Both the position numbers and the translations under genes were made by a program. Under the pieces are notes generated by a model. It made no database searches, had not been told where the DNA came from, and saw nothing but the letters and a program-made list of their open reading frames with translations. From Candidatus Bathyarchaeia archaeon (GTDB lineage: Archaea > Thermoproteota > Bathyarchaeia > Bathyarchaeales > Bathycorpusculaceae), in assembly GCA_049969855.1 (NCBI GenBank), contig JBMFOB010000007.1:1-57984 (forward strand): a stretch of DNA of 57,984 bases, read 5' to 3'. Of the stretch, positions 1 through 57,984 are shown piece by piece; within the stretch, counting starts at the first letter, position 1, and the number at the start of each line of letters is the position of its first letter.

Positions 1-125
1 GTTCCACCCGAGCGACTCCTAGGTGAGGCGTGGTCCTTTTGTGGCTGCGTCGAATCTAGGTTTCGTGAGGGGGGAAAAGTCGTAACAAGGTGGCCGTAGG
101 GGAACCTGCGGCCGGATCACCTCCT
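1..125 (+). rRNA. rrs: 16S rRNA, 3' end (partial)
   Basis: Universal h44/h45 tail AAGTCGTAACAAGGTGGCCGTAGGGGAACCTGCGGCCGGATCACCTCCT, ending in the anti-SD CCTCCT at 120-125; archaeal-type sequence. Confidence 0.98.
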
Positions 126-333
126 ATGTAATAAATGGCTTTGCATTGCCGACTGGAAGAGAAAGGAAAACGCCATAAACGTCAAAGCCCATATCAATTT
201 ATGGTTTGCTCTGTTGTTAAAATGGATATGCCTCTCTCGGTTTTTGGTTGTGAAAAACGCCAATAGCAGCCCTACCCTCTAGGTTTTCAGTTAATGGTGA
301 TCTTTCTTTCAAGCTTGACATGGTAACTTACAA

Positions 334-2391
334 TTAAAGGTTATTTTTTAAAACTCTGCCCTTGCCAAAAGGGACAAACTCTCTTATTTCCTCCACAGAG
401 GCCCTCAAAACTTTCTCTTTTAGCTCTTTGGGAATTTTCTCAGCCAAAGCCTTCAAAATTTGCTTTAAAAATTCTTTGCCGCTTTCTTCTCCTGGCACGA
501 TTATGGCGTAAGTTTTTGTTTTTGCCCTAACGGCGTCAACTGGTCCGCCAACAAATTTTGTTTCGCCATTTTCTTCGACTACGCCGATGGCTATTTTTAG
601 TGGGGTGTTGCGCATCCAATTCCTTTTTCCGCTAACAACAAAGGCTCCGTGGGGTACGTATTCGCCTGAGGGTCCAGTCTTGCTTAGTTGTTCTGGTTTA
701 ACCCAGTAAACGTCAATTGTTGCGAAACCTTCTCGCCAACCACGTGAGCATGCTGCTGCAAATTCTGCGGCTTCTTTTAGGCATTGTTCACTTGGTTCTT
801 TTCTTTCAGTCTTTACGACAACAAAGGGTGCGCCGACTATATCTGCATGGAAGACAACATCCGCTGGGTCAGTATATTTTTTGATTAAAACTTCGTTGCT
901 GACGGCGTCCTTGCCTCCCACAACTAAAAAGCCATCCGAAGATTTGAACCACCTAAACTTTTCAAACCACTCTTTACCTTTAACTCGACGCTTTTCAAGT
1001 GTTTCCAAAATCTCAAAAGGCTTAGCGCTTTCTAAAGCTTCTGCTTCCCGAATTTTTGCTTCGGTTTCCATCAATTTTTTGCGGTTTTCTTCTATGGCGG
1101 TTTTGGCACCAGCCAACTTCTGTTTAGCCTTTTTGCTTCTTTCATAAAACTGTGCGGCAACATCAAACAATTTTTTCCGCAAACCCAAACCAAATCTTAA
1201 ACCTTCAACACAAACGTAAACCACCAAGCCTTTCGCATCAAAGGAATCAAAAAATATGCTTGGTTTGGCGCCAGCTTTCTTTTCAGCCAAAACTTCGGAA
1301 ACAATGTTGCTCCAATCTTTACCAGCCTTTTTTCCGCTCAAAAATTTGTCCAGTAAAGCTTGCAGTTCGCCAGCATGGGCGTAGATGGCGTCTCCAATAC
1401 GTTTAGCGCTGTTAGCTTCAGCCTCTGTTTCAGCCAAAATTTTCTCTTGGCTTTCGATGACACGTTTGATTCTTTCCGCTTCTTCCTTCAGCTTTTCAGC
1501 TTCAACACTTACTCTAACCTTCTCGAAAGCTTCAGCTCTAACATAAAATTCATCCAAGGCTTCGTTAAAGCTTTCATAAGATTGATGTTTCAGCTTTTCA
1601 TAACGTTTAAGCCTAAAAGGCACAACATCCAAAAACTCGCCCTTTTCGTCCAAAATGATGCAGGGTTCCAATTTTCCATTAATAACTTGCATGAGCAAAT
1701 TCTGTAGACAATCAAAAAAGGCTTGAATCTCGGAGTCGCTTAGTTTATTGCAGAGCTTAGTTTTCTCTATTCTAGCCCTTAACAAAACTTCTTCTGCGTA
1801 TATGCCGCCGATGCCTAAAGACCGTGTGGCAGCCCTAACAACTTCAACGTTGCCAAAACTTCTTAAGGCGATGGTTAGCTCTTCTTTACCGATTTTTAAA
1901 GGGTTTTTTGCGCTTGATGGAGCGAAAGTGAATGTTTCACTGCGGAGAATGTTGCGGTCTCGCATCCGTTTATACGCTAAAGCATGGAGAATTTTGCCGT
2001 TGCCGTCGACTAGGATGATGTTGCCGTCGCCAAAAAGTTCCAAAACAAGCCTCAAATCACCCGCTTTACCCTTAAAAATGAAAACCACCACCCTCTCAAA
2101 CTCATGCTGTTGAACATTTACTAATATGGCATTCCGCAAATATTTCCTTAAAGCCATGCAAAAAGCTGGAGGAGTCAACAGTTTCTCCACAACATAAGAG
2201 GTTAGATGTAAACGCCGCCCAGCCTCCAAAACCAAATGGAAAGCTGGTTTACCTGGTTTGTGCAGTTTGAAAAGTAGAGTTTTAGAGTCTAACTGGTAAA
2301 TATTGTTGACACGAGAGCCTTCAATAACATTTTTTAACTCGCCGACAACAGCAGCTACATCAAAGCTTGTAAATTCCTTCTTTTGCTGCAT
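334..2391 (-). CDS. rqcH: Ribosome quality-control protein Rqc2/NEMF (NFACT family, archaeal RqcH)
   Basis: NFACT-N motifs (FCMALRKYL, ELFGDGNIILVD), central coiled coil, NFACT-R motifs (WFEKFRWF..SDG, GGKDAVSNE, FHAD..GAP, SGEYVPHGAF). Confidence 0.93.
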   Translation of the reverse strand: MQQKKEFTSFDVAAVVGELKNVIEGSRVNNIYQLDSKTLLFKLHKPGKPAFHLVLEAGRRLHLTSYVVEKLLTPPAFCMALRKYLRNAILVNVQQHEFERVVVFIFKGKAGDLRLVLELFGDGNIILVDGNGKILHALAYKRMRDRNILRSETFTFAPSSAKNPLKIGKEELTIALRSFGNVEVVRAATRSLGIGGIYAEEVLLRARIEKTKLCNKLSDSEIQAFFDCLQNLLMQVINGKLEPCIILDEKGEFLDVVPFRLKRYEKLKHQSYESFNEALDEFYVRAEAFEKVRVSVEAEKLKEEAERIKRVIESQEKILAETEAEANSAKRIGDAIYAHAGELQALLDKFLSGKKAGKDWSNIVSEVLAEKKAGAKPSIFFDSFDAKGLVVYVCVEGLRFGLGLRKKLFDVAAQFYERSKKAKQKLAGAKTAIEENRKKLMETEAKIREAEALESAKPFEILETLEKRRVKGKEWFEKFRWFKSSDGFLVVGGKDAVSNEVLIKKYTDPADVVFHADIVGAPFVVVKTERKEPSEQCLKEAAEFAAACSRGWREGFATIDVYWVKPEQLSKTGPSGEYVPHGAFVVSGKRNWMRNTPLKIAIGVVEENGETKFVGGPVDAVRAKTKTYAIIVPGEESGKEFLKQILKALAEKIPKELKEKVLRASVEEIREFVPFGKGRVLKNNL

Positions 2392-2438
2392 TTACACTTC
2401 ACATCTAAACGCAAATAATTAATGAACAGCTATATTCT

Positions 2439-3494
2439 TTAGTGGATTACAATTAATGTTCCACAGTATTCGCATTTCACTGAAGTTTCTCCTTTATAAA
2501 TTTCGCGAGTGTATGGTGCACCGCAATGGGGACATCGGACAAGCTGTATTGTTGGCGCTTCCTTAACTGTGGTTCCTCTTATGGATGCTATGTCCCTATC
2601 TGCTTCTCCGCCAATTATGTAGCTGAAGAATCTTGTTATTATGTCGGCTTCCCATCCCTTAACGTCGAAAGGTGTCTCTGGTAAACCCCGTTCGGGTTTG
2701 AAGCGAATGTAAATTCCAGTCCAAGCTATTAAGCCTACTCTGCCCTTAGATATTTCTTGTAGGGCGCCAATGGGTTGTTCTATTAAGACTGTTCTTTCAA
2801 CCTTCTTTTTTGTGGTTATGAAAAATTTCCTCTCCAAAACGACTTCTTTCTTTCCTTCAAAAATGAACCTTTGATTAGTGAAGTATAGGGTTCCCTCGCT
2901 TTTTTCGCCGCTCATAATTTTTCCTTCAATTGCCAAAACTGGGCTTTCTTCTTGTTTTAGCGGGAAAGTTGCCATGGAGAACAGTTCCATGGTTTTTTCA
3001 GCCACTTTCAAGTCTCTGTCTATGGCGTTGACGCTTGAAACGAACTCGTTAAGGGGTGTGCTGACTTTGCCTGTTTCCGTTATGGCTCTCATCTTTAAAG
3101 AGGAAGCGTCTATTGAAAGGCTGCTTGCCAAAGAACGACTGAAACCGATGTTGCCGCTGTCTATCTCTGTTCTTAGCCTCCGAGCTTTCACCTCTAAACT
3201 TCGAATTTGAGTGGTTAGTGGTTGGACGCTGTTAAGAAATGTTTGTTTAAGTGTGGGCGCAGTTTCTGTCCATTTTTTGGTTAGTAGGTCAATGCTTTTC
3301 TCAAGGTGACCCATTGCTGCATAACCCCGTCCTCGAACAGTCATGAGTCTGCTTGGAAGAGAACCCATAGAAGCTTCCACATATGATAATTTGCTTTCCA
3401 CATCACTTATTGCTCCAGAAGCACCGGAAAGGTCAGACTCAATGGAGCGTAGCTGGGCGTAAAGGGCTTCCTTTTCTCTGTCGATTTGTGCCAT
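2439..3494 (-). CDS. Hypothetical protein: N-terminal coiled coil, PH-like (GRAM/bPH) domain, C-terminal C4 zinc ribbon
   Basis: GTLYFTNQRFIFEG PH-like motif; CPHC...CEYC. ATG at 3494 preferred over the track start 3533. Confidence 0.75.
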   Translation of the reverse strand: MAQIDREKEALYAQLRSIESDLSGASGAISDVESKLSYVEASMGSLPSRLMTVRGRGYAAMGHLEKSIDLLTKKWTETAPTLKQTFLNSVQPLTTQIRSLEVKARRLRTEIDSGNIGFSRSLASSLSIDASSLKMRAITETGKVSTPLNEFVSSVNAIDRDLKVAEKTMELFSMATFPLKQEESPVLAIEGKIMSGEKSEGTLYFTNQRFIFEGKKEVVLERKFFITTKKKVERTVLIEQPIGALQEISKGRVGLIAWTGIYIRFKPERGLPETPFDVKGWEADIITRFFSYIIGGEADRDIASIRGTTVKEAPTIQLVRCPHCGAPYTREIYKGETSVKCEYCGTLIVIH

Positions 3495-3633
3495 TTTATT
3501 CCGCTTCTTAAAACCATAAGATGTTTGTTTCAAAAATAAAACTTGCGAAAATTTTCTCCAAGAACCGTTTCGTTAAATAGGCAACTTTTAAATCTTAATC
3601 TTAAATATAAGATGCAAAGGCGTTGAAAAGGCT

Positions 3634-3954
3634 ATGACAATCATAGAGAAAATTTACTGGATTAGGCTTATTCTGGGTATAGTTGCAGCGTTAGCATCCA
3701 CAGGATACACCGAATATGGAGAAACAATGGGGTTTGTCTCTACAGAGGGCGTGAACTATAGTGTTTTTCTGAACGGCATAAGCATAGCAATAATCGTTTA
3801 TGTGATATCCTATTACCTAATGAAGTTCAAGTGGGCATCTAAAGTTGAAAAGCCGCAAAAAATCTTCACTACTGGCGTAGGCATATACTTTATTGCATGG
3901 CTGGTTTTTTGGGTTCTCTTCTACACTATAATTGCTGCGCCACCACCTGCTTAG
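3634..3954 (+). CDS. 3-TM EMC6-like (Rab5ip/DUF5379-type) membrane protein
   Basis: Three hydrophobic segments; IYWIR N-terminal motif and C-terminal KIFTTGVGIYFIAWLVFWVLFYT resemble the EMC6 family. Confidence 0.6.
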   Translation: MTIIEKIYWIRLILGIVAALASTGYTEYGETMGFVSTEGVNYSVFLNGISIAIIVYVISYYLMKFKWASKVEKPQKIFTTGVGIYFIAWLVFWVLFYTIIAAPPPA

Positions 3955-4412
3955 GTCTTCTTTTTAAGAAAGTTTTCAATGGTGGCTTGGCCCTCATCAT
4001 CTTTTAAAGTTTCAAGTTTTCCCTTTTCTGAAGCTGCAGAATTAACGTTTGAATTATTTGTAAGGTTCATTCTGCTGAGTATTTGCATGCAGTCAGCCCA
4101 AGCTGAGAAGAATCCGCGGTCAAAGTCTCCGTGAAGCCTACTCTTAACATGGTTTAAGAACTCCCGTCTGCAACTGTGTAATAGGGTTTTATCGTTTAAA
4201 TCCAGTTTTGAGAAAAATGCATAGGAGTCATTGTTGTTTGAGCGTCTGGCAAGCATCATTCCATACAATCCTCTAAAATAGCCCCTATTCCATTCTGTTT
4301 TATGCATTTTCTGCTTAATTTTTTCCAATTCTCGTTCTGCTTCGGTAAACTGTCTATTAACTAAAAGTTGGAAGTATCGTGTCACCAGAACCCTTGGAAC
4401 CGGCATTTTCAA
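3951..4412 (-). CDS. Hypothetical helical protein coupled to radA, with C-terminal PIP-box-like motif
   Basis: 4-bp overlap with the radA stop; internal repeat xxRGY/FF; C-terminal QATIENFL. Confidence 0.75.
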   Translation of the reverse strand: MKMPVPRVLVTRYFQLLVNRQFTEAERELEKIKQKMHKTEWNRGYFRGLYGMMLARRSNNNDSYAFFSKLDLNDKTLLHSCRREFLNHVKSRLHGDFDRGFFSAWADCMQILSRMNLTNNSNVNSAASEKGKLETLKDDEGQATIENFLKKKT

Positions 4413-5437
4413 CGCCCACGAGACTTGGACTTCTCTTCTTCGGAAACATCCTCTATGCCGTTCTCAGTTATTTTAAATATTTCTTCCCCTTCTGGCAAAT
4501 ATGGGCTTGAAACTAGGCGGGCAATTCTTACAGGTCCATGGGCAGACCTTCGAAGATACACGCGTGTGTGGCTTGTGTGCCCCACAATGTGGCCGCCGAC
4601 GGGATACACGGCATCGCCGAAAAACACGTCTGGTTTAGCCATAACCTGATTTGTCACAACAGCCACGAGGTTGAAGGCTCTTGCTAAACGAATTAGTTTA
4701 TGCATGTGTTTGTTTAGTTTCTGTTGTCTTGAAGCTAGCATTTCGCGTCCGAGGTATTCGCTTCTGAAATGGGCGGTTAAGGAGTCGACGATTATGAGTT
4801 TTACGTTATTTTGTTTTATAACGTCGTCAACGTTATCTAACAAGAACATTTGGTGGTCAGATGTGTATGCTTCGGCGTAGATGATGTTTTTAACCACTTG
4901 TTCTGGGTCGAGTCCCAAGTGGCGGGACATCTGCACAATTCTTTCAGTTCTAAAAGTATTCTCAGTGTCTATATACAATGCGGCGCCAGATAAGCCACCC
5001 CTTTCAGGCGGCAACTGGACATTAACGCAGAATTGGTGGCATAACTGGCTTTTTCCACTACCATACTCGCCATAAAATTCCGTTATGGTCTGAGTTTCCA
5101 ATCCGCCGTCAAGAATCCTGTCCAAAGCTTTGCTTCCAGTTGTTAAACGCAAAACGGTTTGGCGCATCTTTAAAAGTTCATCAGCCCTAATAAAAGAGAC
5201 GCTAATAGACGAGCGGGCAGCTTCAATGATGGCAAAAGCCTTTTTCTCGCTTATGCCTGCTGGTTCCAACTCGTGGGCTGTAGCCATTGCCAAGGATTCA
5301 ACAGTGTGGAATCCTAACTCTCTTAGTTTTTGTGCTGTGGCTGGACCTATGCCTGGAAGGTCCTCCAAAAACTCATATTTCTTTTTGAGTACGCTTTCTT
5401 CTTTCTTCTCTTCTTCCTCTGTCATCAAACGGTTCAC
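4409..5437 (-). CDS. radA: DNA repair and recombination protein RadA
   Basis: N-terminal HhH (LEDLPGIGPATA), GEYGSGKSQ Walker A, YIDTENTFR, IIVDSL Walker B, FRSEYLGR, GGHIVGH. Confidence 0.97.
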   Translation of the reverse strand: MNRLMTEEEEKKEESVLKKKYEFLEDLPGIGPATAQKLRELGFHTVESLAMATAHELEPAGISEKKAFAIIEAARSSISVSFIRADELLKMRQTVLRLTTGSKALDRILDGGLETQTITEFYGEYGSGKSQLCHQFCVNVQLPPERGGLSGAALYIDTENTFRTERIVQMSRHLGLDPEQVVKNIIYAEAYTSDHQMFLLDNVDDVIKQNNVKLIIVDSLTAHFRSEYLGREMLASRQQKLNKHMHKLIRLARAFNLVAVVTNQVMAKPDVFFGDAVYPVGGHIVGHTSHTRVYLRRSAHGPVRIARLVSSPYLPEGEEIFKITENGIEDVSEEEKSKSRGR

Positions 5438-5625
5438 TCTCTTTTGTGGCTTATCAGAGAGTTAGGTTAAGCCATATTTAAAACAAGCGAAGTGTATCAG
5501 TGTCTTTTCCGTGGAGAGTTGGGTTAAAGTGAAAGCTTCGATGCAGATGTTAACTTTTGAGAATAATGCAAGACAAGATATAAGTACATGAATATTTCAT
5601 AAAACCGACAAAAGAAGGGAAAAAT

Positions 5626-6510
5626 ATGGATATGGCGAAGGTTGTGGAAGATGTTGCCTTTAACATATTAAAACAAGCGGTCATATATTTGCCTGAAGAC
5701 GTGAAACAAGCGTTAAAAAAGGCGTATGCAGAAGAAACAAGCGAAACTGGCAAGACACAGCTGAAAGCAATCCTTGACAATATCGATTTAGCCGAGAAAT
5801 ATCAGGCGCCAATATGCCAAGACACAGGCACAATAATATTCTATGTTAAAGCAGGCGCCGAAACAAAAAACCTTGACAAACTGGAAGAGCCACTAATAAA
5901 AGCTGTGCGCAGAGCCACAAAAGAAATCCCTCTTCGCCCAAACGCCGTGGACCCCTTCACACAAAAGAACAGTGGAGACAACACTGGACGCTTCATACCA
6001 TACGTAAACTGGGAAATCGTGCCCGGAGACAGCATAGAATTAACAGTCATGCCCAAAGGGGGCGGTTCAGAAAACGTTTGTTTGACTGGCATGCTGGTTC
6101 CAGGCGAAGGCATAAACGGACTAAAAAAGTTCGTTATCGAATCGCTTATAAAAGCTGGAGCGCAACCTTGCCCGCCCACAATTCTCGGTGTTGCTATGGG
6201 AGGCGGAAGTGACATAGCTATGAAAATTGCAAAAAAGGCTCTCCTCAGACCTTTAAACGAGCCTAACCCGAATCCGGAAATTGCCAAGCTTGAAAGGGAA
6301 ATTTTTGAAGCTGCAAACATGACTGGAATAGGCCCCATGGGTTTGGGTGGAAAAACCACAGTGCTCGGCGTGCACATTGACTACGCTTATAGGCATCCGG
6401 CATCATTTCCAGCAGCTGTTGCCTTCAACTGTTGGGCTGCCAGAAGAGCCTCTGCGCGAATTGATGCGGATGGAACCGTTGAGTATTTAACGCATAAAAT
6501 GAAATGGTGA
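5626..6510 (+). CDS. Class I fumarate hydratase / tartrate dehydratase, alpha subunit (Fe-S)
   Basis: PICQDTG, KGGGSEN, AQPCPP, GIGPMGLGG and NCWA motifs. Confidence 0.93.
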   Translation: MDMAKVVEDVAFNILKQAVIYLPEDVKQALKKAYAEETSETGKTQLKAILDNIDLAEKYQAPICQDTGTIIFYVKAGAETKNLDKLEEPLIKAVRRATKEIPLRPNAVDPFTQKNSGDNTGRFIPYVNWEIVPGDSIELTVMPKGGGSENVCLTGMLVPGEGINGLKKFVIESLIKAGAQPCPPTILGVAMGGGSDIAMKIAKKALLRPLNEPNPNPEIAKLEREIFEAANMTGIGPMGLGGKTTVLGVHIDYAYRHPASFPAAVAFNCWAARRASARIDADGTVEYLTHKMKW

Positions 6511-6521
6511 GGTGAAAAGGT

Positions 6522-7127
6522 ATGGCTGTTTACAAACTTAAAACGCCAATTTCGGAAGAAGAGATTCGTAAAGTGAAAGTGAACGATGTAATTTACATAA
6601 CTGGAACGATTGTAACAGCAAGAGACCAAGCCCACAGAAGAGCCTTGGAATATTTTAAACAGGGAAAGGCTTTACCAATAAATCTTGAAGGCTTAGCTGT
6701 TTTCCACTGTGGTCCAGTTGTGGACAAGGAAGGCGATAAGTGGGTTGCAGTTGCTGCTGGACCAACAACAAGCACAAGAATGGACATTTTCGAGGATGAG
6801 TTTATAAAAAACTTTAAGGTGCGAGTGGTTATTGGAAAGGGTGGAATGGGTAAACGAACAACTGATGCCATGGCGAAATATGGTGCTGTTTATGGAGCCT
6901 TCACTGGAGGAGCGGCGATATTAGCTGCGAAGGCTGTTAAAAATGTTAAGAGTGTTGAATGGCTTGATTTGGGAACACCTGAAGCCCTATGGATTTTCGA
7001 GGTTGAGAATTTTGGTCCTTTGGCTGTTGCCATAGACTCTCATGGAAACAATTTATTCTTAGACGTAGCCAAGAAGGTTGAAGAGAACAAGCAGAAAATT
7101 TATCAGAAACTTGGCTTAACGCAATAA
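6522..7127 (+). CDS. Class I fumarate hydratase / tartrate dehydratase, beta subunit
   Basis: TARDQAH, HCGP, GPTTSTRM, GKGGM and DSHGN motifs; SD GGTGA upstream. Confidence 0.93.
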   Translation: MAVYKLKTPISEEEIRKVKVNDVIYITGTIVTARDQAHRRALEYFKQGKALPINLEGLAVFHCGPVVDKEGDKWVAVAAGPTTSTRMDIFEDEFIKNFKVRVVIGKGGMGKRTTDAMAKYGAVYGAFTGGAAILAAKAVKNVKSVEWLDLGTPEALWIFEVENFGPLAVAIDSHGNNLFLDVAKKVEENKQKIYQKLGLTQ

Positions 7128-7137
7128 TCTTATCCAT

Positions 7138-7168
7138 TATTTTTGTATTTTTGTTTTTGATTTTTGAT
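7138..7168 (+). terminator. Oligo-T archaeal terminator after the fumarase operon
   Basis: Four successive TTTTTG runs immediately after the stop at 7127. Confidence 0.6.
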
Positions 7169-7244
7169 AGCGAGCATAGATTCTGTTTACTATATCGGAA
7201 GATTTAATATTCATTTTCCACTCGTTAAAAATGGGGCCAGAGTC

Positions 7245-7727
7245 ATGTTCAAAACCTTTAGAGAAAAAATCGCCCTTTCCGGAATCACAGTTCTCATGAT
7301 AGGCGTAGCTCTTCTAGTATTCACTTTCATAAGCGCATATGGATTCCTAACCCAGAGCCTATCCATTATGGCTTCTGAAGATTTGGTGAAAACCTTTGGC
7401 GATGCATTGGCTCCTTTAATTGCAACTTGCATACGCATAATGTATCTTGGCGTTATGGGTTGGGTGGGTTCACTTTTGACAATAAGAGGCGTCACAATAA
7501 TAGCTCATGCTCCGCAAATAACGCCAGCAACTCCGCAAAAAGAAGCCATCCCAGAACAGAAATCACAACCACCGCCTCAAAAGGCTAAAGCTGAAAAACC
7601 AAAAGCCGAAAAACCAAAAGAAGAGGTTAAGCCTCAAGAACCAGAAATAGTGGTTATACCGCCAGAACAAATCTCACAACAGCAACAAGAACCGAAACAA
7701 CCGCAGAAAAACGATTCTCCACAGTAA
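7245..7727 (+). CDS. Hypothetical 2-TM membrane protein with P/Q/K/E-rich low-complexity tail
   Basis: Two hydrophobic helices then a disordered tail; ATG at 7245 follows TATA-like GATTTAATA at about 7201. Confidence 0.75.
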   Translation: MFKTFREKIALSGITVLMIGVALLVFTFISAYGFLTQSLSIMASEDLVKTFGDALAPLIATCIRIMYLGVMGWVGSLLTIRGVTIIAHAPQITPATPQKEAIPEQKSQPPPQKAKAEKPKAEKPKEEVKPQEPEIVVIPPEQISQQQQEPKQPQKNDSPQ

Positions 7728-7770
7728 ACCTGACCAATACCGAATTCAACATGCCCGGAAAAGGAGCAAT

Positions 7771-8553
7771 ATGCAAATACCAATTCGAATGATAGGAATA
7801 ACTACAACATTCTTCTGGATTTTCCTAATCGCATTTTTCGTTTCCGCAGTCTACTCAGTTAAAGACTTACACATAGACTTCAACGAACCGCAACTGAATG
7901 TGACAGCTGATAATAAAATAGTCTTCTTCCTCCCACTGACAATTACAAACAATGGATTTTACAGCATAGACGATTTTAACCTAACAACCAAAATCTCAGA
8001 CGCAGAAAACTTCATTATCGCAAATGGAACAACGTTCATGCCCATTATAAATCGGGATGAAACAGCAACTGTTACGCATAACGTTACAATTGATTTCAAC
8101 GAACTTCTGCAGCATGATATGCACTTCTTGTTTAACGATACTGAATTGAACGTTTGTGAAATTGTTGGCATGAAAATTGCAGAGATGATTCCAATTCAAG
8201 CTTCAGCAAACTATTCTATGCCTTGGGGTGCACCGCTGTACAATTTTGCTTTGGGACAACCCCAATATGTAATGGCTAACTCAACCCATTTTCTAGTCAA
8301 TTTACCCATAAGTTTTGAGAATCATGCATTCTTTAATGTGACTGGGGACATCCAAATAAAAATGTATAACAATACTAACGGCTTATTAGGCGAAGGACAA
8401 CTTTCCATAAATGTTCCGCAGCAATCTTTCTATGATGGATTTGTCGAATTTTATATTTCAAAAAGCGCCGTGACTAATAATGGATACCTTAGCGTTTCCA
8501 TTTTAACCTCTCTTTTCAATTATGAAAACTTGGTGATTCCCTATGGCGGATAA
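7771..8553 (+). CDS. Membrane-anchored extracellular beta-sandwich protein (LEA_2-like, two repeats)
   Basis: N-terminal TM; two beta-rich units (LPLTITNNG / LPISFENHA); many N-x-S/T sequons. Confidence 0.65.
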   Translation: MQIPIRMIGITTTFFWIFLIAFFVSAVYSVKDLHIDFNEPQLNVTADNKIVFFLPLTITNNGFYSIDDFNLTTKISDAENFIIANGTTFMPIINRDETATVTHNVTIDFNELLQHDMHFLFNDTELNVCEIVGMKIAEMIPIQASANYSMPWGAPLYNFALGQPQYVMANSTHFLVNLPISFENHAFFNVTGDIQIKMYNNTNGLLGEGQLSINVPQQSFYDGFVEFYISKSAVTNNGYLSVSILTSLFNYENLVIPYGG

Positions 8554-8980
8554 CAAAACCAAGCTTAGGCAAATAACATTCAAAGCCTTAAAGGCGACAG
8601 TGAAGGGGATTCTCTTTTATGCAGCATACCTTTTTCTATGGATGTTTCTAGCTCCCCTTTCACAATTAATTCCAAGTTTTCAGCAAATGGTTGAAACTTT
8701 TGTTATAGTATACATTATTTTGATGATTGTTGGAGACCTCACATCGGGAACGGTTTTTAAACATTTTTTTGATGCAGCAAAAGCTTTGTTTATTATTTGT
8801 TATTTAATTCTCTCTTTGAAAGGCGGGATTTTTAGCTTATCGTATCAAAATTTGAGTTTGGTTGTTGACCTCCGCCCATTAATTGCGATTGTTACGCTTC
8901 TAAGCTTGTTGGGATTTGCAAAATCCATACTTCAAGCAATAAACTTCCTAAATGAAAAGGCGGAAAGGCTGCAAATCTAA
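8543..8980 (+). CDS. Hypothetical 4-TM membrane protein
   Basis: Four hydrophobic segments; overlaps the upstream gene by 11 bp. Confidence 0.75.
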   Translation: MADNKTKLRQITFKALKATVKGILFYAAYLFLWMFLAPLSQLIPSFQQMVETFVIVYIILMIVGDLTSGTVFKHFFDAAKALFIICYLILSLKGGIFSLSYQNLSLVVDLRPLIAIVTLLSLLGFAKSILQAINFLNEKAERLQI

Positions 8981-9453
8981 AGTTTTCTTGTCATGACGTA
9001 GGCGTCTTCTCCGTCTGAATAGTATCCGTGGATTGTGCGGGTTACTTCAAATCCCAATTTTTTGTAAAGCTCTATTGCTGGAGTATTTGTTACTCTAACC
9101 TCTAAGAAGCATTGTTTTGCGTTGTATATGCGCATGTTTTCTAGGGCTTGGGAAACTAAGGCTTTCCCTATTCCTTTACGCCTATGCTGTTGCAGAACAG
9201 CCACTGAAACAATGTGTCCCTTTTTTAGTAATCCGCTGAAACCAAAGTTTGATAAGCCAAGTTCAATGCGGCACATTATGTAGCCAACAACTTCGCCGTT
9301 TTCCTCTGCTACAATGAAGGTTTCTGGGAATCTTTGATGAAGCTCTATGAAAAAGTAGTCTGTGTAATTTTCTGGCAGGCAAGTGCGGTTTATATGCATT
9401 ACTGTTTGCAGGTCGTTCATGTTGAATTTTCGCAGTCTAAATGTCTGTTGCAA
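8977..9453 (-). CDS. N-terminal protein acetyltransferase (Ard1/RimI family GNAT)
   Basis: CLPENY, GYIMCRIE, GHIVSVAV..HRRKGIG, LEVRVTN, YYSDGEDAY. Likely TTG start at 9453 after GGAG. Confidence 0.9.
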   Translation of the reverse strand: MQQTFRLRKFNMNDLQTVMHINRTCLPENYTDYFFIELHQRFPETFIVAEENGEVVGYIMCRIELGLSNFGFSGLLKKGHIVSVAVLQQHRRKGIGKALVSQALENMRIYNAKQCFLEVRVTNTPAIELYKKLGFEVTRTIHGYYSDGEDAYVMTRKL

Positions 9454-9503
9454 GTTTTCTTCTCCATATGTTTTAATCCATAAATCTAATTCCCTTTTGA
9501 GCT

Positions 9504-10781
9504 TTACTCTTCGCTTGTTTTGACTTCTGGCAATGTGAAGTTTCCGTAAGGCATCACCCAAACCCTTGCATTTTTTCCAACAATGTTGAAGGCTTCATTT
9601 AACGCATCGTTCACTGCTCTTGTTGCTTTTAACTTGAAAATATTTGTGACATAGTAATCTGGCATTGCTGAAACCAAAATTATCTGAACCTTTTGCAAAG
9701 CCTTTAACAAGTAATAGGCTTTATGTCCGCCCAAAACAAAGTTGTTCCTGATTTCCCTCTCAATAGCCTTCAAATCCTTAAACTTAACCATCCAATCATA
9801 AAACACTTGGCTTCCATGTCCTTCTGGGCATTCAGCAACCAAAACTATCACGCCGCCACGTTTAACAACCTCGAGGGCGCTGTCCACGCCCTTGTAGGCT
9901 TGGAAAAGGTTCATGTCAACTGGATGTCCACCTGGGCTGACGACAACAATATCTGCTTTACGGTCTACTGGTATGCGATACATCTCATCCACAACCTTAA
10001 CGCCTTCATAAAAGGCTTGTTCCAAATCGCCTGCAAAAGCCTTCACAATTTCTCTTTTACTATTCATCACAACGTTTAAAATGAAATCCACTTTGGCTAA
10101 TTTTGCAGCCTCAATCATATCCTCGTGGACTGGATTATCGTTTAAAACTCCAGTTTTTGCGTTTGGATGCAAAAGCATGGCGTGATTGTGTTTTATTGTT
10201 TCTTCTCCTGAAACTGCTGGCAAAACGCTTTTTCGTCCTCCACCGTAACCAGCATAATAATGGAAACAAACGTCGCCCGTTAGGATTTTTACGTCAGCTT
10301 CTGCGAAGATGCGGTTTAGATAAACTTTTGTTCCATACTTTTGGGTTGTGCCAACATAAACTAGGTCTTGAGCCTTAGAGTTGTGGCTTACAGTTTTCAC
10401 ACGGTTAAGAACGGCTTCGCCTAATAGGCTGACGGCTTCTTCCCGCGTAACAGCCCTATGTCCTCCGCAGCCGAAAATAATTGTTATGTTCTCATCTTTA
10501 ACGCCAGCCGCATTTAATTCATCCAGCAAAGGTGGAACCATCAAGTGACTCGGCGCAGGTCTGGTTGCGTCATCAACAACAATTGCTACCCGACTTTCGG
10601 GTTTAACAATATCGCTTAACCTTTTAGAACCAACAGGTTCTCTTAAAGCCCTCTCAATCTCCGCTTTAGCGTCTGGCACTCCTGGCTTTTCCTTTGGCTC
10701 TATTGAGCCTAGAAAGTTTCTGGTTGGAATTCTGGCGCAAACTTCTGTTTTTCCGTAAGGAAGCCAAACGTCAACCATCAA
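9504..10781 (-). CDS. larA: Nickel-pincer-dependent lactate racemase LarA family protein
   Basis: VDDATRP, GCGGHR, FHYYAGYGGGRKSVLP and ECPEGHG motifs. Confidence 0.85.
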   Translation of the reverse strand: MMVDVWLPYGKTEVCARIPTRNFLGSIEPKEKPGVPDAKAEIERALREPVGSKRLSDIVKPESRVAIVVDDATRPAPSHLMVPPLLDELNAAGVKDENITIIFGCGGHRAVTREEAVSLLGEAVLNRVKTVSHNSKAQDLVYVGTTQKYGTKVYLNRIFAEADVKILTGDVCFHYYAGYGGGRKSVLPAVSGEETIKHNHAMLLHPNAKTGVLNDNPVHEDMIEAAKLAKVDFILNVVMNSKREIVKAFAGDLEQAFYEGVKVVDEMYRIPVDRKADIVVVSPGGHPVDMNLFQAYKGVDSALEVVKRGGVIVLVAECPEGHGSQVFYDWMVKFKDLKAIEREIRNNFVLGGHKAYYLLKALQKVQIILVSAMPDYYVTNIFKLKATRAVNDALNEAFNIVGKNARVWVMPYGNFTLPEVKTSEE

Positions 10782-10891
10782 GCATCACTTTTAAGTATGA
10801 AAACACGGAAGCAGCAACTATTAAGCCTTACCAAAGCATAACTAATGAATTTGCATACACGCATTTAAAAGAACAATTAAAACCGACATTT

Positions 10892-11236
10892 TCATGAAGC
10901 GTTTTCTCTGATGAAGTCTTTTAGAACTTCTTTTACGGGCATCTCAAATCGTTGACGTAATTGGTTCAGCATTTTTGTTCCTTTTTCAGTGATTGAGTAG
11001 TATTTGATGTGCCGTCTCCCCTTTTGTGTCCACCCCCCAGATATGAACCCGTCTTTTTCTAACTCGTAAAGGAGAGGGTATACTATCCCTGCATGGAATT
11101 TTTGTCCAGTCAACCTTTCTATTTCCTTGACAATTGAGTATCCTGACATTGGCTTTTGGTTTATAAGCCATAAAATGATGGCTCTGCTAAAGCCCCTTAC
11201 GATGGCTCTAACAATATCCCTTTCTTCTTCAGCCAT
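10892..11236 (-). CDS. PadR family transcriptional regulator
   Basis: PMSGYSI, GIVYPLLYELEKDGFI, RRHIKYYSITEKG. Confidence 0.92.
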   Translation of the reverse strand: MAEEERDIVRAIVRGFSRAIILWLINQKPMSGYSIVKEIERLTGQKFHAGIVYPLLYELEKDGFISGGWTQKGRRHIKYYSITEKGTKMLNQLRQRFEMPVKEVLKDFIRENAS

Positions 11237-11307
11237 TAAACATCACCTATCAAATGATTTTCATTTGGCTTTACATTCCTATTAACTTCGCGAAAGTCAT
11301 AAAAAGG

Positions 11308-11327
11308 TTGATATATCAAAATTTAAA
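11308..11327. promoter_or_regulatory. Palindromic operator TTGATATATCAA overlapping the BRE/TATA of the + strand padR
   Basis: Perfect 12-bp palindrome at 11308-11319; TTTAAA at 11322-11327 lies about 26 bp before the ATG at 11353. Confidence 0.55.
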
Positions 11328-11352
11328 CTATGATATCGAGGCAACAGCAAAC

Positions 11353-11682
11353 ATGGTTGATGTTATTAACGCATTCATGCGCGGGCTTGAAAAACCGCTT
11401 ATACTTTGGCTAATATCCCAAGGGCCTAAACATGGATATGAACTAATTAAGGAATTTAAGAGATTGACTGGACAGAAGTTGAAGCCCGGCGCGTTGTATC
11501 CTCTTCTTTATCGCCTAGAAGACGAGGGATTTGTGGCTAGTGAATGGATAAAAAAGGGTCGCCGAGACCTAAAGTACTACAGCCTAACCGAAAAAGGAAA
11601 AGATCTTCTTATGAAAGTGCGCAGTCTCTTCGGCGAATCCATTAGAGGAATAATTGCTGATTTGCTAAGTGAGAATAGGTGA
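11353..11682 (+). CDS. PadR family transcriptional regulator
   Basis: PKHGYELI, GALYPLLYRLEDEGFV, RRDLKYYSLTEKG. ATG at 11353 preferred; probably leaderless. Confidence 0.92.
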   Translation: MVDVINAFMRGLEKPLILWLISQGPKHGYELIKEFKRLTGQKLKPGALYPLLYRLEDEGFVASEWIKKGRRDLKYYSLTEKGKDLLMKVRSLFGESIRGIIADLLSENR

Positions 11683-11942
11683 TGAATCACTTTCCTTTTT
11701 GCCTCTTTGATTTGCGGCGCTTTAGTTTCTTCGTAGAACACGATCTTTCCTGTATCTGCGTCTACTTTTACATTAAAAGATCTAGCAGCAGCGAAGAAAT
11801 ATGCCCGCTTAAACCTCAATTCTCCAAGTAATATCCAAGTATTTTCCTCTCTATACATGGTTCTGAAAAAGATCCGTTCTGCTCTGGAGTGCTTTTACTC
11901 TATGAATTGTTTAGCTTTTGCTTCCGCTTCTCGAGAGTCCAA
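11577..11942 (-). pseudogene. PepSY-like small protein gene interrupted by an in-frame TAA
   Basis: TTG at 11942 reads LDSREAEAKAKQFIE*KHSRAERIFFRTMYREE...VKVDADTGKIV. Stop at 11897-11895; the 3' end runs 106 bp into the convergent padR. Confidence 0.6.
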
Positions 11943-12049
11943 TGTTGTTCTCTTAAAGCTAGAATTATATCAAAATTTAAATGTTTTGGAAAATAAAATA
12001 TATTAACAAGGTTCCAAATCCAATGTAAGACTGTAGGGGCGAACGAAAT

Positions 12050-13534
12050 TTGGTGGAGAAAGCGGGCCAAGGCTGTAAAATTGTTTTGACTGCCGATCGA
12101 ACTCTTATGAGTGATTATCACCGTAATGAATTCATAGGTTTTGGAACGTGCGCTCCACCAAACGTCATTCCAGACTGGCTTTACAGTTGGCTCTTCTTTC
12201 CGCCCATTAAAACAAACAGTGGAGTGCCAGTTGCCGCGCCATATGGATTAAGAAAGGTTGAAGCTCAACTGTTGAAGGATGGATTTAATGTAATGACGGT
12301 TGACCCAGACCATTTAGGAGAATACATTGATGAAGCAAAGGTTTTAGGCATCCATGTTATGGATCCGTTCGGCTTGGGTCCAGCGTCAAGCACTTTCGCC
12401 TCTATTCTGAAGAAGGAGCCGTTTTTGGCGCAATACTTCCGTGTGTTAATGGAAAAGCCAGAAATGAGAAGAGCAAAGAGGCATGGCTTAAAAATCATAA
12501 TAGGTGGCCCTGGTGTTTGGCAATTTAAGTATAGACGGGAATTCGTTGAGGAGCATGGAATAGACTGTATAATTGAAGGAGAAGCCGAGAAAGTTATTGG
12601 GAAAATTGTTCAAGCCGCCTTAAACAATGAAGATCTTCCGCAATATTATGAAGTGCCTATTGAGGAAACTCCAAGCCTAGAAGAGATACCGGATATCATT
12701 GCGCCTTCTATTAATAACTTAGTAGAAATCGGTCGCGGATGCTGCAGAGGGTGCAAATTCTGCAGCGTAACATTGAGGCCATTAAGGTGGTATCCTTATG
12801 AAAAAATACTGCGAGAAATAGAAGTAAACATGAAGGTAAGGAATGGCGTATGCCTCCACGCTGAAGATGTTATGCTCTACGGTTCAAGAAACACCATTCC
12901 AGACGACGAGAAACTCCTTAAACTTCATGAAACTGTTTTGGAGAAATGTGAGTGGGTCGGATGGAGTCACTGTTCACTGGCGGCGGTTGCATCAAAACCA
13001 AAGCTTTTTTCGAAAATTTCTGAGATTATACTTCAGAAACAATCATGGTTGGGCGCTGAAGTTGGCATAGAAACAGGTTCAGCAGAACTTGCAAAGAAAA
13101 TAATGCCTGCAAAGGCTCATCCATTCAAGCCAGAAGAATGGCCAGAAGTTGTCAGAACAGGCATGGGTTTAATGCATGACAATAAGCTTATTCCAGCATG
13201 CACGCTGATAGTTGGAGTTCCAGAAGAAACCGAAGATGACATTGTTAAAACAATAGAGTTGATGGACGATCTTAAAGGAATAAGAAGCTTAATTGTACCC
13301 TTATTTTTTGTTCCAATGGGTAAGCTAAAAGATGAGAATTGGTTCAATGATACTGAAATGAATAGCGTGCATCAAGAGCTTCTAATTAAATGTTTAAGAC
13401 ATGATCTTTACTGGATAGACAACTTAATTGATTTGGCATTCGCGGGAAAGTGGTATGCGAAGTTCATGCACTCCTTCTACAAGCTGTTTGTTGAAGTAAT
13501 TAAATATAAAGCGAGGAAAGTGGGAATTAAATGA
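12050..13534 (+). CDS. B12-binding radical SAM enzyme, GDGT ring synthase (Grs)/Gms-like tetraether lipid-modifying family
   Basis: CCRGCKFC radical SAM motif; LTADRTLM, APYGLRKVEA, DPDH, GGPGVWQ, WSHCSLAA, EVGIETGS..LAK.IMPAK and VPLFFVPMG blocks match recalled Sulfolobus GrsA/B sequence. Confidence 0.75.
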   Translation: MVEKAGQGCKIVLTADRTLMSDYHRNEFIGFGTCAPPNVIPDWLYSWLFFPPIKTNSGVPVAAPYGLRKVEAQLLKDGFNVMTVDPDHLGEYIDEAKVLGIHVMDPFGLGPASSTFASILKKEPFLAQYFRVLMEKPEMRRAKRHGLKIIIGGPGVWQFKYRREFVEEHGIDCIIEGEAEKVIGKIVQAALNNEDLPQYYEVPIEETPSLEEIPDIIAPSINNLVEIGRGCCRGCKFCSVTLRPLRWYPYEKILREIEVNMKVRNGVCLHAEDVMLYGSRNTIPDDEKLLKLHETVLEKCEWVGWSHCSLAAVASKPKLFSKISEIILQKQSWLGAEVGIETGSAELAKKIMPAKAHPFKPEEWPEVVRTGMGLMHDNKLIPACTLIVGVPEETEDDIVKTIELMDDLKGIRSLIVPLFFVPMGKLKDENWFNDTEMNSVHQELLIKCLRHDLYWIDNLIDLAFAGKWYAKFMHSFYKLFVEVIKYKARKVGIK

Positions 13535-13636
13535 ATGTAAACCCTATAACTGGTCGTTTCGTTTTTATGAAAGTGCAAGGGGCAGCGCAAGTTCTTTAAA
13601 ACTGAAACGTATAATTATTAGCTGGAGGAATCGAGA

Positions 13637-14329
13637 ATGGCTATTGAAAAAACTCCCGCAAAAAATGAAATCTTCTTTGTATGGTTTAATCATTATGCTG
13701 GAGTAACCATCAAAACTCCATCCAAAACCCTTGTAATAGATCCCGTGGAAGTTAAATCCCGCAACTTCAAAAGTGTTGATGCAATTCTAATCAGCCACGA
13801 ACATTATGACCATTTAGATCAATCTCTTGTCTCAGAAATCCACAAGAATACATTATGCGTTGTTGTTGCTGACCCGACATCTGCGAGACGATTGCGGAAT
13901 GTTGTTGCTCCTGAAAAATTGCAAGAAATTCAGCCCGGCTCGGAAGTGAAGCTTGGCGGAGTTACAATAAGGGGTGAAAAAAGTAATCATCCGCCAGCAG
14001 CTACGCCTGTGTCCTTCATAATTACAAGCGAGGATGGAGTGAAAATCTTTCACACTGCAGACAGCCTACCATTTCCAGAAATGGCATCCATCGGCGAAAG
14101 AGAAAAATTTGATGTTGTTTTCTGCACTGTTGGAATAGCGCCTGGGACCTCTCCAGAAACGGGCGTTGAAATTGCAAGGTTAACAAAACCTAAGGTTGCT
14201 GTTCCATACCATACTGGTTCAGTGGCAGACCAAAAAAGGTTCGCTGAAATTTTGAAGAGGGAAATGCCAAAAGTTACATGCCTTGTTCCAGAAGTTGGTA
14301 AGATATATCAGATTTCTAAGCGGACGTGA
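13637..14329 (+). CDS. MBL-fold metallo-hydrolase (UlaG-like)
   Basis: VIDP, ISHEHYDH, FHTADS and VPYH motifs; SD GGAGG. Confidence 0.88.
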   Translation: MAIEKTPAKNEIFFVWFNHYAGVTIKTPSKTLVIDPVEVKSRNFKSVDAILISHEHYDHLDQSLVSEIHKNTLCVVVADPTSARRLRNVVAPEKLQEIQPGSEVKLGGVTIRGEKSNHPPAATPVSFIITSEDGVKIFHTADSLPFPEMASIGEREKFDVVFCTVGIAPGTSPETGVEIARLTKPKVAVPYHTGSVADQKRFAEILKREMPKVTCLVPEVGKIYQISKRT

Positions 14330-14330
14330 A

Positions 14331-14963
14331 ATGTTGCCCATGGAAGAAAGCAATAATGCAGTTAAGGTTGAAATATGCAGAATATTAAAGAAGATAGATG
14401 CCCTCCAATTCGGAGTCTTTAGGCTCACCAGCGGAAAAATAAGCCCTTACTACATAGACTTGAGGATTATACCAAGCTTCCCAGACGCCTTCCATAGAGT
14501 CTGCGATTTTTATTTAAGCTTCATAAAAACTGAAATTGGCACAGAAAACTTTGAGAGAATAGCTGGAATTCCAGTAGCTGGAATACCGTTTGCATCTTTA
14601 ATTGCCTACCATTTACAGAAGCCCTTCCTCTACATCCGTAAAGACATCCGCCTACATGGTAGACAGAGAAGAATAGAAGGAATAATTGCACCTGGGAACC
14701 GCGTTCTGTTGGTTGACGACTTGATTACGACGGGTTTGTCTTTGAGAAGGGCAGCAAGAGCCATAAGAACTGAAGGTGGAGTTGTTAATGAAGCTGTTGT
14801 GCTCTTAGACAGGGAAGAGGGCGGAAAAGAAAAACTTGAAAAAAATGGGATAAGGCTTCATGCTTTGCTTAAGGTTAGCGAGATAGCAACTAAACTGTGT
14901 GAAATTGGAGCGATAGATGAAGAGCAGTTGAAGACTATTTTGAGGCAAATTAAAAAGGGATAA
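14331..14963 (+). CDS. pyrE: Orotate phosphoribosyltransferase
   Basis: FRLTSGKISPYYIDLR; PRPP motif LLVDDLITTGLS; LDREEGG. Confidence 0.93.
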   Translation: MLPMEESNNAVKVEICRILKKIDALQFGVFRLTSGKISPYYIDLRIIPSFPDAFHRVCDFYLSFIKTEIGTENFERIAGIPVAGIPFASLIAYHLQKPFLYIRKDIRLHGRQRRIEGIIAPGNRVLLVDDLITTGLSLRRAARAIRTEGGVVNEAVVLLDREEGGKEKLEKNGIRLHALLKVSEIATKLCEIGAIDEEQLKTILRQIKKG

Positions 14964-14985
14964 AGTGACTGAATGCGCTGAACGC

Positions 14986-15555
14986 TTACTCGTAGAATAT
15001 AAGCTCTTGTTCCTCTAATATTCCGTGAAGTTTGTGGACGGCGTCGTAAACGTCTTGTTCTTTTTTGGCTCCAGTGCAGACAAGTTTTCCGCTGGCAAAC
15101 AATAGTATAACCACTTTTGGCTCATCCATTCTGTAAATTAAACCTGGAAACTGTTCAGGCTCATACATTGTTTTTCCAAGGGTGGACGCTGCCTTTTCCA
15201 AGTCTATCATTCCACCTAAGCCTGCAGAAGCCACGATGTTTTGTATTTTTAGCTCCGGCTTGCTGATGATGATGATTCCACCCCTCTTCAACTCCTTAAT
15301 CACTTTCATAACTGCCCTTCGCGCTTCCTTCTCTGATTTTGCACCAGTGCAAACCATTTTTCCAGAATTGAAAATCAAAGTGGCTGTCTTTGGTCTCTTA
15401 AGCCTAAAAACCAGCCCTGGAAACTGTTCTGGACGATACTCTACGCCTGGGTAACCCTTAACAACAGCGTTTAAGTCAACTTTCTGGTTCAATGTTGCAG
15501 AAGCAACAACGTTTTCGATGTTTATTATGGCTTTAACTTTTGGCATAAACATCAC
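14986..15555 (-). CDS. tbp: TATA-box binding protein
   Basis: Two TBP repeats: NVVAS...YRPEQFPGLVFR...GKMVCTGAK and NIVAS...YEPEQFPGLIYR...GKLVCTGAK. Confidence 0.98.
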   Translation of the reverse strand: MMFMPKVKAIINIENVVASATLNQKVDLNAVVKGYPGVEYRPEQFPGLVFRLKRPKTATLIFNSGKMVCTGAKSEKEARRAVMKVIKELKRGGIIIISKPELKIQNIVASAGLGGMIDLEKAASTLGKTMYEPEQFPGLIYRMDEPKVVILLFASGKLVCTGAKKEQDVYDAVHKLHGILEEQELIFYE

Positions 15556-15592
15556 TTCTCATACTGAGTATTTTAAATACCTTTATAAAGCC

Positions 15593-16252
15593 TTAGGCTT
15601 CAAAAGCTTTTTCCGCACCTTCGACTTGCTCAGTTTCTTTTTCTTTTCCTGTAAAAATTGGAATAATAATCTCGATAACCAACAGAATAATTATGATGAT
15701 GGCTATTAGGAATACTCCTGAAGAATTATGCATAAAAAGTGCAAGATGCCCAACCCAAGGAATGCGCATAATAACTTTGCCAATTACAAGGTCTTGAGAA
15801 ACCATAAAATTCCATGAACCTTCGCCTGTATGGGAATCTGGACCCGGGTTTCCGTCACCTTGCGTTCTGAAATATATTTTACCGTCTGGTCCCGTTGCAT
15901 TGTCTATTGCTCTATGAACTATTAACTCGTCCGTGGAGCCTGGTTTGCGAAATACGATTATGTCACCATAAGGGTAAGGTCCCGTTTTGATGTCTTTGGG
16001 ATTTACTCCTTGAACGATGATTAAGTCTCCAACGTGTAATGTATGTTCGAATGGATGGGACCAACCGTCACAGTATGGACCTGGCAAAGTGCACATGCTT
16101 CCTGATGCCACGGCTAGTGCAGGGTATGGCGTGTTTAAGACTATCTGGATGCCATACCAAAAACCAAAAACTATTGTTATGATTAAGGCAATCATTACTG
16201 CTGTTTTGACATACTCGTTTTTCCATAATCTTTTAAGTGTTGCTGTTCCCAA
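15593..16252 (-). CDS. Signal peptidase I (Sec11/S26B archaeal type)
   Basis: VASGSM, GDLIIV, IVHR, TQGDGN and IPWVG motifs; N- and C-terminal TM. Confidence 0.9.
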   Translation of the reverse strand: MGTATLKRLWKNEYVKTAVMIALIITIVFGFWYGIQIVLNTPYPALAVASGSMCTLPGPYCDGWSHPFEHTLHVGDLIIVQGVNPKDIKTGPYPYGDIIVFRKPGSTDELIVHRAIDNATGPDGKIYFRTQGDGNPGPDSHTGEGSWNFMVSQDLVIGKVIMRIPWVGHLALFMHNSSGVFLIAIIIIILLVIEIIIPIFTGKEKETEQVEGAEKAFEA

Positions 16253-16326
16253 TTTTTAACCTTCTATTGTGATGAGTCTTCGTTTAATTTAGGCTTTTGC
16301 TTTTTAAAACTTAAGGCGTTAGAATT

Positions 16327-16345
16327 GAAAAAATAGGGGGAGAGG
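16327..16345 (-). terminator. Pyrimidine/oligo-T terminator after the Cren7-like pair
   Basis: Minus-strand CCTCTCCCCCTATTTTTTC just after the stop at 16360. Confidence 0.45.
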
Positions 16346-16359
16346 AGATAAGCGTAAGC

Positions 16360-16575
16360 CTAAAGTTCTATGCCTTCCGTGCCCAGCTTGGCTTTACTCA
16401 CTATGTCCTTGAATTTTTTGCCACATTTTGGGCATTCGTACATGCCGAAGATTGTTAGGGTTATTCTCATTTTTTTGTCTGGAAATGGGGCTATGAGCTC
16501 CCATGTTTTGTACGGTTCTTTTACTTGTGTTCCACATTCGGGGCAGACGTGGTCTTTTGCTTGGCTTTTAGGCAT
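16360..16575 (-). CDS. Cren7-like chromatin protein with C4 zinc ribbon
   Basis: CPECG..EPYKTWEL..P.K..I..GMYECPKCGKKFK follows the Cren7 pattern P.K.W.L.P.....IGLF..P..GK.FR. Confidence 0.7.
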   Translation of the reverse strand: MPKSQAKDHVCPECGTQVKEPYKTWELIAPFPDKKMRITLTIFGMYECPKCGKKFKDIVSKAKLGTEGIEL

Positions 16576-16602
16576 GGGAAGTCGCCGTAGTTTTTAAGCT
16601 GT

Positions 16603-16773
16603 TTAGATTTTCTTTTTGCTCAAGACTTCTCGGAATGGTTTCTTGCATTTTGGACAGTCGAAAAGTCCAATTTCCAACTGCATTCTTTTTCCAGACTTGT
16701 CTGGGCGTCCAGCCATCGTCCACTTCTTCTTAGGCGTGTTAACAACGGTTCCGCATTTTGGACATTTAGCCAT
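16603..16773 (-). CDS. Cren7-like chromatin protein with C4 zinc ribbon (56 aa, not in ORF track)
   Basis: Translated by hand: MAKCPKCGTVVNTPKKKWTMAGRPDKSGKRMQLEIGLFDCPKCKKPFREVLSKKKI*. SD GGAGG upstream; BRE/TATA-like element at about 16835-16820. Confidence 0.82.
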   Translation of the reverse strand: MAKCPKCGTVVNTPKKKWTMAGRPDKSGKRMQLEIGLFDCPKCKKPFREVLSKKKI

Positions 16774-16964
16774 TTAATTTCCTCCAATATCCTCGATATC
16801 CATGGTTTCATATGATGATACATAAAAAACTTTCCATTGTTTTCGAATAGAAAACCTCAGATTAGACATTAAGTTTAAACATGTTCCTTGCAAAGGAAAG
16901 AGAAATATTCTGTAAAAACTTTCATGTTTGGAGCCTAAAAATAAGAATGCAATTGAGATGATGC

Positions 16965-17145
16965 GCGTTATAGAGGAACATTGGTTTTATCTACAGCAGA
17001 TTAGCTTCTAAATTTGGCGCAAACTATGTTGACGCAAGGCTTAAGGTTCGTTAAGACGAGCTTATAACTGCCGTTCGCTACAAGGTTCAACACAAAGTAG
17101 GCACCAGAGCATTGTTTAATGGAGCGTGAAACTTAGGTCAATAAC
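16965..17145 (+). pseudogene. Degraded 5' fragment of a TldD/PmbA family gene
   Basis: Frame from 17004 reads ASKFGANYVDARLKVR*DELIT...VGTRALFNGA*, resembling the TldD N-terminus (GA.YADAR...GIRALVNGAWG). Stops at 17052 and 17127. Confidence 0.55.
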
Positions 17146-17275
17146 AAATTTAACAAAAAAACATTTAAAATAATCTCCGAAATTACATCAAAAATGGCAA
17201 AAACATCAAGCAAGATGTTACATCTTAATTTGCATTCTAAAAACACATGAATCAAATTGACTTTTCCTTTCTTTT

Positions 17276-17791
17276 TTATTGTTCAAGGTTTTTTGAGTAC
17301 CAAATGTAGGTTTGTGCTTCCTTAAACCCTAATTTTTTGATAAAATGAATTCCAGCAAGATTGTTGCTTTCCACATCCACTATAACAATACGTGCGCCCT
17401 TTTCCTTAAACCGTTTCTCCAATTCCTTATACAATCTTCTTCCAACTCCGCTTCTCTGCTTCATTTTTTGCACTCCCGCCCATACAAAGTATCCGTATGT
17501 CCATGGGCTGAAGGGACGTTTCAAAATAGTTCCTAGGGCGAATCCGACTATTTTCTTTGAGCGTGTGTTTTCAGCCACTAAGCATAGTTCTTGGTCGCTG
17601 TAGAAGTATGATAATAGTTCGTCGATGTTCCATGTTCTATATGTGAATTGTAAACTTGATGGTGTAAATATTTTCTCACCTAGGTGCCAAACTTCTGATA
17701 GGTCTTCCAGAGTCATCTGTCGAATTTCAATTTGCATTGTACTTTTCCTAACTCTTTTTCTGCTTTTTCTCTTTCTTTTAGTGGATGACAT
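17276..17791 (-). CDS. GNAT family N-acetyltransferase with basic N-terminal tail
   Basis: IRQMTLED, IVGFALG, acetyl-CoA motif QRSGVG, N..GIHFIKKLGF. Confidence 0.88.
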   Translation of the reverse strand: MSSTKRKRKSRKRVRKSTMQIEIRQMTLEDLSEVWHLGEKIFTPSSLQFTYRTWNIDELLSYFYSDQELCLVAENTRSKKIVGFALGTILKRPFSPWTYGYFVWAGVQKMKQRSGVGRRLYKELEKRFKEKGARIVIVDVESNNLAGIHFIKKLGFKEAQTYIWYSKNLEQ

Positions 17792-17904
17792 TTCTTTCCT
17801 TCTTTATCATTATAAGAAGTGGATATAAGCTATTTGAGTAGTTTCCAAAATGCTTTTACTTATGGCTTCATGCTTATTCTTTAGCATTCGAGGTTCAACC
17901 AAAC

Positions 17905-20784
17905 TTGAAAGACCAGTCCAAAAATGCTTTTAACTTGCTTGTTAAGCCCATTCGAAGGCTTATTGAGCAGAGGGGTTTCTCTAAGCCTACGGAGCCTCAA
18001 GAAAAAACCATACCAAAAATTCTTGAGGGTAAAAATGTTCTTCTTATTTCGCCTACGGCTACTGGCAAGACTGAAGCTGCTTTTCTTCCAGTTTTAAGCA
18101 TGCTTCTTCAGGGGCTACAGGGAACTCCAGGCATCAAAGTCTTGTACATTACGCCTCTTCGGGCTTTAAACCGAGACATGTTGGAGAGGCTTGAGTGGTG
18201 GTGTAACAATTTAGACATAAAATTGGCTGTTAGGCACGGCGACACTGAAACTAAGGAGCGGACAAGACAAGCCAGAAGTCCTCCAGACGTTTTAATAACA
18301 ACTCCTGAAACTTTGCAAGCCCTATTGTCTGGCTGGATTATGCGCCAGCACCTGCAGCAAGTGCGTTGGGTAATAATTGATGAAGTGCATGAGATGGCTG
18401 ACAGCAAAAGGGGAAGTCAGCTTTCCCTAGCCTTGGAAAGGCTTAGAACTATGATTGGCAGAGACTTCCAAATAATAGGTTTATCAGCAACTATTGGTAG
18501 TCCAGAAAAAGTGGCGCAATTTCTTGTTGGCAATGGTAGAAGTGTTGAAATTGTTCGTGTTCCAGTTGCAAGAACAATGCGATTGAAAATTGTTTTTCCA
18601 AAACCAGAAGACTTAGACTTTAAGCTCGCTGAACAAATTTATACGCATCCCGAGGTTGCAGCGAGGCTGCGGATAATCCGAGAATACATAAGCAAACATA
18701 AGTCTGTTCTTTTATTCACAAACACCCGAGCCATATCAGAAGTTTTAGCTAGCAGATTCAAAGTTTGGGATATAGACTTCCCAGTTTCCATACACCACGG
18801 TTCCCTTGCCAAGCCATCCCGCATAGCGGCCGAAAGAGGCTTAAAATCAGGCGAATTAAAGGGACTCGTCTGCACAAGCAGCCTCGAACTGGGCATAGAT
18901 GTGGGCAGAATAGACCTAGTCATACAATACATGAGTCCGAGACAAGTTACAAGGCTTATCCAGCGCGTGGGCAGAAGCGGCCACAGAATTGGACACATAG
19001 CTGAAGGATTAATCGTTGCCATGGACTCTGACGACACGCTTGAAGCATTAGCCATTGCAAGGAAAGCCTTAAAAGAAGATTTGGAACCCGTTGACATTCC
19101 TCCAAAACCCTACGATGCCCTAGCCCATCAGATAGCTGGTTTGCTTCTAAAAAATAGGAGGCTTGAATTCGGCGAGATTTTAGAAATGTTCAAAAATGCG
19201 TATCCCTATGAAGATTTAACATTAGAAGACATTGAAAAAATCCTTAGATACATGCACCAGCGTTTTCCACGTTTGGCTTGGGTTTCCTTTGAGGACAAAG
19301 TTGTTCTAAAACCCCGAAGGACAAAGGCGCTTTTTGAATACTATTTTGACAATTTGTCCATGATACCTGAAGAGAAACAGTTCTTGGTTGTTGACGAATC
19401 AAGCGACTCGGCTATAGGCGTTTTAGACGAAGCTTTCATGGCAGAATATGGCAAGCCTGGAACAAAATTCATAATTAGGGGAAGCCCATGGCGGATTTTC
19501 CATATCTCAGAAGAGAAGGTTTACGTTAGACCCGTTGACGACCCAACGGGTGCTATACCAAGCTGGATAGGTGAAGAAATTCCAGTGCCGTTTGAAGTGG
19601 CGCAGGAAGTGGGTGCAATTAGGGGTTTTGTTGAAGAGCAAATGCTTAAAGGGTTTTCTCCAGAAGAAACAGCCGCTAAATTGAGTGAAAATTATCCTTC
19701 AGATAAGAATACGATTTTGCGTGCTTTAGCCGAAACAACTGAACAGGTAAATGCTGGAATTCCAGTTCCAACTGACAAACGAATAGTAATCGAAGATTGG
19801 GAGGAATTCGTAATAATCCACGCCAACTTCGGCTCCCTTACGAACAGAGCCCTTGCCCAGTTGATAGGTCAATTGTTGTCTGAAAAGATAGGCTATGCCG
19901 TAGTTGTTCAACATGACCCATACCGCATTTTTGTGCAGACCATGGGCGCCGTAAACGCTGATCAAATAATCATGCTTTTCGATGAAATGCGAGCCATGTC
20001 AGATCAAGCAGTTAGAGACGCTCTAAAAAGGGCAACTGTGAAAACTGGACTTTTCAAAAGAAGAATGATTCATGTGGCAAGACGTTTCGGAGCCCTCCAG
20101 AAGTGGGCTGACTTCAGCAATGTCAGCCTTCAGAGGCTGATAAAAAGTTTTGAAGATACACCCATTTTTGAAGAAGCCCTCAAGGAAGTTTTCACTAAGG
20201 ATTTGGATTTGGAAAGGCTTGTTTTTGTGCTTAAAAAAATTCGAGAAGGCGAAATTCAACTACAGAAAATCGAAACTGGCGGAAATGCAACCCCTGTTGC
20301 TCGTGTTGGCATTGAAAGGGTAAGCATGAAAACCGATTTGATTCCACCTGAAAGGATGCGAGCCGTGCTCATAGAATCAGTTAAAGCCCGATTACTTAAT
20401 GAAACATGCAATTTCATATGCACAAACTGTTGGAATTACATGGAAATGATACGGGCTAAAGACTTACCAGACAAGCCCAAATGTCCAAGGTGCGGTTCTC
20501 AAGCAATTGGGCTTCTGAAAGTGGAAGAAGAGAAGGCGCTACCGCTCATGGAAAAGAAGGGTGAAAAACTTACAAAAGGCGAAGAGAAATTGCAGAAACA
20601 AGCATTGCAAACAGCCCAATTGATAGCAAAGTATGGAAAAGCCGCTGCAGTTGCACTTTGCGCCAGAAAAGTTCAACCGTCAGACGTGAAAGAAATTCTT
20701 GAAGAAGAGAAAAAACTCAATGACAGATTTTATGAACTTGTTCTCGAAGCAGAACGCAAAGCCCTTAGCAAAAGGTTCTGGTAA
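17905..20784 (+). CDS. lhr: ATP-dependent helicase Lhr (archaeal Lhr, SF2) with C-terminal Zn finger
   Basis: PTATGKT, TPLRALNRD, DEVH, SAT, HHGSL, TSSLELGID, QRVGRSGH; IPSW.GE; CTNC/CPRC. Confidence 0.93.
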   Translation: MKDQSKNAFNLLVKPIRRLIEQRGFSKPTEPQEKTIPKILEGKNVLLISPTATGKTEAAFLPVLSMLLQGLQGTPGIKVLYITPLRALNRDMLERLEWWCNNLDIKLAVRHGDTETKERTRQARSPPDVLITTPETLQALLSGWIMRQHLQQVRWVIIDEVHEMADSKRGSQLSLALERLRTMIGRDFQIIGLSATIGSPEKVAQFLVGNGRSVEIVRVPVARTMRLKIVFPKPEDLDFKLAEQIYTHPEVAARLRIIREYISKHKSVLLFTNTRAISEVLASRFKVWDIDFPVSIHHGSLAKPSRIAAERGLKSGELKGLVCTSSLELGIDVGRIDLVIQYMSPRQVTRLIQRVGRSGHRIGHIAEGLIVAMDSDDTLEALAIARKALKEDLEPVDIPPKPYDALAHQIAGLLLKNRRLEFGEILEMFKNAYPYEDLTLEDIEKILRYMHQRFPRLAWVSFEDKVVLKPRRTKALFEYYFDNLSMIPEEKQFLVVDESSDSAIGVLDEAFMAEYGKPGTKFIIRGSPWRIFHISEEKVYVRPVDDPTGAIPSWIGEEIPVPFEVAQEVGAIRGFVEEQMLKGFSPEETAAKLSENYPSDKNTILRALAETTEQVNAGIPVPTDKRIVIEDWEEFVIIHANFGSLTNRALAQLIGQLLSEKIGYAVVVQHDPYRIFVQTMGAVNADQIIMLFDEMRAMSDQAVRDALKRATVKTGLFKRRMIHVARRFGALQKWADFSNVSLQRLIKSFEDTPIFEEALKEVFTKDLDLERLVFVLKKIREGEIQLQKIETGGNATPVARVGIERVSMKTDLIPPERMRAVLIESVKARLLNETCNFICTNCWNYMEMIRAKDLPDKPKCPRCGSQAIGLLKVEEEKALPLMEKKGEKLTKGEEKLQKQALQTAQLIAKYGKAAAVALCARKVQPSDVKEILEEEKKLNDRFYELVLEAERKALSKRFW

Positions 20785-20850
20785 CTTAAAAGGTTATAGC
20801 AACTTTTAAATGAAGGGCTGCTTTATTTTGCCTAAACGCTCGTTTGTCAA

Positions 20851-21198
20851 TTGTTAAAGGAGAATGGCAATTTGGAGATAAGCCGTAAAAGACTGCGGGA
20901 AGAGGTTCTTGAAAGAATTAAATATATTCAAACATGCGTTTTGGCAAGGGAAATATGCTTACTTGTTCGTACAAACAGAGCTGTATTGGAGCCAAAAGAT
21001 GTGCAAGAAATCTGCCTTTACGTATCAAAACTCTGTCGGGAACGTGGATGTGAAGAGGCAAGTGAACTATGCCGCAAGGCTTCGGAAAGCATCGGCTCCG
21101 GAGATGAAGAAAAATATCTTGAATTGTGCACCCAAAGCTGCATGAAATGTGGAGAAGCCAGAAGACCAACACCTAAGAAGGCCACATACGTCGCTTGA
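20851..21198 (+). CDS. Cys-rich helical hypothetical protein
   Basis: Nine Cys in helical-looking spacing, including CTQSCMKC; BRE/TATA-like element at about 20800-20810. Confidence 0.7.
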   Translation: MLKENGNLEISRKRLREEVLERIKYIQTCVLAREICLLVRTNRAVLEPKDVQEICLYVSKLCRERGCEEASELCRKASESIGSGDEEKYLELCTQSCMKCGEARRPTPKKATYVA

Positions 21199-21277
21199 AA
21201 AGCAAAAGTCTTTAAAAGAACCGAAACATTTTGATTAGACAGAAAACAATAAGTCACGCTTAAAAGAGGTTTAGTGA

Positions 21278-21754
21278 ATGTATATAGCACCTTACGTTCC
21301 AAGCCCACCACAAGTAATCCGTCAAATGCTTATCCTAGCAGAATTAAAACCAAGAGAAGTTTTCTTCGACTTAGGCGCCGGAGACGGCAGAGCAGTCATA
21401 ATGGCTGCAAAAGACTTTGGAGCAAGAGCTGTCGGCGTAGAATTAAGAGAAGACCTTGTGAAAAGGGCTTTAAGCGCTGTTTATGAACAAGGGCTTCAAG
21501 ACAAAGTGACCATAGTGAATGGCGACATGTTCCATGTAGACTTGACATCAGCTGATGTTGTTTTCCTCTATTTGACAACTAGCGCCAATGAGAAGATTAA
21601 GCCAAAACTTGAGTCTGAACTTAAACCTGGAGTCCGTGTGGTTTCTCATGATTATGAAATTGTTGGGTGGAAACCAGTTAAAGTTGTGAACTTCTGCGAG
21701 AACCAAACCTTGGGGTATCCTTCCCACACTATTTATTTGTACAAAAAAGTTTAG
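21278..21754 (+). CDS. Protein lysine methyltransferase, aKMT/FAM173-like (class I SAM)
   Basis: PYVPSP, DLGAGDGR, AVGVE, ADVVFLYL..AN..IKPKLE.ELKPG.RVVSHD, HTIYLY match recalled crenarchaeal aKMT. Confidence 0.8.
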   Translation: MYIAPYVPSPPQVIRQMLILAELKPREVFFDLGAGDGRAVIMAAKDFGARAVGVELREDLVKRALSAVYEQGLQDKVTIVNGDMFHVDLTSADVVFLYLTTSANEKIKPKLESELKPGVRVVSHDYEIVGWKPVKVVNFCENQTLGYPSHTIYLYKKV

Positions 21755-21767
21755 GTTTCGTCCATAA

Positions 21768-22193
21768 GTGAAAGCCATGTCACCTTCAACATTTAGGGCT
21801 TCTTTCAGGGTCACTTGGGTGGACACGGATTCAGCCCAAATTGTGCATTATTCCAACTATTTCAGATTCTTCGAAAGGACAGAGGAAGAATTTTATAGAC
21901 ATTTAGGCTTCGGCTTTGAGGACGCAGCAAAGAAGGGACTTTTATTTCCAAGGGTTGAAGCCTTCTGTCAGTTTAAGAAACCAGCAAAATTTAACGATTT
22001 GCTTGAAGTGGAGTTAACAGTGGAGGAAATTAAGGAGAAATCTGTTAAGTACGGTTTTAAAGTGTTCAATAAAGAGTCTAGAGCTTTATTAGCAAACGGC
22101 TACGTGGTAATTGTAGCCTTGAACAAGCAAACCTGGAAAGCCACAGAAATTCCCATGGAATTCGCTGAAAAACTAAAAAATTTTGCAAAATAA
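21768..22193 (+). CDS. Acyl-CoA thioesterase (YbgC/4-HBT hotdog fold)
   Basis: RVTWVDTDSAQIVHYSNYFRFFE; FKKPAKFND. Confidence 0.88.
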   Translation: MKAMSPSTFRASFRVTWVDTDSAQIVHYSNYFRFFERTEEEFYRHLGFGFEDAAKKGLLFPRVEAFCQFKKPAKFNDLLEVELTVEEIKEKSVKYGFKVFNKESRALLANGYVVIVALNKQTWKATEIPMEFAEKLKNFAK

Positions 22194-22247
22194 TTTTAAG
22201 AGAAAACCATTTTTGAAATTTTACAAGAAGAGGCGCGTCGACAGAAA

Positions 22248-22781
22248 ATGCTGTTTGTTCCATGGCAGTACATTGCAGACTGGAAATGTAAAGCGTGCGG
22301 ATTATGTTGTAAAGCCTACAGTGTCGTTCTAAACTTTCAGGAATGGTTAAAAATTGTAAACAATTACGGCGCAGACAAAACAGTCTCAGGCTTGAATAAG
22401 CTGTTTATCAAGAGAAGAAGCGATGGCTCATGCGTCTTCCTATACAATATCTCCGACATACACATATGTGGACTGCAACACATGAAACCTAAAGCATGCA
22501 AGCTTTGGCCCTTCAAAATTTTAGGTAAACCAGATTTTGGATACGCAAGAGAAGCAGCATATGACTTCGGCGAAAGAACCGTCTTCGTATATGCTGATTC
22601 CACTTGCAACGGGCTTACTTATGGAAGACCTACATGGGAGTTCGCTAATCAAACTCTAAAAGAGTTTATAGAAATCTCGTTGGGACTTCGCAGCCAACAA
22701 TACAAAACCACGGCAGATGTTAACTTCCTTCAACCTTATGTTGGATTTAGAATTTTAGGCATGAGAAGAAGTTATGTTTAG
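22248..22781 (+). CDS. YkgJ family Fe-S/Zn cluster protein (CxxCxxCC)
   Basis: CKACGLCC, GSCVFL, CGL...KPKACKLWPF. Confidence 0.85.
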   Translation: MLFVPWQYIADWKCKACGLCCKAYSVVLNFQEWLKIVNNYGADKTVSGLNKLFIKRRSDGSCVFLYNISDIHICGLQHMKPKACKLWPFKILGKPDFGYAREAAYDFGERTVFVYADSTCNGLTYGRPTWEFANQTLKEFIEISLGLRSQQYKTTADVNFLQPYVGFRILGMRRSYV

Positions 22782-22782
22782 T

Positions 22783-22824
22783 ATATATCAGAAAAAGTTT
22801 ATATATAAGGAATTATTGATATAT
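22783..22824 (+). promoter_or_regulatory. Leaderless promoter (BRE-TATA GAAAAAGTTTATATA) flanked by inverted repeat ATATATCA...TGATATAT
   Basis: Repeat arms at 22783-22790 and 22817-22824 bracket the TATA; the second arm overlaps the ArsR start. Candidate autoregulatory operator. Confidence 0.5.
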
Positions 22825-23164
22825 GTTTGCCGTTGAGGAGAACTCTTTGAATGAAAACGAAAGCAGAGAAATGGTGAAAATATTGAAAGCCTTAGCAAAC
22901 CCAATAAGACTGAAGATGGTTGCTTCGCTTTATGAAAAACCAAAAAATGTTTATGTTTTGGCAAAAGAGCTTAATCTTCCCTATCCGCTGGCTTATCTTC
23001 ACCTTGACGGTTTGAAAAAACTTGGTTTGGTGAAAGAAATAAGAGAGGAGAAAAAAGTGGAAGGGCTTCCAACAGTGAAATACTATGCACCTTCTGATTT
23101 CAAGGTTGTTCTAACTCCAGCAGAAATCCACAAGATTTTCAGAAAGAGGGAGGAGATGAAATAA
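22823..23164 (+). CDS. ArsR/SmtB-type winged HTH regulator
   Basis: LKALANPIRLKM, LAKELNLPYPLAYLHLDGLKKLGLV, KYY. Confidence 0.88.
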   Translation: MFAVEENSLNENESREMVKILKALANPIRLKMVASLYEKPKNVYVLAKELNLPYPLAYLHLDGLKKLGLVKEIREEKKVEGLPTVKYYAPSDFKVVLTPAEIHKIFRKREEMK

Positions 23165-23493
23165 TGGTCAGAACTTCTCTTTTAACTGCTTTATGCATAA
23201 TCCTAATAGGCTTTGGAGTGCCCACAATTTGCATATACTTCTCAGTATTTTATGAATTTAACGTTATTGTGGCTGTACTTATAGCGCTACTAGCCTTAAT
23301 AGTTGCTGGCATCTTAGCTATTATTGGTATGGCTATAGGAAGCGAAGAAGTACCATCTGAAACGCTTAAACCGTCAGAGAGAGAAAAGCTAAACCTTCTG
23401 AGGGCGCATCAGAGGGCAACCCTCGAAGAGCTTGATGACATAATTGAAGTTCTCAAAGAAATTAAGGATGTGTTAAAATCAGCGCAAGAATAA
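23164..23493 (+). CDS. 2-TM membrane protein with C-terminal coiled coil
   Basis: Two TM helices, then heptad LEELDDIIEVLKEIKDVLK; 1-bp overlap with the ArsR gene. Confidence 0.8.
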   Translation: MVRTSLLTALCIILIGFGVPTICIYFSVFYEFNVIVAVLIALLALIVAGILAIIGMAIGSEEVPSETLKPSEREKLNLLRAHQRATLEELDDIIEVLKEIKDVLKSAQE

Positions 23494-23506
23494 CAAGGTG
23501 GGTTTT

Positions 23507-23641
23507 ATGGTGAAAGAGTTGAAATACCTAAAGTTTTCCGACGAAGATGTGGTCAAAGAAACGGAAAAGCGCTTGAAGGAAATGAAAAGATTGCTGATTG
23601 AAATAAGGGATTTGTTGAAAACTGCTGGAGGATTTGAGTAA
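23507..23641 (+). CDS. 44-aa coiled-coil microprotein (not in ORF track)
   Basis: MVKELKYLKFSDEDVVKETEKRLKEMKRLLIEIRDLLKTAGGFE*; SD AGGTGG upstream; fills the operon gap exactly. Confidence 0.72.
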   Translation: MVKELKYLKFSDEDVVKETEKRLKEMKRLLIEIRDLLKTAGGFE

Positions 23642-23654
23642 GGGAGGGAAAAAT

Positions 23655-24494
23655 GTGAGCGGAGAAGAAAGAATGAAGGAATATGAGAAAAAACTTCGCG
23701 AGACAGCCATTCCAACAACACGTGTAAGTGGTTCTGGAAAAGTGCACCTTGAAGGAATAGGTGACATCCGCATTTCGGGTTCTGGCATTGTCTCCCCTGA
23801 AGAAATAAAGATCAGCGGAAGTGGAAGCCTACCTGGAGGATTGAAGGTTAGAAGGGTAAGCTGCGCTGGCAGCGTCTCCATCGAAGGAGATGTTGAAACC
23901 GAAGAAATGAGCTTTTCTGGATCTTCATCTATAGTTGGCAATGTAAATGCTAAAAGTTTGTCTGCTTCTGGAAGTCTTTCAGTTGGCGGGGAAGTAAATG
24001 GTTCTTTAGTGAAGATTGCTGGCTCATGCAAAGTGGGCAAAGGAGTAAAATTGGAAGACGCTTTACAAGTGCATGGTTCATTTAAAGTCTTGGGGGATGT
24101 GGAAACAAAAAATTTGGTTGAGCTTCATGGGGTATTTTCGGTAGATGGAAAGATTGTTACCAATAAATTTGAAGCAGAATTAAGTAGGCGTGAATCCCAT
24201 GTAAGAGATGGTATCGAATCTATTAATGTTAGCGTAAAAAGCAAAGGAGCAGAAGGTTTGGTGATTTTTGGCATACCAATCGTTGGAAAAATCTTCCACG
24301 ATGGAAAGCTCTATACAACGAATATTATGGCGAAGGAAACGGTGTATCTGGAAAATGTTTGCTGTGAAAATGTTTATGGAAGAGACGTGACTATAGGCAA
24401 AGGATGTATTATTAAAGGGAAAGTAAAGTATTCTGGTTCAATTTCGGTTCATCCAGAAGCAAAGCTTGCTAACCCTCCAGAAAAATCAAGTTGA
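23655..24494 (+). CDS. Bactofilin/CcmA-like (polymer-forming cytoskeletal) beta-helix protein
   Basis: Repeated ISGSG/SGS.V.G.V beta-helix units and V.G.DVTIG.GC.I.G.V.Y C-terminus. GTG start at 23655 after GGAGG. Confidence 0.72.
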   Translation: MSGEERMKEYEKKLRETAIPTTRVSGSGKVHLEGIGDIRISGSGIVSPEEIKISGSGSLPGGLKVRRVSCAGSVSIEGDVETEEMSFSGSSSIVGNVNAKSLSASGSLSVGGEVNGSLVKIAGSCKVGKGVKLEDALQVHGSFKVLGDVETKNLVELHGVFSVDGKIVTNKFEAELSRRESHVRDGIESINVSVKSKGAEGLVIFGIPIVGKIFHDGKLYTTNIMAKETVYLENVCCENVYGRDVTIGKGCIIKGKVKYSGSISVHPEAKLANPPEKSS

Positions 24495-24581
24495 AAGTGA
24501 CCAAGTTTGTGTTCACTTTTGCAAACAGACCTTAACTTTTGTGTCCAACCAAATCCTATGTCAAAGATACGGTGAAGCCCG

Positions 24582-25493
24582 ATGGAAGTTGTAAAATCCA
24601 TAAACCTTCACAAGGTTTATCACAGCAGGGAAGAAGTTGAGGCTTTAAAAAACGTATCCCTTTCCATGAAGAAAGGCGAACTTTTCACATTGTTGGGTCC
24701 AAACGGCGCTGGCAAAACAACTTTCCTCAGAATTGTTTCCACTCAGCTTTTGCCGACAAAAGGAGAAGCCTATGTTTTGGATTATGACGTAGTGAGACAG
24801 CCCGAAGAAGTACGTAAGCACATAGCGGTTGTTCCGCAGGATGTGGCTACTTATGGTAATTTCACCCCCTGGGAATATTGCTATTATTTTTCGCTTCTTC
24901 GTGGAATACCAAAAAACAAAGTTCCAGAAAAGGCTGAAAGGGCTTTAAAAGCTGTTGAACTTTGGGATTTGAGAAATCGAACCTGCGTAACGCTTTCTGG
25001 GGGAGAGAGGAGGCGTGCGATAATTGCTTCAGTTCTGGCTTCAGATGCTGAGGTTCTGATGCTTGACGAGCCAACAAGCGGTTTAGATGCTGTGGCAAGA
25101 AGAAATGTCTGGGCTGTTTTAAGGGAGATGGTTGAACAGGGTAAAACCATAGTTTTGACAACGCATATTATGGAAGAGGCTGAAATGGTTTCAGATAGAC
25201 TTGTCATAATCCATAAAGGCGTTGTGGTGGCTGAAGGAACACCAGAACAAATAAAGAGTCTAGCAAAAGAAAGATTCAGAGTTGTCATAGAAGGAAACTT
25301 GAAAGATTTAGGCTTAACAGAAAAAAGCAATCACATAGTAAGATTTGGCAGTAAACACATAATCTACGTGAAAAATGAGGATGAAGCCATAGAACTTGTT
25401 AGAAAAGCCATTAAAAAGGGTTTGAAGGCTGAAACTGCACCGGTTACGCTTGAAGATGTTTTTGTAAGTCTTGCAGGAGGCGAAATGAATTGA
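24582..25493 (+). CDS. ABC transporter ATP-binding protein (DrrA-like exporter)
   Basis: GPNGAGKT, LSGGE, LDEPTSGLD, TTH and C-terminal TLEDVF. Confidence 0.95.
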   Translation: MEVVKSINLHKVYHSREEVEALKNVSLSMKKGELFTLLGPNGAGKTTFLRIVSTQLLPTKGEAYVLDYDVVRQPEEVRKHIAVVPQDVATYGNFTPWEYCYYFSLLRGIPKNKVPEKAERALKAVELWDLRNRTCVTLSGGERRRAIIASVLASDAEVLMLDEPTSGLDAVARRNVWAVLREMVEQGKTIVLTTHIMEEAEMVSDRLVIIHKGVVVAEGTPEQIKSLAKERFRVVIEGNLKDLGLTEKSNHIVRFGSKHIIYVKNEDEAIELVRKAIKKGLKAETAPVTLEDVFVSLAGGEMN

Positions 25494-26230
25494 ACCTAAA
25501 AATATTAAAAGACATATTCGTCATCACCGCCCTAAAATCCATACCTGACTTGAAGAGGCAACCATTAATCATTTTTGTCATCGGGCTCATAAGTTCGCTT
25601 CCTTTGTATTTCATTGTAATTTTCGGCGGACAAATAACATTTGGGTTAATTGGTGCAATGGTTTCCACAGTTAGTTTCATTGGAATGAATGCTGCAATCC
25701 AAGAAATGTCATGGGATAGGTATGTAAAAATAAGGGAAATGATTGTTGCTATGCCCGTTCATCCTTTATCATATGCTTTAGGCATAGCCTTAGCCCCTCT
25801 AATCCTTTCCATACCAAGCTTAATCTTTTTTGGAGCCATAGCTTTATGGCTAGGCGCATTAACATTCTATTCTCTATTATGGACTGTGATAGCGTTAATT
25901 TTATGTTGGGCAACTGTTAGCAGCGCTGGTTTCCTAATTTCCACATACCTTCAGAAAGCAAGCACATATACTCTAAACAACCTTTCAAATATTCTCGGTA
26001 TAGCTTTGGGGTTTATACTGCCAGTATACTACCCAGAAGAAATCCTGGGAAATTTCAGCTGGATATCCGTAATATTTCCAACATCTAATGCTGCCAGTCT
26101 AATCAGAGTGTATTCTGGTTCCTTAAGTTTGCCTTTCGAAATGATTATTGTCAGATGGTTAATTCTGATGGTGAGTACGATAGTTTTTGCAATTATAACA
26201 GTAGCTAAGGCAAGATGGCGAGAAATCTAA
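25490..26230 (+). CDS. ABC-2 type transporter permease
   Basis: About six TMs; MPV and PVYYP motifs; 4-bp overlap with the ATPase. Confidence 0.88.
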   Translation: MNLKILKDIFVITALKSIPDLKRQPLIIFVIGLISSLPLYFIVIFGGQITFGLIGAMVSTVSFIGMNAAIQEMSWDRYVKIREMIVAMPVHPLSYALGIALAPLILSIPSLIFFGAIALWLGALTFYSLLWTVIALILCWATVSSAGFLISTYLQKASTYTLNNLSNILGIALGFILPVYYPEEILGNFSWISVIFPTSNAASLIRVYSGSLSLPFEMIIVRWLILMVSTIVFAIITVAKARWREI

Positions 26231-26240
26231 AGGTTAATTC

Positions 26241-28037
26241 TTACAAGATGTTGGATGGATAACGGTCATATTGTAATTCGTAAAGTTTTTTTAATTTTTC
26301 AATGCTGTCAGTCTCATTAACTGTTTTATCTGTTCTGAACCTAACTATTTTTGGCACTCTTAAGGCAAATCCGCTTGTGTACTCGTCTGTTTCTTGAATT
26401 TCTTGGTATGTGACTTCCGCAACTAATGAAGGCTTTACAAAAACTCCTTCCTCATCTTCGCCTGTTTTAGTATTTTCAACTATTGTTCTTATGGCATCCA
26501 TGGCTTCTTCTGGTAGGTTTGAAACTTTGCCAATTGTGTAAAGTTTCTTTTCCGTTGGGTCGCGGATGGCAAGCAGAAATGATGAGTATAGCCCTGCGCG
26601 TTTGCCTTTTCCGTAGAGGGCTTTTACTATTGTGCAGTCTATCGTGTCGCGTTCTGGTTTCAGTTTAAGCCATGTGTATGTGCGTTGTCCAATTTCATAG
26701 GGTGCATTCAAGTTTTTTACAACTATTCCCTCAAACTTTTTCTTTAAGGCTTCCTCATAGAAGCGCATAAGCTCCACATCACTTTGGCAGTCCACACCAT
26801 CCACAATGTATTCAGCTGGGACAACTTCTAAGAGGTATTTTCGCCTGCTTGAAAGGGGTAGGCTGACGAGTTCTTGACCGTTTAGGAATAGTATGTCAAA
26901 AGCCTTTATTGTAACCCTAACCTTTCTTTTTCTCTCTTCCAATTCTTGTGGTGTAAGTTCTCTTGGAACTGTTCTTTCAAGCAACGTCTGAAATGGAAGT
27001 GGATTCCCAGAATCATCTGTGGCTATTACTTCGCTGTCAACAATACAGCTTTGCGCCTTGAAATTTTCAGCTATTTGCACTATTTCCGGTAGCGTTTGGG
27101 ATTTTTCAACGCCTCTTCTTGAGTAAAGCCAAATTTGGGTGCCCCACTTATGGATTTGAAGTCTGCTCCCATCCAATTTGTACTCTGCTCTAGCTGGATA
27201 AACCACTTTGTCGGGCTCGTAAAGGTGGGCAAGTTGGGGTTTTATGAACTGACCTGGACGCATTTTAACCTCTGAAAGTTTGAGCATGCCTTCCGATGCC
27301 ATCGTCATGGCTTCTGGTAAGCCCAGTATGGCTGAGGCGTTTTCGATTAGTTGGGGCGGTACTTCATAGGCTTTTGCCACGGCTCTAACAACTGTGCTGG
27401 CGTAATAGCCAAGTTTTAAGTCTCCCAGTAAAAGTCTGACCATGTATTTTGCTTCTACTGGTGTGCTTACCCGCAGAAGGCTTGAAATGTATAGTTCGCG
27501 TTCCATAATTCTTTCAAGTTTTGGCAAAAACTTAATGGCTTCATAAACTTCTCCAACAGTCAATTCTTGATTTTTAGGCTTTTTGAGTAAATAAGCGACT
27601 TCGCCGTGTTCTCCATAATCTATCAAAAGTTTCCTAACATCACTTATTGGAGTATCAGTGGCTAGGCTTATGCTTCTTTCAATTAAGCCAGGTCCAATCT
27701 TCAGATTCTCTTCTGTTATTATTCCCAAGGCGAATCGGGCTTTAATTCCTAATGGCAGGTCTTGATTTTGGAAGAATTTTGTCAGCTCCGTTTCTTTTCC
27801 CTTCTTTCCACGCAAGACTGCAAGGCGCTCGTAAACTTCAACGATTTTTGAAAATGGCGTTTCTATTTTTGGTTCTATTCCTTCCATGTAAAGGCGTATG
27901 CGATGGTATGGTATTCCAATTTTCCACGTTATCTCTTCTGGCGAAAATCCAGTTTCTATTAAGCGAAGCACCGCTTCTCGCTGAGAGCCATAAGCCTTAA
28001 CAAGTTCTTCAAAGGATGGTGGTTTAACTATTGACAT
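26241..28037 (-). CDS. lig: ATP-dependent DNA ligase (DBD-AdD-OB) with extra N-terminal HTH
   Basis: Motif I EYKLDGSR, III VDSE, IIIa FDILF, IV EGIVVK, V WLKLK, VI LRVPKIVRFRTDK. About 55 extra N-terminal residues with an HTH pattern. Confidence 0.9.
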   Translation of the reverse strand: MSIVKPPSFEELVKAYGSQREAVLRLIETGFSPEEITWKIGIPYHRIRLYMEGIEPKIETPFSKIVEVYERLAVLRGKKGKETELTKFFQNQDLPLGIKARFALGIITEENLKIGPGLIERSISLATDTPISDVRKLLIDYGEHGEVAYLLKKPKNQELTVGEVYEAIKFLPKLERIMERELYISSLLRVSTPVEAKYMVRLLLGDLKLGYYASTVVRAVAKAYEVPPQLIENASAILGLPEAMTMASEGMLKLSEVKMRPGQFIKPQLAHLYEPDKVVYPARAEYKLDGSRLQIHKWGTQIWLYSRRGVEKSQTLPEIVQIAENFKAQSCIVDSEVIATDDSGNPLPFQTLLERTVPRELTPQELEERKRKVRVTIKAFDILFLNGQELVSLPLSSRRKYLLEVVPAEYIVDGVDCQSDVELMRFYEEALKKKFEGIVVKNLNAPYEIGQRTYTWLKLKPERDTIDCTIVKALYGKGKRAGLYSSFLLAIRDPTEKKLYTIGKVSNLPEEAMDAIRTIVENTKTGEDEEGVFVKPSLVAEVTYQEIQETDEYTSGFALRVPKIVRFRTDKTVNETDSIEKLKKLYELQYDRYPSNIL

Positions 28038-28046
28038 TTTGCCATT

Positions 28047-29285
28047 TCACTGTTGTTTTGTTCCTTCAGCCTTCGGTATTGGTTCTAATGCTCTTAGAAA
28101 GCCGTCGGATGTTATGTCAACCCTAATTCTTCTTCTTTCGAAGTTGCACATTCTGCAGTCTAAAACTCTGGAAATGCGCACGAATTCGCCTCGGTTAACG
28201 GCTAAGTCAACCTGCTGGTCCTGCCAATACACACGCCCGTAATCTACTAATATTGTTCCGTCTAGGTTGTGAGCTAAGCCTATTCCACCCGCCATGTCAT
28301 AGCTGTCCCAAACTTCTGAACTTCGCTGGTTAACATATAGCGCTGTTATGCCGTGAACTTGGTTGTATCTGGCTAGTTCCATGACACGATATTTTAATGC
28401 TCCACGATAGGCTTCGAGAACAGTTACGGAATCAATTATGGCTAGTTCAATTTTCTCCGTTTCTGCAACATAACGATATGTTTCTGCGAAGGTGCTCCAG
28501 TCACGAAGTTCAGGATAAGCCACAGTGTCAAGCACAAAAAGGTTTTCGCGGATTTTGTCCCAATCTAAACCCAAAATTTCAGCTTTCTGTTTAAGGCGTG
28601 ATTGCAAGTCAAAGCGTGGGGTTGCGCTTTTCCAAGTGTCTTCTGCTGTTGCGTAAAGCACTTTTCTCCCAGACGCTGCAACTCTCACGGCTATTTCTTC
28701 CACAAGAATTGATTTTCCAGCGCCCGGCAAGCCTGTTATGGCGAATTGTCCACATATTGGCAATCCGTTGAGAGATTTTCCTTCAGGCGTTAAGAAGAAA
28801 TAGTCTATGTATGTTCCTGTTGGAAATCCTATTAAGGGTTTTTTGGCTTCAACAGCCTCATCTGGTCTTAATACGAGAGAGCTTAGTTTTTCCTCTTTCC
28901 TTTCGATTTTTGTTGTCATTGGTTTTGTTGCCAATTCCCACTCGTCTGGTGGAACTTGGGCGCCTTTCATTGCTTCTGCTATGGTTTTCGCCATGGCTTT
29001 CATAAGCTTTTCAACTTCTGGCATGGCAGTTTCCCTTTCTGCTGTTGATGGTTGTGTGGGAGAAGGAACCGCTGCAGCTTTTTCTTTAGGCTTAACTTCC
29101 TCAATAATTAGTGTCCAGAGTTCGCCGCGGCGTTCTACGATACCTTTAGTTTTTAAGGATTGCAAAAGAGCGTAAGCAGAGTTTGGTCCATACTTTGGTA
29201 TACCCAAATCTTCTGCAATATCGTTCAGAGATGCCTTACCATCATGAACTTTGAGAAATTCTATTACGTCATTTTCTTCAACCAT
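28047..29285 (-). CDS. KaiC/RecA-superfamily ATPase (AF_0795-like) with N-terminal winged HTH
   Basis: GLPGAGKS Walker A, IIDSV Walker B, NQR, AGG.G.AH..DGT and DCRMC motifs; N-terminal wHTH and low-complexity linker. Confidence 0.82.
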   Translation of the reverse strand: MVEENDVIEFLKVHDGKASLNDIAEDLGIPKYGPNSAYALLQSLKTKGIVERRGELWTLIIEEVKPKEKAAAVPSPTQPSTAERETAMPEVEKLMKAMAKTIAEAMKGAQVPPDEWELATKPMTTKIERKEEKLSSLVLRPDEAVEAKKPLIGFPTGTYIDYFFLTPEGKSLNGLPICGQFAITGLPGAGKSILVEEIAVRVAASGRKVLYATAEDTWKSATPRFDLQSRLKQKAEILGLDWDKIRENLFVLDTVAYPELRDWSTFAETYRYVAETEKIELAIIDSVTVLEAYRGALKYRVMELARYNQVHGITALYVNQRSSEVWDSYDMAGGIGLAHNLDGTILVDYGRVYWQDQQVDLAVNRGEFVRISRVLDCRMCNFERRRIRVDITSDGFLRALEPIPKAEGTKQQ

Positions 29286-29333
29286 AAGACTCCCAAAATT
29301 AAATGCAACTTGAAAACTATAAAGTTCACGCTT

Positions 29334-30017
29334 TTAACGCCTAACTCGTTTGTTTTCAAGTTCCACTTTTGTGATTAGCAAATAGCCGCTTTGGTTTTTC
29401 CAAACTTTTTCTGCCGCAATAACCTTTATTCTTTTCTTGAAGAATGGTGCGTCAAGCAGGAGGGTTTCGTATTCTCCTCCCTCGCCAACAACTGAAACGC
29501 CATATTGCCTATTCAATTCCTTTAGGGCTTCTATGGTTTCTTCATCAATTTTTCTTCCAAGCCACTCTTTGTTAAAGCCAAGGGCGTAAACTCCAGTTAT
29601 GATGACATGAAATTTGAGATTCACGAGTTCCTCTAAAATTTCTATGGGATTTTTTTGCCAAAGAGGCGTTAAACATTTTAGTCCCAACTCTTCACAGATT
29701 TTTTCAATTCTCGTTTTTTGGTAATTGGAGGCTATTGCTCCTGAAACTACTGCGTCAACATCAATTTTTTCAATCACTCTTTTCAGGTCTTCGACTTCTC
29801 TTTCTTTAACCCCTAACGTTTCAGCCTTTACAAGTGGAATTCCCACAGCTTCTGAAAATAGGTCTACCAAGCGGATGTTTGGATAGTGGAACATCCAACT
29901 GTCTTCTCTTAATGGAATCATACTCACTAAACACTTCACTTCATGGCCTTCATCCAATACCTTTTGAAGTGCTAAGGTGGAGTCCTTTCCGCCAGTGGCT
30001 AAAACTGCAACTTGCAT
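29334..30017 (-). CDS. dph6: Diphthine--ammonia ligase (Dph6-like PP-loop ATPase)
   Basis: TGGKDS, SWMFH, GAIASNYQ..R, PLW and GEGGEYET motifs. Confidence 0.88.
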   Translation of the reverse strand: MQVAVLATGGKDSTLALQKVLDEGHEVKCLVSMIPLREDSWMFHYPNIRLVDLFSEAVGIPLVKAETLGVKEREVEDLKRVIEKIDVDAVVSGAIASNYQKTRIEKICEELGLKCLTPLWQKNPIEILEELVNLKFHVIITGVYALGFNKEWLGRKIDEETIEALKELNRQYGVSVVGEGGEYETLLLDAPFFKKRIKVIAAEKVWKNQSGYLLITKVELENKRVRR

Positions 30018-30031
30018 ACTAGCCCAGCGTT

Positions 30032-31393
30032 TTACTCCATGAGTTTAGATTTAGCCTCATTGAACAAGGCTTCTGTTTTCATTTGCCATTCTTTGAAGTT
30101 TTCCGGCGTTTCTGGATAATCTTGATAGTGGGTTTTGACTTGTTTCATAAAGTTAACTGTAAGTCTGAGCTTATTTAGGAAACGTATTCTCTTCAATCCT
30201 CTGAAAACACGCTTAGCGGTTTCGGTTATTTTAAGGTGGAAATCCTCGCCTAAACCTGCCTTCAAAACATCCTCTTCCGTCAACAGTTTATATTTCATTC
30301 CATAGCTTAGATCCTCATCATGAGAAGTTAAAAGAAGTATACGGAAAACGTCCAGTCCAGCCTGCTTTGTCCCGTAATTCTTCATATACTCAAGGTTGTA
30401 TGACCATAAGGACTTTTGGTTAGCATCACCCTTTTCCAAGGCTTTTGTTATTGTTTTTCCAGCCAAGTAACCGCTTAGCATTGACGGGCCTATTCCGCCG
30501 CCGTGGATTGGGTTTACGAGGCATGCTGCGTCGCCTGTTATGGCAACTCCATTTCCAACCATGTTGTCTAAGGGTCTGCGTGTTGGGTCATACCATGCGC
30601 CTCCATTTAGAAGCAAAGAGCCGTCAAAAAGTGGTTTTGTTAAAACATGTTTGTAAAATTGGTTTTTTGGGTTTGGAAACTTGTCTCTCATGCAAACTCC
30701 AAGTCCAGCGTTAACTTTTGCGCTGCTTTTGTAGAAAATCCATGTGTAGCCGCCTGGAGTTACCTTTTGGTTTAGGTAGATTTCGCAGTAATTCACTTCG
30801 TCAGTTTCTTGTTTGAGCTGTCTTATTTCTCTGTAGCAAGCTTCCACATCTTCGTTTGCAACTTCATTTTCTATTCCCATTTCTTTTGGAAGCTTCCGCC
30901 TAACTACACCAACAAAACCGCTTGCGTCAACAACTGCTTTCCCTCTTAACTCGATTTTCCTGCCAGTCTTCAAGTCCTTAGCTAAAACTCCAGCTACAAA
31001 ATTCTTCTCAATTATCGGTTCCAAACACTGGGTTGAATCTAAAAGGACGGCGCCTTTATCAAGAGCCTTTTTTAAAAGCCATTGTCCAAAGAGCCGCCTG
31101 TTTAATAAGTAACCAACAAAATCCTCATGTCTAACTGTGAAGATGGTTTCCAAATCTGGCGAATAAATTTTAATGCCCTCTATCTTCTTCTCCAGTTCGC
31201 CGCTCTGAGGCTTTTCTAAACCCACACTTTTCAAATGGTGTTCTCCAAGGGCGTCTCCACATATTTTCTCTCCAATCTCCTCTCTTCTCTTTCTTTCCAT
31301 TAAACAAACCTTTAAGCCAGCTTCAGCAGTCGTTTTTGCAGCTAAACATCCAGCTGTACCAGCACCAACAACAATTACGTCAAATTTTTCCAA
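30032..31393 (-). CDS. Digeranylgeranylglycerophospholipid reductase (GGR family)
   Basis: GAGTAG FAD motif, KICGDAL, PGGYTWIF, GDAA..VNPIHGGGI. TTG start at 31393 after GGAG preferred. Confidence 0.9.
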   Translation of the reverse strand: MEKFDVIVVGAGTAGCLAAKTTAEAGLKVCLMERKRREEIGEKICGDALGEHHLKSVGLEKPQSGELEKKIEGIKIYSPDLETIFTVRHEDFVGYLLNRRLFGQWLLKKALDKGAVLLDSTQCLEPIIEKNFVAGVLAKDLKTGRKIELRGKAVVDASGFVGVVRRKLPKEMGIENEVANEDVEACYREIRQLKQETDEVNYCEIYLNQKVTPGGYTWIFYKSSAKVNAGLGVCMRDKFPNPKNQFYKHVLTKPLFDGSLLLNGGAWYDPTRRPLDNMVGNGVAITGDAACLVNPIHGGGIGPSMLSGYLAGKTITKALEKGDANQKSLWSYNLEYMKNYGTKQAGLDVFRILLLTSHDEDLSYGMKYKLLTEEDVLKAGLGEDFHLKITETAKRVFRGLKRIRFLNKLRLTVNFMKQVKTHYQDYPETPENFKEWQMKTEALFNEAKSKLME

Positions 31394-31504
31394 GGTCTTC
31401 CATCTCCTTGGATTAGATATACTTTCTATACCTTGTTGTATAAGTAAACCTTTATAAATCCTAAGTAAGCCATCCAAAAATGACCAAGGATCATTTTTCG
31501 CTTT

Positions 31505-32041
31505 TTATTTGCGTTGTTTTATTCCTTCTAAGATATGATTTTTACTTGTTTTCTTCCTTAACACTATTGGTATTTCTGTTGTTTCTTTACAAGTTTCAAA
31601 AACCATACAAGTCAAAGTTTTCTCTATACCCCTAACAAGCCTTAACCTATCAATGACAAACTTTCCTATCACATCAACATTTTCAGCTTTAAGTTTTATC
31701 AGTAGGTCCCAGTCTCCAGTTATTATGTGAACTTCTTGAACTTCTGGAAACTTTGCTATTTCATTGGCGATTTCTCTCTGTGAAATCAGCGTGGCATTGT
31801 CTTTTGTTCTGTAGGAAACTGATGCTAGAATGAAGGCTGTTGTTCCGCTATTAAGCTTCTGCGCATTCAGAATCGCTCTATAACTTTTTATTATACCCAT
31901 CTCTTCCATGCGTTTTATTTTTGCAAAAACAGTTGTAATAGGCGAATCTATTTTTCTTGCAATTTCTCTAGCGGTAAGCTTACAATCACTTTGAATTAAC
32001 GAGAGAATAGCCAAATCTTTCTCATCAAGTTTCTGTTCCAT
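31505..32041 (-). CDS. Lrp/AsnC family transcriptional regulator
   Basis: LDEKDLAIL, EIARKI..P.TTV...IKRMEE.GII, EVHIITGDWD. ATG at 32041. Confidence 0.93.
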   Translation of the reverse strand: MEQKLDEKDLAILSLIQSDCKLTAREIARKIDSPITTVFAKIKRMEEMGIIKSYRAILNAQKLNSGTTAFILASVSYRTKDNATLISQREIANEIAKFPEVQEVHIITGDWDLLIKLKAENVDVIGKFVIDRLRLVRGIEKTLTCMVFETCKETTEIPIVLRKKTSKNHILEGIKQRK

Positions 32042-32043
32042 AA

Positions 32044-32098
32044 TTGTAATTATTACAAAAATATAATATAAAAACTTAACTTTATGGAAAAATTGCAA
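32044..32098. promoter_or_regulatory. Putative Lrp operator boxes
   Basis: TTGTAATTATTACAA (32044-32058) has perfect 7-bp arms; degenerate ATGGAAAAATTGCAA at 32084-32098. Both resemble the archaeal Lrp TTGYAW5TRCAA-type box. Confidence 0.55.
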
Positions 32099-32185
32099 CA
32101 TTTTTTATAAAAAGTTTATAATAGTAACCTACAATTTGAATCTGCTTAGAAAACTCTATAATGTTAAGGTTCAAGGGGCGAGCAC

Positions 32186-33178
32186 ATGGCAAAGAGACAA
32201 AAGCTTCTAACAGTAGCCGAAGAAAAGCTCATGGAAATTCCAAAGCCTTTGGAGCAACTCTCCAAAAGCGAATTGCAAAGAAAACAGTGTATCGGCAAAG
32301 TGTTAACGCATGTCCTGAAATATCTTACCAAGGAATTTGTGAAAGATGGATTTGAATGGCTGTTGCCAGTGATATTTTCCAAATCAACAGACCCTTTATG
32401 GCCAGATCCCGAAGCCTCGATTGACAAACGTGTCGAAATTGAAATTTATGGAGAAACGGTTAGGGCAAATTTGAGTATGATAGTTCAAAAAATGGTTGCG
32501 TCCTCTCTGGTTCATCCTAAATTGTTCACACTATCCCCGAACATAAGAATAGAAAAAGCGGAAAGGGCAAACAGCGGGATTCATGCATACGAGTTCACAC
32601 AATTGGACTTTGAAATGAGAGATGCTAAATCAGATGATGTTAGATGTTTTGTTGAAAGAGTATTAGTTGGATTGCTGCAGCATTTAAGGGCTAATATGCG
32701 AGATGAGTTAAAGTATCTCCATAGATACAACGGCTTGACGGTTCCAGAAACACCCTTCAAAGTTTATGACAGAAGAGAACTTGAAAAAAGCTATGGTCAT
32801 GCATGTGAAAAATGGCTATTAAATGAGATCAACCATCCAGTTTGGATAACGAACATTCCAAGAGAATTCTATGACTTTGAAGACTTTGAAAGTGGCATAT
32901 GGGACAATTACGATTTGCTGCTTCCAAAATATGGAGAAGTATTATCTGGTGGCAGAAGAGAATGGGAATACGAAAAAATAATCAAGAAAATGGGAAGAGA
33001 CAAAGTTAAAAAAGAAAACTATAAAATACTACTGCAACTGGCTAAAGAGGGAAGACTTAAACCGTCAGCTGGCGCTGGGATAGGAATCGAAAGGCTGGTT
33101 GCATGGATAGTGGGGGCAAGGCATATAGGGGAAACCCAGCCGTTTCCAAGAATTCCCGGTCTAGTCTACGATTTGTAA
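32186..33178 (+). CDS. asnA: Archaeal asparagine synthetase A (AS-AR, AsnRS catalytic-core paralog)
   Basis: No anticodon-binding domain; STDPLWPD, SPNIRIE, HAYEFTQLDFE, REFYD, GEVLSGGRRE and SAGAGIGIERL motifs. Confidence 0.88.
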   Translation: MAKRQKLLTVAEEKLMEIPKPLEQLSKSELQRKQCIGKVLTHVLKYLTKEFVKDGFEWLLPVIFSKSTDPLWPDPEASIDKRVEIEIYGETVRANLSMIVQKMVASSLVHPKLFTLSPNIRIEKAERANSGIHAYEFTQLDFEMRDAKSDDVRCFVERVLVGLLQHLRANMRDELKYLHRYNGLTVPETPFKVYDRRELEKSYGHACEKWLLNEINHPVWITNIPREFYDFEDFESGIWDNYDLLLPKYGEVLSGGRREWEYEKIIKKMGRDKVKKENYKILLQLAKEGRLKPSAGAGIGIERLVAWIVGARHIGETQPFPRIPGLVYDL

Positions 33179-33290
33179 ATAGTGCTGAATGTGTAAATGT
33201 TAAACTGAATTTTGCATTCATATTACTGATTCATAATCGTTAATTATATTCTTGGCTAACCATGCCTTTCATTGGAAAAGGTGCATTAAA

Positions 33291-33539
33291 ATGATGAAGA
33301 AAACAGCTGCGAAGAAAGATGTGGTTTACACGGTTGATTTGACAAAAATTGATGGTGATGGAGCTTTCCCATGTCCCAAATGCGGAACCATAATATCTCC
33401 AGACGATGAAACTGAGGAGGTCTACCAAATTCTGGAAACTAGGGTTAAGGGTGACGAGCTGGCAGAACTGGTTTTAATGTGTAACAAGTGTAAAAGCACC
33501 ATTAGGCTTGTAGGCTTTCTATCACAGTCAGAAAGCTAA
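33291..33539 (+). CDS. Small C4 zinc-ribbon protein
   Basis: CPKCG...CNKC; SD AAGGTG before the ATG at 33291. Confidence 0.75.
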   Translation: MMKKTAAKKDVVYTVDLTKIDGDGAFPCPKCGTIISPDDETEEVYQILETRVKGDELAELVLMCNKCKSTIRLVGFLSQSES

Positions 33540-33548
33540 AATGGGCTA

Positions 33549-33770
33549 TTACTTTTCTTCAAACCTTCTGCTTATCAGGACAAAAACTAACCATAAGATG
33601 ACGCCATAGAAAACGCCATTAAAAACTGCGCTTAAAAATTCAGAGTATTTGCTTATGCTTCCTCCAATTAATGCACAAAAGAAGTTTCCAGGAAACATCG
33701 GCGAAGGAATCAGCAGCGACGCTGCCGTGAAAAGTAAGAAAAATGCTGTCAAGATTGCTAATCCCCTCAT
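33549..33770 (-). CDS. Small 2-TM membrane protein
   Basis: Two hydrophobic helices and a charged C-terminus. Confidence 0.65.
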   Translation of the reverse strand: MRGLAILTAFFLLFTAASLLIPSPMFPGNFFCALIGGSISKYSEFLSAVFNGVFYGVILWLVFVLISRRFEEK

Positions 33771-33895
33771 TGCAATTTTCCCCTTTACACTTTATGGTTG
33801 GGTTTGGATAGGTCTCTCTTCGAGAATATCGAATATAGCAATATTTAATAAACATTACTGTCTACCCGCACAACAAAAATACAAAACAAACATTC

Positions 33896-35008
33896 CTAGA
33901 AAATCCAAATAGGAAACGAACACAAAACAAAAATCGCCACAAGAAGAACTGTCAAAAGCTTTCTGCTTAAAGATAAACTGGAAACATCATCCAATGGACC
34001 GGGATGCCTATACATAGACATGAAAAGCACAAAGAAAGCCATTGGCCAAAATCCTTCAAAAATCAACAACAAAATTGACAACAAAGTTAGAATGCTTCTT
34101 GTTTTTTCGCCGACCATAGATCTGGCTACGTGACCACCATCAAGCATGGCTGCGGGCAAAAGGTTAAGCATAGTAACTACCATGCCAACCCATCCAGCCA
34201 AAGCGATGGGATGCACTAGCAAGATTTCTTTTTGAGAAGTTTGAGGTATGAGTCCAAAATTGGACAAAAATCGGTAAAGTAGAATAAAAAGAATTGTTGG
34301 TGGTAATTCGCTTACACTCTCCGATGGAGGTGATGGAATCGACAATGTTAACCCTAAAGAAGTCACAATAGTGGCTATTATGAAACCTATAATTGGACCA
34401 CTTGAGCCTACGTCAAAAAGGGAATCCTTGTTAGGAGGAAGGGACTTCTGCATTATGACCGCCCCAAAGGTCCCAATCCCGAAAATACCAAAAATTGGAG
34501 GTGGACCAGGTATGAAATATGGAGGTGTCGCCTTTACATCCCTCTTGTCCGCTGTCAATTTATGTCCCATCTCATGGGAACCAAGTACGGACATTATTGC
34601 AACCGTAAAAGCTGTACCTCCAATTAATGGATTAATTACGGGTCCAGCCAACTCAGTAATCCCTTGGGAAAGAATGTAACCAGTCAGGAATGTTGTTGCT
34701 ATAGTTGCGAAAAACAGTATCCAATTCACCATAACATTGCTTGGCTTTACTGGCGGTTTTGGAATGACCCTTAGAACTATTCTTCCGTTCACTCTTCGTA
34801 GAATTGCTATCAAATTTAGTGGTTCCAAGTTTTTCAGCAGTTTTAGAAAGGCTTGTTTTGTTTCTTGAGGATGTTTCAGATAGTATGTTGGAATGTTGTG
34901 TTCTATGAGGGCTTCTTCTATTTGAAATTCTGCGGAAACAGTTTTGGTTATTTCTTCAAAGTTTGTTTGGGTTATTTGTGTTTCGCCTTCGGTTGGTATT
35001 TCGCTCAT
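33896..35008 (-). CDS. Site-2 protease (M50 intramembrane Zn metalloprotease)
   Basis: HEMGH, PYFIP, GTFGAVI, GP..G and NLLPAAMLDGG motifs. Confidence 0.93.
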   Translation of the reverse strand: MSEIPTEGETQITQTNFEEITKTVSAEFQIEEALIEHNIPTYYLKHPQETKQAFLKLLKNLEPLNLIAILRRVNGRIVLRVIPKPPVKPSNVMVNWILFFATIATTFLTGYILSQGITELAGPVINPLIGGTAFTVAIMSVLGSHEMGHKLTADKRDVKATPPYFIPGPPPIFGIFGIGTFGAVIMQKSLPPNKDSLFDVGSSGPIIGFIIATIVTSLGLTLSIPSPPSESVSELPPTILFILLYRFLSNFGLIPQTSQKEILLVHPIALAGWVGMVVTMLNLLPAAMLDGGHVARSMVGEKTRSILTLLSILLLIFEGFWPMAFFVLFMSMYRHPGPLDDVSSLSLSRKLLTVLLVAIFVLCSFPIWIF

Positions 35009-35146
35009 TTTAATTTCCTTTCGGGTTTTGTTGCTGTATTAGGATGCGTGGAAGTAGAAAAGTTTATTGGATTCCATGTTGTTCTTGTTCGGAATCTGAA
35101 CTCCTAAAAACTTTTTAATAATTGTTTAAAGACAAAAAACCCTACC

Positions 35147-36433
35147 GTGCTGAAACAAACACAAACATGGCAAAATAAATGGAAAACCAAAGCCACCACA
35201 AAACTCAACTGCCTAAAGGATGGGGCTTCCTTGAAAATAGCAATACTTTATAGCCACTTAAAAGAATTTGGAGGAGCTGAAAGAGTAATTCTAAAACAGG
35301 TTGACTTATTCCACAAAAAAGGTTACGATGCTGAATGTTTTTTCGCGTATGTGGATAAGAATATGCATAAAGAGTCTTCGAATCCCCATTGCTATACTAA
35401 AAGTTTTTTTTCACCATTAATCCCTAATACTCCAGCAGTAAGAATAATATTATCTATGCCTTTTGCACCACTAACATTGCCAACATTTAAAAAGGAAGAT
35501 GTTCTAATCTGTCATGGCTATGGTCCTGCTCCTTGGATTGGATATTTGAATAAAAAATTTAGAGGCTTAAAATATGTTAGCTATATTCATTCGCCTCCAA
35601 GATTTCTCTATTTAAACCATGGAGAAAGAGCGTTATGGAGATTTAATGATGTTCGTGAAATAATTTTTAGGTTAAGCAAAGTTGCCAGTCCATTCTTGAG
35701 AGAATTGGATTATCTTAGCGTTGTAAATTCTGATGTTGTTTTGGCAAACAGCTATTTCACGGCAAAAAGAATTAAAAATATTTATGGCGTGTCAGCAAAA
35801 GTTTGCTATCCACCCGTTGACATTGAAACTTTCAGAATTCTCGATGAAAAAATCGTTAAAGAAGTTCGCAAGGGTTTTGGTTGGCCCTTCATTCTTTCAA
35901 CTGGAAGGATAGTTGCGGTGAAGCGTTGGGAGTGGCTTCTGGAAATAATGACTTATATAGTGAAAGATTTTCCATTGGCAAAATTAGCCGTTACTGGTGA
36001 AATTTCAGAGGAAAACGCCAAATACATAAAGGAACTCTTGAAGCTTGCTAAGAAACTTAAAATAGATGGGAGGGTGAAATTTTTAGGTTTTAAATCTCAA
36101 ACGGAACTTGTGAAACTTTACAATGCTGCCGATGTTTACGTTTATTCCGTTCCAAGAGAAGATTTTGGATTAGGTCCAGTGGAAGCCATGGCATGTGGAA
36201 CACCGTCCGTTGTTTGGGATGATGGTGGCGGTCCATGCGAAACCGTGATTGACGGCAAAACTGGATTCAAGGCTAAGCCTTACGATGTTGAAGATTTTGC
36301 TGAGAAAACTTTGAAGGCTGTGGATATGGATAAGGCGGAAACCTCTAAAGCAACACGAAGCTTTGTAGAGGAAAATTTCTCTTGCCAAAAACATATGAAA
36401 ATCTTGGAAGAAACAATTCGAAAACTAAAGTAG
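35147..36433 (+). CDS. Glycosyltransferase family 4
   Basis: GGAER, GRI...K, EDFGLGPVEAMACG. True start may be TTG at 35231. Confidence 0.92.
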   Translation: MLKQTQTWQNKWKTKATTKLNCLKDGASLKIAILYSHLKEFGGAERVILKQVDLFHKKGYDAECFFAYVDKNMHKESSNPHCYTKSFFSPLIPNTPAVRIILSMPFAPLTLPTFKKEDVLICHGYGPAPWIGYLNKKFRGLKYVSYIHSPPRFLYLNHGERALWRFNDVREIIFRLSKVASPFLRELDYLSVVNSDVVLANSYFTAKRIKNIYGVSAKVCYPPVDIETFRILDEKIVKEVRKGFGWPFILSTGRIVAVKRWEWLLEIMTYIVKDFPLAKLAVTGEISEENAKYIKELLKLAKKLKIDGRVKFLGFKSQTELVKLYNAADVYVYSVPREDFGLGPVEAMACGTPSVVWDDGGGPCETVIDGKTGFKAKPYDVEDFAEKTLKAVDMDKAETSKATRSFVEENFSCQKHMKILEETIRKLK

Positions 36434-36460
36434 GGAATAGGCGAATTTTAAGGAATAAAA

Positions 36461-37705
36461 ATGGCTTATTGCACCGAAGCTTTTAGGTCGTGGCAGAAGA
36501 AAGTTTTTGTCATTTTTTTTCATCCCAGCGTTTCAGTAACTGCCCTAGGAGGGGCTGAGAAAAGATTTGTTGAAACCATGAAATTTCTTTGCAAGAGTGA
36601 AAGCCTGAAGATTACTGTTTTGGAGTCTTCGCCAAGTCTTTTGGCAATGCCTGAAATTAGCTGTCAAAAACATTTGTTGTCTTCTACTTTTTTTGGAAAG
36701 GGGTGGTTGAGCAATTATGTTGCGTGGGGTTTGTGGGTTGCTAAGGCTTTTTTGAAAAGTTTTCCTCTTGTTCGTCGTGAAAAGCCGAATTTCCTTTTTG
36801 TTCCAAATAATACATTGCCGAATCTTTTTTTAGGTTATGTCGTTTGTTCTGTTTTGCGTTTGCCTTTGGTTGTTATTGTCCACCACATTGATGTTCCTTT
36901 TTTCTGTGGAAAGCCGAATTGTTCGCTTTATCATTGTTATCGAATCATAGGATACGGCAGGCTTGTTTCGTTAATTAAGACTTTCACTTTTTATGTGACG
37001 CTTTCTCTTTTAAAAAGGGCAAGGGCGATAATTTCTGTTTCAAATTTTACTGCTAAGGCTTTAAGGGTTCATGGCGTTTCAAATGTTAAGATTTTTGTAA
37101 GCGGCAACGCTGTTAATGCCAAATACATAAGTAATGTTGAGCCTCTAAGTGCCAAAAAATGTTATGATGGAGTTTTTGTTGGCAGAATAGCCAAAGAAAA
37201 AGGGGTATTCGACATTTTGAACGTATGGAAAAAAGTTGTGGAAAAGAAGAATGAAGCGAAACTTTTGATTGTTGGAACAGGATTGGAGTTAGCTGCTGTT
37301 AAAGAGAAAATTGGCACTTTAGGTTTGGAAAACAAGGTTTTTCTTAGAGGACATTGCAGTGACAGAGAACTATACAGTTTGTTGAAGTCGAGTAAAATCT
37401 TCATATTTCCAAGCCTTTTCGAGGGTTGGGGGATTGCTGTTGCAGAAGCTTTAGCCTGCGGGTTGCCTGTTGTCGCTTATGATATTCCAGCTTTAAAGGA
37501 AAATTTTGGAGATTGCGAAAGCGTTTTCTTGGTTGCGGTTAAGGACTTTGAAGGAATGTCTTCAAAGATTCTAAATATCTTAAACATGCGCGAGAAGGAT
37601 TTGTGTAAACTTGGCAATTTTTCAGAAAATTTTTCTAGGCAGTTTGTTTGGGAAGAAGTTGCAAAGAAGGATTTAGCCTTCTTAGAAAATATTCTCTATG
37701 AGTAG
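36461..37705 (+). CDS. Glycosyltransferase family 4
   Basis: GGAEK, FVGRIAKEKG, PSLFEGWGIAVAEALACG. Confidence 0.92.
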   Translation: MAYCTEAFRSWQKKVFVIFFHPSVSVTALGGAEKRFVETMKFLCKSESLKITVLESSPSLLAMPEISCQKHLLSSTFFGKGWLSNYVAWGLWVAKAFLKSFPLVRREKPNFLFVPNNTLPNLFLGYVVCSVLRLPLVVIVHHIDVPFFCGKPNCSLYHCYRIIGYGRLVSLIKTFTFYVTLSLLKRARAIISVSNFTAKALRVHGVSNVKIFVSGNAVNAKYISNVEPLSAKKCYDGVFVGRIAKEKGVFDILNVWKKVVEKKNEAKLLIVGTGLELAAVKEKIGTLGLENKVFLRGHCSDRELYSLLKSSKIFIFPSLFEGWGIAVAEALACGLPVVAYDIPALKENFGDCESVFLVAVKDFEGMSSKILNILNMREKDLCKLGNFSENFSRQFVWEEVAKKDLAFLENILYE

Positions 37706-37729
37706 TGAACGTCTTAACGTTTAGAAATT

Positions 37730-37760
37730 ATAAAAAATTATAATAAAAAAAGGAAAATGG
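37730..37760 (-). terminator. Oligo-T terminator after the S-layer-like gene
   Basis: Minus-strand CCATTTTCCTTTTTTTTATTATAATTTTTT. Confidence 0.55.
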
Positions 37761-37773
37761 GGTTTTGGTTATT

Positions 37774-40700
37774 TTATGGGTCGTGTGGTGTTTTTTCGCT
37801 TATTGTTCCTAGACGTTCAATAATTTCGACGTATGGTAAGTGGGGGTCATAAGTATAGTATGGTGGCATTGGATTGGTTGTGCGTGCAGTGACGTTCTGA
37901 TAGTTTAATCTGATTACAAGTGTTGTTACTCCTCTGTTTATTGTTTGTAGGTAGTATATGCCGTATTCTTGGAACCATTTGCATGTGTAGTAGGTGTCGT
38001 CGCCGCTCCATCCGTGGATGAGGAAGCCCACGGTGCCGTTCAAGTCTTTATATGTTGTTATTACTCCTATTCCAGTGGTAGTGTTGCCAGTGTAGAATTG
38101 TCCGTCGCTGTAGTAGTATTGTCCCAAGTAGTTGCTTAGTGCCGTTGTGTTCCAGCATGTTGTTGCAAAGATTACGTCGCTTAAGAGGATGTTTGTCATT
38201 CCACCGTATATTTGGATGGCTTGTGAGAACTCGTTGAAGTATTCGCTGACGAGGTTCGCTGAGGGTCCTGCCACTGTTATGATGTTTGATGAGGCTACTG
38301 GATATCTAGTGCACCAGTCATCTTTTAATGCGAGTCTGCCTATGCTGTCATAGTAGTTGCACCATGCGGGTCCTGAAGGACGCCATGTTGTGTATCCCAT
38401 GCTTGTTAACATGCTTGGAATACGTGGACCCCACGCTGTGTCTGGCATGTCTAAACCGCCATTGTCCGCTATTACTTGTTTTTCTTTGAAGGCTTCCGCA
38501 ACCATTGCTGCACCAATCGAGTCAATAGCGCGTGAGTGGTTGCCAACAACTATCCATTCGTAGCGTCCCATCAAGCTTTTTGTTAAGGAAGCATCTGCAA
38601 TTGTATAATTGGCTATCACGCTAGTGTAGCCATCCGTATAGATTACTGTGTGGTTTGTTCTAAGTAAGATGCTTCCTGTTACGTGAACCCATTCATGTTC
38701 TGGCGGTGTAATGCTATACCGTATGGTCATGTTTCCGCTGTAGGTAATATTGTAACGAGCACCAAGTTCGCTTGCGTAGTATGTTGAGTTGTAAGCTGTA
38801 ACGTAGCCTCCGTCTGGCGGAACCTTTATGTCAACTGTTATGTTAAAGTCGTCTAAGCCTGTCAACAGTTGGCCTTGTGAAGGAGTGCCTGTCATGTTAA
38901 CTATGAATTCGTCGTATAGCACCGTTATGTTTTGAATTATGTTGAGCGGGTCTTGCCATTGCGTGGAGTTTATAACATTATTCGGGATTATTTGTACCGG
39001 AGTATTATACGTAATCTGTGTTCTGCTAGCGTTTCCGAATCGGAGTGTTCCGCCGTAGTAGTTTGCAATTTCATCTTCCGTATAGGAGATTGTGCAGTTT
39101 GTTGAGTACAATATTTTTATTACAGTTCCAGCAGAGGGAACAGAGGCTGCACGGATCGTAATGGTTCCATAACCTGTTTCGTTGACGTAGAGTTCGTAGG
39201 GTTCATACGCTGACAAACTTGAACCTGAATAGTAGACGGATCTCGCTGGATACTTTAGTTCGCCTCCCCATATGACGCGTTCGCTGAAGTTGCAGTAGTC
39301 TTCCCAAACCGGCGAATATCTTACTGGTCTATATGTGAGTGTTATGTTTAGGTTTGTTCCGCTGGCTGCTGAAGCGTTTTCAGCGGCTGTTACTGTATGA
39401 AATTCCACCCACCTTCTCGTATCCTTGTGTATTGCACTGTACAAGTCCCATGGGTTGAAAATCTCTTCAAGCTGATATTGCACTTCCATATCGATATGAT
39501 TAGCGCCCGTGTAATCGTGATCGTTTCCATCCCAAAGATCAGTAACGCCGTAAACTGTTACACCCCTGAATTGTCTGTCATAGTAGCGGCTGCCAACACT
39601 GGTTCTCGTTTCCATTAAGAAGAAGTCCCATTCGCCAATTAAGTAAGGCGAACGGAATGGTTCTCCGCCCTGTCCATCTGTAGTATGCGTATCTCCAGCC
39701 ATCAAAGACTTCCACCACTGATCTAATCTGCCAGCATCAACGCTCCAATCAGAAAGCGAAGGCCAAAAGGCAGCCCAGCCTACATAGGCTTGATCTGCAG
39801 ATATTATTTGAGCCAAATCATAGGTTCCACTGCTGCCTGGTTGAGTGCCGTAAGAGGAGTAAGTGTTGGCTGCAAGGGTTGGGTTTAAATGATATTCATT
39901 GTTGTATACTGTACTTAATGCTTCGTCGCCTCGATAAAGGTGAACGTAGCTTTGAAAGGCACTTGCGCCTGAACTTGGACCAAGATCCCATTCGCCTCTG
40001 TTGCTAAACTGGATAATAAGACCGGAGGCGCTTGTCTGTGTTCCTGGTACTGTAATTGGGCCTACCACGAATTTTGTTGTTGTAATTTTGATATCCTTTA
40101 GGATAATCACTTCTTTACTGACTTTGTTGAAAATGTAGGTGAAGACTACATCAACTAATGGCTCATCTGTTCCAGTGGTGTTACTTGTTTGTATCCAGTC
40201 TTTAACGTGATTGACAGTTCTAGCAATATACATTCTTGGTCCATTATACAAAACACGAATGTCATCTGTTGTCACGGTTCCATTGGTTTTTCTTCCACCA
40301 GTATAAGTCGTAGAAGTTGGATTACTTATTAAGCGTCCAGGATCCCTCGGATCTTCTTCCCATTCATAAGTTGGTCCACCTGAAACTCCACCATACCAGT
40401 CGTTGTCTACCCTCAACCAGTCGTTTCCATAGCTTGTGAGATCTGCATGCAATGCACATGCCCAAACATTTCTAATTGTACCAGTCGGCACATGATAGTA
40501 TGTTATATTTATTAACCATCCTTGACTCCACTTGTGCTTTGGTATTGCATCAGGAACGGATGAACCTGCTGGGGGTGCAAAGGGATCTCTTGTATCATAT
40601 TCCAGACCTATATTGTATGATGCTCTGCTGTCGATTAACTCTCCAAACTTTGAAAAACCAAATTTCAAGTTTTTCTTTTCAAAGGGGTAAAGCGAATAAT

Positions 40701-40851
40701 AATCGTCTGCCAAGACGCCTGAAACGTTTGTATACCAACTATTTTCATCTGCAACTACAGGCTTTAATAGCATTAGCGGTGAGAAGATTGCTGTTGCAAT
40801 AACTGCGGCTATTAGTATTGCAAGTATTTTCTTTCTTCTTTCCATTTTCAT
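37774..40851 (-). CDS. Putative S-layer protein / major surface glycoprotein
   Basis: Sec signal peptide; T/Y/G/N-rich with many sequons; DSIGAAMVA and IITVAGPSAN resemble archaeal S_layer_N/C motifs; flanked by glycosyltransferases; no C-terminal TM. Confidence 0.6.
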   Translation of the reverse strand: MKMERRKKILAILIAAVIATAIFSPLMLLKPVVADENSWYTNVSGVLADDYYSLYPFEKKNLKFGFSKFGELIDSRASYNIGLEYDTRDPFAPPAGSSVPDAIPKHKWSQGWLINITYYHVPTGTIRNVWACALHADLTSYGNDWLRVDNDWYGGVSGGPTYEWEEDPRDPGRLISNPTSTTYTGGRKTNGTVTTDDIRVLYNGPRMYIARTVNHVKDWIQTSNTTGTDEPLVDVVFTYIFNKVSKEVIILKDIKITTTKFVVGPITVPGTQTSASGLIIQFSNRGEWDLGPSSGASAFQSYVHLYRGDEALSTVYNNEYHLNPTLAANTYSSYGTQPGSSGTYDLAQIISADQAYVGWAAFWPSLSDWSVDAGRLDQWWKSLMAGDTHTTDGQGGEPFRSPYLIGEWDFFLMETRTSVGSRYYDRQFRGVTVYGVTDLWDGNDHDYTGANHIDMEVQYQLEEIFNPWDLYSAIHKDTRRWVEFHTVTAAENASAASGTNLNITLTYRPVRYSPVWEDYCNFSERVIWGGELKYPARSVYYSGSSLSAYEPYELYVNETGYGTITIRAASVPSAGTVIKILYSTNCTISYTEDEIANYYGGTLRFGNASRTQITYNTPVQIIPNNVINSTQWQDPLNIIQNITVLYDEFIVNMTGTPSQGQLLTGLDDFNITVDIKVPPDGGYVTAYNSTYYASELGARYNITYSGNMTIRYSITPPEHEWVHVTGSILLRTNHTVIYTDGYTSVIANYTIADASLTKSLMGRYEWIVVGNHSRAIDSIGAAMVAEAFKEKQVIADNGGLDMPDTAWGPRIPSMLTSMGYTTWRPSGPAWCNYYDSIGRLALKDDWCTRYPVASSNIITVAGPSANLVSEYFNEFSQAIQIYGGMTNILLSDVIFATTCWNTTALSNYLGQYYYSDGQFYTGNTTTGIGVITTYKDLNGTVGFLIHGWSGDDTYYTCKWFQEYGIYYLQTINRGVTTLVIRLNYQNVTARTTNPMPPYYTYDPHLPYVEIIERLGTISEKTPHDP

Positions 40852-40963
40852 TCCTCTTTATGGGTCATGTATGAAAGCGTGGCACGTTTATTAAAAATTT
40901 TTTTAGTGGTTCTGATTCAGATTTAGAACAAAAACCAAAAAATTGCTCAAACAAAAAACAAAA

Positions 40964-41719
40964 CTAACCAGAACGTTTTAAACCATTCAAAATTCTATAT
41001 CTAAAAACCAAAACCAAATAACCGACCACAGTTGAAAACAAGCGCATTTTACTAGCACCCCCCTTCTTTCCATAATCAAGAAAAATTGGAACCTCGTCCA
41101 CCACGCCTCCAGAAGCCACAGCCTTTAACAGCAACTCTAAGGAAGCCGTGAAACCGCTCGATTCTATAATAGAGTCTTGAAACACATTACATAGTCGCTT
41201 AAGAAAACTAGCCCTAAAACAACGAAAACCACTGGTAGCATCTTTCAAACGCAACCGAAATAACTTCTCAATCAAAAGGTTAACCATTCTGCTTAAAATC
41301 ACCCTATGCAAAGGAACATTCAACTGTGCACCGCCATCCACATAGCGGGAGCCCACAATCACATCAGCGTGTTCTGCAGCTGTCAACATGTCTAAAACAT
41401 ATTTGGGATCATGAGTATTATCAGAATCCATTGTAACAACAAAATCATCATCAAAAGCCTCATCAACAGCTGCAATCAAACCAGTCTTTAAAGCAGCGGC
41501 TAAACCACAATTTTTAGGATGCTCCAAAACCTTCACTGGAAACTCGGCAGAGAGATCTTTCAGTATCTCGCCTGTTCTGTCATAGCTTCCATCGTTTACC
41601 GCAATAATTTGATAAGATAAGTTTGGACCTAAGGCTTCATTAATCGAATGAATGAGGGGCTTAAGGTTTCGCTCTTCATTGAAGCATGGAAGAACAACAA
41701 AACATTTCATGATTTTCAC
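40964..41719 (-). CDS. GT2 polyprenol/dolichol-phosphate glycosyltransferase (DPM1-like)
   Basis: LPCFNE, NDGSYD, MDSDNTHDP, GSRY, DATSGFRC and G.SKM motifs. Confidence 0.9.
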   Translation of the reverse strand: MKIMKCFVVLPCFNEERNLKPLIHSINEALGPNLSYQIIAVNDGSYDRTGEILKDLSAEFPVKVLEHPKNCGLAAALKTGLIAAVDEAFDDDFVVTMDSDNTHDPKYVLDMLTAAEHADVIVGSRYVDGGAQLNVPLHRVILSRMVNLLIEKLFRLRLKDATSGFRCFRASFLKRLCNVFQDSIIESSGFTASLELLLKAVASGGVVDEVPIFLDYGKKGGASKMRLFSTVVGYLVLVFRYRILNGLKRSG

Positions 41720-41836
41720 TTGAAATTTCCAATGAAACTCGATGAAGCATTAAAATAGGCTTTAAGGAGAGTTCGGATTCAAAATCAAAATAATACATTA
41801 AGAAGATAAACGGACACAATAAAGCGAAACGGTAAC

Positions 41837-43012
41837 ATGAACCTCAACCCAAACAGAATAAAAGAGGTAGTGATTATAGTCATATTTTCGCGGTTACTAA
41901 TTTTTTTGATAGCAGTGTTAAGCGATTGCATGATAGCGGACTGTCAGTTTCCCTTTCAAACTCCACACGTTGATATTCCCGTTTTTGGACTCTTTGCCAA
42001 ATGGGATTCTTTCTATTACCTTGACATTGCAACCCATGGCTATAGTTTAAAAACCGACCTATGGGCCTTCCGCCCTTTTTATCCCATAATGTTGTGGTTA
42101 ATTGGTTCTCCTTTTACATGGTATCTGGGCAAATGGGAATCTTTTCTCATAGCGGGCTTAATTTGGAACATGTTCGCCTTTGTTCTGGCAGTCGTTTACC
42201 TTTACAAACTTACTACGCTGATTCTAAGCGAAGAACATGCGTACCAAACCATTTTGCTATTATCTTTATTTCCAAGCAGCGTCTTCTTCACAGCAATTTA
42301 CCCAGAATCAACATACCTTCTCCTAACCGTTGCATCTTTTTATTATCTTGAAAAGGACAAATTTTTCCGAGCCATAATATTGGCTGCACTCGCAGGCTTC
42401 ACAAGACCTGAAGGCTTACTAATATTTATTCCATTCCTGTTAAAGGCTCTAAATCTAAAAGGTAGCAAAAAACTCGAGCTGCTAATAGGTTCAGCCATTA
42501 TAGTTTACACGCTTCCCGCCTTCATGCTTTACGGATACATTATAACGGATGATCCATACATACCTTTTAAAGCTGAAACCCAGTGGCCTAAAGCAACACT
42601 TTATAACTTGTTAACCTGTGCTTACCGCGAGGAATTGGTGAATGAAAGTGTTGATAGGCTAGCTGCATACTTTATCTCTACAATCATTTTAATAATCGCC
42701 ATTTTTTCCATTCTAATATTGTTGCCGAAATTCCGAAATCTAAAAGATTCTTTGTGGGCTAAATTGATGCTGATTTGGCGTGATAAAAAGATGCCTTACT
42801 ATGCTTGGGCAATTTCACTTTTAGGCGCCCTCCTTTTTCAAGGAGGCTATGCTGGACTTCCAAGGTTTGCTTCTACCTTATTCCCAATTTTGTGGGGCAA
42901 CACCATATGGATTAACAAACGCCAATTAAGAACACATATGCTGCTTTCATTTTACACTTGCCTCATGACTTTGGGAACGGCACTTTTTGTTAATTGGTAC
43001 TACTTCCTATAG
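41837..43012 (+). CDS. GT-C mannosyltransferase, PIG-V/GPI-MT2-like
   Basis: KWDSFYYLDIATHGY...AFRPFYP, FFTAIYPES, TRPEG and PRF motifs; multi-TM. Confidence 0.8.
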   Translation: MNLNPNRIKEVVIIVIFSRLLIFLIAVLSDCMIADCQFPFQTPHVDIPVFGLFAKWDSFYYLDIATHGYSLKTDLWAFRPFYPIMLWLIGSPFTWYLGKWESFLIAGLIWNMFAFVLAVVYLYKLTTLILSEEHAYQTILLLSLFPSSVFFTAIYPESTYLLLTVASFYYLEKDKFFRAIILAALAGFTRPEGLLIFIPFLLKALNLKGSKKLELLIGSAIIVYTLPAFMLYGYIITDDPYIPFKAETQWPKATLYNLLTCAYREELVNESVDRLAAYFISTIILIIAIFSILILLPKFRNLKDSLWAKLMLIWRDKKMPYYAWAISLLGALLFQGGYAGLPRFASTLFPILWGNTIWINKRQLRTHMLLSFYTCLMTLGTALFVNWYYFL

Positions 43013-43866
43013 GCTATGTGTTCTAATTTTTTAAAAAGCAATATTTTTCCTATAGAAAGAAAAGCAAAAGGAGTTTCACCCAACTTGTAATCCAATGGTC
43101 TTGCAAGAAAAACTGTAATCCTTGAAAGAAAAGAGAGGAAATCAGCTGAAATAAAGGCGTTTTTTCTGGTTAGAAAATAATAAACGTCTCTACTGAATGA
43201 ACTTGCATATTTCCTTAAACCAAGAAAGGTTATTGGAAAGGACAAGTCTACAGCACGCCAATAAACAAGATTTGCGCCAGCTTTTTGAAACTCTTGAATA
43301 TACTTCTTCATAGTCCTAATGCGAAGGTGACTCGTATTCCTTTTTAACGTAAAATGAGGCGCCATTTCAAAGAGCAAAATGCATCTACCAGGTTTTGTGA
43401 CACGAACCATTTCATATACCGCTTTTTCCCATTTTTCTTCATCAAAAATGTGCTGAAGAACCGTTACGCAATTAACCATGTCATAAACATTATCTGGAAA
43501 GTTAAGCTCTGAAACGTTCATTAAGTGAAAATTCACGTTTTCCAATTTTCCCTTTTGCAGTCGCTTTCTGGCAAGTTCGATCATTTTTGAACTTATATCT
43601 ATGGCTGTTACCGTGCAACCCATTTTTGCAAAAGTTTCTGTCCATTTGCCGGGGCCGCAGCCTACATCCAAAACTTTTGCGGGACGCTCAAGTTTAATGA
43701 CGTTTTCAACTACATTCATGACAAAGTCTCTAGCTCTTTTATCAGCATAATCGGCAAGCCAGTTCCTTGCGGCTTTTCTCCATTTCTCCAGACGAACCTT
43801 CTTTTCATGCTCTTCAGCCTCTAAAGCCACATGGTCCCAATATTCCTCTAATACTTTCTCTTTCAA
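43000..43866 (-). CDS. Class I SAM-dependent methyltransferase
   Basis: VLDVGCGPG, IDIS..MI, VLQH, RVTKPG; 4-bp overlap with the upstream GT fusion. Confidence 0.9.
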   Translation of the reverse strand: MKEKVLEEYWDHVALEAEEHEKKVRLEKWRKAARNWLADYADKRARDFVMNVVENVIKLERPAKVLDVGCGPGKWTETFAKMGCTVTAIDISSKMIELARKRLQKGKLENVNFHLMNVSELNFPDNVYDMVNCVTVLQHIFDEEKWEKAVYEMVRVTKPGRCILLFEMAPHFTLKRNTSHLRIRTMKKYIQEFQKAGANLVYWRAVDLSFPITFLGLRKYASSFSRDVYYFLTRKNAFISADFLSFLSRITVFLARPLDYKLGETPFAFLSIGKILLFKKLEHIAYRK

Positions 43867-46800
43867 GGCTTCAACTTCCTCTTGAGAGCTTTAGTTTTGG
43901 AAATTAGTTTATTGAAAAATTTGGATGGTGTAAGAATTACAGCTGCAATAAAAATGAGGCTTGTTAATGCAATCTTTAACCCAACATCTACGTATGTTTG
44001 GCCCGTAAACTGTATTGTCATGGTTAAGTTTCCAGTTTTGTTTACGAAGAAACCGTTTACAATAGAATAAATTGGAACCGGAGAAATTTCTTCATCACCT
44101 ACTAAAGCTTTCCATAAAGGATTATAAGATTCGGAAAGCACAAGCAGAAATGGCTCGCTCGCATTGACCCGCACCTTATAGGTGCATGGGTTTACCTTTT
44201 CATATTCCACTGCGGGAGCGTTCGTTTTGCATGTGAATAATTCTGAAAGGTTTAGGTTTTCATTTTCTGATAGCGAATAAAGAAGTATTTGTCCTATCCC
44301 CACTTTTCCAATAGTGCCTATGCTTAACCTTTGCTCGCCAGCATTCAAACGGAAAGTTCCCGCATCAAACCATTCATATTTGTTTGAGCTGTTGGAAAGG
44401 GAAATTTCAGAGGTTTTTTCGCCTAATTTCAAGTATATTTTTCCATTTTCAGATGTTGAATTTACACGTATGAAGCATCGATAGTTTCCATCCCTTAAAA
44501 TAGATAAAGTTGTTGAAGTTGCAATTTTGTACGTTTCAAGTTCCCATATGCTTACTAAGGGCCATGTGGAAAAAGCAGTTATATAAATTCGCAACTTTGT
44601 GGTGTTTATTGGTTTTTCAAAAATGTGGAGGCAGGAAATGCCATTGTTAATTTGTGGACAACTAGTTCCATCAACTTCGCTCATGTTGACGAGGGTTAGC
44701 CATTCGGATTTTTCATCGTCCCAAGCTTGTATTAGATAATCTTTTGCGTATGCAGTTTCGAAAAGCACTTTAACGGCAACTATCTCTTGCGGATTTGTCC
44801 AGTTTATTTGAAGCCATTGAGGGGCGGTTTGGTTTAGGGCTGAAGCCCATCTTGTGGTTAAGTTTCCATCAGCAGCATATTTTGCTTCGTACTCAACATT
44901 TTGAAGAATCTGTGTTGAACTGGCTGAAATGGTTCCTTCGGGAGAAATGTTGAGGAGGGCATCTTCACCACTAAGCGCATGTCCTTCATAAGGTTCAACT
45001 TTGATCGTCCATTTTTGAATCTTGTTTTCTTCAAGGAAGTCTTCAGGCTGGATCACATGTATTATTTTGTTTTCGGAAGATTGTATTTTTTCTATAAACT
45101 CGTTAAGCTTTGCTTGAAATATAGATTTTTCAACTATGCAGATTGCTTCTACATCGTTGTATCCGCTTCCGTCATTTTGTAAAGTCAAAATGTGACTGCC
45201 GTTTTTGATGTTTAAATTAGCCACTTTAACCCACTTAACTGCGACCCAGTAATCAGCGGTTGGAGCGATTTCTGTAAGAAACTCGTCGTCAATGTATAAG
45301 TTCAATTTTCCTCTGTCTGGTGCGAAGGCTATTCTAATCCAAAGTTCGTACTCTCCATCCGAATTCACTGCGAATGGAATTTGCACCTTATTCTTTCCAC
45401 ATGTTGTTAGAGTTTCTTCGCCGGGAGCCAGTTTGCCCATGTCTCTCCAGAAAGAGGTGCTTATCCAATATTTTTTTTTGTCCGAGCTTGGAACAGCATA
45501 ATCTTTAGTCTTAATGAATTTTGCAGAATCGCCAAGGAGTGGTATGACGATGTCTGTCAGATTTGCACCGCTGGTGAGAACCAAAGCTTTTGAAAAATCA
45601 ATTTTTCCATTAGAAAGAATTTGTTCGGCACTGTTAGGATTTATGAAAAAAAGTGCGGTTTCATTAAGGTTAAATGAGTCTATTTTGCATAGAGATGGAA
45701 AAGTTTCTAATCCGCCAGTTACAATCACAAAATCTTTTGGAGAAAAAATTTCCTGGGTGAAATAGCCATTTTCAACTATTAAGGAATTGCTCTCATTGTA
45801 AATTATGCTGCTGCCTTCTTGGTTCAGAATAAAGTTTTTCACTTTTTCGCTGCTGTAAGATGGTATTACAACGTATTTATAATCGAATAACCCGAGAATT
45901 TTAAGGAAATCATCAGTTGCATTGCTGTAGACGAGACCTTGCCTCAAATAGTCGACAAAAGCTTTTGACGCTGGTTCCCATCCGCCATCTTGTAGTACGG
46001 GTTTATCATGGAAAATAGAACTGTCAAAACCTATATCATGAACCCAACCTATCTCGTTAAGCATGCGACAAAAAGCAAAGTCTGTTCCAGCGTTCGGGTC
46101 ATTTTCCCATTCTCCAGGACTTTTGTTAACTGTTATAATCTTATACTGTCCAGGTTGTTCAGCCATCCATTGAAATGGCTCCACGTAATCTTTAGGAATT
46201 TTATACGTGAGTAAACCGTTATAGAAGAAAAACCAACATGATATTGGTCCGCTTAAAATTATTAAAATCATAATAGCTATGCCAGCAAAACGGAAAATCT
46301 TTCTAAACGCACTGAACCACTTGCTTAAAAAGTTGATGGATACATAAAATTCTTTAACATGCTTATGTCTGAAATTTTCCATTTTAACGCTTAAAACATT
46401 GTTTTTCGATTTTTCTGGTTTTTTAACGATGTAGTTAAGTAGAAAGGTGACGAATAATGCTACAAAAAAAGCGTTAGAAAAGGCTGTCATCATCTCCCAC
46501 CTGCTTGGTCTGCGGAAAACAGCAAAATAGGGTATGTTTAACCATGCCCAAGTGAAGAAATCGCCGACGGGAGGATTAGGACCCTTGGATATAAAAACTG
46601 AAATTACAGAAGCCATCAAAAAGAAAACCGTATACCTATCTCTCCGAACTAATATAGCAGAATAAGAGATTAGAAAAATGCAAAATAGGAAAGTTTGAAC
46701 TGGAAAATCAGGCAAGCCAAAACCTCGGATATTAACAATTTTTATGTATCCCCCCTCTTCTGTTGCCCCTAATGTGAAGGCTTCCGTGAGATTTGCCGCG

Positions 46801-48455
46801 CTAAAGTATTCAGCCTCTTCAATCTGGTATTTGTACTCCTCAGATAGGAAATGCGCTTTGACATTCATAAAAAATGGAATTGTGAAAAAAGCTGTTAGAA
46901 GAAACACCGTTATCGCACAGACGGCTAAAAACTTAAGAAGATTTTTGCTCCTTGTGATGAATTTTATGTCTTGAGCCGGAAATATGAGAAATATTAACAG
47001 AAAAAGTATCATAAAAACGCCATATATTACGACGCAGTTTGCGTGGAAACCAGCAAGAAAAATTGACAAAGCTATAGTTGAATATAATATATCCTTAAGT
47101 TTTCCTGTTCTCAAAGCTCGGTCAATAAATAAGAAAATCAATGGAGCAAGAGCATAGCTGAAAACCATGTCAACATGTCCCTCTGTCAACTGAGAGAAAA
47201 GCAATGGGTTCAAAGTGTAGACCATTACGGCGAAGAAAGCGGCAATGTTATTATGAGTGTGGCTGTATGCGAAGGTGTACATGGAAAATCCAGCCAGCAG
47301 AAATGAAAGGAAAGCGAAAACTTTGATTGTGAGGACGGCGTCTACAAACACGAAATGAATAAGCATAAAGAATAAGTCAATGAGATTTATTCCTTCAACG
47401 AAGCCAAAAGAGTATGGACGCCAAATGTAAAGCCACCTATAATCCCTAGCGAAAATGTATTCTCTGGATATCCACCCAAAAATGTCGTTTCCAGCTGGAG
47501 CTTCGTTTGTGAAAAGAAAGTTTCTAAATATGATTAACGCAATTAGTGTGAAGAGAGCGGCAGTCATTAGCATGCTCCTTTTTTCACGAATCTTCGCAGC
47601 AATTTTTATTAGATTCTCCTTCGGAAACCACTTACCTACAACTCCAACACATACTCCAAGGAAATAACCTAAAAACTCCAACCCCTTCATAAAAGAAAAA
47701 GTTAACAAACCCTTTAGATTCCCAACGTAGGCCCCAATTTTCTGAATGGATGTTAAACGTAAAACTGCGTATCTTTTTAGAGCGTCTTTTGAGGCTTTCT
47801 CAATTAGATTGGGAAGTGTTTTGCCATATTTGTATGCTTTCACGCCAACATTGTAGATTGATGGTAAATTCTCAAAATGTAGGATTTTAAATTTAATTTT
47901 TCCAACCTTATATCTGGAGGCGGTGAACTTTTGAAAAAAGTGAAAGTCTTCTCCGCAAACTAGTTTTTCATCAAATCCTTCAAGTTTTAAAAAAACATCT
48001 TTTTTAAAGAAGCGGGGAATTTCCATCAATTCTTTTAAATCAGAGAGAAGTTTCCTTTCACTTTTCCGCAGTTCACCAATGATTCCGAAATTCGCATCTT
48101 CCTCAGGTATTATTATGGCTTGAATATTGCTTTCCATGCATTCTCTAACGCATTCTTCGACGATTTTTGGGTTAAGTTGCATGTCAGAATCTATGAAAAG
48201 CAGAAACTCGCCCTTCGCCTTTCTCGCTGCGTAATTTTTGGCTTCGCTTCTTTCGCATTTTAAAAGAAACACTTTCGCTTTAGATTGTCTAGCTATTCGT
48301 ATGGTATCATCTGTGCTGTAACGGTCCACTACTAAAATTTCAATTCTTTTGTAAGTTTGCTTCACAATGGATTCTAAGCATTGTTTTATGGTTTTCTGGG
48401 AATTGAAAGTTGGTATGATTATAGAAACAAGCGGCGCCGTTTTTAGCTTTTCCAC
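43863..48455 (-). CDS. GT2 + multi-TM GT-C-like (AftD/YfhO/PTPS-related) + CBM-like and F5/8 type C modules + C-terminal TM
   Basis: N-terminal GT2 (VSIIIPTFN, VDRYSTD, FIDSD, GFDE...ED); long multi-TM region with EGH motif; AADGNLTTRWAS..PQWLQI discoidin motif; LVLSESYNPLWKA..NGF YfhO-type C-terminus. GTG start after GAGGAGG. Confidence 0.8.
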   Translation of the reverse strand: MEKLKTAPLVSIIIPTFNSQKTIKQCLESIVKQTYKRIEILVVDRYSTDDTIRIARQSKAKVFLLKCERSEAKNYAARKAKGEFLLFIDSDMQLNPKIVEECVRECMESNIQAIIIPEEDANFGIIGELRKSERKLLSDLKELMEIPRFFKKDVFLKLEGFDEKLVCGEDFHFFQKFTASRYKVGKIKFKILHFENLPSIYNVGVKAYKYGKTLPNLIEKASKDALKRYAVLRLTSIQKIGAYVGNLKGLLTFSFMKGLEFLGYFLGVCVGVVGKWFPKENLIKIAAKIREKRSMLMTAALFTLIALIIFRNFLFTNEAPAGNDIFGWISREYIFARDYRWLYIWRPYSFGFVEGINLIDLFFMLIHFVFVDAVLTIKVFAFLSFLLAGFSMYTFAYSHTHNNIAAFFAVMVYTLNPLLFSQLTEGHVDMVFSYALAPLIFLFIDRALRTGKLKDILYSTIALSIFLAGFHANCVVIYGVFMILFLLIFLIFPAQDIKFITRSKNLLKFLAVCAITVFLLTAFFTIPFFMNVKAHFLSEEYKYQIEEAEYFSAANLTEAFTLGATEEGGYIKIVNIRGFGLPDFPVQTFLFCIFLISYSAILVRRDRYTVFFLMASVISVFISKGPNPPVGDFFTWAWLNIPYFAVFRRPSRWEMMTAFSNAFFVALFVTFLLNYIVKKPEKSKNNVLSVKMENFRHKHVKEFYVSINFLSKWFSAFRKIFRFAGIAIMILIILSGPISCWFFFYNGLLTYKIPKDYVEPFQWMAEQPGQYKIITVNKSPGEWENDPNAGTDFAFCRMLNEIGWVHDIGFDSSIFHDKPVLQDGGWEPASKAFVDYLRQGLVYSNATDDFLKILGLFDYKYVVIPSYSSEKVKNFILNQEGSSIIYNESNSLIVENGYFTQEIFSPKDFVIVTGGLETFPSLCKIDSFNLNETALFFINPNSAEQILSNGKIDFSKALVLTSGANLTDIVIPLLGDSAKFIKTKDYAVPSSDKKKYWISTSFWRDMGKLAPGEETLTTCGKNKVQIPFAVNSDGEYELWIRIAFAPDRGKLNLYIDDEFLTEIAPTADYWVAVKWVKVANLNIKNGSHILTLQNDGSGYNDVEAICIVEKSIFQAKLNEFIEKIQSSENKIIHVIQPEDFLEENKIQKWTIKVEPYEGHALSGEDALLNISPEGTISASSTQILQNVEYEAKYAADGNLTTRWASALNQTAPQWLQINWTNPQEIVAVKVLFETAYAKDYLIQAWDDEKSEWLTLVNMSEVDGTSCPQINNGISCLHIFEKPINTTKLRIYITAFSTWPLVSIWELETYKIATSTTLSILRDGNYRCFIRVNSTSENGKIYLKLGEKTSEISLSNSSNKYEWFDAGTFRLNAGEQRLSIGTIGKVGIGQILLYSLSENENLNLSELFTCKTNAPAVEYEKVNPCTYKVRVNASEPFLLVLSESYNPLWKALVGDEEISPVPIYSIVNGFFVNKTGNLTMTIQFTGQTYVDVGLKIALTSLIFIAAVILTPSKFFNKLISKTKALKRKLKP

Positions 48456-48542
48456 TGAGGCCTCCTCGTTAGCCCATGCAGAAAATTTGTTTATGAATCT
48501 TCTTTCAAAAATTGAATAACATTCAGTTTCCGAACTCGAATA

Positions 48543-48767
48543 TTACTTCCTAAGAAACTTCAACTTTTCTGGAGTTTTACTTTTTTCGCCAAAAGCGTAG
48601 ACTTCATGCAGTTCAAATTTTGCTCCACATTCTTTACATTGAACATAACCAATATCACGTCTTATTCCAAGCCAAAATCCCTGTGTAGATTTGCATTTAG
48701 GGCATGTTTTGAAGTGGCTAAAGGCTTCTTCAAGCTCTTGTAGTTTCAAATGTTCTCCAATCTCCAT
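48543..48767 (-). CDS. Small C4 zinc-ribbon protein
   Basis: CPKC...CKEC; start ATG 48767 or TTG 48749. Confidence 0.65.
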   Translation of the reverse strand: MEIGEHLKLQELEEAFSHFKTCPKCKSTQGFWLGIRRDIGYVQCKECGAKFELHEVYAFGEKSKTPEKLKFLRK

Positions 48768-48841
48768 AATAATATATTTCTCTGAAAAACTTAATGATTT
48801 CGGTAAGCCTTTATTTGTAGGCAAAGACATTTCACTGGTGG

Positions 48842-49483
48842 ATGCCAATGAAGGTGCAAATGTTTACAGTCGGCGGATTACTTACAAACTGTTATGTTTT
48901 AGGCTGCGAACAGACCAAGGAAGCATTAATCATAGATCCAGGTTTTGACGATGGCGGTGAAGCAGAAAAAATCTTCAGTTTCATAAAAGAGAAATCCTTC
49001 TCATTGAAGTTTATTTTGAACACGCATGGGCATCCAGATCATACTTGCGGAAACGGAATTGTTAAGGAAAAATTTAATGTGCCAATCTTGATTCACGAGT
49101 TTGACGCTCCTATGCTTAGTGAAAAGGGTAAAAGGGTTGCCGATTTTCTCGGTTTTAGAATTTCTCCTCCAAAACCAGACATACTGCTGCATGATGAGGA
49201 CATTGTCAAATTTGGAAAAGTAACGTTAAGGGTTATGCATACTCCGGGTCACACTCGTGGAGGTATATCACTTATTGGTGATAAGGAGGTTTTCACTGGT
49301 GACACATTGTTTTTTGGTTCTATTGGAAGAACAGACTTTCCAGAGAGTTCCGAACCAGACATGAGGGCGTCTTTAAGGAGGTTGGCAACATTGCCTGACC
49401 ATTTTGTTGTTTATCCTGGGCATGGACCTATAACAACTATTGGCGAAGAGAAGCGTAGTAATCCCTTTTTGCAAGACTTATAA
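48842..49483 (+). CDS. MBL-fold hydrolase (glyoxalase II/YcbL-like)
   Basis: TNCY, IIDPG, THGHPDH, HTPGHT, TGDTLF, GRTD and PGHG motifs. Confidence 0.92.
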   Translation: MPMKVQMFTVGGLLTNCYVLGCEQTKEALIIDPGFDDGGEAEKIFSFIKEKSFSLKFILNTHGHPDHTCGNGIVKEKFNVPILIHEFDAPMLSEKGKRVADFLGFRISPPKPDILLHDEDIVKFGKVTLRVMHTPGHTRGGISLIGDKEVFTGDTLFFGSIGRTDFPESSEPDMRASLRRLATLPDHFVVYPGHGPITTIGEEKRSNPFLQDL

Positions 49484-50251
49484 TGCTTTTTTAAAAAGGT
49501 CTTCTTCTCTCGAGATTTGAAGTTCGTTTGCACTGCAGTTTTCACAAAATTGTACGATGTTACTTAAACCTTTGAAAATAACGACGGGTGTTGCCTCATC
49601 TCCTTGTCCCATAAGCAATTCTGCCGCAGCGGCAATTTCATCAGCAACTGCAACATTTTTCACCTTCAAAATTTGTCCGAAAAGGTCTTTTTTCCCACGG
49701 TAATCTTTGAAGGGTTTGATGCCTGCCAAGCCAATGGCGAAGTTTACTTGTCCTCGTTTGAAGGGGCGGCTGTATGTGTCGCATATTATTATGGCAACTG
49801 TTTTGCCGGTTAGTCTTTTGATTTCTCTGCGGCATTTTTGTGCTGATTCGTCGGGGTTTTCTGGCAATAATGCGAAGTTTTCTGTTCCTTCCACGTTTGA
49901 TTTATCTATTCCAGCGTTTATGCATATTAAACCTCGTTTGTCTTCCACCAATAGAACCTCACGGGAAGCCTTAACTATTTTTTTCGTTTCTCTCAGAACA
50001 AGTTCAACAAATTTTGGTCCTTTACCCGTTATCTTTGCAATTTCTTTAGCTTTCTTTGAGGGAACAACCTCTTTTAGCCTAACAATTCTTCCTTCGGTTT
50101 TTGAAAAAATTTTTTGGGCGACAACTATTATGTCGCCATCCTCGATGTTCAAACCATTTCTTTCAGCAGACTCCACAATTATTTTCGCTATGTTGTCTCC
50201 TAGTTTTATTAATGGAAAATCATTTAATGCAAAGGCTGTGAAAGTTTTCAT
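49478..50251 (-). CDS. cofE: Coenzyme F420-0:L-glutamate ligase
   Basis: QKIFSKTEGR, NAGIDKSN, LLPENPD.SA, DTYSRPFKRG, DLFG, ADEIAAAA.L.MG.GDE.TP. Confidence 0.92.
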   Translation of the reverse strand: MKTFTAFALNDFPLIKLGDNIAKIIVESAERNGLNIEDGDIIVVAQKIFSKTEGRIVRLKEVVPSKKAKEIAKITGKGPKFVELVLRETKKIVKASREVLLVEDKRGLICINAGIDKSNVEGTENFALLPENPDESAQKCRREIKRLTGKTVAIIICDTYSRPFKRGQVNFAIGLAGIKPFKDYRGKKDLFGQILKVKNVAVADEIAAAAELLMGQGDEATPVVIFKGLSNIVQFCENCSANELQISREEDLFKKAL

Positions 50252-50405
50252 TGTTTTCCTCCCTTGTCGTTTTATGGTTGTTCTCTTACGGCGTTAAATC
50301 TCTTGCTAATGAATTATCTTACAGATTTTGAAATTTTATTCAAGATTCATAATGCTTAAACTGTTACTGGCATAGCGATACTGATTAACTGAGAGATGTA
50401 GAAAC

Positions 50406-53369
50406 ATGAAGCGACAACTTAGATTATCCTTTATTTTACTAACTATGATTTTCAGCGTTTTCGGTTTTGCAAATATAACGTTATTTCCTGTTGTAAAGGC
50501 AACTTATGTTGGAGGTTTTATTACGCAAGACACTATATGGACGCTTGTTGATAGTCCCTTCGTAATTTCAAACGAAACCATTGTTTGCTCTAATGCCACA
50601 TTAACCATTGAGCCAGAGGTTGAAGTTCGGTTCGGAGGATTTTTCAACATAACAGTTGAAGGAAGACTCATTGCAGATGGCGCAAAGAATAAAACTATAC
50701 GGTTTACTTCAAACGAGCTTAAACCGAAAGCTGGAGCTTGGGGAACAATCAGATTTAATTCTACACAAGAATCTTCTTTGTCTAATTGCGTTGTAGAATA
50801 TGGACTGAATGGAATAACCATAGAAAATGGTCAGGTAAACATTCAAAACAGCACGATAAGGCATAATTCTGAAAATGGAGTTACAATTTCAGACGGTTAT
50901 GTGCGTGTTGAAGATTGCGAAGTTTTAAACAACACTATGGGCGGAATTTTCGTAAGCGGCGGTGGCCAAGTTAATGTTCAAAACAACGTTATAAGTGGCA
51001 ATGGCGACGGCATAATCCTGAATGGAGATTTAACATCCGAAATAAACATAACTCAAAACGAAATATCATTTAACCAGCACAGCGGAATACTATGCGAAGC
51101 AAACACTTATGGCAACACTAAAATCCTGAACAACACAATTTCCCAAAACTACTATGGCTTCTATGTGTCAAGCGATGCAGTTACCAACATTACAAGAAAT
51201 TACATTCTGAACAACAGCATTGGAATCTTCTACGAGAGCGGAACGGGTCACATAGCCCACTTTAACGACATAATTGGCAACAGCATTGGCATGGATGTTT
51301 CGTCTGGGGCTTCTGTTGATGCAACATACAACTATTGGGGCAGCAGCAGCGGACCTTATCATGAAACATTGAACCCTCGTGGGAAAGGAAACCCCGTGGG
51401 CGGAGACGGGGTTAATCTTGATTTCATCTTCTTCTTAACCCATCCCATAGATTACAATAATGCTCCTCCAACGGCAATCCTTTGGACAGACAAAGTTTTG
51501 GTTGCGTCAAATCAAATGGTTACTTTTGTTGGCACCGATTCATATGATGATGGAAAAGTTGACTATTACCTTTTTGATTTTGGAGATGGAAACAGCAGCA
51601 ATTGGACAACATTATCCCTTTTCACTCACAGCTATTCTTCCGAAGGAACTTATTCTGCCAGCTTAAAGGTTATAGACGATTTTAACACTACTAGTAATGC
51701 TGCTTCTGTAGAAATAAACGTTATAGACTTACGATCTTTGGATGTATCCTTCACTCTTAGTAATTACACTGTAGAGTATAACGAGGAAGTTTCGGTGACC
51801 GTTTATGTTTCAGATGGTGTGAGTGCTGTGGCAAACGCAAATGTCACGTTATTCTCGGTGAGGGGTGGAATTTTCACGCCTAAATCAGGTTTGACAAATT
51901 CCACGGGATACTTTACTGCTATATTTAAGGCGCCAAATGTCACTGACATAACCGATGTTAGAATTATTGCAAGGGCCTCAAAACTTTATTACGCAGACGG
52001 TTCAGCCCATGATTATTTGAAGGTTCTTCCACCGCTTACTGTTAAAGTGAGTGCTGAACCGCCGACAGTTAAGTCAGAGGAAACGGCATCTGTAACTGTT
52101 CAAGTATTGGACAGTTTTGAAATGCCAGTTGCAAATGTTTCGCTTGCCTTGTCTGCTGAGAATGGTGAGCTTTCGGCAACAACTGGCGTTACAGATTTGA
52201 ACGGCATGGCAGTTTTCAATTTCACAGCTTACCAGACTTTAACTGAATTGAATGCTACTGTTTTGGTTAATGCCACGAAAGCTGGTTATGGAATGGGACA
52301 AGGCGTGTGTATAATATCCATAGAACCTAAAGTGCTTGCTGTGGAAGTCGCAGCTGAACCGTCCATCATCATTTCTGAAACGTCATCCACCATAACTACT
52401 CACATAACATGTGATTCAATTCCAATTTCAAACGTTACGGTTACAGTTTCGTCCAACGCTGGTGGAAACTTTTCTTCAACATCAGAAATTACAGATTCAA
52501 ACGGCGATGCAGCATTTCTTTTTACAGCGCCGCAAACAACTGTTAGGGATGGGCTTAATGCCACTATTACTGTAAGCGCAGTTAAAAGTGGATACGTTGA
52601 TGGTGAAGGATATACGTTGATAACTATCCTGCCAAAGATACTTTCTGTTCAGGTTTCTGCTGAGCCTAATGCTACGGTTTCTGAAGGAAAAATAAACGTG
52701 ACAGTTCATGTGATATACGAAGAAAAACCAATTGCAGAAGCAAACATCACATTAACATCTGAAAGCGGTGGAATTTTCCTTCCAACTTCTGCCTTAAGCG
52801 GCGATGATGGCAATGCGCTCTTCACTTTCACGGCACCACAAGTTGAGGCTCCATGCAACATCACACTTTTAGCGAAGGCAACCAAAGATGGATATATTGA
52901 TGGAGAAAATTGGCTTAACATATCTCTTAGCCCAGGAATAATTGATGTCAATGTTATAGTTGAGCAATCCCAAATTGTTTCAGGAGAATCCACAACCGTA
53001 ACTGTTTATGTTAGTTGCAATCAAGCTCCAGTTTTTAATGCGTCAGTTAGTCTCTCATGTAGCGACGGAAATATCCCTATTATGACAAACTTAACCGACA
53101 TTAATGGTTACTGCACCTTTGTTTACGTCGCTCCTCAAACAACAACATCCATCTCCGTCAACATTACGGCTAACGCAACCAAATACGGATATGTAAGCGG
53201 TGAAAAACAAGTTTCAATAACTGTTAATCCGGAAGCAGCGCCTAGCGAAGGTTGGCCTTTGACGACGATACTTCTGATTGTTCTTATTCCAATAATTATT
53301 GCTGTGGTGGTTGTTGTTCTCATTAAGTTGAAGATTATTGAAGTTTCTGCGGGTGAGGAAGAGAGTTAA
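50406..53369 (+). CDS. Cell-surface adhesin: right-handed beta-helix + PKD + five Big_1 Ig-like repeats + C-terminal TM
   Basis: Signal peptide; I.NN.I..N..GI repeats; FDFGDG..HSY...G.Y PKD motif; five T(D/N).NG...F...AP repeats; C-terminal TM. Confidence 0.82.
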   Translation: MKRQLRLSFILLTMIFSVFGFANITLFPVVKATYVGGFITQDTIWTLVDSPFVISNETIVCSNATLTIEPEVEVRFGGFFNITVEGRLIADGAKNKTIRFTSNELKPKAGAWGTIRFNSTQESSLSNCVVEYGLNGITIENGQVNIQNSTIRHNSENGVTISDGYVRVEDCEVLNNTMGGIFVSGGGQVNVQNNVISGNGDGIILNGDLTSEINITQNEISFNQHSGILCEANTYGNTKILNNTISQNYYGFYVSSDAVTNITRNYILNNSIGIFYESGTGHIAHFNDIIGNSIGMDVSSGASVDATYNYWGSSSGPYHETLNPRGKGNPVGGDGVNLDFIFFLTHPIDYNNAPPTAILWTDKVLVASNQMVTFVGTDSYDDGKVDYYLFDFGDGNSSNWTTLSLFTHSYSSEGTYSASLKVIDDFNTTSNAASVEINVIDLRSLDVSFTLSNYTVEYNEEVSVTVYVSDGVSAVANANVTLFSVRGGIFTPKSGLTNSTGYFTAIFKAPNVTDITDVRIIARASKLYYADGSAHDYLKVLPPLTVKVSAEPPTVKSEETASVTVQVLDSFEMPVANVSLALSAENGELSATTGVTDLNGMAVFNFTAYQTLTELNATVLVNATKAGYGMGQGVCIISIEPKVLAVEVAAEPSIIISETSSTITTHITCDSIPISNVTVTVSSNAGGNFSSTSEITDSNGDAAFLFTAPQTTVRDGLNATITVSAVKSGYVDGEGYTLITILPKILSVQVSAEPNATVSEGKINVTVHVIYEEKPIAEANITLTSESGGIFLPTSALSGDDGNALFTFTAPQVEAPCNITLLAKATKDGYIDGENWLNISLSPGIIDVNVIVEQSQIVSGESTTVTVYVSCNQAPVFNASVSLSCSDGNIPIMTNLTDINGYCTFVYVAPQTTTSISVNITANATKYGYVSGEKQVSITVNPEAAPSEGWPLTTILLIVLIPIIIAVVVVVLIKLKIIEVSAGEEES

Positions 53370-53441
53370 AAAGTAATGTTTCGTAAGACGTAATATTTAA
53401 TAGACCGTACATATCATAATAAATGAGTAGGAGAAAACACA

Positions 53442-55070
53442 ATGGCGCGACTGAAGCTCAAAGAAACGTTAACTAAACTCAAAAGAGTAAGAATCAAACT
53501 TAACATCAAAAAGAAGCAACAAGTAGCCATTCCTCCACCACCACCAAAACCCATACCCAGAGGATATAAGGTTGTCGAGAAATATCCCCTCTATGAACCC
53601 TTCGCTCACGTTGCCATAGTACAATACCCAAAAACTGGCGAATACAAATACATATTAGATGAGCTACAACTTGACCCTCTCGAAAGAAGCGTTTACAACC
53701 GCATATTAGAAATTTTATTAGCGGAAATAGAGTCTCCAAAAGAGGAAATCCTTGACCCAAGAAAATTCTTCGCAGAAGAAGCCAAAAAAATTGTTGACAA
53801 ATACCGCATAAGCCTAGGATGGCTGCCCGACGTTTCATGGTACAAAATTCTCTACCACGCCGAAAGAGACCTTGTAGGTTTCGGCAAAATTGACCCATTA
53901 ATGCGGGACCCAAACATAGAAGATATTTCATGCGACGGAGTTAACAAGCCAGTCTATGTTTGGCACAGAAACTATGAGAGTATTGAGACAAACTTGGAAT
54001 TTGAAAATGACGAAGAACTTGACAACATGGTTGTTAAGCTTGTGCACATGGCTGGAAAGCATGTAAGCTCAGCCTTCCCCATAGTAGACGCTTCACTGCC
54101 GGGCAAGCATAGACTTGCAGTATGTTATAGACGTGAGGTTACGCCTTTTGGAACAGCCTTCACAATTAGGAAATTCAGAGAAGACCCATACTCAATAATT
54201 GACTTAATAAACTTGAGAACATTTTCGGAGGAGATGGCAGCCTACTTCTGGCTTTGTCTTGAAAATAGGGCTTCCATAATGGTTTTGGGTGGAACTGCTG
54301 CTGGAAAAACCACAGCCCTAAACGCTTTAGCTTGCCTAATTAAGCCTGGAAGCAAAATAGTAACAATAGAAGAGACAGCAGAGCTTAACCTGCCCCATGA
54401 CAACTGGGTTTCGCTCATTGCTAGACAAAGCTATGGCTTAGGTGGAAGCAGTGTTGGCGAGGTAACTCTCTTTGATCTGGTGAAGACTTCCATGAGGCAT
54501 CGTCCAGACATACTGATTGTGGGTGAGGTGAGGGGTCAAGAAGCCTATGTGCTTTTCCAAGCCTTAGCCACAGGACACGGTGGCATGTGCACAATGCACG
54601 CTGAAAACTTGGATTCAGCAATTAAGCGTTTAACTTCGAAACCTATGGACATTTCGCCCGCATATATTCCATTGATGAACATTGTATTATCAGTTCAAAG
54701 AGTTCACTTGATAAAAGGCGCTGAGAAGAAGGCGTATAGGCGTGTACTTAATGTTAATGAAATTGCAGATTACGAAGATTATAGATGCGCTTTCAAATGG
54801 AATCCGACGAAGGATGCTCACATACCCGCCTTCGATAAAAGTTTAATGTTGTCTTCAATTTCTGAGCGTATAGGTGCTACCAAAAAGGAGTTAATTGAGG
54901 AGATAAATAGGCGCAAGGAAATTCTTCGTTGGATGCGTGAACGTAATATAAGAAGCTACAAAGACGTAGCTGCCATCATTGCAGAATATTACGCTAGACC
55001 AAAGCAAATTTACGAAAAAATTGTTGCAGGGGAGGAGGTAAAAGCGATTGCCGTTTCTAGAAACCCTTGA
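53442..55070 (+). CDS. Type II/IV secretion ATPase (archaeal type IV pilus PilB/ArlI-like)
   Basis: DPNIEDISCDG, TIRKF, GGTAAGKTT, TIEET.EL, RHRPD..IVGEVRG.E, ATGH...TMHA. Confidence 0.95.
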   Translation: MARLKLKETLTKLKRVRIKLNIKKKQQVAIPPPPPKPIPRGYKVVEKYPLYEPFAHVAIVQYPKTGEYKYILDELQLDPLERSVYNRILEILLAEIESPKEEILDPRKFFAEEAKKIVDKYRISLGWLPDVSWYKILYHAERDLVGFGKIDPLMRDPNIEDISCDGVNKPVYVWHRNYESIETNLEFENDEELDNMVVKLVHMAGKHVSSAFPIVDASLPGKHRLAVCYRREVTPFGTAFTIRKFREDPYSIIDLINLRTFSEEMAAYFWLCLENRASIMVLGGTAAGKTTALNALACLIKPGSKIVTIEETAELNLPHDNWVSLIARQSYGLGGSSVGEVTLFDLVKTSMRHRPDILIVGEVRGQEAYVLFQALATGHGGMCTMHAENLDSAIKRLTSKPMDISPAYIPLMNIVLSVQRVHLIKGAEKKAYRRVLNVNEIADYEDYRCAFKWNPTKDAHIPAFDKSLMLSSISERIGATKKELIEEINRRKEILRWMRERNIRSYKDVAAIIAEYYARPKQIYEKIVAGEEVKAIAVSRNP

Positions 55071-56751
55071 GGCTTGGTCCTTCCGCATTTTCGGTAGGAG
55101 TGCGCCTTCATTTCTAAAGCATGTAATCGAGTTTAAGGATTATCTTGAAAGGGCAAAAATCAAGATTTACCCTCCAACTTATGTTTCCTTAATGTTTTTC
55201 ATTGCCTTTTTGACGCTTCCAATATCAATAGTGTCCGTAGTTATTCTGTATCTCTACGGTTTCATTCCAATAATTTTCCTTGTGCCGCTTCCATTTTATG
55301 TGATGATAGGCTTTCTTCTAATACCAATCTCAAGGGCTGGCGAAAGGGCAAGCAACCTTGAAAGGGAAATGCCCTTCGCAGCCGCTTACATCAGCGTTAT
55401 GGCTTCTGGCGGCATAGCCCCATACACAAGTTTTAAGCGCCTTGCAGAAGTCGAATTAATGCCTGCCATGAAAAGCGAGGCAAAGGAAATAATAAAAGAT
55501 GTGGAGATTTTTGGAATAGACCCACTATCAGCTATAGAGAATGCGGCAAAGAAAAATCCCCTTGATGTTTTCAAAGATTTCCTATCCGGTTATGCCTCAA
55601 CAGTAATCATAGGCGGAGACATTGGACATTTTCTTGAAAGGAAAGCTGAAGATATTTTCAAGACAAGAGCCCTGCGTGTTAAGGCTGCGGCTGAAAGGCT
55701 TGGAATGCTATTGGAAACTTTCATAATTGTGATGGTTCTAATGTCCCTCTGTTTCTACATCCTATTCAGCGTAGAATCCATTTACAGCGTTGGCATATCC
55801 ATGTATTCAGGCATAATTTTGTACACTTATTTGTTTACGCCTATGCTTTCTTTCATGTTCATCTATTTGGCGCATAGCATGCAACCTAAAACGCCAGTGG
55901 TGGAAATGCGTCCATACAAGGTTTATGGAGTTTGCGGCGTCATAGCCATAATATTATTTATGCTGTTGACAAACTTTATGGGCTTAATAGAAGTACCACT
56001 TTTCAGCGCTTTCCAGACCATTATTGACTTGCCCGTTGCCATTGCCATATGTCTCTTCGTAGCTACAGCGCCCGCCGCCGTGGTTAATAGCAGACTTTCA
56101 AAGAAGAAGGCAAGCATAGAACAAGGCATCAACAGCTTCCTAAGAGATTTAACAGAAGTAAGAAAGACTGGTTTATCCCCTGAAAAATGCATTGAAAGCC
56201 TTTCCAACCGAGATTACGGCGAATTCAGCAAAGAACTGCGCAAAATAAGCTCCGAAATCAGTTGGGGAGTCCCGGTAAGAAAGGTAATACTGGATTTTGT
56301 TAAGCGAATGCGAAGCTGGATGGCTCAGATTGTCATGTTTCTACTTGTTGAAACAATAGATGTTGGTGGTGGAACAATAGCGATGATAGAGTCTCTGGCA
56401 AGATTTAACAATTTGACGCAGGAAGTTGAAAAAGAGAAGAAGATGGCAGTGCGTCCATACATTTTAATGCCATATTTTGCTGCTATTCTCCTTGTGGCAA
56501 CAACAACGATGATGATAGGTTTTACGTCAGGAACTCTTGGAGTGGCTGAAGCTGGCGGTCAGAAGAAGGACTTAAGTTCGCTTGTGATGACTTTTACTAC
56601 TTCATGCATTTTCCACAGCTATTTGATTGGTATTGTGGCTGGCAAAATTAGCGAGGAATCTGTTGCTGCTGGCTTTAAGCATGCTTCTGTTCTGGTGATT
56701 ATTGCTGTTTTGGCAGCGAAGTTGGTGCCTATGTTTATAAGTTTCGGTTAG
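55048..56751 (+). CDS. Type II secretion system F / TadC-ArlJ-like membrane platform protein (two T2SSF domains)
   Basis: Two repeats (EMPFAAAY..VMASGG and FLRDLTEVRKTG..P); multiple TMs; follows the ATPase. Confidence 0.9.
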   Translation: MPFLETLEAWSFRIFGRSAPSFLKHVIEFKDYLERAKIKIYPPTYVSLMFFIAFLTLPISIVSVVILYLYGFIPIIFLVPLPFYVMIGFLLIPISRAGERASNLEREMPFAAAYISVMASGGIAPYTSFKRLAEVELMPAMKSEAKEIIKDVEIFGIDPLSAIENAAKKNPLDVFKDFLSGYASTVIIGGDIGHFLERKAEDIFKTRALRVKAAAERLGMLLETFIIVMVLMSLCFYILFSVESIYSVGISMYSGIILYTYLFTPMLSFMFIYLAHSMQPKTPVVEMRPYKVYGVCGVIAIILFMLLTNFMGLIEVPLFSAFQTIIDLPVAIAICLFVATAPAAVVNSRLSKKKASIEQGINSFLRDLTEVRKTGLSPEKCIESLSNRDYGEFSKELRKISSEISWGVPVRKVILDFVKRMRSWMAQIVMFLLVETIDVGGGTIAMIESLARFNNLTQEVEKEKKMAVRPYILMPYFAAILLVATTTMMIGFTSGTLGVAEAGGQKKDLSSLVMTFTTSCIFHSYLIGIVAGKISEESVAAGFKHASVLVIIAVLAAKLVPMFISFG

Positions 56752-56763
56752 GAGGGGGAAACA

Positions 56764-57606
56764 ATTAAGAAAACCGTAGGGTTCAGGTTAAGAAAAGATG
56801 GGAGAGGGATTAGTCCAGCAATTTCCACTGTTATATTAACAAGTGCTGTAGTTGTGCTTCTTCTTGTGGCTGTTGTTTTTGCGAATAACTTTTTGACTGC
56901 GAGGATGGCGGAGAACGAGTTTAGTGCTGTGAAGCAGTTTATGCAGACTGTTGGGCTTCAAATTGATGATGTGGCTTGGATTATTGGGCGGACGCAGACA
57001 GTTCGTTATGCGAGTAAGTATGGGGAGGTTAATTTTGAAAGTGCTGCTTTGAATTATACTGTTTATGTGAATGGAACTGTTTACTTTGTTAACTATACTA
57101 CGGGTATTCTTTTGTTCAATATGCCTATAAGCAAATATTCTGTTGGAAATAACTATTATGAAAGCATATTTCCCTCCAACAAGTCTTTTCTTCAGGTTGG
57201 GTCTTCGGCGCCTGTAAGTTATGTTTATGTTGTTGAGAAATTGCCTATGAATGATGGCGATTACGTAAGGGTTGTTGTTGTTCCAATAATTAGAGTGTTG
57301 AATTCAACGATATCTGCTGGTGGGACTGTGAAGAACTATTTCAAATTTTATTTGCCTATTCTTTCTGCTGGGGAGAATCCTCGTTTTTCTCAGTCTGTAA
57401 CGCTTACGGGAAGGAACGTTTCAGTTAAAACTATAGATGGCGTTAATTCGGTTAATATCAGTGTTTCTTTTCCGAAGAGCAGTTTAGGCTTTGGTCAAGG
57501 CTTTTTCAATTTTGATAAAACGGTGGAAATATTGAATGTTCCAAGCGGCTCCATTATTGAGTTTTACACTGGTGAGGTGGTTGTTTCTTTAGGAATGCAT
57601 AGTTAG
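56764..57606 (+). CDS. Type IV pilin-like protein with class III signal peptide
   Basis: In-frame extension IKKTVGFRLRKDGRG|ISPAISTVILTSAVVVLLLVAVVFA; SD GGAGGGG at 56751-56757; apparent ATT start at 56764. Confidence 0.75.
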   Translation: MKKTVGFRLRKDGRGISPAISTVILTSAVVVLLLVAVVFANNFLTARMAENEFSAVKQFMQTVGLQIDDVAWIIGRTQTVRYASKYGEVNFESAALNYTVYVNGTVYFVNYTTGILLFNMPISKYSVGNNYYESIFPSNKSFLQVGSSAPVSYVYVVEKLPMNDGDYVRVVVVPIIRVLNSTISAGGTVKNYFKFYLPILSAGENPRFSQSVTLTGRNVSVKTIDGVNSVNISVSFPKSSLGFGQGFFNFDKTVEILNVPSGSIIEFYTGEVVVSLGMHS

Positions 57607-57618
57607 GGAGGGTTATGG

Positions 57619-57984
57619 GTGCCGCATGTGACTATTGAGTATGTTATTATGGTTCCAGTTTTGATTTTGCAGATTTTTCTCTTTCCTTTGGCGGCGAGTT
57701 GGCTTATGAATATTTGGGTTGATTCGCGTAGGACGCTTGCGCTTCAGGAGGCTGCAAGCCATTTGGGAAGTAGTATACAACAAGTTTATTCCGCTTTAAA
57801 TCATGATTCGATATCTGCTGGGACTGTGACGCAGAAGGTGGATGTTCCGCTATTTATAGAAAATTATCCGTATGTTGGAAATGCCACTTTAAAGACTGTT
57901 TTGGATCCTTATCTGAATACAAGTAAAGTTTTGGAGATAACGGTTAGGCTAGCGACTGTTGGAACTACTGTGACGACTTCTGTT
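57619..57984 (+). CDS. Minor pilin-like (TadE-like) protein, partial at window end
   Basis: GTG at 57619 after GGAGG; MPHVTIEYVIMVPVLILQIFLFPLAA..., open to the end of the window. Confidence 0.7.
   Translation, partial: MPHVTIEYVIMVPVLILQIFLFPLAASWLMNIWVDSRRTLALQEAASHLGSSIQQVYSALNHDSISAGTVTQKVDVPLFIENYPYVGNATLKTVLDPYLNTSKVLEITVRLATVGTTVTTSV

Follow-up and report, generated by a model that had tools for sequence, protein, structure and literature searches.

A conserved gene directly downstream of radA in Bathyarchaeia encodes a candidate RadA accessory protein that carries a PIP-like tail in one lineage

Results

Gene X and its junction with radA

The window analyzed here is a 57,984-nucleotide stretch of contig JBMFOB010000007.1 from a Candidatus Bathyarchaeia archaeon of the family Bathycorpusculaceae (assembly GCA_049969855.1). 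The recombinase gene radA is the direct upstream neighbor of a gene for an uncharacterized protein, which we call X (Table 1). The radA product scored 464 bits against the NCBIfam RadA equivalog NF003301 (cutoff, 259) and, in Pfam, matched Rad51 (1.2e-88) together with an N-terminal HHH_5 domain.

Table 1. Positions of radA, X, and the features of X within the window
Feature	Positions	Strand	Basis
radA, recombinase gene, 342 aa	4409..5437	-	NCBIfam and Pfam profiles
radA stop/X start junction	4404..4412	-	Sequence read
X, uncharacterized protein, 151 aa	3951..4406	-	ORF call; a start at TTG 4412 would give 153 aa
Conserved N-terminal domain, aa 1-112, family not known	4071..4406	-	Homologue alignments
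Repeat motif 1, EWNRGYFRGL, aa 38-47	4266..4295	-	Sequence and hhalign
Repeat motif 2, DFDRGFFSAW, aa 94-103	4098..4127	-	Sequence and hhalign
Variable N/S-rich linker, aa 113-139	3990..4070	-	120-cluster comparison
PIP-like box QATIENFL, aa 140-147	3966..3989	-	Pattern match and conservation
Basic C-terminal end KKKT and TAA stop	3951..3965	-	Sequence

An earlier note on this DNA, made from the sequence alone, had X overlapping the radA stop by 4 bp. The close coupling that this implied was confirmed, but the overlap itself holds only with a TTG start: the TTG at 4412-4410 overlaps the radA TGA stop (4411-4409), giving a 4-bp TTGA overlap and a 153-aa X. Gene callers and all close homologues instead use the ATG at 4406-4404, which lies 2 nt past the radA stop and from which the N termini of the close homologues read MP[VI]P. 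The same geometry (stop, 2 nt, ATG) was found in the majority of relatives' loci for which a distance was obtained, in a survey that relied on a heuristic choice of start codon and gave no distance for several loci. Of the two start options, the 2-nt spacer is the conserved geometry, and the gene pair is tightly coupled whichever start is used.

At its other end, the X stop codon (TAA) shares 2 nt with the TAG stop of a convergent gene on the plus strand (3634-3954). This small gene encodes a membrane protein and adjoins X at least as faithfully as radA does; thus, the conserved gene order may partly be inertia.

Synteny with radA, which the earlier note had put forward as a check on its proposal, extends far beyond the family. 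A RadA-family gene was directly upstream of X, on the same strand, in 19/19 loci of the order and in 17/20 loci from other orders of the class (18/20 when shorter matches are counted). In other classes, an upstream RadA-family gene was present at 10/20 loci, three of which have divergent RadA paralogs scoring below the RadA cutoff; no adjacent RadA gene was found at the other 10/20 X loci.

A conserved domain with a short internal repeat

The N-terminal domain of X (approximately 112 aa) showed a mean top-residue frequency of 0.91 and a mean column entropy of 0.39 bits among the 120 closest clusters. At E ≤ 1e-3, 197 representatives matched the X family. In total, 2236 homologues were retrieved, and every named one is annotated as "hypothetical." Pfam and NCBIfam searches with X found no family, none of 80 family members (0/80) belonged to a Pfam family, and a sequence search of the PDB gave no match. 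A TPR-type profile, ANAPC8, reached an E value of 7e-4 and 19.6 bits (cutoff, 23.8) in 1/80 members. Neither catalytic motifs nor homology to any known recombinase partner was found in X.

The internal duplication described in the earlier note was recovered: both EWNRGYFRGL and DFDRGFFSAW were located, and when the family alignment was split in half and the two profiles were compared with hhalign, the match had a probability of 78% and an E value of 1.8e-5 over 17 columns. The repeat is real but short, and it resembles a helical hairpin. In an 80-row family alignment, G42 of motif 1 is invariant and Y43, A46, and L47 are at least 90% conserved; in motif 2, D96, G98, F100, and A102 reach at least 90%. 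The domain probably forms an alpha-helical module of two repeats.

Both motifs read G-[YF]-F-x-A and so resemble GFxxA, the recombinase-binding motif of RAD51 and BRC repeats. We considered an FxxA-type recombinase-binding role for the repeats and judged the idea weak, as the residues that are invariant, small and aromatic ones, look like positions at which helices pack.

A variable linker and a conserved PIP-like tail

Two further features given in the earlier note, a low-complexity linker and a terminal Q-A-T-I-E-N-F-L, are both present. Across the 120 closest clusters, the N/S-rich linker differs both in length (26-35 residues, with indels in the alignment) and in sequence (column entropy of about 1-2.5 bits), and its final part, SEKGKLETLK, is moderately conserved. 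QATIENFL stops four residues short of the C terminus. The pattern Qxx(I/L/M)xxF(F/L) ending a flexible tail is the PIP-box arrangement in archaeal FEN1 and RFC-L.

While the linker drifts, Q-x-[TS]-[IM]-E-x-F-[LI] was kept in 119/120 closest homologue clusters, with the Q..F core ending 1-7 residues before the C terminus. Conservation by position was 0.99 for Q140, 0.87 for T142, 1.0 for I/M143, 0.97 for E144, 0.99 for F146, and 0.89 for L147. Divergent X homologues with unrelated linkers end in QRTLTDF, QSTLFDF, QSTLTDF, or QTTLDKF (Q-x-T-L-x-[DE]-F).

Genome wide, the canonical PIP pattern Q-x-x-[ILM]-x-x-[FYW]-[FYWLIVM], set in advance, was C-terminal in 7/1334 long ORFs, X included; the ORFs were a greedy longest-ORF set rather than gene calls. 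A second pattern, Q..[IL][STE][DNE][FYW], was C-terminal in 7 of 15 total occurrences in the same ORF set (0.47 expected), a count that is circular because the pattern was written after the matches had been seen. In the same genome, four established PCNA clients, PolD-DP2 (KQISLTDFA), Hel308 (KQKALTEY), Nre (QKKITDFIAKM), and EndoQ (QQLNLTDFM), share the C-terminal form Qxx[LI]T[DE][FY], and FEN1 ends in KTTLEKWFG. The X tail agrees with the DP2, Hel308, Nre, and EndoQ tails in its third residue (T) and in its fifth and sixth (acidic or amide). Passages of PMC7776575 describe C-terminal PIP motifs for DP2 and Nre, and the title of PMC4858679 points to a link between EndoQ and PCNA.

We note that two unlikely proteins of this genome, ABCE1 and a clostripain, also have PIP-like C termini. 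A PCNA gene was not found in this assembly (93% complete); one is present in 19/21 related genomes.

Taken together, X displays the canonical pattern, its terminal placement behind a poorly conserved linker, and its conservation within one lineage. By this motif logic, the tail is predicted to bind PCNA.

Distribution of X and of its tail

The X family is widespread in Bathyarchaeia and also occurs in other classes of the phylum. X was found in 182/201 genomes of the class, including 119/121 high-quality ones, and in a single copy in each of 21/21 related genomes. Among other classes of the phylum, it was found in 106/255 genomes; it was not found in 149/301 phylum genomes searched, with whole families at 0/45, 0/20, and 0/14. 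The relatives of one X homologue from another class are named Caldarchaeum.

The tail is distributed far more narrowly. Within the window's family, 32/34 genomes had it, as did 4/10 genomes of sister families of the order (missing in 6/10); the 20 loci from other orders of the class and the 20 from other classes all lacked it (0/20 each). Conservation of QxxIxxF in orthologs, on which the earlier note had staked its proposal, was thus borne out among the closest clusters and within the family, and the tail is a lineage-specific addition. Because it is missing outside this lineage, PCNA tethering is not the core function of the X family. On a RadA tree, the fewest tail changes are probably six, a count that discounts one row (L059, with QPFLDDY inside the domain) as a false tail positive.

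Other additions were seen in the family. Five X representatives carry an N-terminal extension of approximately 90 aa that appeared winged-helix-like when judged by eye; it had no Pfam match. A second X copy, located away from radA, bears a C2H2-like finger. The members concerned have these additions instead of the tail, and such DNA-directed attachments would fit a module that needs to be brought to DNA.

Discussion

Proposed role of X

We tentatively regard X as a RadA-linked accessory protein that gained a PCNA tether in this lineage, a candidate role with predicted binding whose likelihood we place slightly below even. X is a genuine and conserved protein that would serve the RadA recombinase as a non-enzymatic accessory factor. 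It would be produced along with RadA from the coupled gene pair, and its target would most likely be RadA or the filaments that RadA forms on DNA. Within the window's family and in some of its sister families, X appears to have gained a flexible linker ending in a canonical PIP box, which would tether it to the PCNA clamp. Control of RadA would then happen where PCNA sits, at the primer ends of stalled forks and at D-loops. In the more likely direction, X would limit or clear RadA so that a PCNA-bound polymerase can extend, which would make it functionally analogous to RecX, PARI, and Srs2; less likely, X would load RadA at PCNA sites.

The link between the domain and RadA is gene order, which weakly suggests that X may bind RadA and in which direction control would run. 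Complex prediction with RadA (49 rows) and residues 1-118 of X (80 rows), run without controls, returned ipSAE values of 0.00 and 0.00, which speak neither for nor against binding. The earlier note had proposed a recombination accessory factor linking RadA to the PCNA clamp, such as a mediator or anti-recombinase. Motif conservation, radA synteny, and the PIP tails elsewhere in the genome partly support this proposal, but the lineage restriction of the tail means that PCNA tethering cannot be what the family does at its core. The roles of mediator or anti-recombinase are ones that gene order may suggest.

Alternative explanations

X might instead be a PCNA client whose domain has DNA or some other factor of replication or repair as its target rather than RadA, its adjacency to radA reflecting operon history (shared regulation of repair genes). 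The PIP evidence applies equally to such a client; the winged-helix-like extensions (n = 5) and the C2H2-like finger on the copy away from radA suggest a DNA-directed module, and X lacks a RadA neighbor at half of the other-class loci. We nonetheless consider this explanation unlikely, since the stop-start coupling spans the class and other classes, even beside RadA paralogs, which would be unusual for mere co-regulation, and since most X family members have no PIP tail. It is quite improbable that X serves RadA production rather than acting at DNA, either as a sensor or regulatory domain for the radA operon or as a partner in assembly or storage, holding RadA in its monomeric form. Translational coupling would give a fixed stoichiometry, as in chaperone-client pairs, and winged-helix-turn-helix-like fusions would suit a transcription regulator; however, neither a transcription factor nor a folding chaperone would have much use for a PCNA tether, and the winged-helix-turn-helix assignment was made by eye, with no Pfam match behind it.

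That the conserved motif is not a PCNA box, and has RadA or a different hub protein as its partner or packs against the domain of X, seems very improbable to us. The PIP-like strings ending ABCE1 and the clostripain lend this some weight, as does conservation that reaches upstream into KLETLK, outside a canonical PIP box. Against this, the motif fits the canonical pattern and position behind a length-variable linker and matches the genome's own DP2, Hel308, Nre, and EndoQ tails.

Comparison with known systems

X resembles the archaeal PIP-box clients (PolD DP2, Nre, EndoQ, Hel308/Hjm, FEN1, and the RFC large subunit) in having a C-terminal Qxx[ILM]xx[FY][FLI] behind a flexible segment. These clients all have known folds and work as enzymes or as subunits of the clamp loader, whereas X is built on a domain of approximately 112 aa without a known family.

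X is like RecX in being small, in having a repeat architecture, and in the position of its gene, which directly follows that of the recombinase; in Escherichia coli K-12, recA is followed on the same strand by recX after 68 nt. RecX, a bacterial RecA inhibitor, is all-helical, is built of repeats, and caps RecA filaments, and we know of no clamp-binding tail on it. Homology of X to RecX was rejected at the sequence level: hhalign comparison of the X family profile with one E. coli RecX sequence gave a probability of 0.06%, and RecX (PF02631) was not among the Pfam matches of X at E ≤ 1 or those of the 80 family members at E ≤ 0.01 (0/80).

PARI and Srs2 are large eukaryotic proteins of the UvrD-type helicase fold, whereas X is archaeal, approximately 150 aa long, and unrelated to them in sequence. 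The likeness lies in the proposed logic, in which a recombinase-directed factor is held on PCNA via a short motif; the title and abstract of PMC4838361 present PARI as a protein that associates with PCNA and negatively regulates homologous recombination. RadB, aRadC, and the Sulfolobus Ral proteins are RadA paralogs and mediators and, like X, proposed RadA partners; RadB is presented as a recombination mediator in parts of PMC5480776 and PMC7407445. These paralogs are RecA-fold ATPases, whereas X is without a Walker motif: its sequence contains no GxxxxGK[ST], and Pfam and NCBIfam searches returned no Rad51, RecA, KaiC, or AAA match.

A broader reading, which we consider somewhat unlikely, is that X is the founding member of a group of archaeal non-paralog RadA regulators. 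X would bind RadA via its two-repeat helical domain and be PCNA tethered in Bathycorpusculaceae-like lineages, the clamp directly controlling where RadA filaments are allowed, and would have evolved independently as the archaeal counterpart both to RecX and to the Srs2/PARI-PCNA axis.

Significance

In archaea, homologous recombination is tied to replication restart, and to our knowledge almost no RadA regulators other than RadA paralogs have been described. Searches of the open-access literature turned up no account of the X family, of any gene that follows radA in archaea, or of a RecX-like protein from archaea. Passages of PMC7407445 state that no physical or functional interaction between RadA and a polymerase had been reported to date and that PCNA is suspected to be on DNA during recombination-associated synthesis. 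X is a candidate for this missing link because it is near-universal in one archaeal class, is apparently coproduced with RadA, and bears a tail of the clamp-binding type in one lineage. It would thus offer a concrete, testable candidate for the connection between recombination and replication. The occurrence of tail-bearing and tail-less X orthologs side by side constitutes a natural experiment, and the proposed role would provide a function-linked handle on >2000 "hypothetical proteins."

The radA-X gene pair

X, the uncharacterized protein encoded directly behind radA, is almost certainly a real gene co-expressed with it. The earlier note reported that the gene overlaps the radA stop by 4 bp, which is correct for the TTG at 4412 chosen by an ORF tool; at the ATG used by public gene calls and all close homologues (MP[VI]P; 151 aa), the overlap gives way to a 2-nt spacer. 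This "stop + 2 nt + ATG" spacing recurs in most relatives' loci for which a distance was computed, by a script that chose start codons heuristically and returned no distance for several loci.

Coupling to radA was borne out across lineages, in counts that, like the prevalence figures for X and its tail below, come from mutually related genomes and are not independent. At 19/19 loci of the window's order, the gene immediately upstream of X on the same strand is radA. The same holds at 17/20 loci that represent 20 other families of the class (18/20 with shorter matches accepted; none at loci L092 and L094). Outside the class, 20 loci covering 18 families were sampled, and 10 have a RadA-family gene directly upstream: 7 canonical radA genes and 3 divergent paralogs (L066, L070, and L073; 195 to 254 bits versus the RadA cutoff of 259). 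At L073, canonical radA is also present, about 2 kb upstream of the paralog-X pair. Thus, X keeps its place behind RadA-family genes even between evolutionarily distant lineages, and stop-start coupling is usual. On its other side, X shares a 2-nt stop codon overlap with a convergent membrane-protein gene; farther along the minus strand, past both, are genes for a 364-aa protein, which matched no family above cutoff, and an NFACT-family protein.

Coordinates of features in the window, in its genome (G000), and at locus L109 (L, loci)
Feature	Location	Strand	Details
radA	4409-5437	-	342 aa; NCBIfam RadA equivalog, 464 bits (cutoff, 259)
radA stop TGA	4411-4409	-	read from sequence
X	3951-4406; ATG 4406-4404	-	small ORF directly behind radA; 151 aa
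Conserved domain	aa 1-112 of X	-	strong conservation; contains repeated motif
Repeat motif 1	aa 38-47 of X	-	EWNRGYFRGL
Repeat motif 2	aa 94-103 of X	-	DFDRGFFSAW
Linker	aa 113-139 of X	-	N/S rich
PIP-like box	aa 140-147 of X; 3966-3989	-	QATIENFL
C-terminal end	end of X	-	KKKT
Membrane-protein gene	3634-3954	+	106 aa; convergent with X; weak EMC6-like match below cutoff
364-aa protein	2439-3533	-	coiled-coil region; weak GRAM-like match; C-terminal zinc ribbon
NFACT-family protein	334-2391	-	PF05833, PF05670
MBL-fold, RNase Z-like hydrolase	L101, G000:C18:9384-10229	-	ends QQGLNKFF
N6/N4 DNA methylase	L102, G000:C4:56557-57171	-	ends QIKLAEFLS
234-aa protein of no family	L107, G000:C2:97307-98011	+	PIP-like end QLSLSNFKTEKA
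FEN1	L104 389-1423; G000:C2	-	ends GKTTLEKWFG
Second X copy in one genome	L109 3082-3525	+	C2H2-like finger; away from radA

Domain and family of X

Both copies of the internal duplication noted earlier were read in X, and a profile-profile comparison of the family alignment's first half with its second gave a match (probability 78%, E 1.8e-5, 17 columns), modest support for an internal repeat. Many aromatic and small residues are conserved in the domain, in a layout of two similar helix-turn-helix-like units, and no catalytic motifs were found in it. The low-complexity linker and QATIENFL described previously are likewise present, the latter followed by KKKT.

X matched no Pfam or NCBIfam family, its sole hit (TPR-type ANAPC8) being subthreshold at 19.6 bits versus a cutoff of 23.8. 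No Pfam family consistently matched 80 diverse members, the family profile retrieved no PDB sequence, and we found no description of the family in the open-access literature. X is like RecX in its size, in having repeats, and in being encoded behind a recombinase, but a test for profile similarity to RecX found none, and at the sequence level X is not a member of that family. X is also not a RadA paralog, having neither a RecA fold nor a Walker motif.

A word-indexed search retrieved 2236 homologues; the best 120 are 71 to 100% identical to X and, where named, are each a "hypothetical protein" of Bathyarchaeia or Bathycorpusculaceae. An exhaustive search of representatives gave 197 clusters at E<=1e-3. 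By whole genome, X is present in 21/21 relatives, 182/201 genomes of the class (119/121 of the high-quality ones), and 152/301 of the phylum (46/46 in the window's class and 106/255 in others); families without a match among these 301 scored 0/45, 0/20, 0/14, 0/11, and 0/11. One homologue from another class has relatives named Candidatus Caldarchaeum.

Some members have other attachments in place of the tail. Five representatives (P0144, P0158, P0176, P0249, and P0250) carry an N-terminal extension of ~90 aa that looks, by eye, like a winged helix and had no Pfam match, and in one genome a second copy of X bears a C2H2-like finger. Another representative is apparently fused to an AhpC-like domain, a candidate fusion that may be a gene-call artifact.

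Conservation and origin of the tail

Conservation of the terminal motif, on which the proposal of a PCNA-interacting (PIP) box depended, holds among close orthologs but not in more distant lineages. Q..[ILMV]..[FYW] occurs near the C terminus in 119/120 of the closest clusters, the exception having H for Q. Top-residue frequencies are 0.99 (Q140), 0.87 (T142), 0.97 (E144), 0.99 (F146), and 0.89 (L147), and position 143 is always I or M; the linker spans 26 to 35 residues at 1 to 2.5 bits of entropy per column. The tail is found in 32/34 genomes of the window's family, 4/10 genomes from sister families of the order, and, in the genome-wise count, 1/2 from other orders; it is absent from 20/20 loci sampled from other orders (one with a degenerate QATLDKP) and 20/20 from other classes. 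One of the two misses within the family is an X gene interrupted by TGA (L011, G003:C93, in a same-genus genome), with a 34-aa open frame past the break still encoding the tail; the interruption is a sequencing error or else marks a recent pseudogene.

Some of the order's orthologs that lack the tail have the endings RIVQTKLV, RIVQTKLT, or PIQTTLNV (L022/L027 and L028, family f7; L025, family f9), which could be box remnants (QxxL at the very C terminus) or chance. Divergent representatives (40 to 50% domain identity) have K/E/P-rich linkers unlike that of X, up to about 75 residues long, and several end in QRTLTDF, QRTLTEF, QSTLFDF, QSTLTDF, or QTTLDKF. A PIP-like motif is present in 16/48 representatives with at least 15 residues past the domain.

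On a RadA tree standing in for the species tree, one well-supported clade (SH-aLRT 99) gathers the tail-bearing rows: 20 of its 25 rows have the tail and 5 lack it, and one further tail-bearing row is close by. A hit outside the clade was a false positive, its motif lying inside the domain. Given this distribution, the tail is not ancestral to the family: it was acquired around the base of the order to which the window belongs, and several losses followed.

Resemblance to PCNA clients

A canonical C-terminal PIP pattern, fixed beforehand, was scanned over 1334 long ORFs of the window's genome and matched 7: X, Nre, an EndoQ homologue (PfuEndoQ, E 7.6e-65), the N6/N4 DNA methylase, the MBL-fold hydrolase, ABCE1, and clostripain. 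Hel308/Hjm interacts with PCNA, and a looser scan added Hel308 (KQKALTEY) and PolD-DP2 (KQISLTDFA); in FEN1, K replaces the PIP glutamine. C-terminal PIP motifs have been described for DP2 and Nre (PMC7776575), and an EndoQ-PCNA link has been reported (PMC4858679). X matches these client tails in having T at position 3 and an acidic or amide residue at each of positions 5 and 6, a resemblance that offers good circumstantial support for a PIP box in X. The hydrolase, the methylase, and the 234-aa protein are possible unrecognized PCNA clients. PIP-like strings evidently also arise by chance, since ABCE1 and clostripain carry them. X is like PIP-box clients in motif and layout, showing three of their four defining features, with binding itself predicted. 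Judged by sequence, the box is likely a functional PIP box.

Alternatives and proposed role

A PCNA gene was not detected in this 93%-complete assembly (PF00705, PF02747, and TIGR00590) and is present in 19/21 relatives; it probably lies on an unassembled piece. The chance occurrence of PIP-like strings bears on whether the partner of the motif is something other than PCNA, which we consider quite improbable beside the client-like tail.

The link to RadA invites other readings. The convergent membrane-protein gene adjoins X at 18/19 loci of the order, as faithful a neighbor as radA, and does so at several loci of other classes that have no neighboring radA (L065, L068, L069, and L075); the conserved gene order may therefore be partly inertia. 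X could act as a client of PCNA with no tie to RadA, an unlikely reading when set beside its recurrence behind divergent RadA paralogs. Co-expression would also suit a protein that regulates or chaperones the production of RadA, which seems quite improbable for a protein with a PIP-like tail. That the domain acts on RadA is, in our estimate, an even call.

The link between RadA and the PCNA clamp suggested in the earlier note can thus be framed, tentatively and at slightly under even confidence for the chain as a whole, as follows. X would be made together with RadA and would target RadA or its filaments. By analogy with the recA-recX gene order and with PCNA-held anti-recombinases such as PARI (so described in PMC4838361), we favor a role in restraining or clearing RadA, with loading as the alternative. 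In this lineage, the PIP tail would put that activity on PCNA, at the primer ends found at stalled forks and in D-loops.

Follow-up and report, generated by a model that had tools for sequence, protein, structure and literature searches.

A KaiC-like ATPase with an added winged helix and a second, divergent DNA ligase are encoded as a tightly spaced gene pair in a Bathyarchaeia genome, and this pair is conserved among related archaea. As judged from the sequences, it points to a putative accessory DNA-sealing or repair module. The gene anatomy, the extra domains and the motif variants are as given in a preliminary description of this locus, which as an observation was confirmed as a whole. No description of a KaiC-ATPase/ligase pair was found in the literature searched.

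Layout of the locus and upstream signals

The source genome is a Bathyarchaeia MAG with a completeness of 93%. The host is an uncultured archaeon from a hot spring or sediment. Within the window (the whole stretch of 57,984 nucleotides that was analyzed) both genes are located on the minus strand. The ATPase gene (28047–29285, 412 aa) comes first and is defined by its ORF, by Pfam and NCBIfam matches and by orthologues with 54–98% identity. The ligase gene (26241–28037, 598 aa) follows; it is defined by its ORF, three Pfam domains, TIGR00574 and orthologues that are 52–97% identical and align from residue 1. From the stop codon of the ATPase gene to the start codon of the ligase gene there is a spacer of 9 bp (28038–28046), as previously given. 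A fused ATPase-ligase form was not found.

A BRE/TATA-like element, GAACTTTATA, was read from the sequence at 29318–29327 (minus strand) and represents the candidate promoter of the two-gene unit. There are 32 nt between the last A of TTTATA and the ATPase ATG at 29285, in agreement with the distance of about 30 bp originally stated. Of 12 orthologous loci, 10 have TTTATAG aligned at the same position ahead of the ATPase gene, among them loci whose upstream gene differs. GAACTTTATA may work as the promoter of the pair. Between this element and the ATPase start codon there is a further conserved AT-rich element, GCATTTAAT.

The Shine-Dalgarno-like sequence GGGAG (29290–29294, minus strand, likewise read from the sequence) is located 4 nt ahead of the ATPase ATG, and most aligned orthologues have GGGAG or a GGAGAA-like run at the matching position. 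The 9 bp ahead of the ligase ATG showed no such purine run. Thus, the Shine-Dalgarno signal attributed to the pair holds for the ATPase gene but not for the ligase gene.

Domains and fold of the ATPase

Residues 1–60 of the ATPase (29106–29285, minus strand) form a winged helix-turn-helix (wHTH) domain. HTH_IclR from Pfam matches residues 6–53 with 23.4 bits (cut-off 22), whereas TrmB (residues 14–54) stays under its cut-off (20.7 bits, cut-off 25.6). In the AlphaFold model the domain consists of helices 4–13, 20–27 and 37–46 and strands 17–19, 50–53 and 56–59 with pLDDT values of 86–90. The resulting order H-S-H-H-S-S is that of a winged helix of the IclR/TrmB-like type. The proposed N-terminal addition is therefore borne out by both the Pfam score and the model.

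The flexible linker proposed to follow this domain is real, since the AlphaFold model has low-confidence stretches at residues 62–88 and 105–124, although a conserved motif sits inside. This short motif, PPDEWELATKPM, comprises residues 112–123 (28917–28952, minus strand) and has the pattern PxDEWxLAxxPM; the pLDDT is 46–52 in this region. In alignment A4 all 18 rows of the ligase-linked subfamily have the motif, and it is absent from all 5 rows of paralogues from genus g51, which lack the ligase. The motif may serve as a contact peptide.

Invariant columns and fold matches place the RecA/KaiC-type ATPase core at about residues 150–405 (28071–28838, minus strand). The Pfam KaiC domain (PF06745) covers residues 173–395 with 72 bits (cut-off 26.6), and the pLDDT of the core is mostly above 90 in the AlphaFold model. 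Walker A (GLPGAGKS) is located at residues 185–192 and the Walker B aspartate is Asp285. The alignment has invariant columns at G185, G188, G190, K191, S192, E197, D216 and D285. The core superimposes best on PH0284 (pdb entry 2dr3; VIA Z-score 26.7, r.m.s. deviation 2.2 Å over 220 residues), followed by KaiC CI (Z about 25), PH0186 (24.2) and the aRadC protein Sso2452 (23.7); Foldseek gave an E-value of 3e-14. No PDB chain matched the ATPase by sequence at E 0.01 or better. Domain score, Walker motifs and fold identify the protein as a member of the KaiC/RecA superfamily.

The nearest curated family is thermo_KaiC_2 (NCBIfam TIGR03878). The ATPase reaches 115.2 bits (116.5 in the genome scan) vs. 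a cut-off of 232.2 and is therefore placed outside this family. Two N-terminal pieces containing the winged helix were also compared with near_KaiC_dom (TIGR03879) and gave no hmmscan match at E-values up to 10. A true thermo_KaiC_2 member (319.6 bits) is present in G033, a relative of the same order, where an HTH gene of the near_KaiC_dom type comes directly after it and the gene of reverse gyrase comes next. An HTH beside such an ATPase is accordingly not new in itself. The view that KaiC ATPases of this type are single-domain is only partly apt; in the relative, the HTH is a separate neighbor.

Domains and motifs of the ligase

The ligase has a DNA-binding domain (DBD; residues 61–221, 27375–27857; DNA_ligase_A_N, PF04675, 60.2 bits, cut-off 24.6), an adenylation (nucleotidyltransferase) domain with Lys287 of motif I (residues 282–460, 26658–27194; PF01068, 145.8 bits, cut-off 26.2) and an OB-fold domain with Arg560, Arg568, Asp570 and Lys571 of motif VI (residues 480–571, 26325–26600; PF04679, 44.9 bits, cut-off 27.5), all on the minus strand. 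As all three domains score above their Pfam cut-offs, the protein belongs to the DBD-adenylation-OB ligases, and its match to TIGR00574 (NCBIfam) is 291.8 bits with a cut-off of 217.8.

All six nucleotidyltransferase motifs, I (KxDG), III, IIIa, IV, V and VI, are kept. Residues K287, D289, G290, R292, E336, E436, G437, K441, K458, K460, R560 and R568 are invariant in 36 of 36 ligase rows. F380, D570 and K571 are invariant in a 9-row alignment and are found in 90% or more of the 36 rows. The departures from the replicative consensus that had been pointed out (KPQLA, KLDGSR, DSE and RVPK) are present; nonetheless, the catalytic positions are invariant. By these residues, the ligase is catalytically intact.

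A clade-specific domain precedes the DBD (residues 1–60, 27858–28037, minus strand). It was delimited by alignments and by the model, which has four helices (9–16, 19–28, 33–40 and 44–51; pLDDT 76.8) in an HTH-like arrangement. The domain is kept in 13 orthologues and in representatives down to 29–33% overall identity. Other ligases begin to align at about residue 60, and canonical ligases do not have this domain.

In fold comparisons of the N-terminal domain, every top match is a DNA-binding domain of the HTH kind (types LuxR/GerE, sigma region 4, transposase or ParB), but these matches are weak, with Foldseek E-values of 0.3 or worse and VIA Z-scores of at most 4.4. No Pfam or NCBIfam family matched above its cut-off; the Pfam matches to HTH_23, MerR_1 and Sigma70_r4 are all under their cut-offs. 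Inspection of seven such domains for similarity to near_KaiC_dom gave no hmmscan match at E-values up to 10, and the hhalign probability with this profile is 10.6%, while generic HTH controls gave 22.2% and 25.5%. Of the HTH originally described on the ligase, the extra domain of about 60 residues is thus present, and its HTH nature is likely from the weak fold matches of the model.

Accessory status and phylogeny of the ligase

PF01068 has two matches in the source genome. The second is a canonical ligase of 567 aa on another contig (C15), which is 35% identical to the ligase described here. The latter is therefore an accessory or secondary ligase, as had been suspected. In a sample of 301 genomes of the class, the ligase type with the N-terminal domain was found in 16, and canonical-type ligases (33–38% identity) are present in nearly every genome of a sample of 41 relatives. 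Some archaea hold up to three DNA ligase paralogues, of which one comes with an added domain and an ATPase of its own.

In a tree of 150 rows, the 14 ligases that have the N-terminal domain fall into a single clade (SH-like support 100) on a stem of 0.61. This clade is separate from the canonical ligases of the lineage (four Bathyarchaeia ligases) and from a third ligase type. An assignment to the canonical (replicative) orthologous group was rejected in view of the 60-aa domain before the DBD, the presence in 16 of 301 genomes and the separate clade.

Conservation of the gene pair

In all samples combined, 29 genomes with at least nine family codes carry the ligase type. The ATPase gene is located directly upstream on the same strand in 28 of these, but because the compared genomes are relatives, such adjacency counts do not represent independent events. 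In the sample of relatives, the ligase type is present in 16 of 41 genomes with the ATPase orthologue directly upstream on the same strand in all 16. In the class sample, the genes are adjacent in 15 of 16 ligase-bearing genomes, and in the exception (G117) both genes are located at contig ends. A genome from another Thermoproteota class (G328) has the identical gene order on a contig of 2.3 kb. In 10 orthologous loci, the intergenic spacers range from -14 to +28 bp, and the pairwise identities of ATPase and ligase track each other (r = 0.97, 45 pairs).

The flanking genes vary by lineage and are of the housekeeping kind (metabolic, transporter and tRNA-synthetase genes). A third conserved gene beside the pair was not found in the annotated related loci, and neither integrase nor defense genes are present in the flanks of the window and of these loci.

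The ligase was never seen without the ATPase in the sampled genomes. The ATPase, on the other hand, occurs without an intact ligase in three genomes (G156, G029 and G039). G029 still contains the remnant of a ligase gene, interrupted by stop codons, on the far side of an inserted P-type ATPase and an MFS transporter. The ATPase survives without the ligase in one family (f6), and in genus g51 a wHTH-KaiC paralogue (34–41% identical) has RNase HII on one side, a glycosyltransferase on the other and no ligase. In the samples, identity drops with taxonomic distance from 92–97% within the genus to 63–72% within the order and 52–57% within the class. This gradient and the pseudogene remnants fit vertical descent with losses.

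The interpretation in the preliminary description is supported in part, namely for a secondary ligase and for its adjacency to the KaiC-like gene. According to that description, a sole, vertically inherited ligase with unconserved adjacency would speak against a specialized pair; the canonical ligase on C15 and the strongly conserved adjacency are the reverse of this.

Proposed mechanism and alternative explanations

We prefer the explanation that the genes form a co-transcribed module in which the KaiC-like ATPase and its dedicated ligase most likely act together on DNA, and consider its chances to be about even. The unit would have been inherited together in Bathyarchaeia and at least one other Thermoproteota lineage. 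Its first gene supplies a KaiC-like ATPase with an intact nucleotide-binding site, an N-terminal winged helix and a disordered, motif-bearing linker. The second supplies a three-domain ligase, catalytically intact by sequence, with an HTH-like domain added ahead of the DBD. Solved KaiC-like and aRadC proteins suggest by analogy that the ATPase may form a ring that is bound to DNA through the winged helix, and the HTH-like domain of the ligase might bind DNA as well. The ring may bring the ligase to particular nicks or repair intermediates, load it there or gate it, which would give the pair a role in repair. The N-terminal domain of the ligase and the linker motif of the ATPase are candidate points of physical contact.

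Several observations stand against such joint action. Characterized DB-NT-OB ligases seal nicks unaided, according to the available part of PMC7470946. The HTH nature of the ligase domain rests on weak matches. The persistence of the ATPase in family f6 and the ligase-less paralogue of genus g51 indicate that the ATPase may have a ligase-independent role. Finally, when the first gene of an operon encodes a winged helix, this equally fits a plain autoregulator.

The last point leads to the alternative that survives best, although we regard it as rather unlikely. The wHTH-KaiC protein would be a signal-sensing transcription factor or autoregulator that times the expression of a spare ligase and contacts neither the ligase nor lesions. 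Its winged helix is of the IclR/TrmB type of transcription regulators, its gene is the first behind a conserved promoter-like element with the second element GCATTTAAT before the start codon, it is kept without the ligase in f6, and a paralogue sits next to unrelated genes in g51. KaiC-like ATPases have also been proposed as signaling hubs (Makarova et al. 2017, as cited in the available part of PMC5847659). Regulation leaves unexplained, however, why the ligase clade has an N-terminal domain of its own that is found only with this ATPase, why the linker motif separates ligase-linked rows (18 of 18) from ligase-less paralogues (0 of 5) and why the ligase never occurs without the ATPase.

It is improbable that the genes are mere neighbors by descent with unrelated functions. 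The genomes are relatives, small and densely packed, so gene order could partly be inherited from shared ancestry. However, the adjacency outlives the replacement of both flanks in a second class and in nine or more family codes, the spacers stay within -14 to +28 bp, the two genes are linked in their presence and absence, with the ligase never alone, and both proteins carry subfamily-specific additions.

The preliminary description had also considered defense and end joining. A cassette from a virus, plasmid or defense island, or end joining like that of LigD with Ku, would suit the patchy distribution (16 of 301 class genomes), the variable flanks and the PADLOC matches of the ATPase, but is quite improbable. 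The PADLOC matches of the ATPase (PADLOC-DB 2.0) are weak and confined to the P-loop region (mad8 with E 1.4e-5 and 22.7 bits at best, AbiO with E 0.0075), and the ligase has none. A search of 2.9 million viral contigs yielded no relative. The flanks contain metabolic, transporter and tRNA-synthetase genes but no integrase or defense genes, and the identity gradient and pseudogene remnants fit vertical descent with losses. Ku is not found in the 93%-complete genome of the host, and neither end joining of the Ku type nor the defense reading is supported. A swap of roles, with this ligase replicative and the canonical-looking C15 ligase the spare, is very improbable in spite of the intact catalytic motifs, as just 16 of 301 class genomes have this ligase, while the C15 type is present in nearly all 41 relatives and groups with the canonical ligases of the lineage.

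Joint action of ATPase and ligase may be part of a broader pattern, which we put forward tentatively and hold to be rather doubtful. In this view, KaiC-like rings from the thermo_KaiC_2 lineage and an HTH-type domain, either next to them or fused, would be dedicated ATP-driven partners (loaders, gates or chaperones) of DNA-transaction enzymes, and the N-terminal domain of the ligase would be a docking module that replaces the free-standing HTH partner. The enzyme would be a specialized ligase here and reverse gyrase in G033 of the same order.

To our knowledge, the majority of KaiC-like ATPases in archaea are without an assigned function. A partner enzyme that is strictly kept and easily assayed offers a direct experimental handle on one of them. 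Loading or gating of the ligase by the ATPase, if real, would represent a new route of ligase targeting, distinct from PCNA or Ku. If the ATPase is indeed an ATP-driven partner, one branch of this functionally obscure family would gain a biochemical role, and the pair would represent the first archaeal ligase system that depends on an ATPase. Ligases that are thermostable and have extra DNA-binding modules built in are also of practical interest.

Comparison with known systems

The accessory ligase shares its three-domain architecture and six nucleotidyltransferase motifs with the canonical archaeal Lig1-type ligase (TIGR00574). It departs from the latter in its additional N-terminal domain and its patchy distribution, and it belongs to a clade of its own with a long stem.

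According to the accessible part of PMC4080772, the KaiC-like aRadC proteins form hexamers, have an ATPase activity that is stimulated by DNA and are linked to DNA-repair phenotypes. The ATPase resembles aRadC and the KaiC-like RadA paralogues (RadC1/RadC2, Sso2452, PH0284 and PH0186) in the single-domain KaiC-like fold, and the likeness is one of fold alone; the Z-score to the aRadC protein Sso2452 is below those to PH0284 and KaiC CI. Unlike aRadC, the ATPase adds a winged helix and a motif-bearing linker, and its conserved neighbor is a ligase rather than the partners RadA or Hjc.

At the thermo_KaiC_2/near_KaiC_dom locus, as here, the gene of a KaiC-like ATPase is directly followed by an HTH-type domain and then by a DNA-transaction enzyme. 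The HTH is a separate protein there, whereas in the present pair the enzyme carries a fused HTH-like domain and the ATPase a fused winged helix. The DNA-transaction enzyme of the present pair is a ligase, that of the other locus reverse gyrase.

Accessory-ligase systems of this kind have so far been described mainly in bacteria (LigB, LigC and LigD). In these, as far as covered by the available part of PMC7470946, the ligases act with operon partners: LigB with Lhr, MPE and an exonuclease, LigC with PrimPolC and LigD with Ku. The present pair is not a LigB-Lhr-MPE or LigD-Ku cluster, as no Lhr, metallophosphoesterase, exonuclease, Ku or PrimPol is present in the annotated flanks of the window and of related loci. 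It resembles the bacterial operons described in that source in having a second, non-replicative ligase beside a dedicated partner; the partners of LigB include an ATPase, and LigB has the same DBD-adenylation-OB architecture as the archaeal accessory ligase. The pair differs from the LigB, LigC and LigD operons in its partner, a winged-helix KaiC-like ATPase of the RecA superfamily, in the extra N-terminal domain of the ligase and in its archaeal host. It is thus best described as a variant of the accessory-ligase operon.

Organization of the gene pair

The flagged interval is filled by two minus-strand ORFs, that of the ATPase (28047..29285, 412 aa) and that of the ligase (26241..28037, 598 aa), which are 9 bp apart. 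This confirms the observation of the preliminary description, in which a wHTH-KaiC ATPase was paired with an N-terminally extended ligase. The window corresponds to contig C7 in a genome of 1.28 Mb that is 93% complete. Its proteins have close relatives with source names in Bathyarchaeia, some of them in Bathycorpusculaceae.

A diphthamide synthase gene lies upstream of the ATPase gene and ends at 29334, leaving a gap of 48 bp to the ATPase start. Within this gap, a TATA-like element, GAACTTTATA (29318..29327), and a GGGAG run (29290..29294) are found on the minus strand. TTTATAG occupies the equivalent place upstream of 10 of 12 orthologues. Since it is kept even where the upstream gene is a different one, the two genes probably form a unit with its own promoter. 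The 9-bp spacer contains no SD-like run. Co-transcription of both genes is the simplest reading of this arrangement. A second AT-rich element, GCATTTAAT (29303..29311, minus strand), is located between the TATA-like box and GGGAG. It is kept in most orthologous upstream regions and may be an operator or an alternative TATA box.

Structure of the ATPase

Pfam places KaiC at residues 173–395 (72 bits) and HTH_IclR at residues 6–53 (23.4 bits, cut-off 22). Among NCBIfam models, thermo_KaiC_2 (TIGR03878) comes closest; with 115 bits, the protein falls short of the cut-off (232) and is not a member. The AlphaFold model of the ATPase (mean pLDDT 78.9) comprises a winged helix (residues 1–60), low-confidence segments (62–88 and 105–124) and a confident RecA-like core. 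The core aligns with PH0284 (pdb entry 2dr3) with a Z-score of 26.7 and an r.m.s. deviation of 2.2 Å over 220 residues. KaiC CI (Z about 25), PH0186 (Z 24.2) and Sso2452 (Z 23.7) have matching folds as well. By sequence, no PDB chain matched the ATPase at an E-value of 0.01 or better. The active site is intact: the Walker A motif GLPGAGKS (185–192), the Walker B aspartate D285 and residues E197 and D216 are invariant across an alignment of 23 relatives.

Judging from the alignment, the linker between winged helix and core is not blank. It carries the conserved motif PxDEWxLAxxPM (residues 112–123), an addition specific to the subfamily, which is present in 18 of 18 subfamily rows whereas the five rows of a paralogue group without a ligase all lack it. 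Near the C-terminus, a CxxC pair (CRMC, residues 377–380, window 28146..28157) is common to the ligase-linked subfamily and the paralogues of genus g51. C377 is invariant and C380 is found in at least 90% of the 23 rows.

Structure of the ligase

The three ligase domains each score above their cut-off and the protein is assigned to TIGR00574. Its active site is likewise intact. K287, E336, K441, K458, K460, R560 and R568 are invariant in 36 ligases; F380, D570 and K571 are invariant in 9 ligases and kept by 90% or more of the 36. The departures from the consensus motifs listed in the preliminary description (KPQLA, DSE, RVPK) are real, and we grade them as conservative.

Residues 1–60 precede the DNA-binding domain and are referred to here as the N-terminal domain. 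Of the 150 best matches among 1.84 billion representatives, nine align from query residue 1–5 with 31–77% identity (P0241, P0242, P0244, P0245, P0247, P0248, P0284 and two fragments). For the other 141 of these 150 the best stretch begins at query residue 54 or later. Full-length canonical ligases align their own residue 3–6 with query residue ~60. A shorter ligase beginning at M51, with the extension an artefact, is ruled out: only 8 of 13 orthologues have this methionine, the preceding 50 residues are conserved as protein, and the ATPase gene ends very close to the ligase ORF.

Folded alone, the N-terminal domain is predicted to form four helices (pLDDT 76.8). The top fold matches are all DNA-binding HTH domains (LuxR/GerE type, sigma region 4, the HTHs of the IstA and Tc3 transposases, KorB and ParB), none of them significant (Foldseek E 0.31 or worse, VIA Z 4.4 or less). 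"HTH-like" is a fair description of the modelled domain. Scans against Pfam and NCBIfam assigned it to no family at its cut-off, and a search of the ESM Atlas returned no usable match. The domain was also compared with near_KaiC_dom (TIGR03879), of which it might be a fused copy. The hhalign probability of 10.6% is no better than that of two HTH controls (22.2% and 25.5%), so specific homology is not supported. A strict PIP-box pattern occurs in none of 23 ligases checked and is uninformative, as canonical ligases lack it too.

A second ligase in the same genome

PF01068 matches two proteins of the genome. Besides the window ligase, this is a 567-aa enzyme on contig C15 (10258..11961; locus L001 1069..2772, minus strand), which is 35% identical to the window ligase and begins directly at its own DNA-binding domain. 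The window ligase had been proposed to be a secondary enzyme, and the canonical ligase expected alongside it is present. The window ligase is an accessory one; it is unlikely to be the replicative enzyme.

The ligases were also separated by phylogeny (FastTree, 150 rows, a quick method giving an unrooted tree). The 14 ligases with the N-terminal domain form a single group (SH-like 100, stem 0.61), apart from four canonical Bathyarchaeia ligases and from five ligases of a third type, which form their own clade. The third type (about 565–590 aa) is found in many relatives; it was not found in the 93%-complete genome studied here. Bathyarchaeia can have up to three ATP-dependent DNA ligase paralogues: canonical, with N-terminal domain, and third type.

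Conservation of the pair

Among the closest relatives, 16 of 41 genomes encode the ligase type, and an ATPase orthologue is located directly upstream on the same strand in all 16. In an even sample of the class, the ligase type is present in 16 of 301 genomes (E 1e-80 or better), again always together with the ATPase. The genes are adjacent in 15 of these; in the exception, G117, both lie at contig ends. The two samples overlap in three genomes (G000, G016 and G025). Pooled, they comprise 29 different genomes from at least nine family codes, with adjacency in 28; as these genomes are related, the counts do not represent independent events.

A phylum sample (401 genomes) added two genomes with the ligase type. 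In G328, from another class, a 2.3-kb contig carries a KaiC-like gene (locus L037 1056..2216) with the linker motif kept as PPSEWEIAEAPM, followed immediately by an N-terminal-domain ligase. This is the one pair detected beyond the class. The N-terminus of its ATPase shows no winged helix; the contig ends 69 bp upstream, so that a separate and a lost winged helix are indistinguishable. In the other genome, G649, which is 8% contaminated, the ligase is cut by the contig edge.

In 10 loci, the spacer between ATPase and ligase genes measures from -14 to +28 bp. Across 45 pairs, the identity of the ATPases and that of the ligases are correlated (r = 0.97); shared descent alone would account for part of this. 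Both flanks differ among lineages and consist of ordinary genes (ABC transporter, diphthamide synthase, nitroreductase with M20 peptidase, arginyl-tRNA synthetase, radical SAM, MFS transporters). The two genes are unlikely to be chance neighbours. The flanks of the compared loci contain neither a third conserved gene nor an integrase, and no relatives of the ligase were found in viral contigs; a function in defence or of a mobile element is unlikely.

Loss and decay

A ligase without the ATPase was never seen in the genomes sampled. The ATPase without an intact ligase occurs in G156, G029 and G039, all of family f6. The locus in G029 (L025 5031..10781) is a module caught in the process of decay: the intact ATPase gene is parted from a ligase remnant of 113 aa by inserted genes for a P-type cation ATPase and an MFS transporter. 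This remnant still adjoins the ABC-transporter genes that flank the window ligase. Short, stop-bearing remnants of either gene are present in G023 and G030, G069 and G323 have split or interrupted ligase frames, and in G288 the ATPase is located near a contig end. In the genomes sampled, identity declines with taxonomic distance, from 92–97% within the genus to 63–72% within the order and 52–57% within the class. This pattern fits vertical descent with repeated loss.

Possible function of the pair

We see an even chance that ATPase and ligase act jointly on DNA as an accessory module for sealing or repair. Established here are the arrangement of the genes, the intact active sites, the accessory status of the ligase, its conserved adjacency to the ATPase gene, their linked loss and the additions particular to the subfamily in both proteins. 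By analogy with aRadC and PH0284-type proteins (PMC4080772), the ATPase may form rings and have DNA-stimulated ATPase activity. By the precedent of accessory ligase operons (PMC7470946), the two proteins may also be functional partners. Contact would be made by the ligase N-terminal domain and the linker motif of the ATPase. A complex prediction with the full ATPase and ligase residues 1–588 from separate alignments reached a best score of 0.14 (mark 0.32), which speaks neither for nor against a complex. No fused ATPase-ligase proteins were found among longer proteins, which is weak evidence.

The main rival is that the wHTH-KaiC protein solely regulates expression. The winged helix matched by HTH_IclR is compatible with such a regulator; we regard this rival as a doubtful yet serious possibility. 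The interpretation in the preliminary description is supported in part: the secondary ligase and the conserved KaiC adjacency stand, the ATPase may regulate or load the ligase, and the defence role also named there is improbable.

Comparison with related KaiC-like ATPases

PF06745 has four matches in the genome. One is an unrelated KaiC-like ORF in the window (4409..5437, minus strand, 342 aa, Pfam KaiC 51.9 bits). A wHTH-KaiC paralogue in genus g51 is 34–41% identical to the window ATPase, lacks the linker motif and occurs where no ligase is present. It comes last in a conserved row, after PyrI, a THEP1-type NTPase and RNase HII (loci L019–L023, e.g. L019 1420..5937). A GT2 glycosyltransferase follows in four of the five loci; in L020, RNase HII is present and the glycosyltransferase absent. 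The window also encodes a 1530-aa protein (43863..48455, minus strand) with an N-terminal GT2 glycosyltransferase, a PTPS-related membrane domain and an F5/8 type C (discoidin) domain.

In the literature, no description of a pair of KaiC-like ATPase and ligase was found; supplements of the main archaeal KaiC-like survey may list the neighbourhood. The accessory-ligase operon itself is known. The type of partner, a KaiC-like ATPase, and the N-terminal domain of the ligase were not found described.

A comparable row occurs within the same order, at locus L047 of genome G033 (1..2553, minus strand). It begins with a TIGR03878 member (319.6 bits), continues with a TIGR03879 protein (117 bits) and closes with the N-terminal part of reverse gyrase (346 bits), truncated where the contig ends. 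TIGR03878 is above its cut-off in only 1 of 251 genomes of the phylum, and near_KaiC_dom is present in 83 of the 251, with no occurrence found in the genome studied here or its family (0 of 11). At annotated near_KaiC_dom loci other than that in G033, a thermo_KaiC_1 gene adjoins in 10 of 13. The row of thermo_KaiC_2, near_KaiC_dom and reverse gyrase parallels the window pair in layout alone: a KaiC-like ATPase, next an HTH-type module and last a DNA enzyme.
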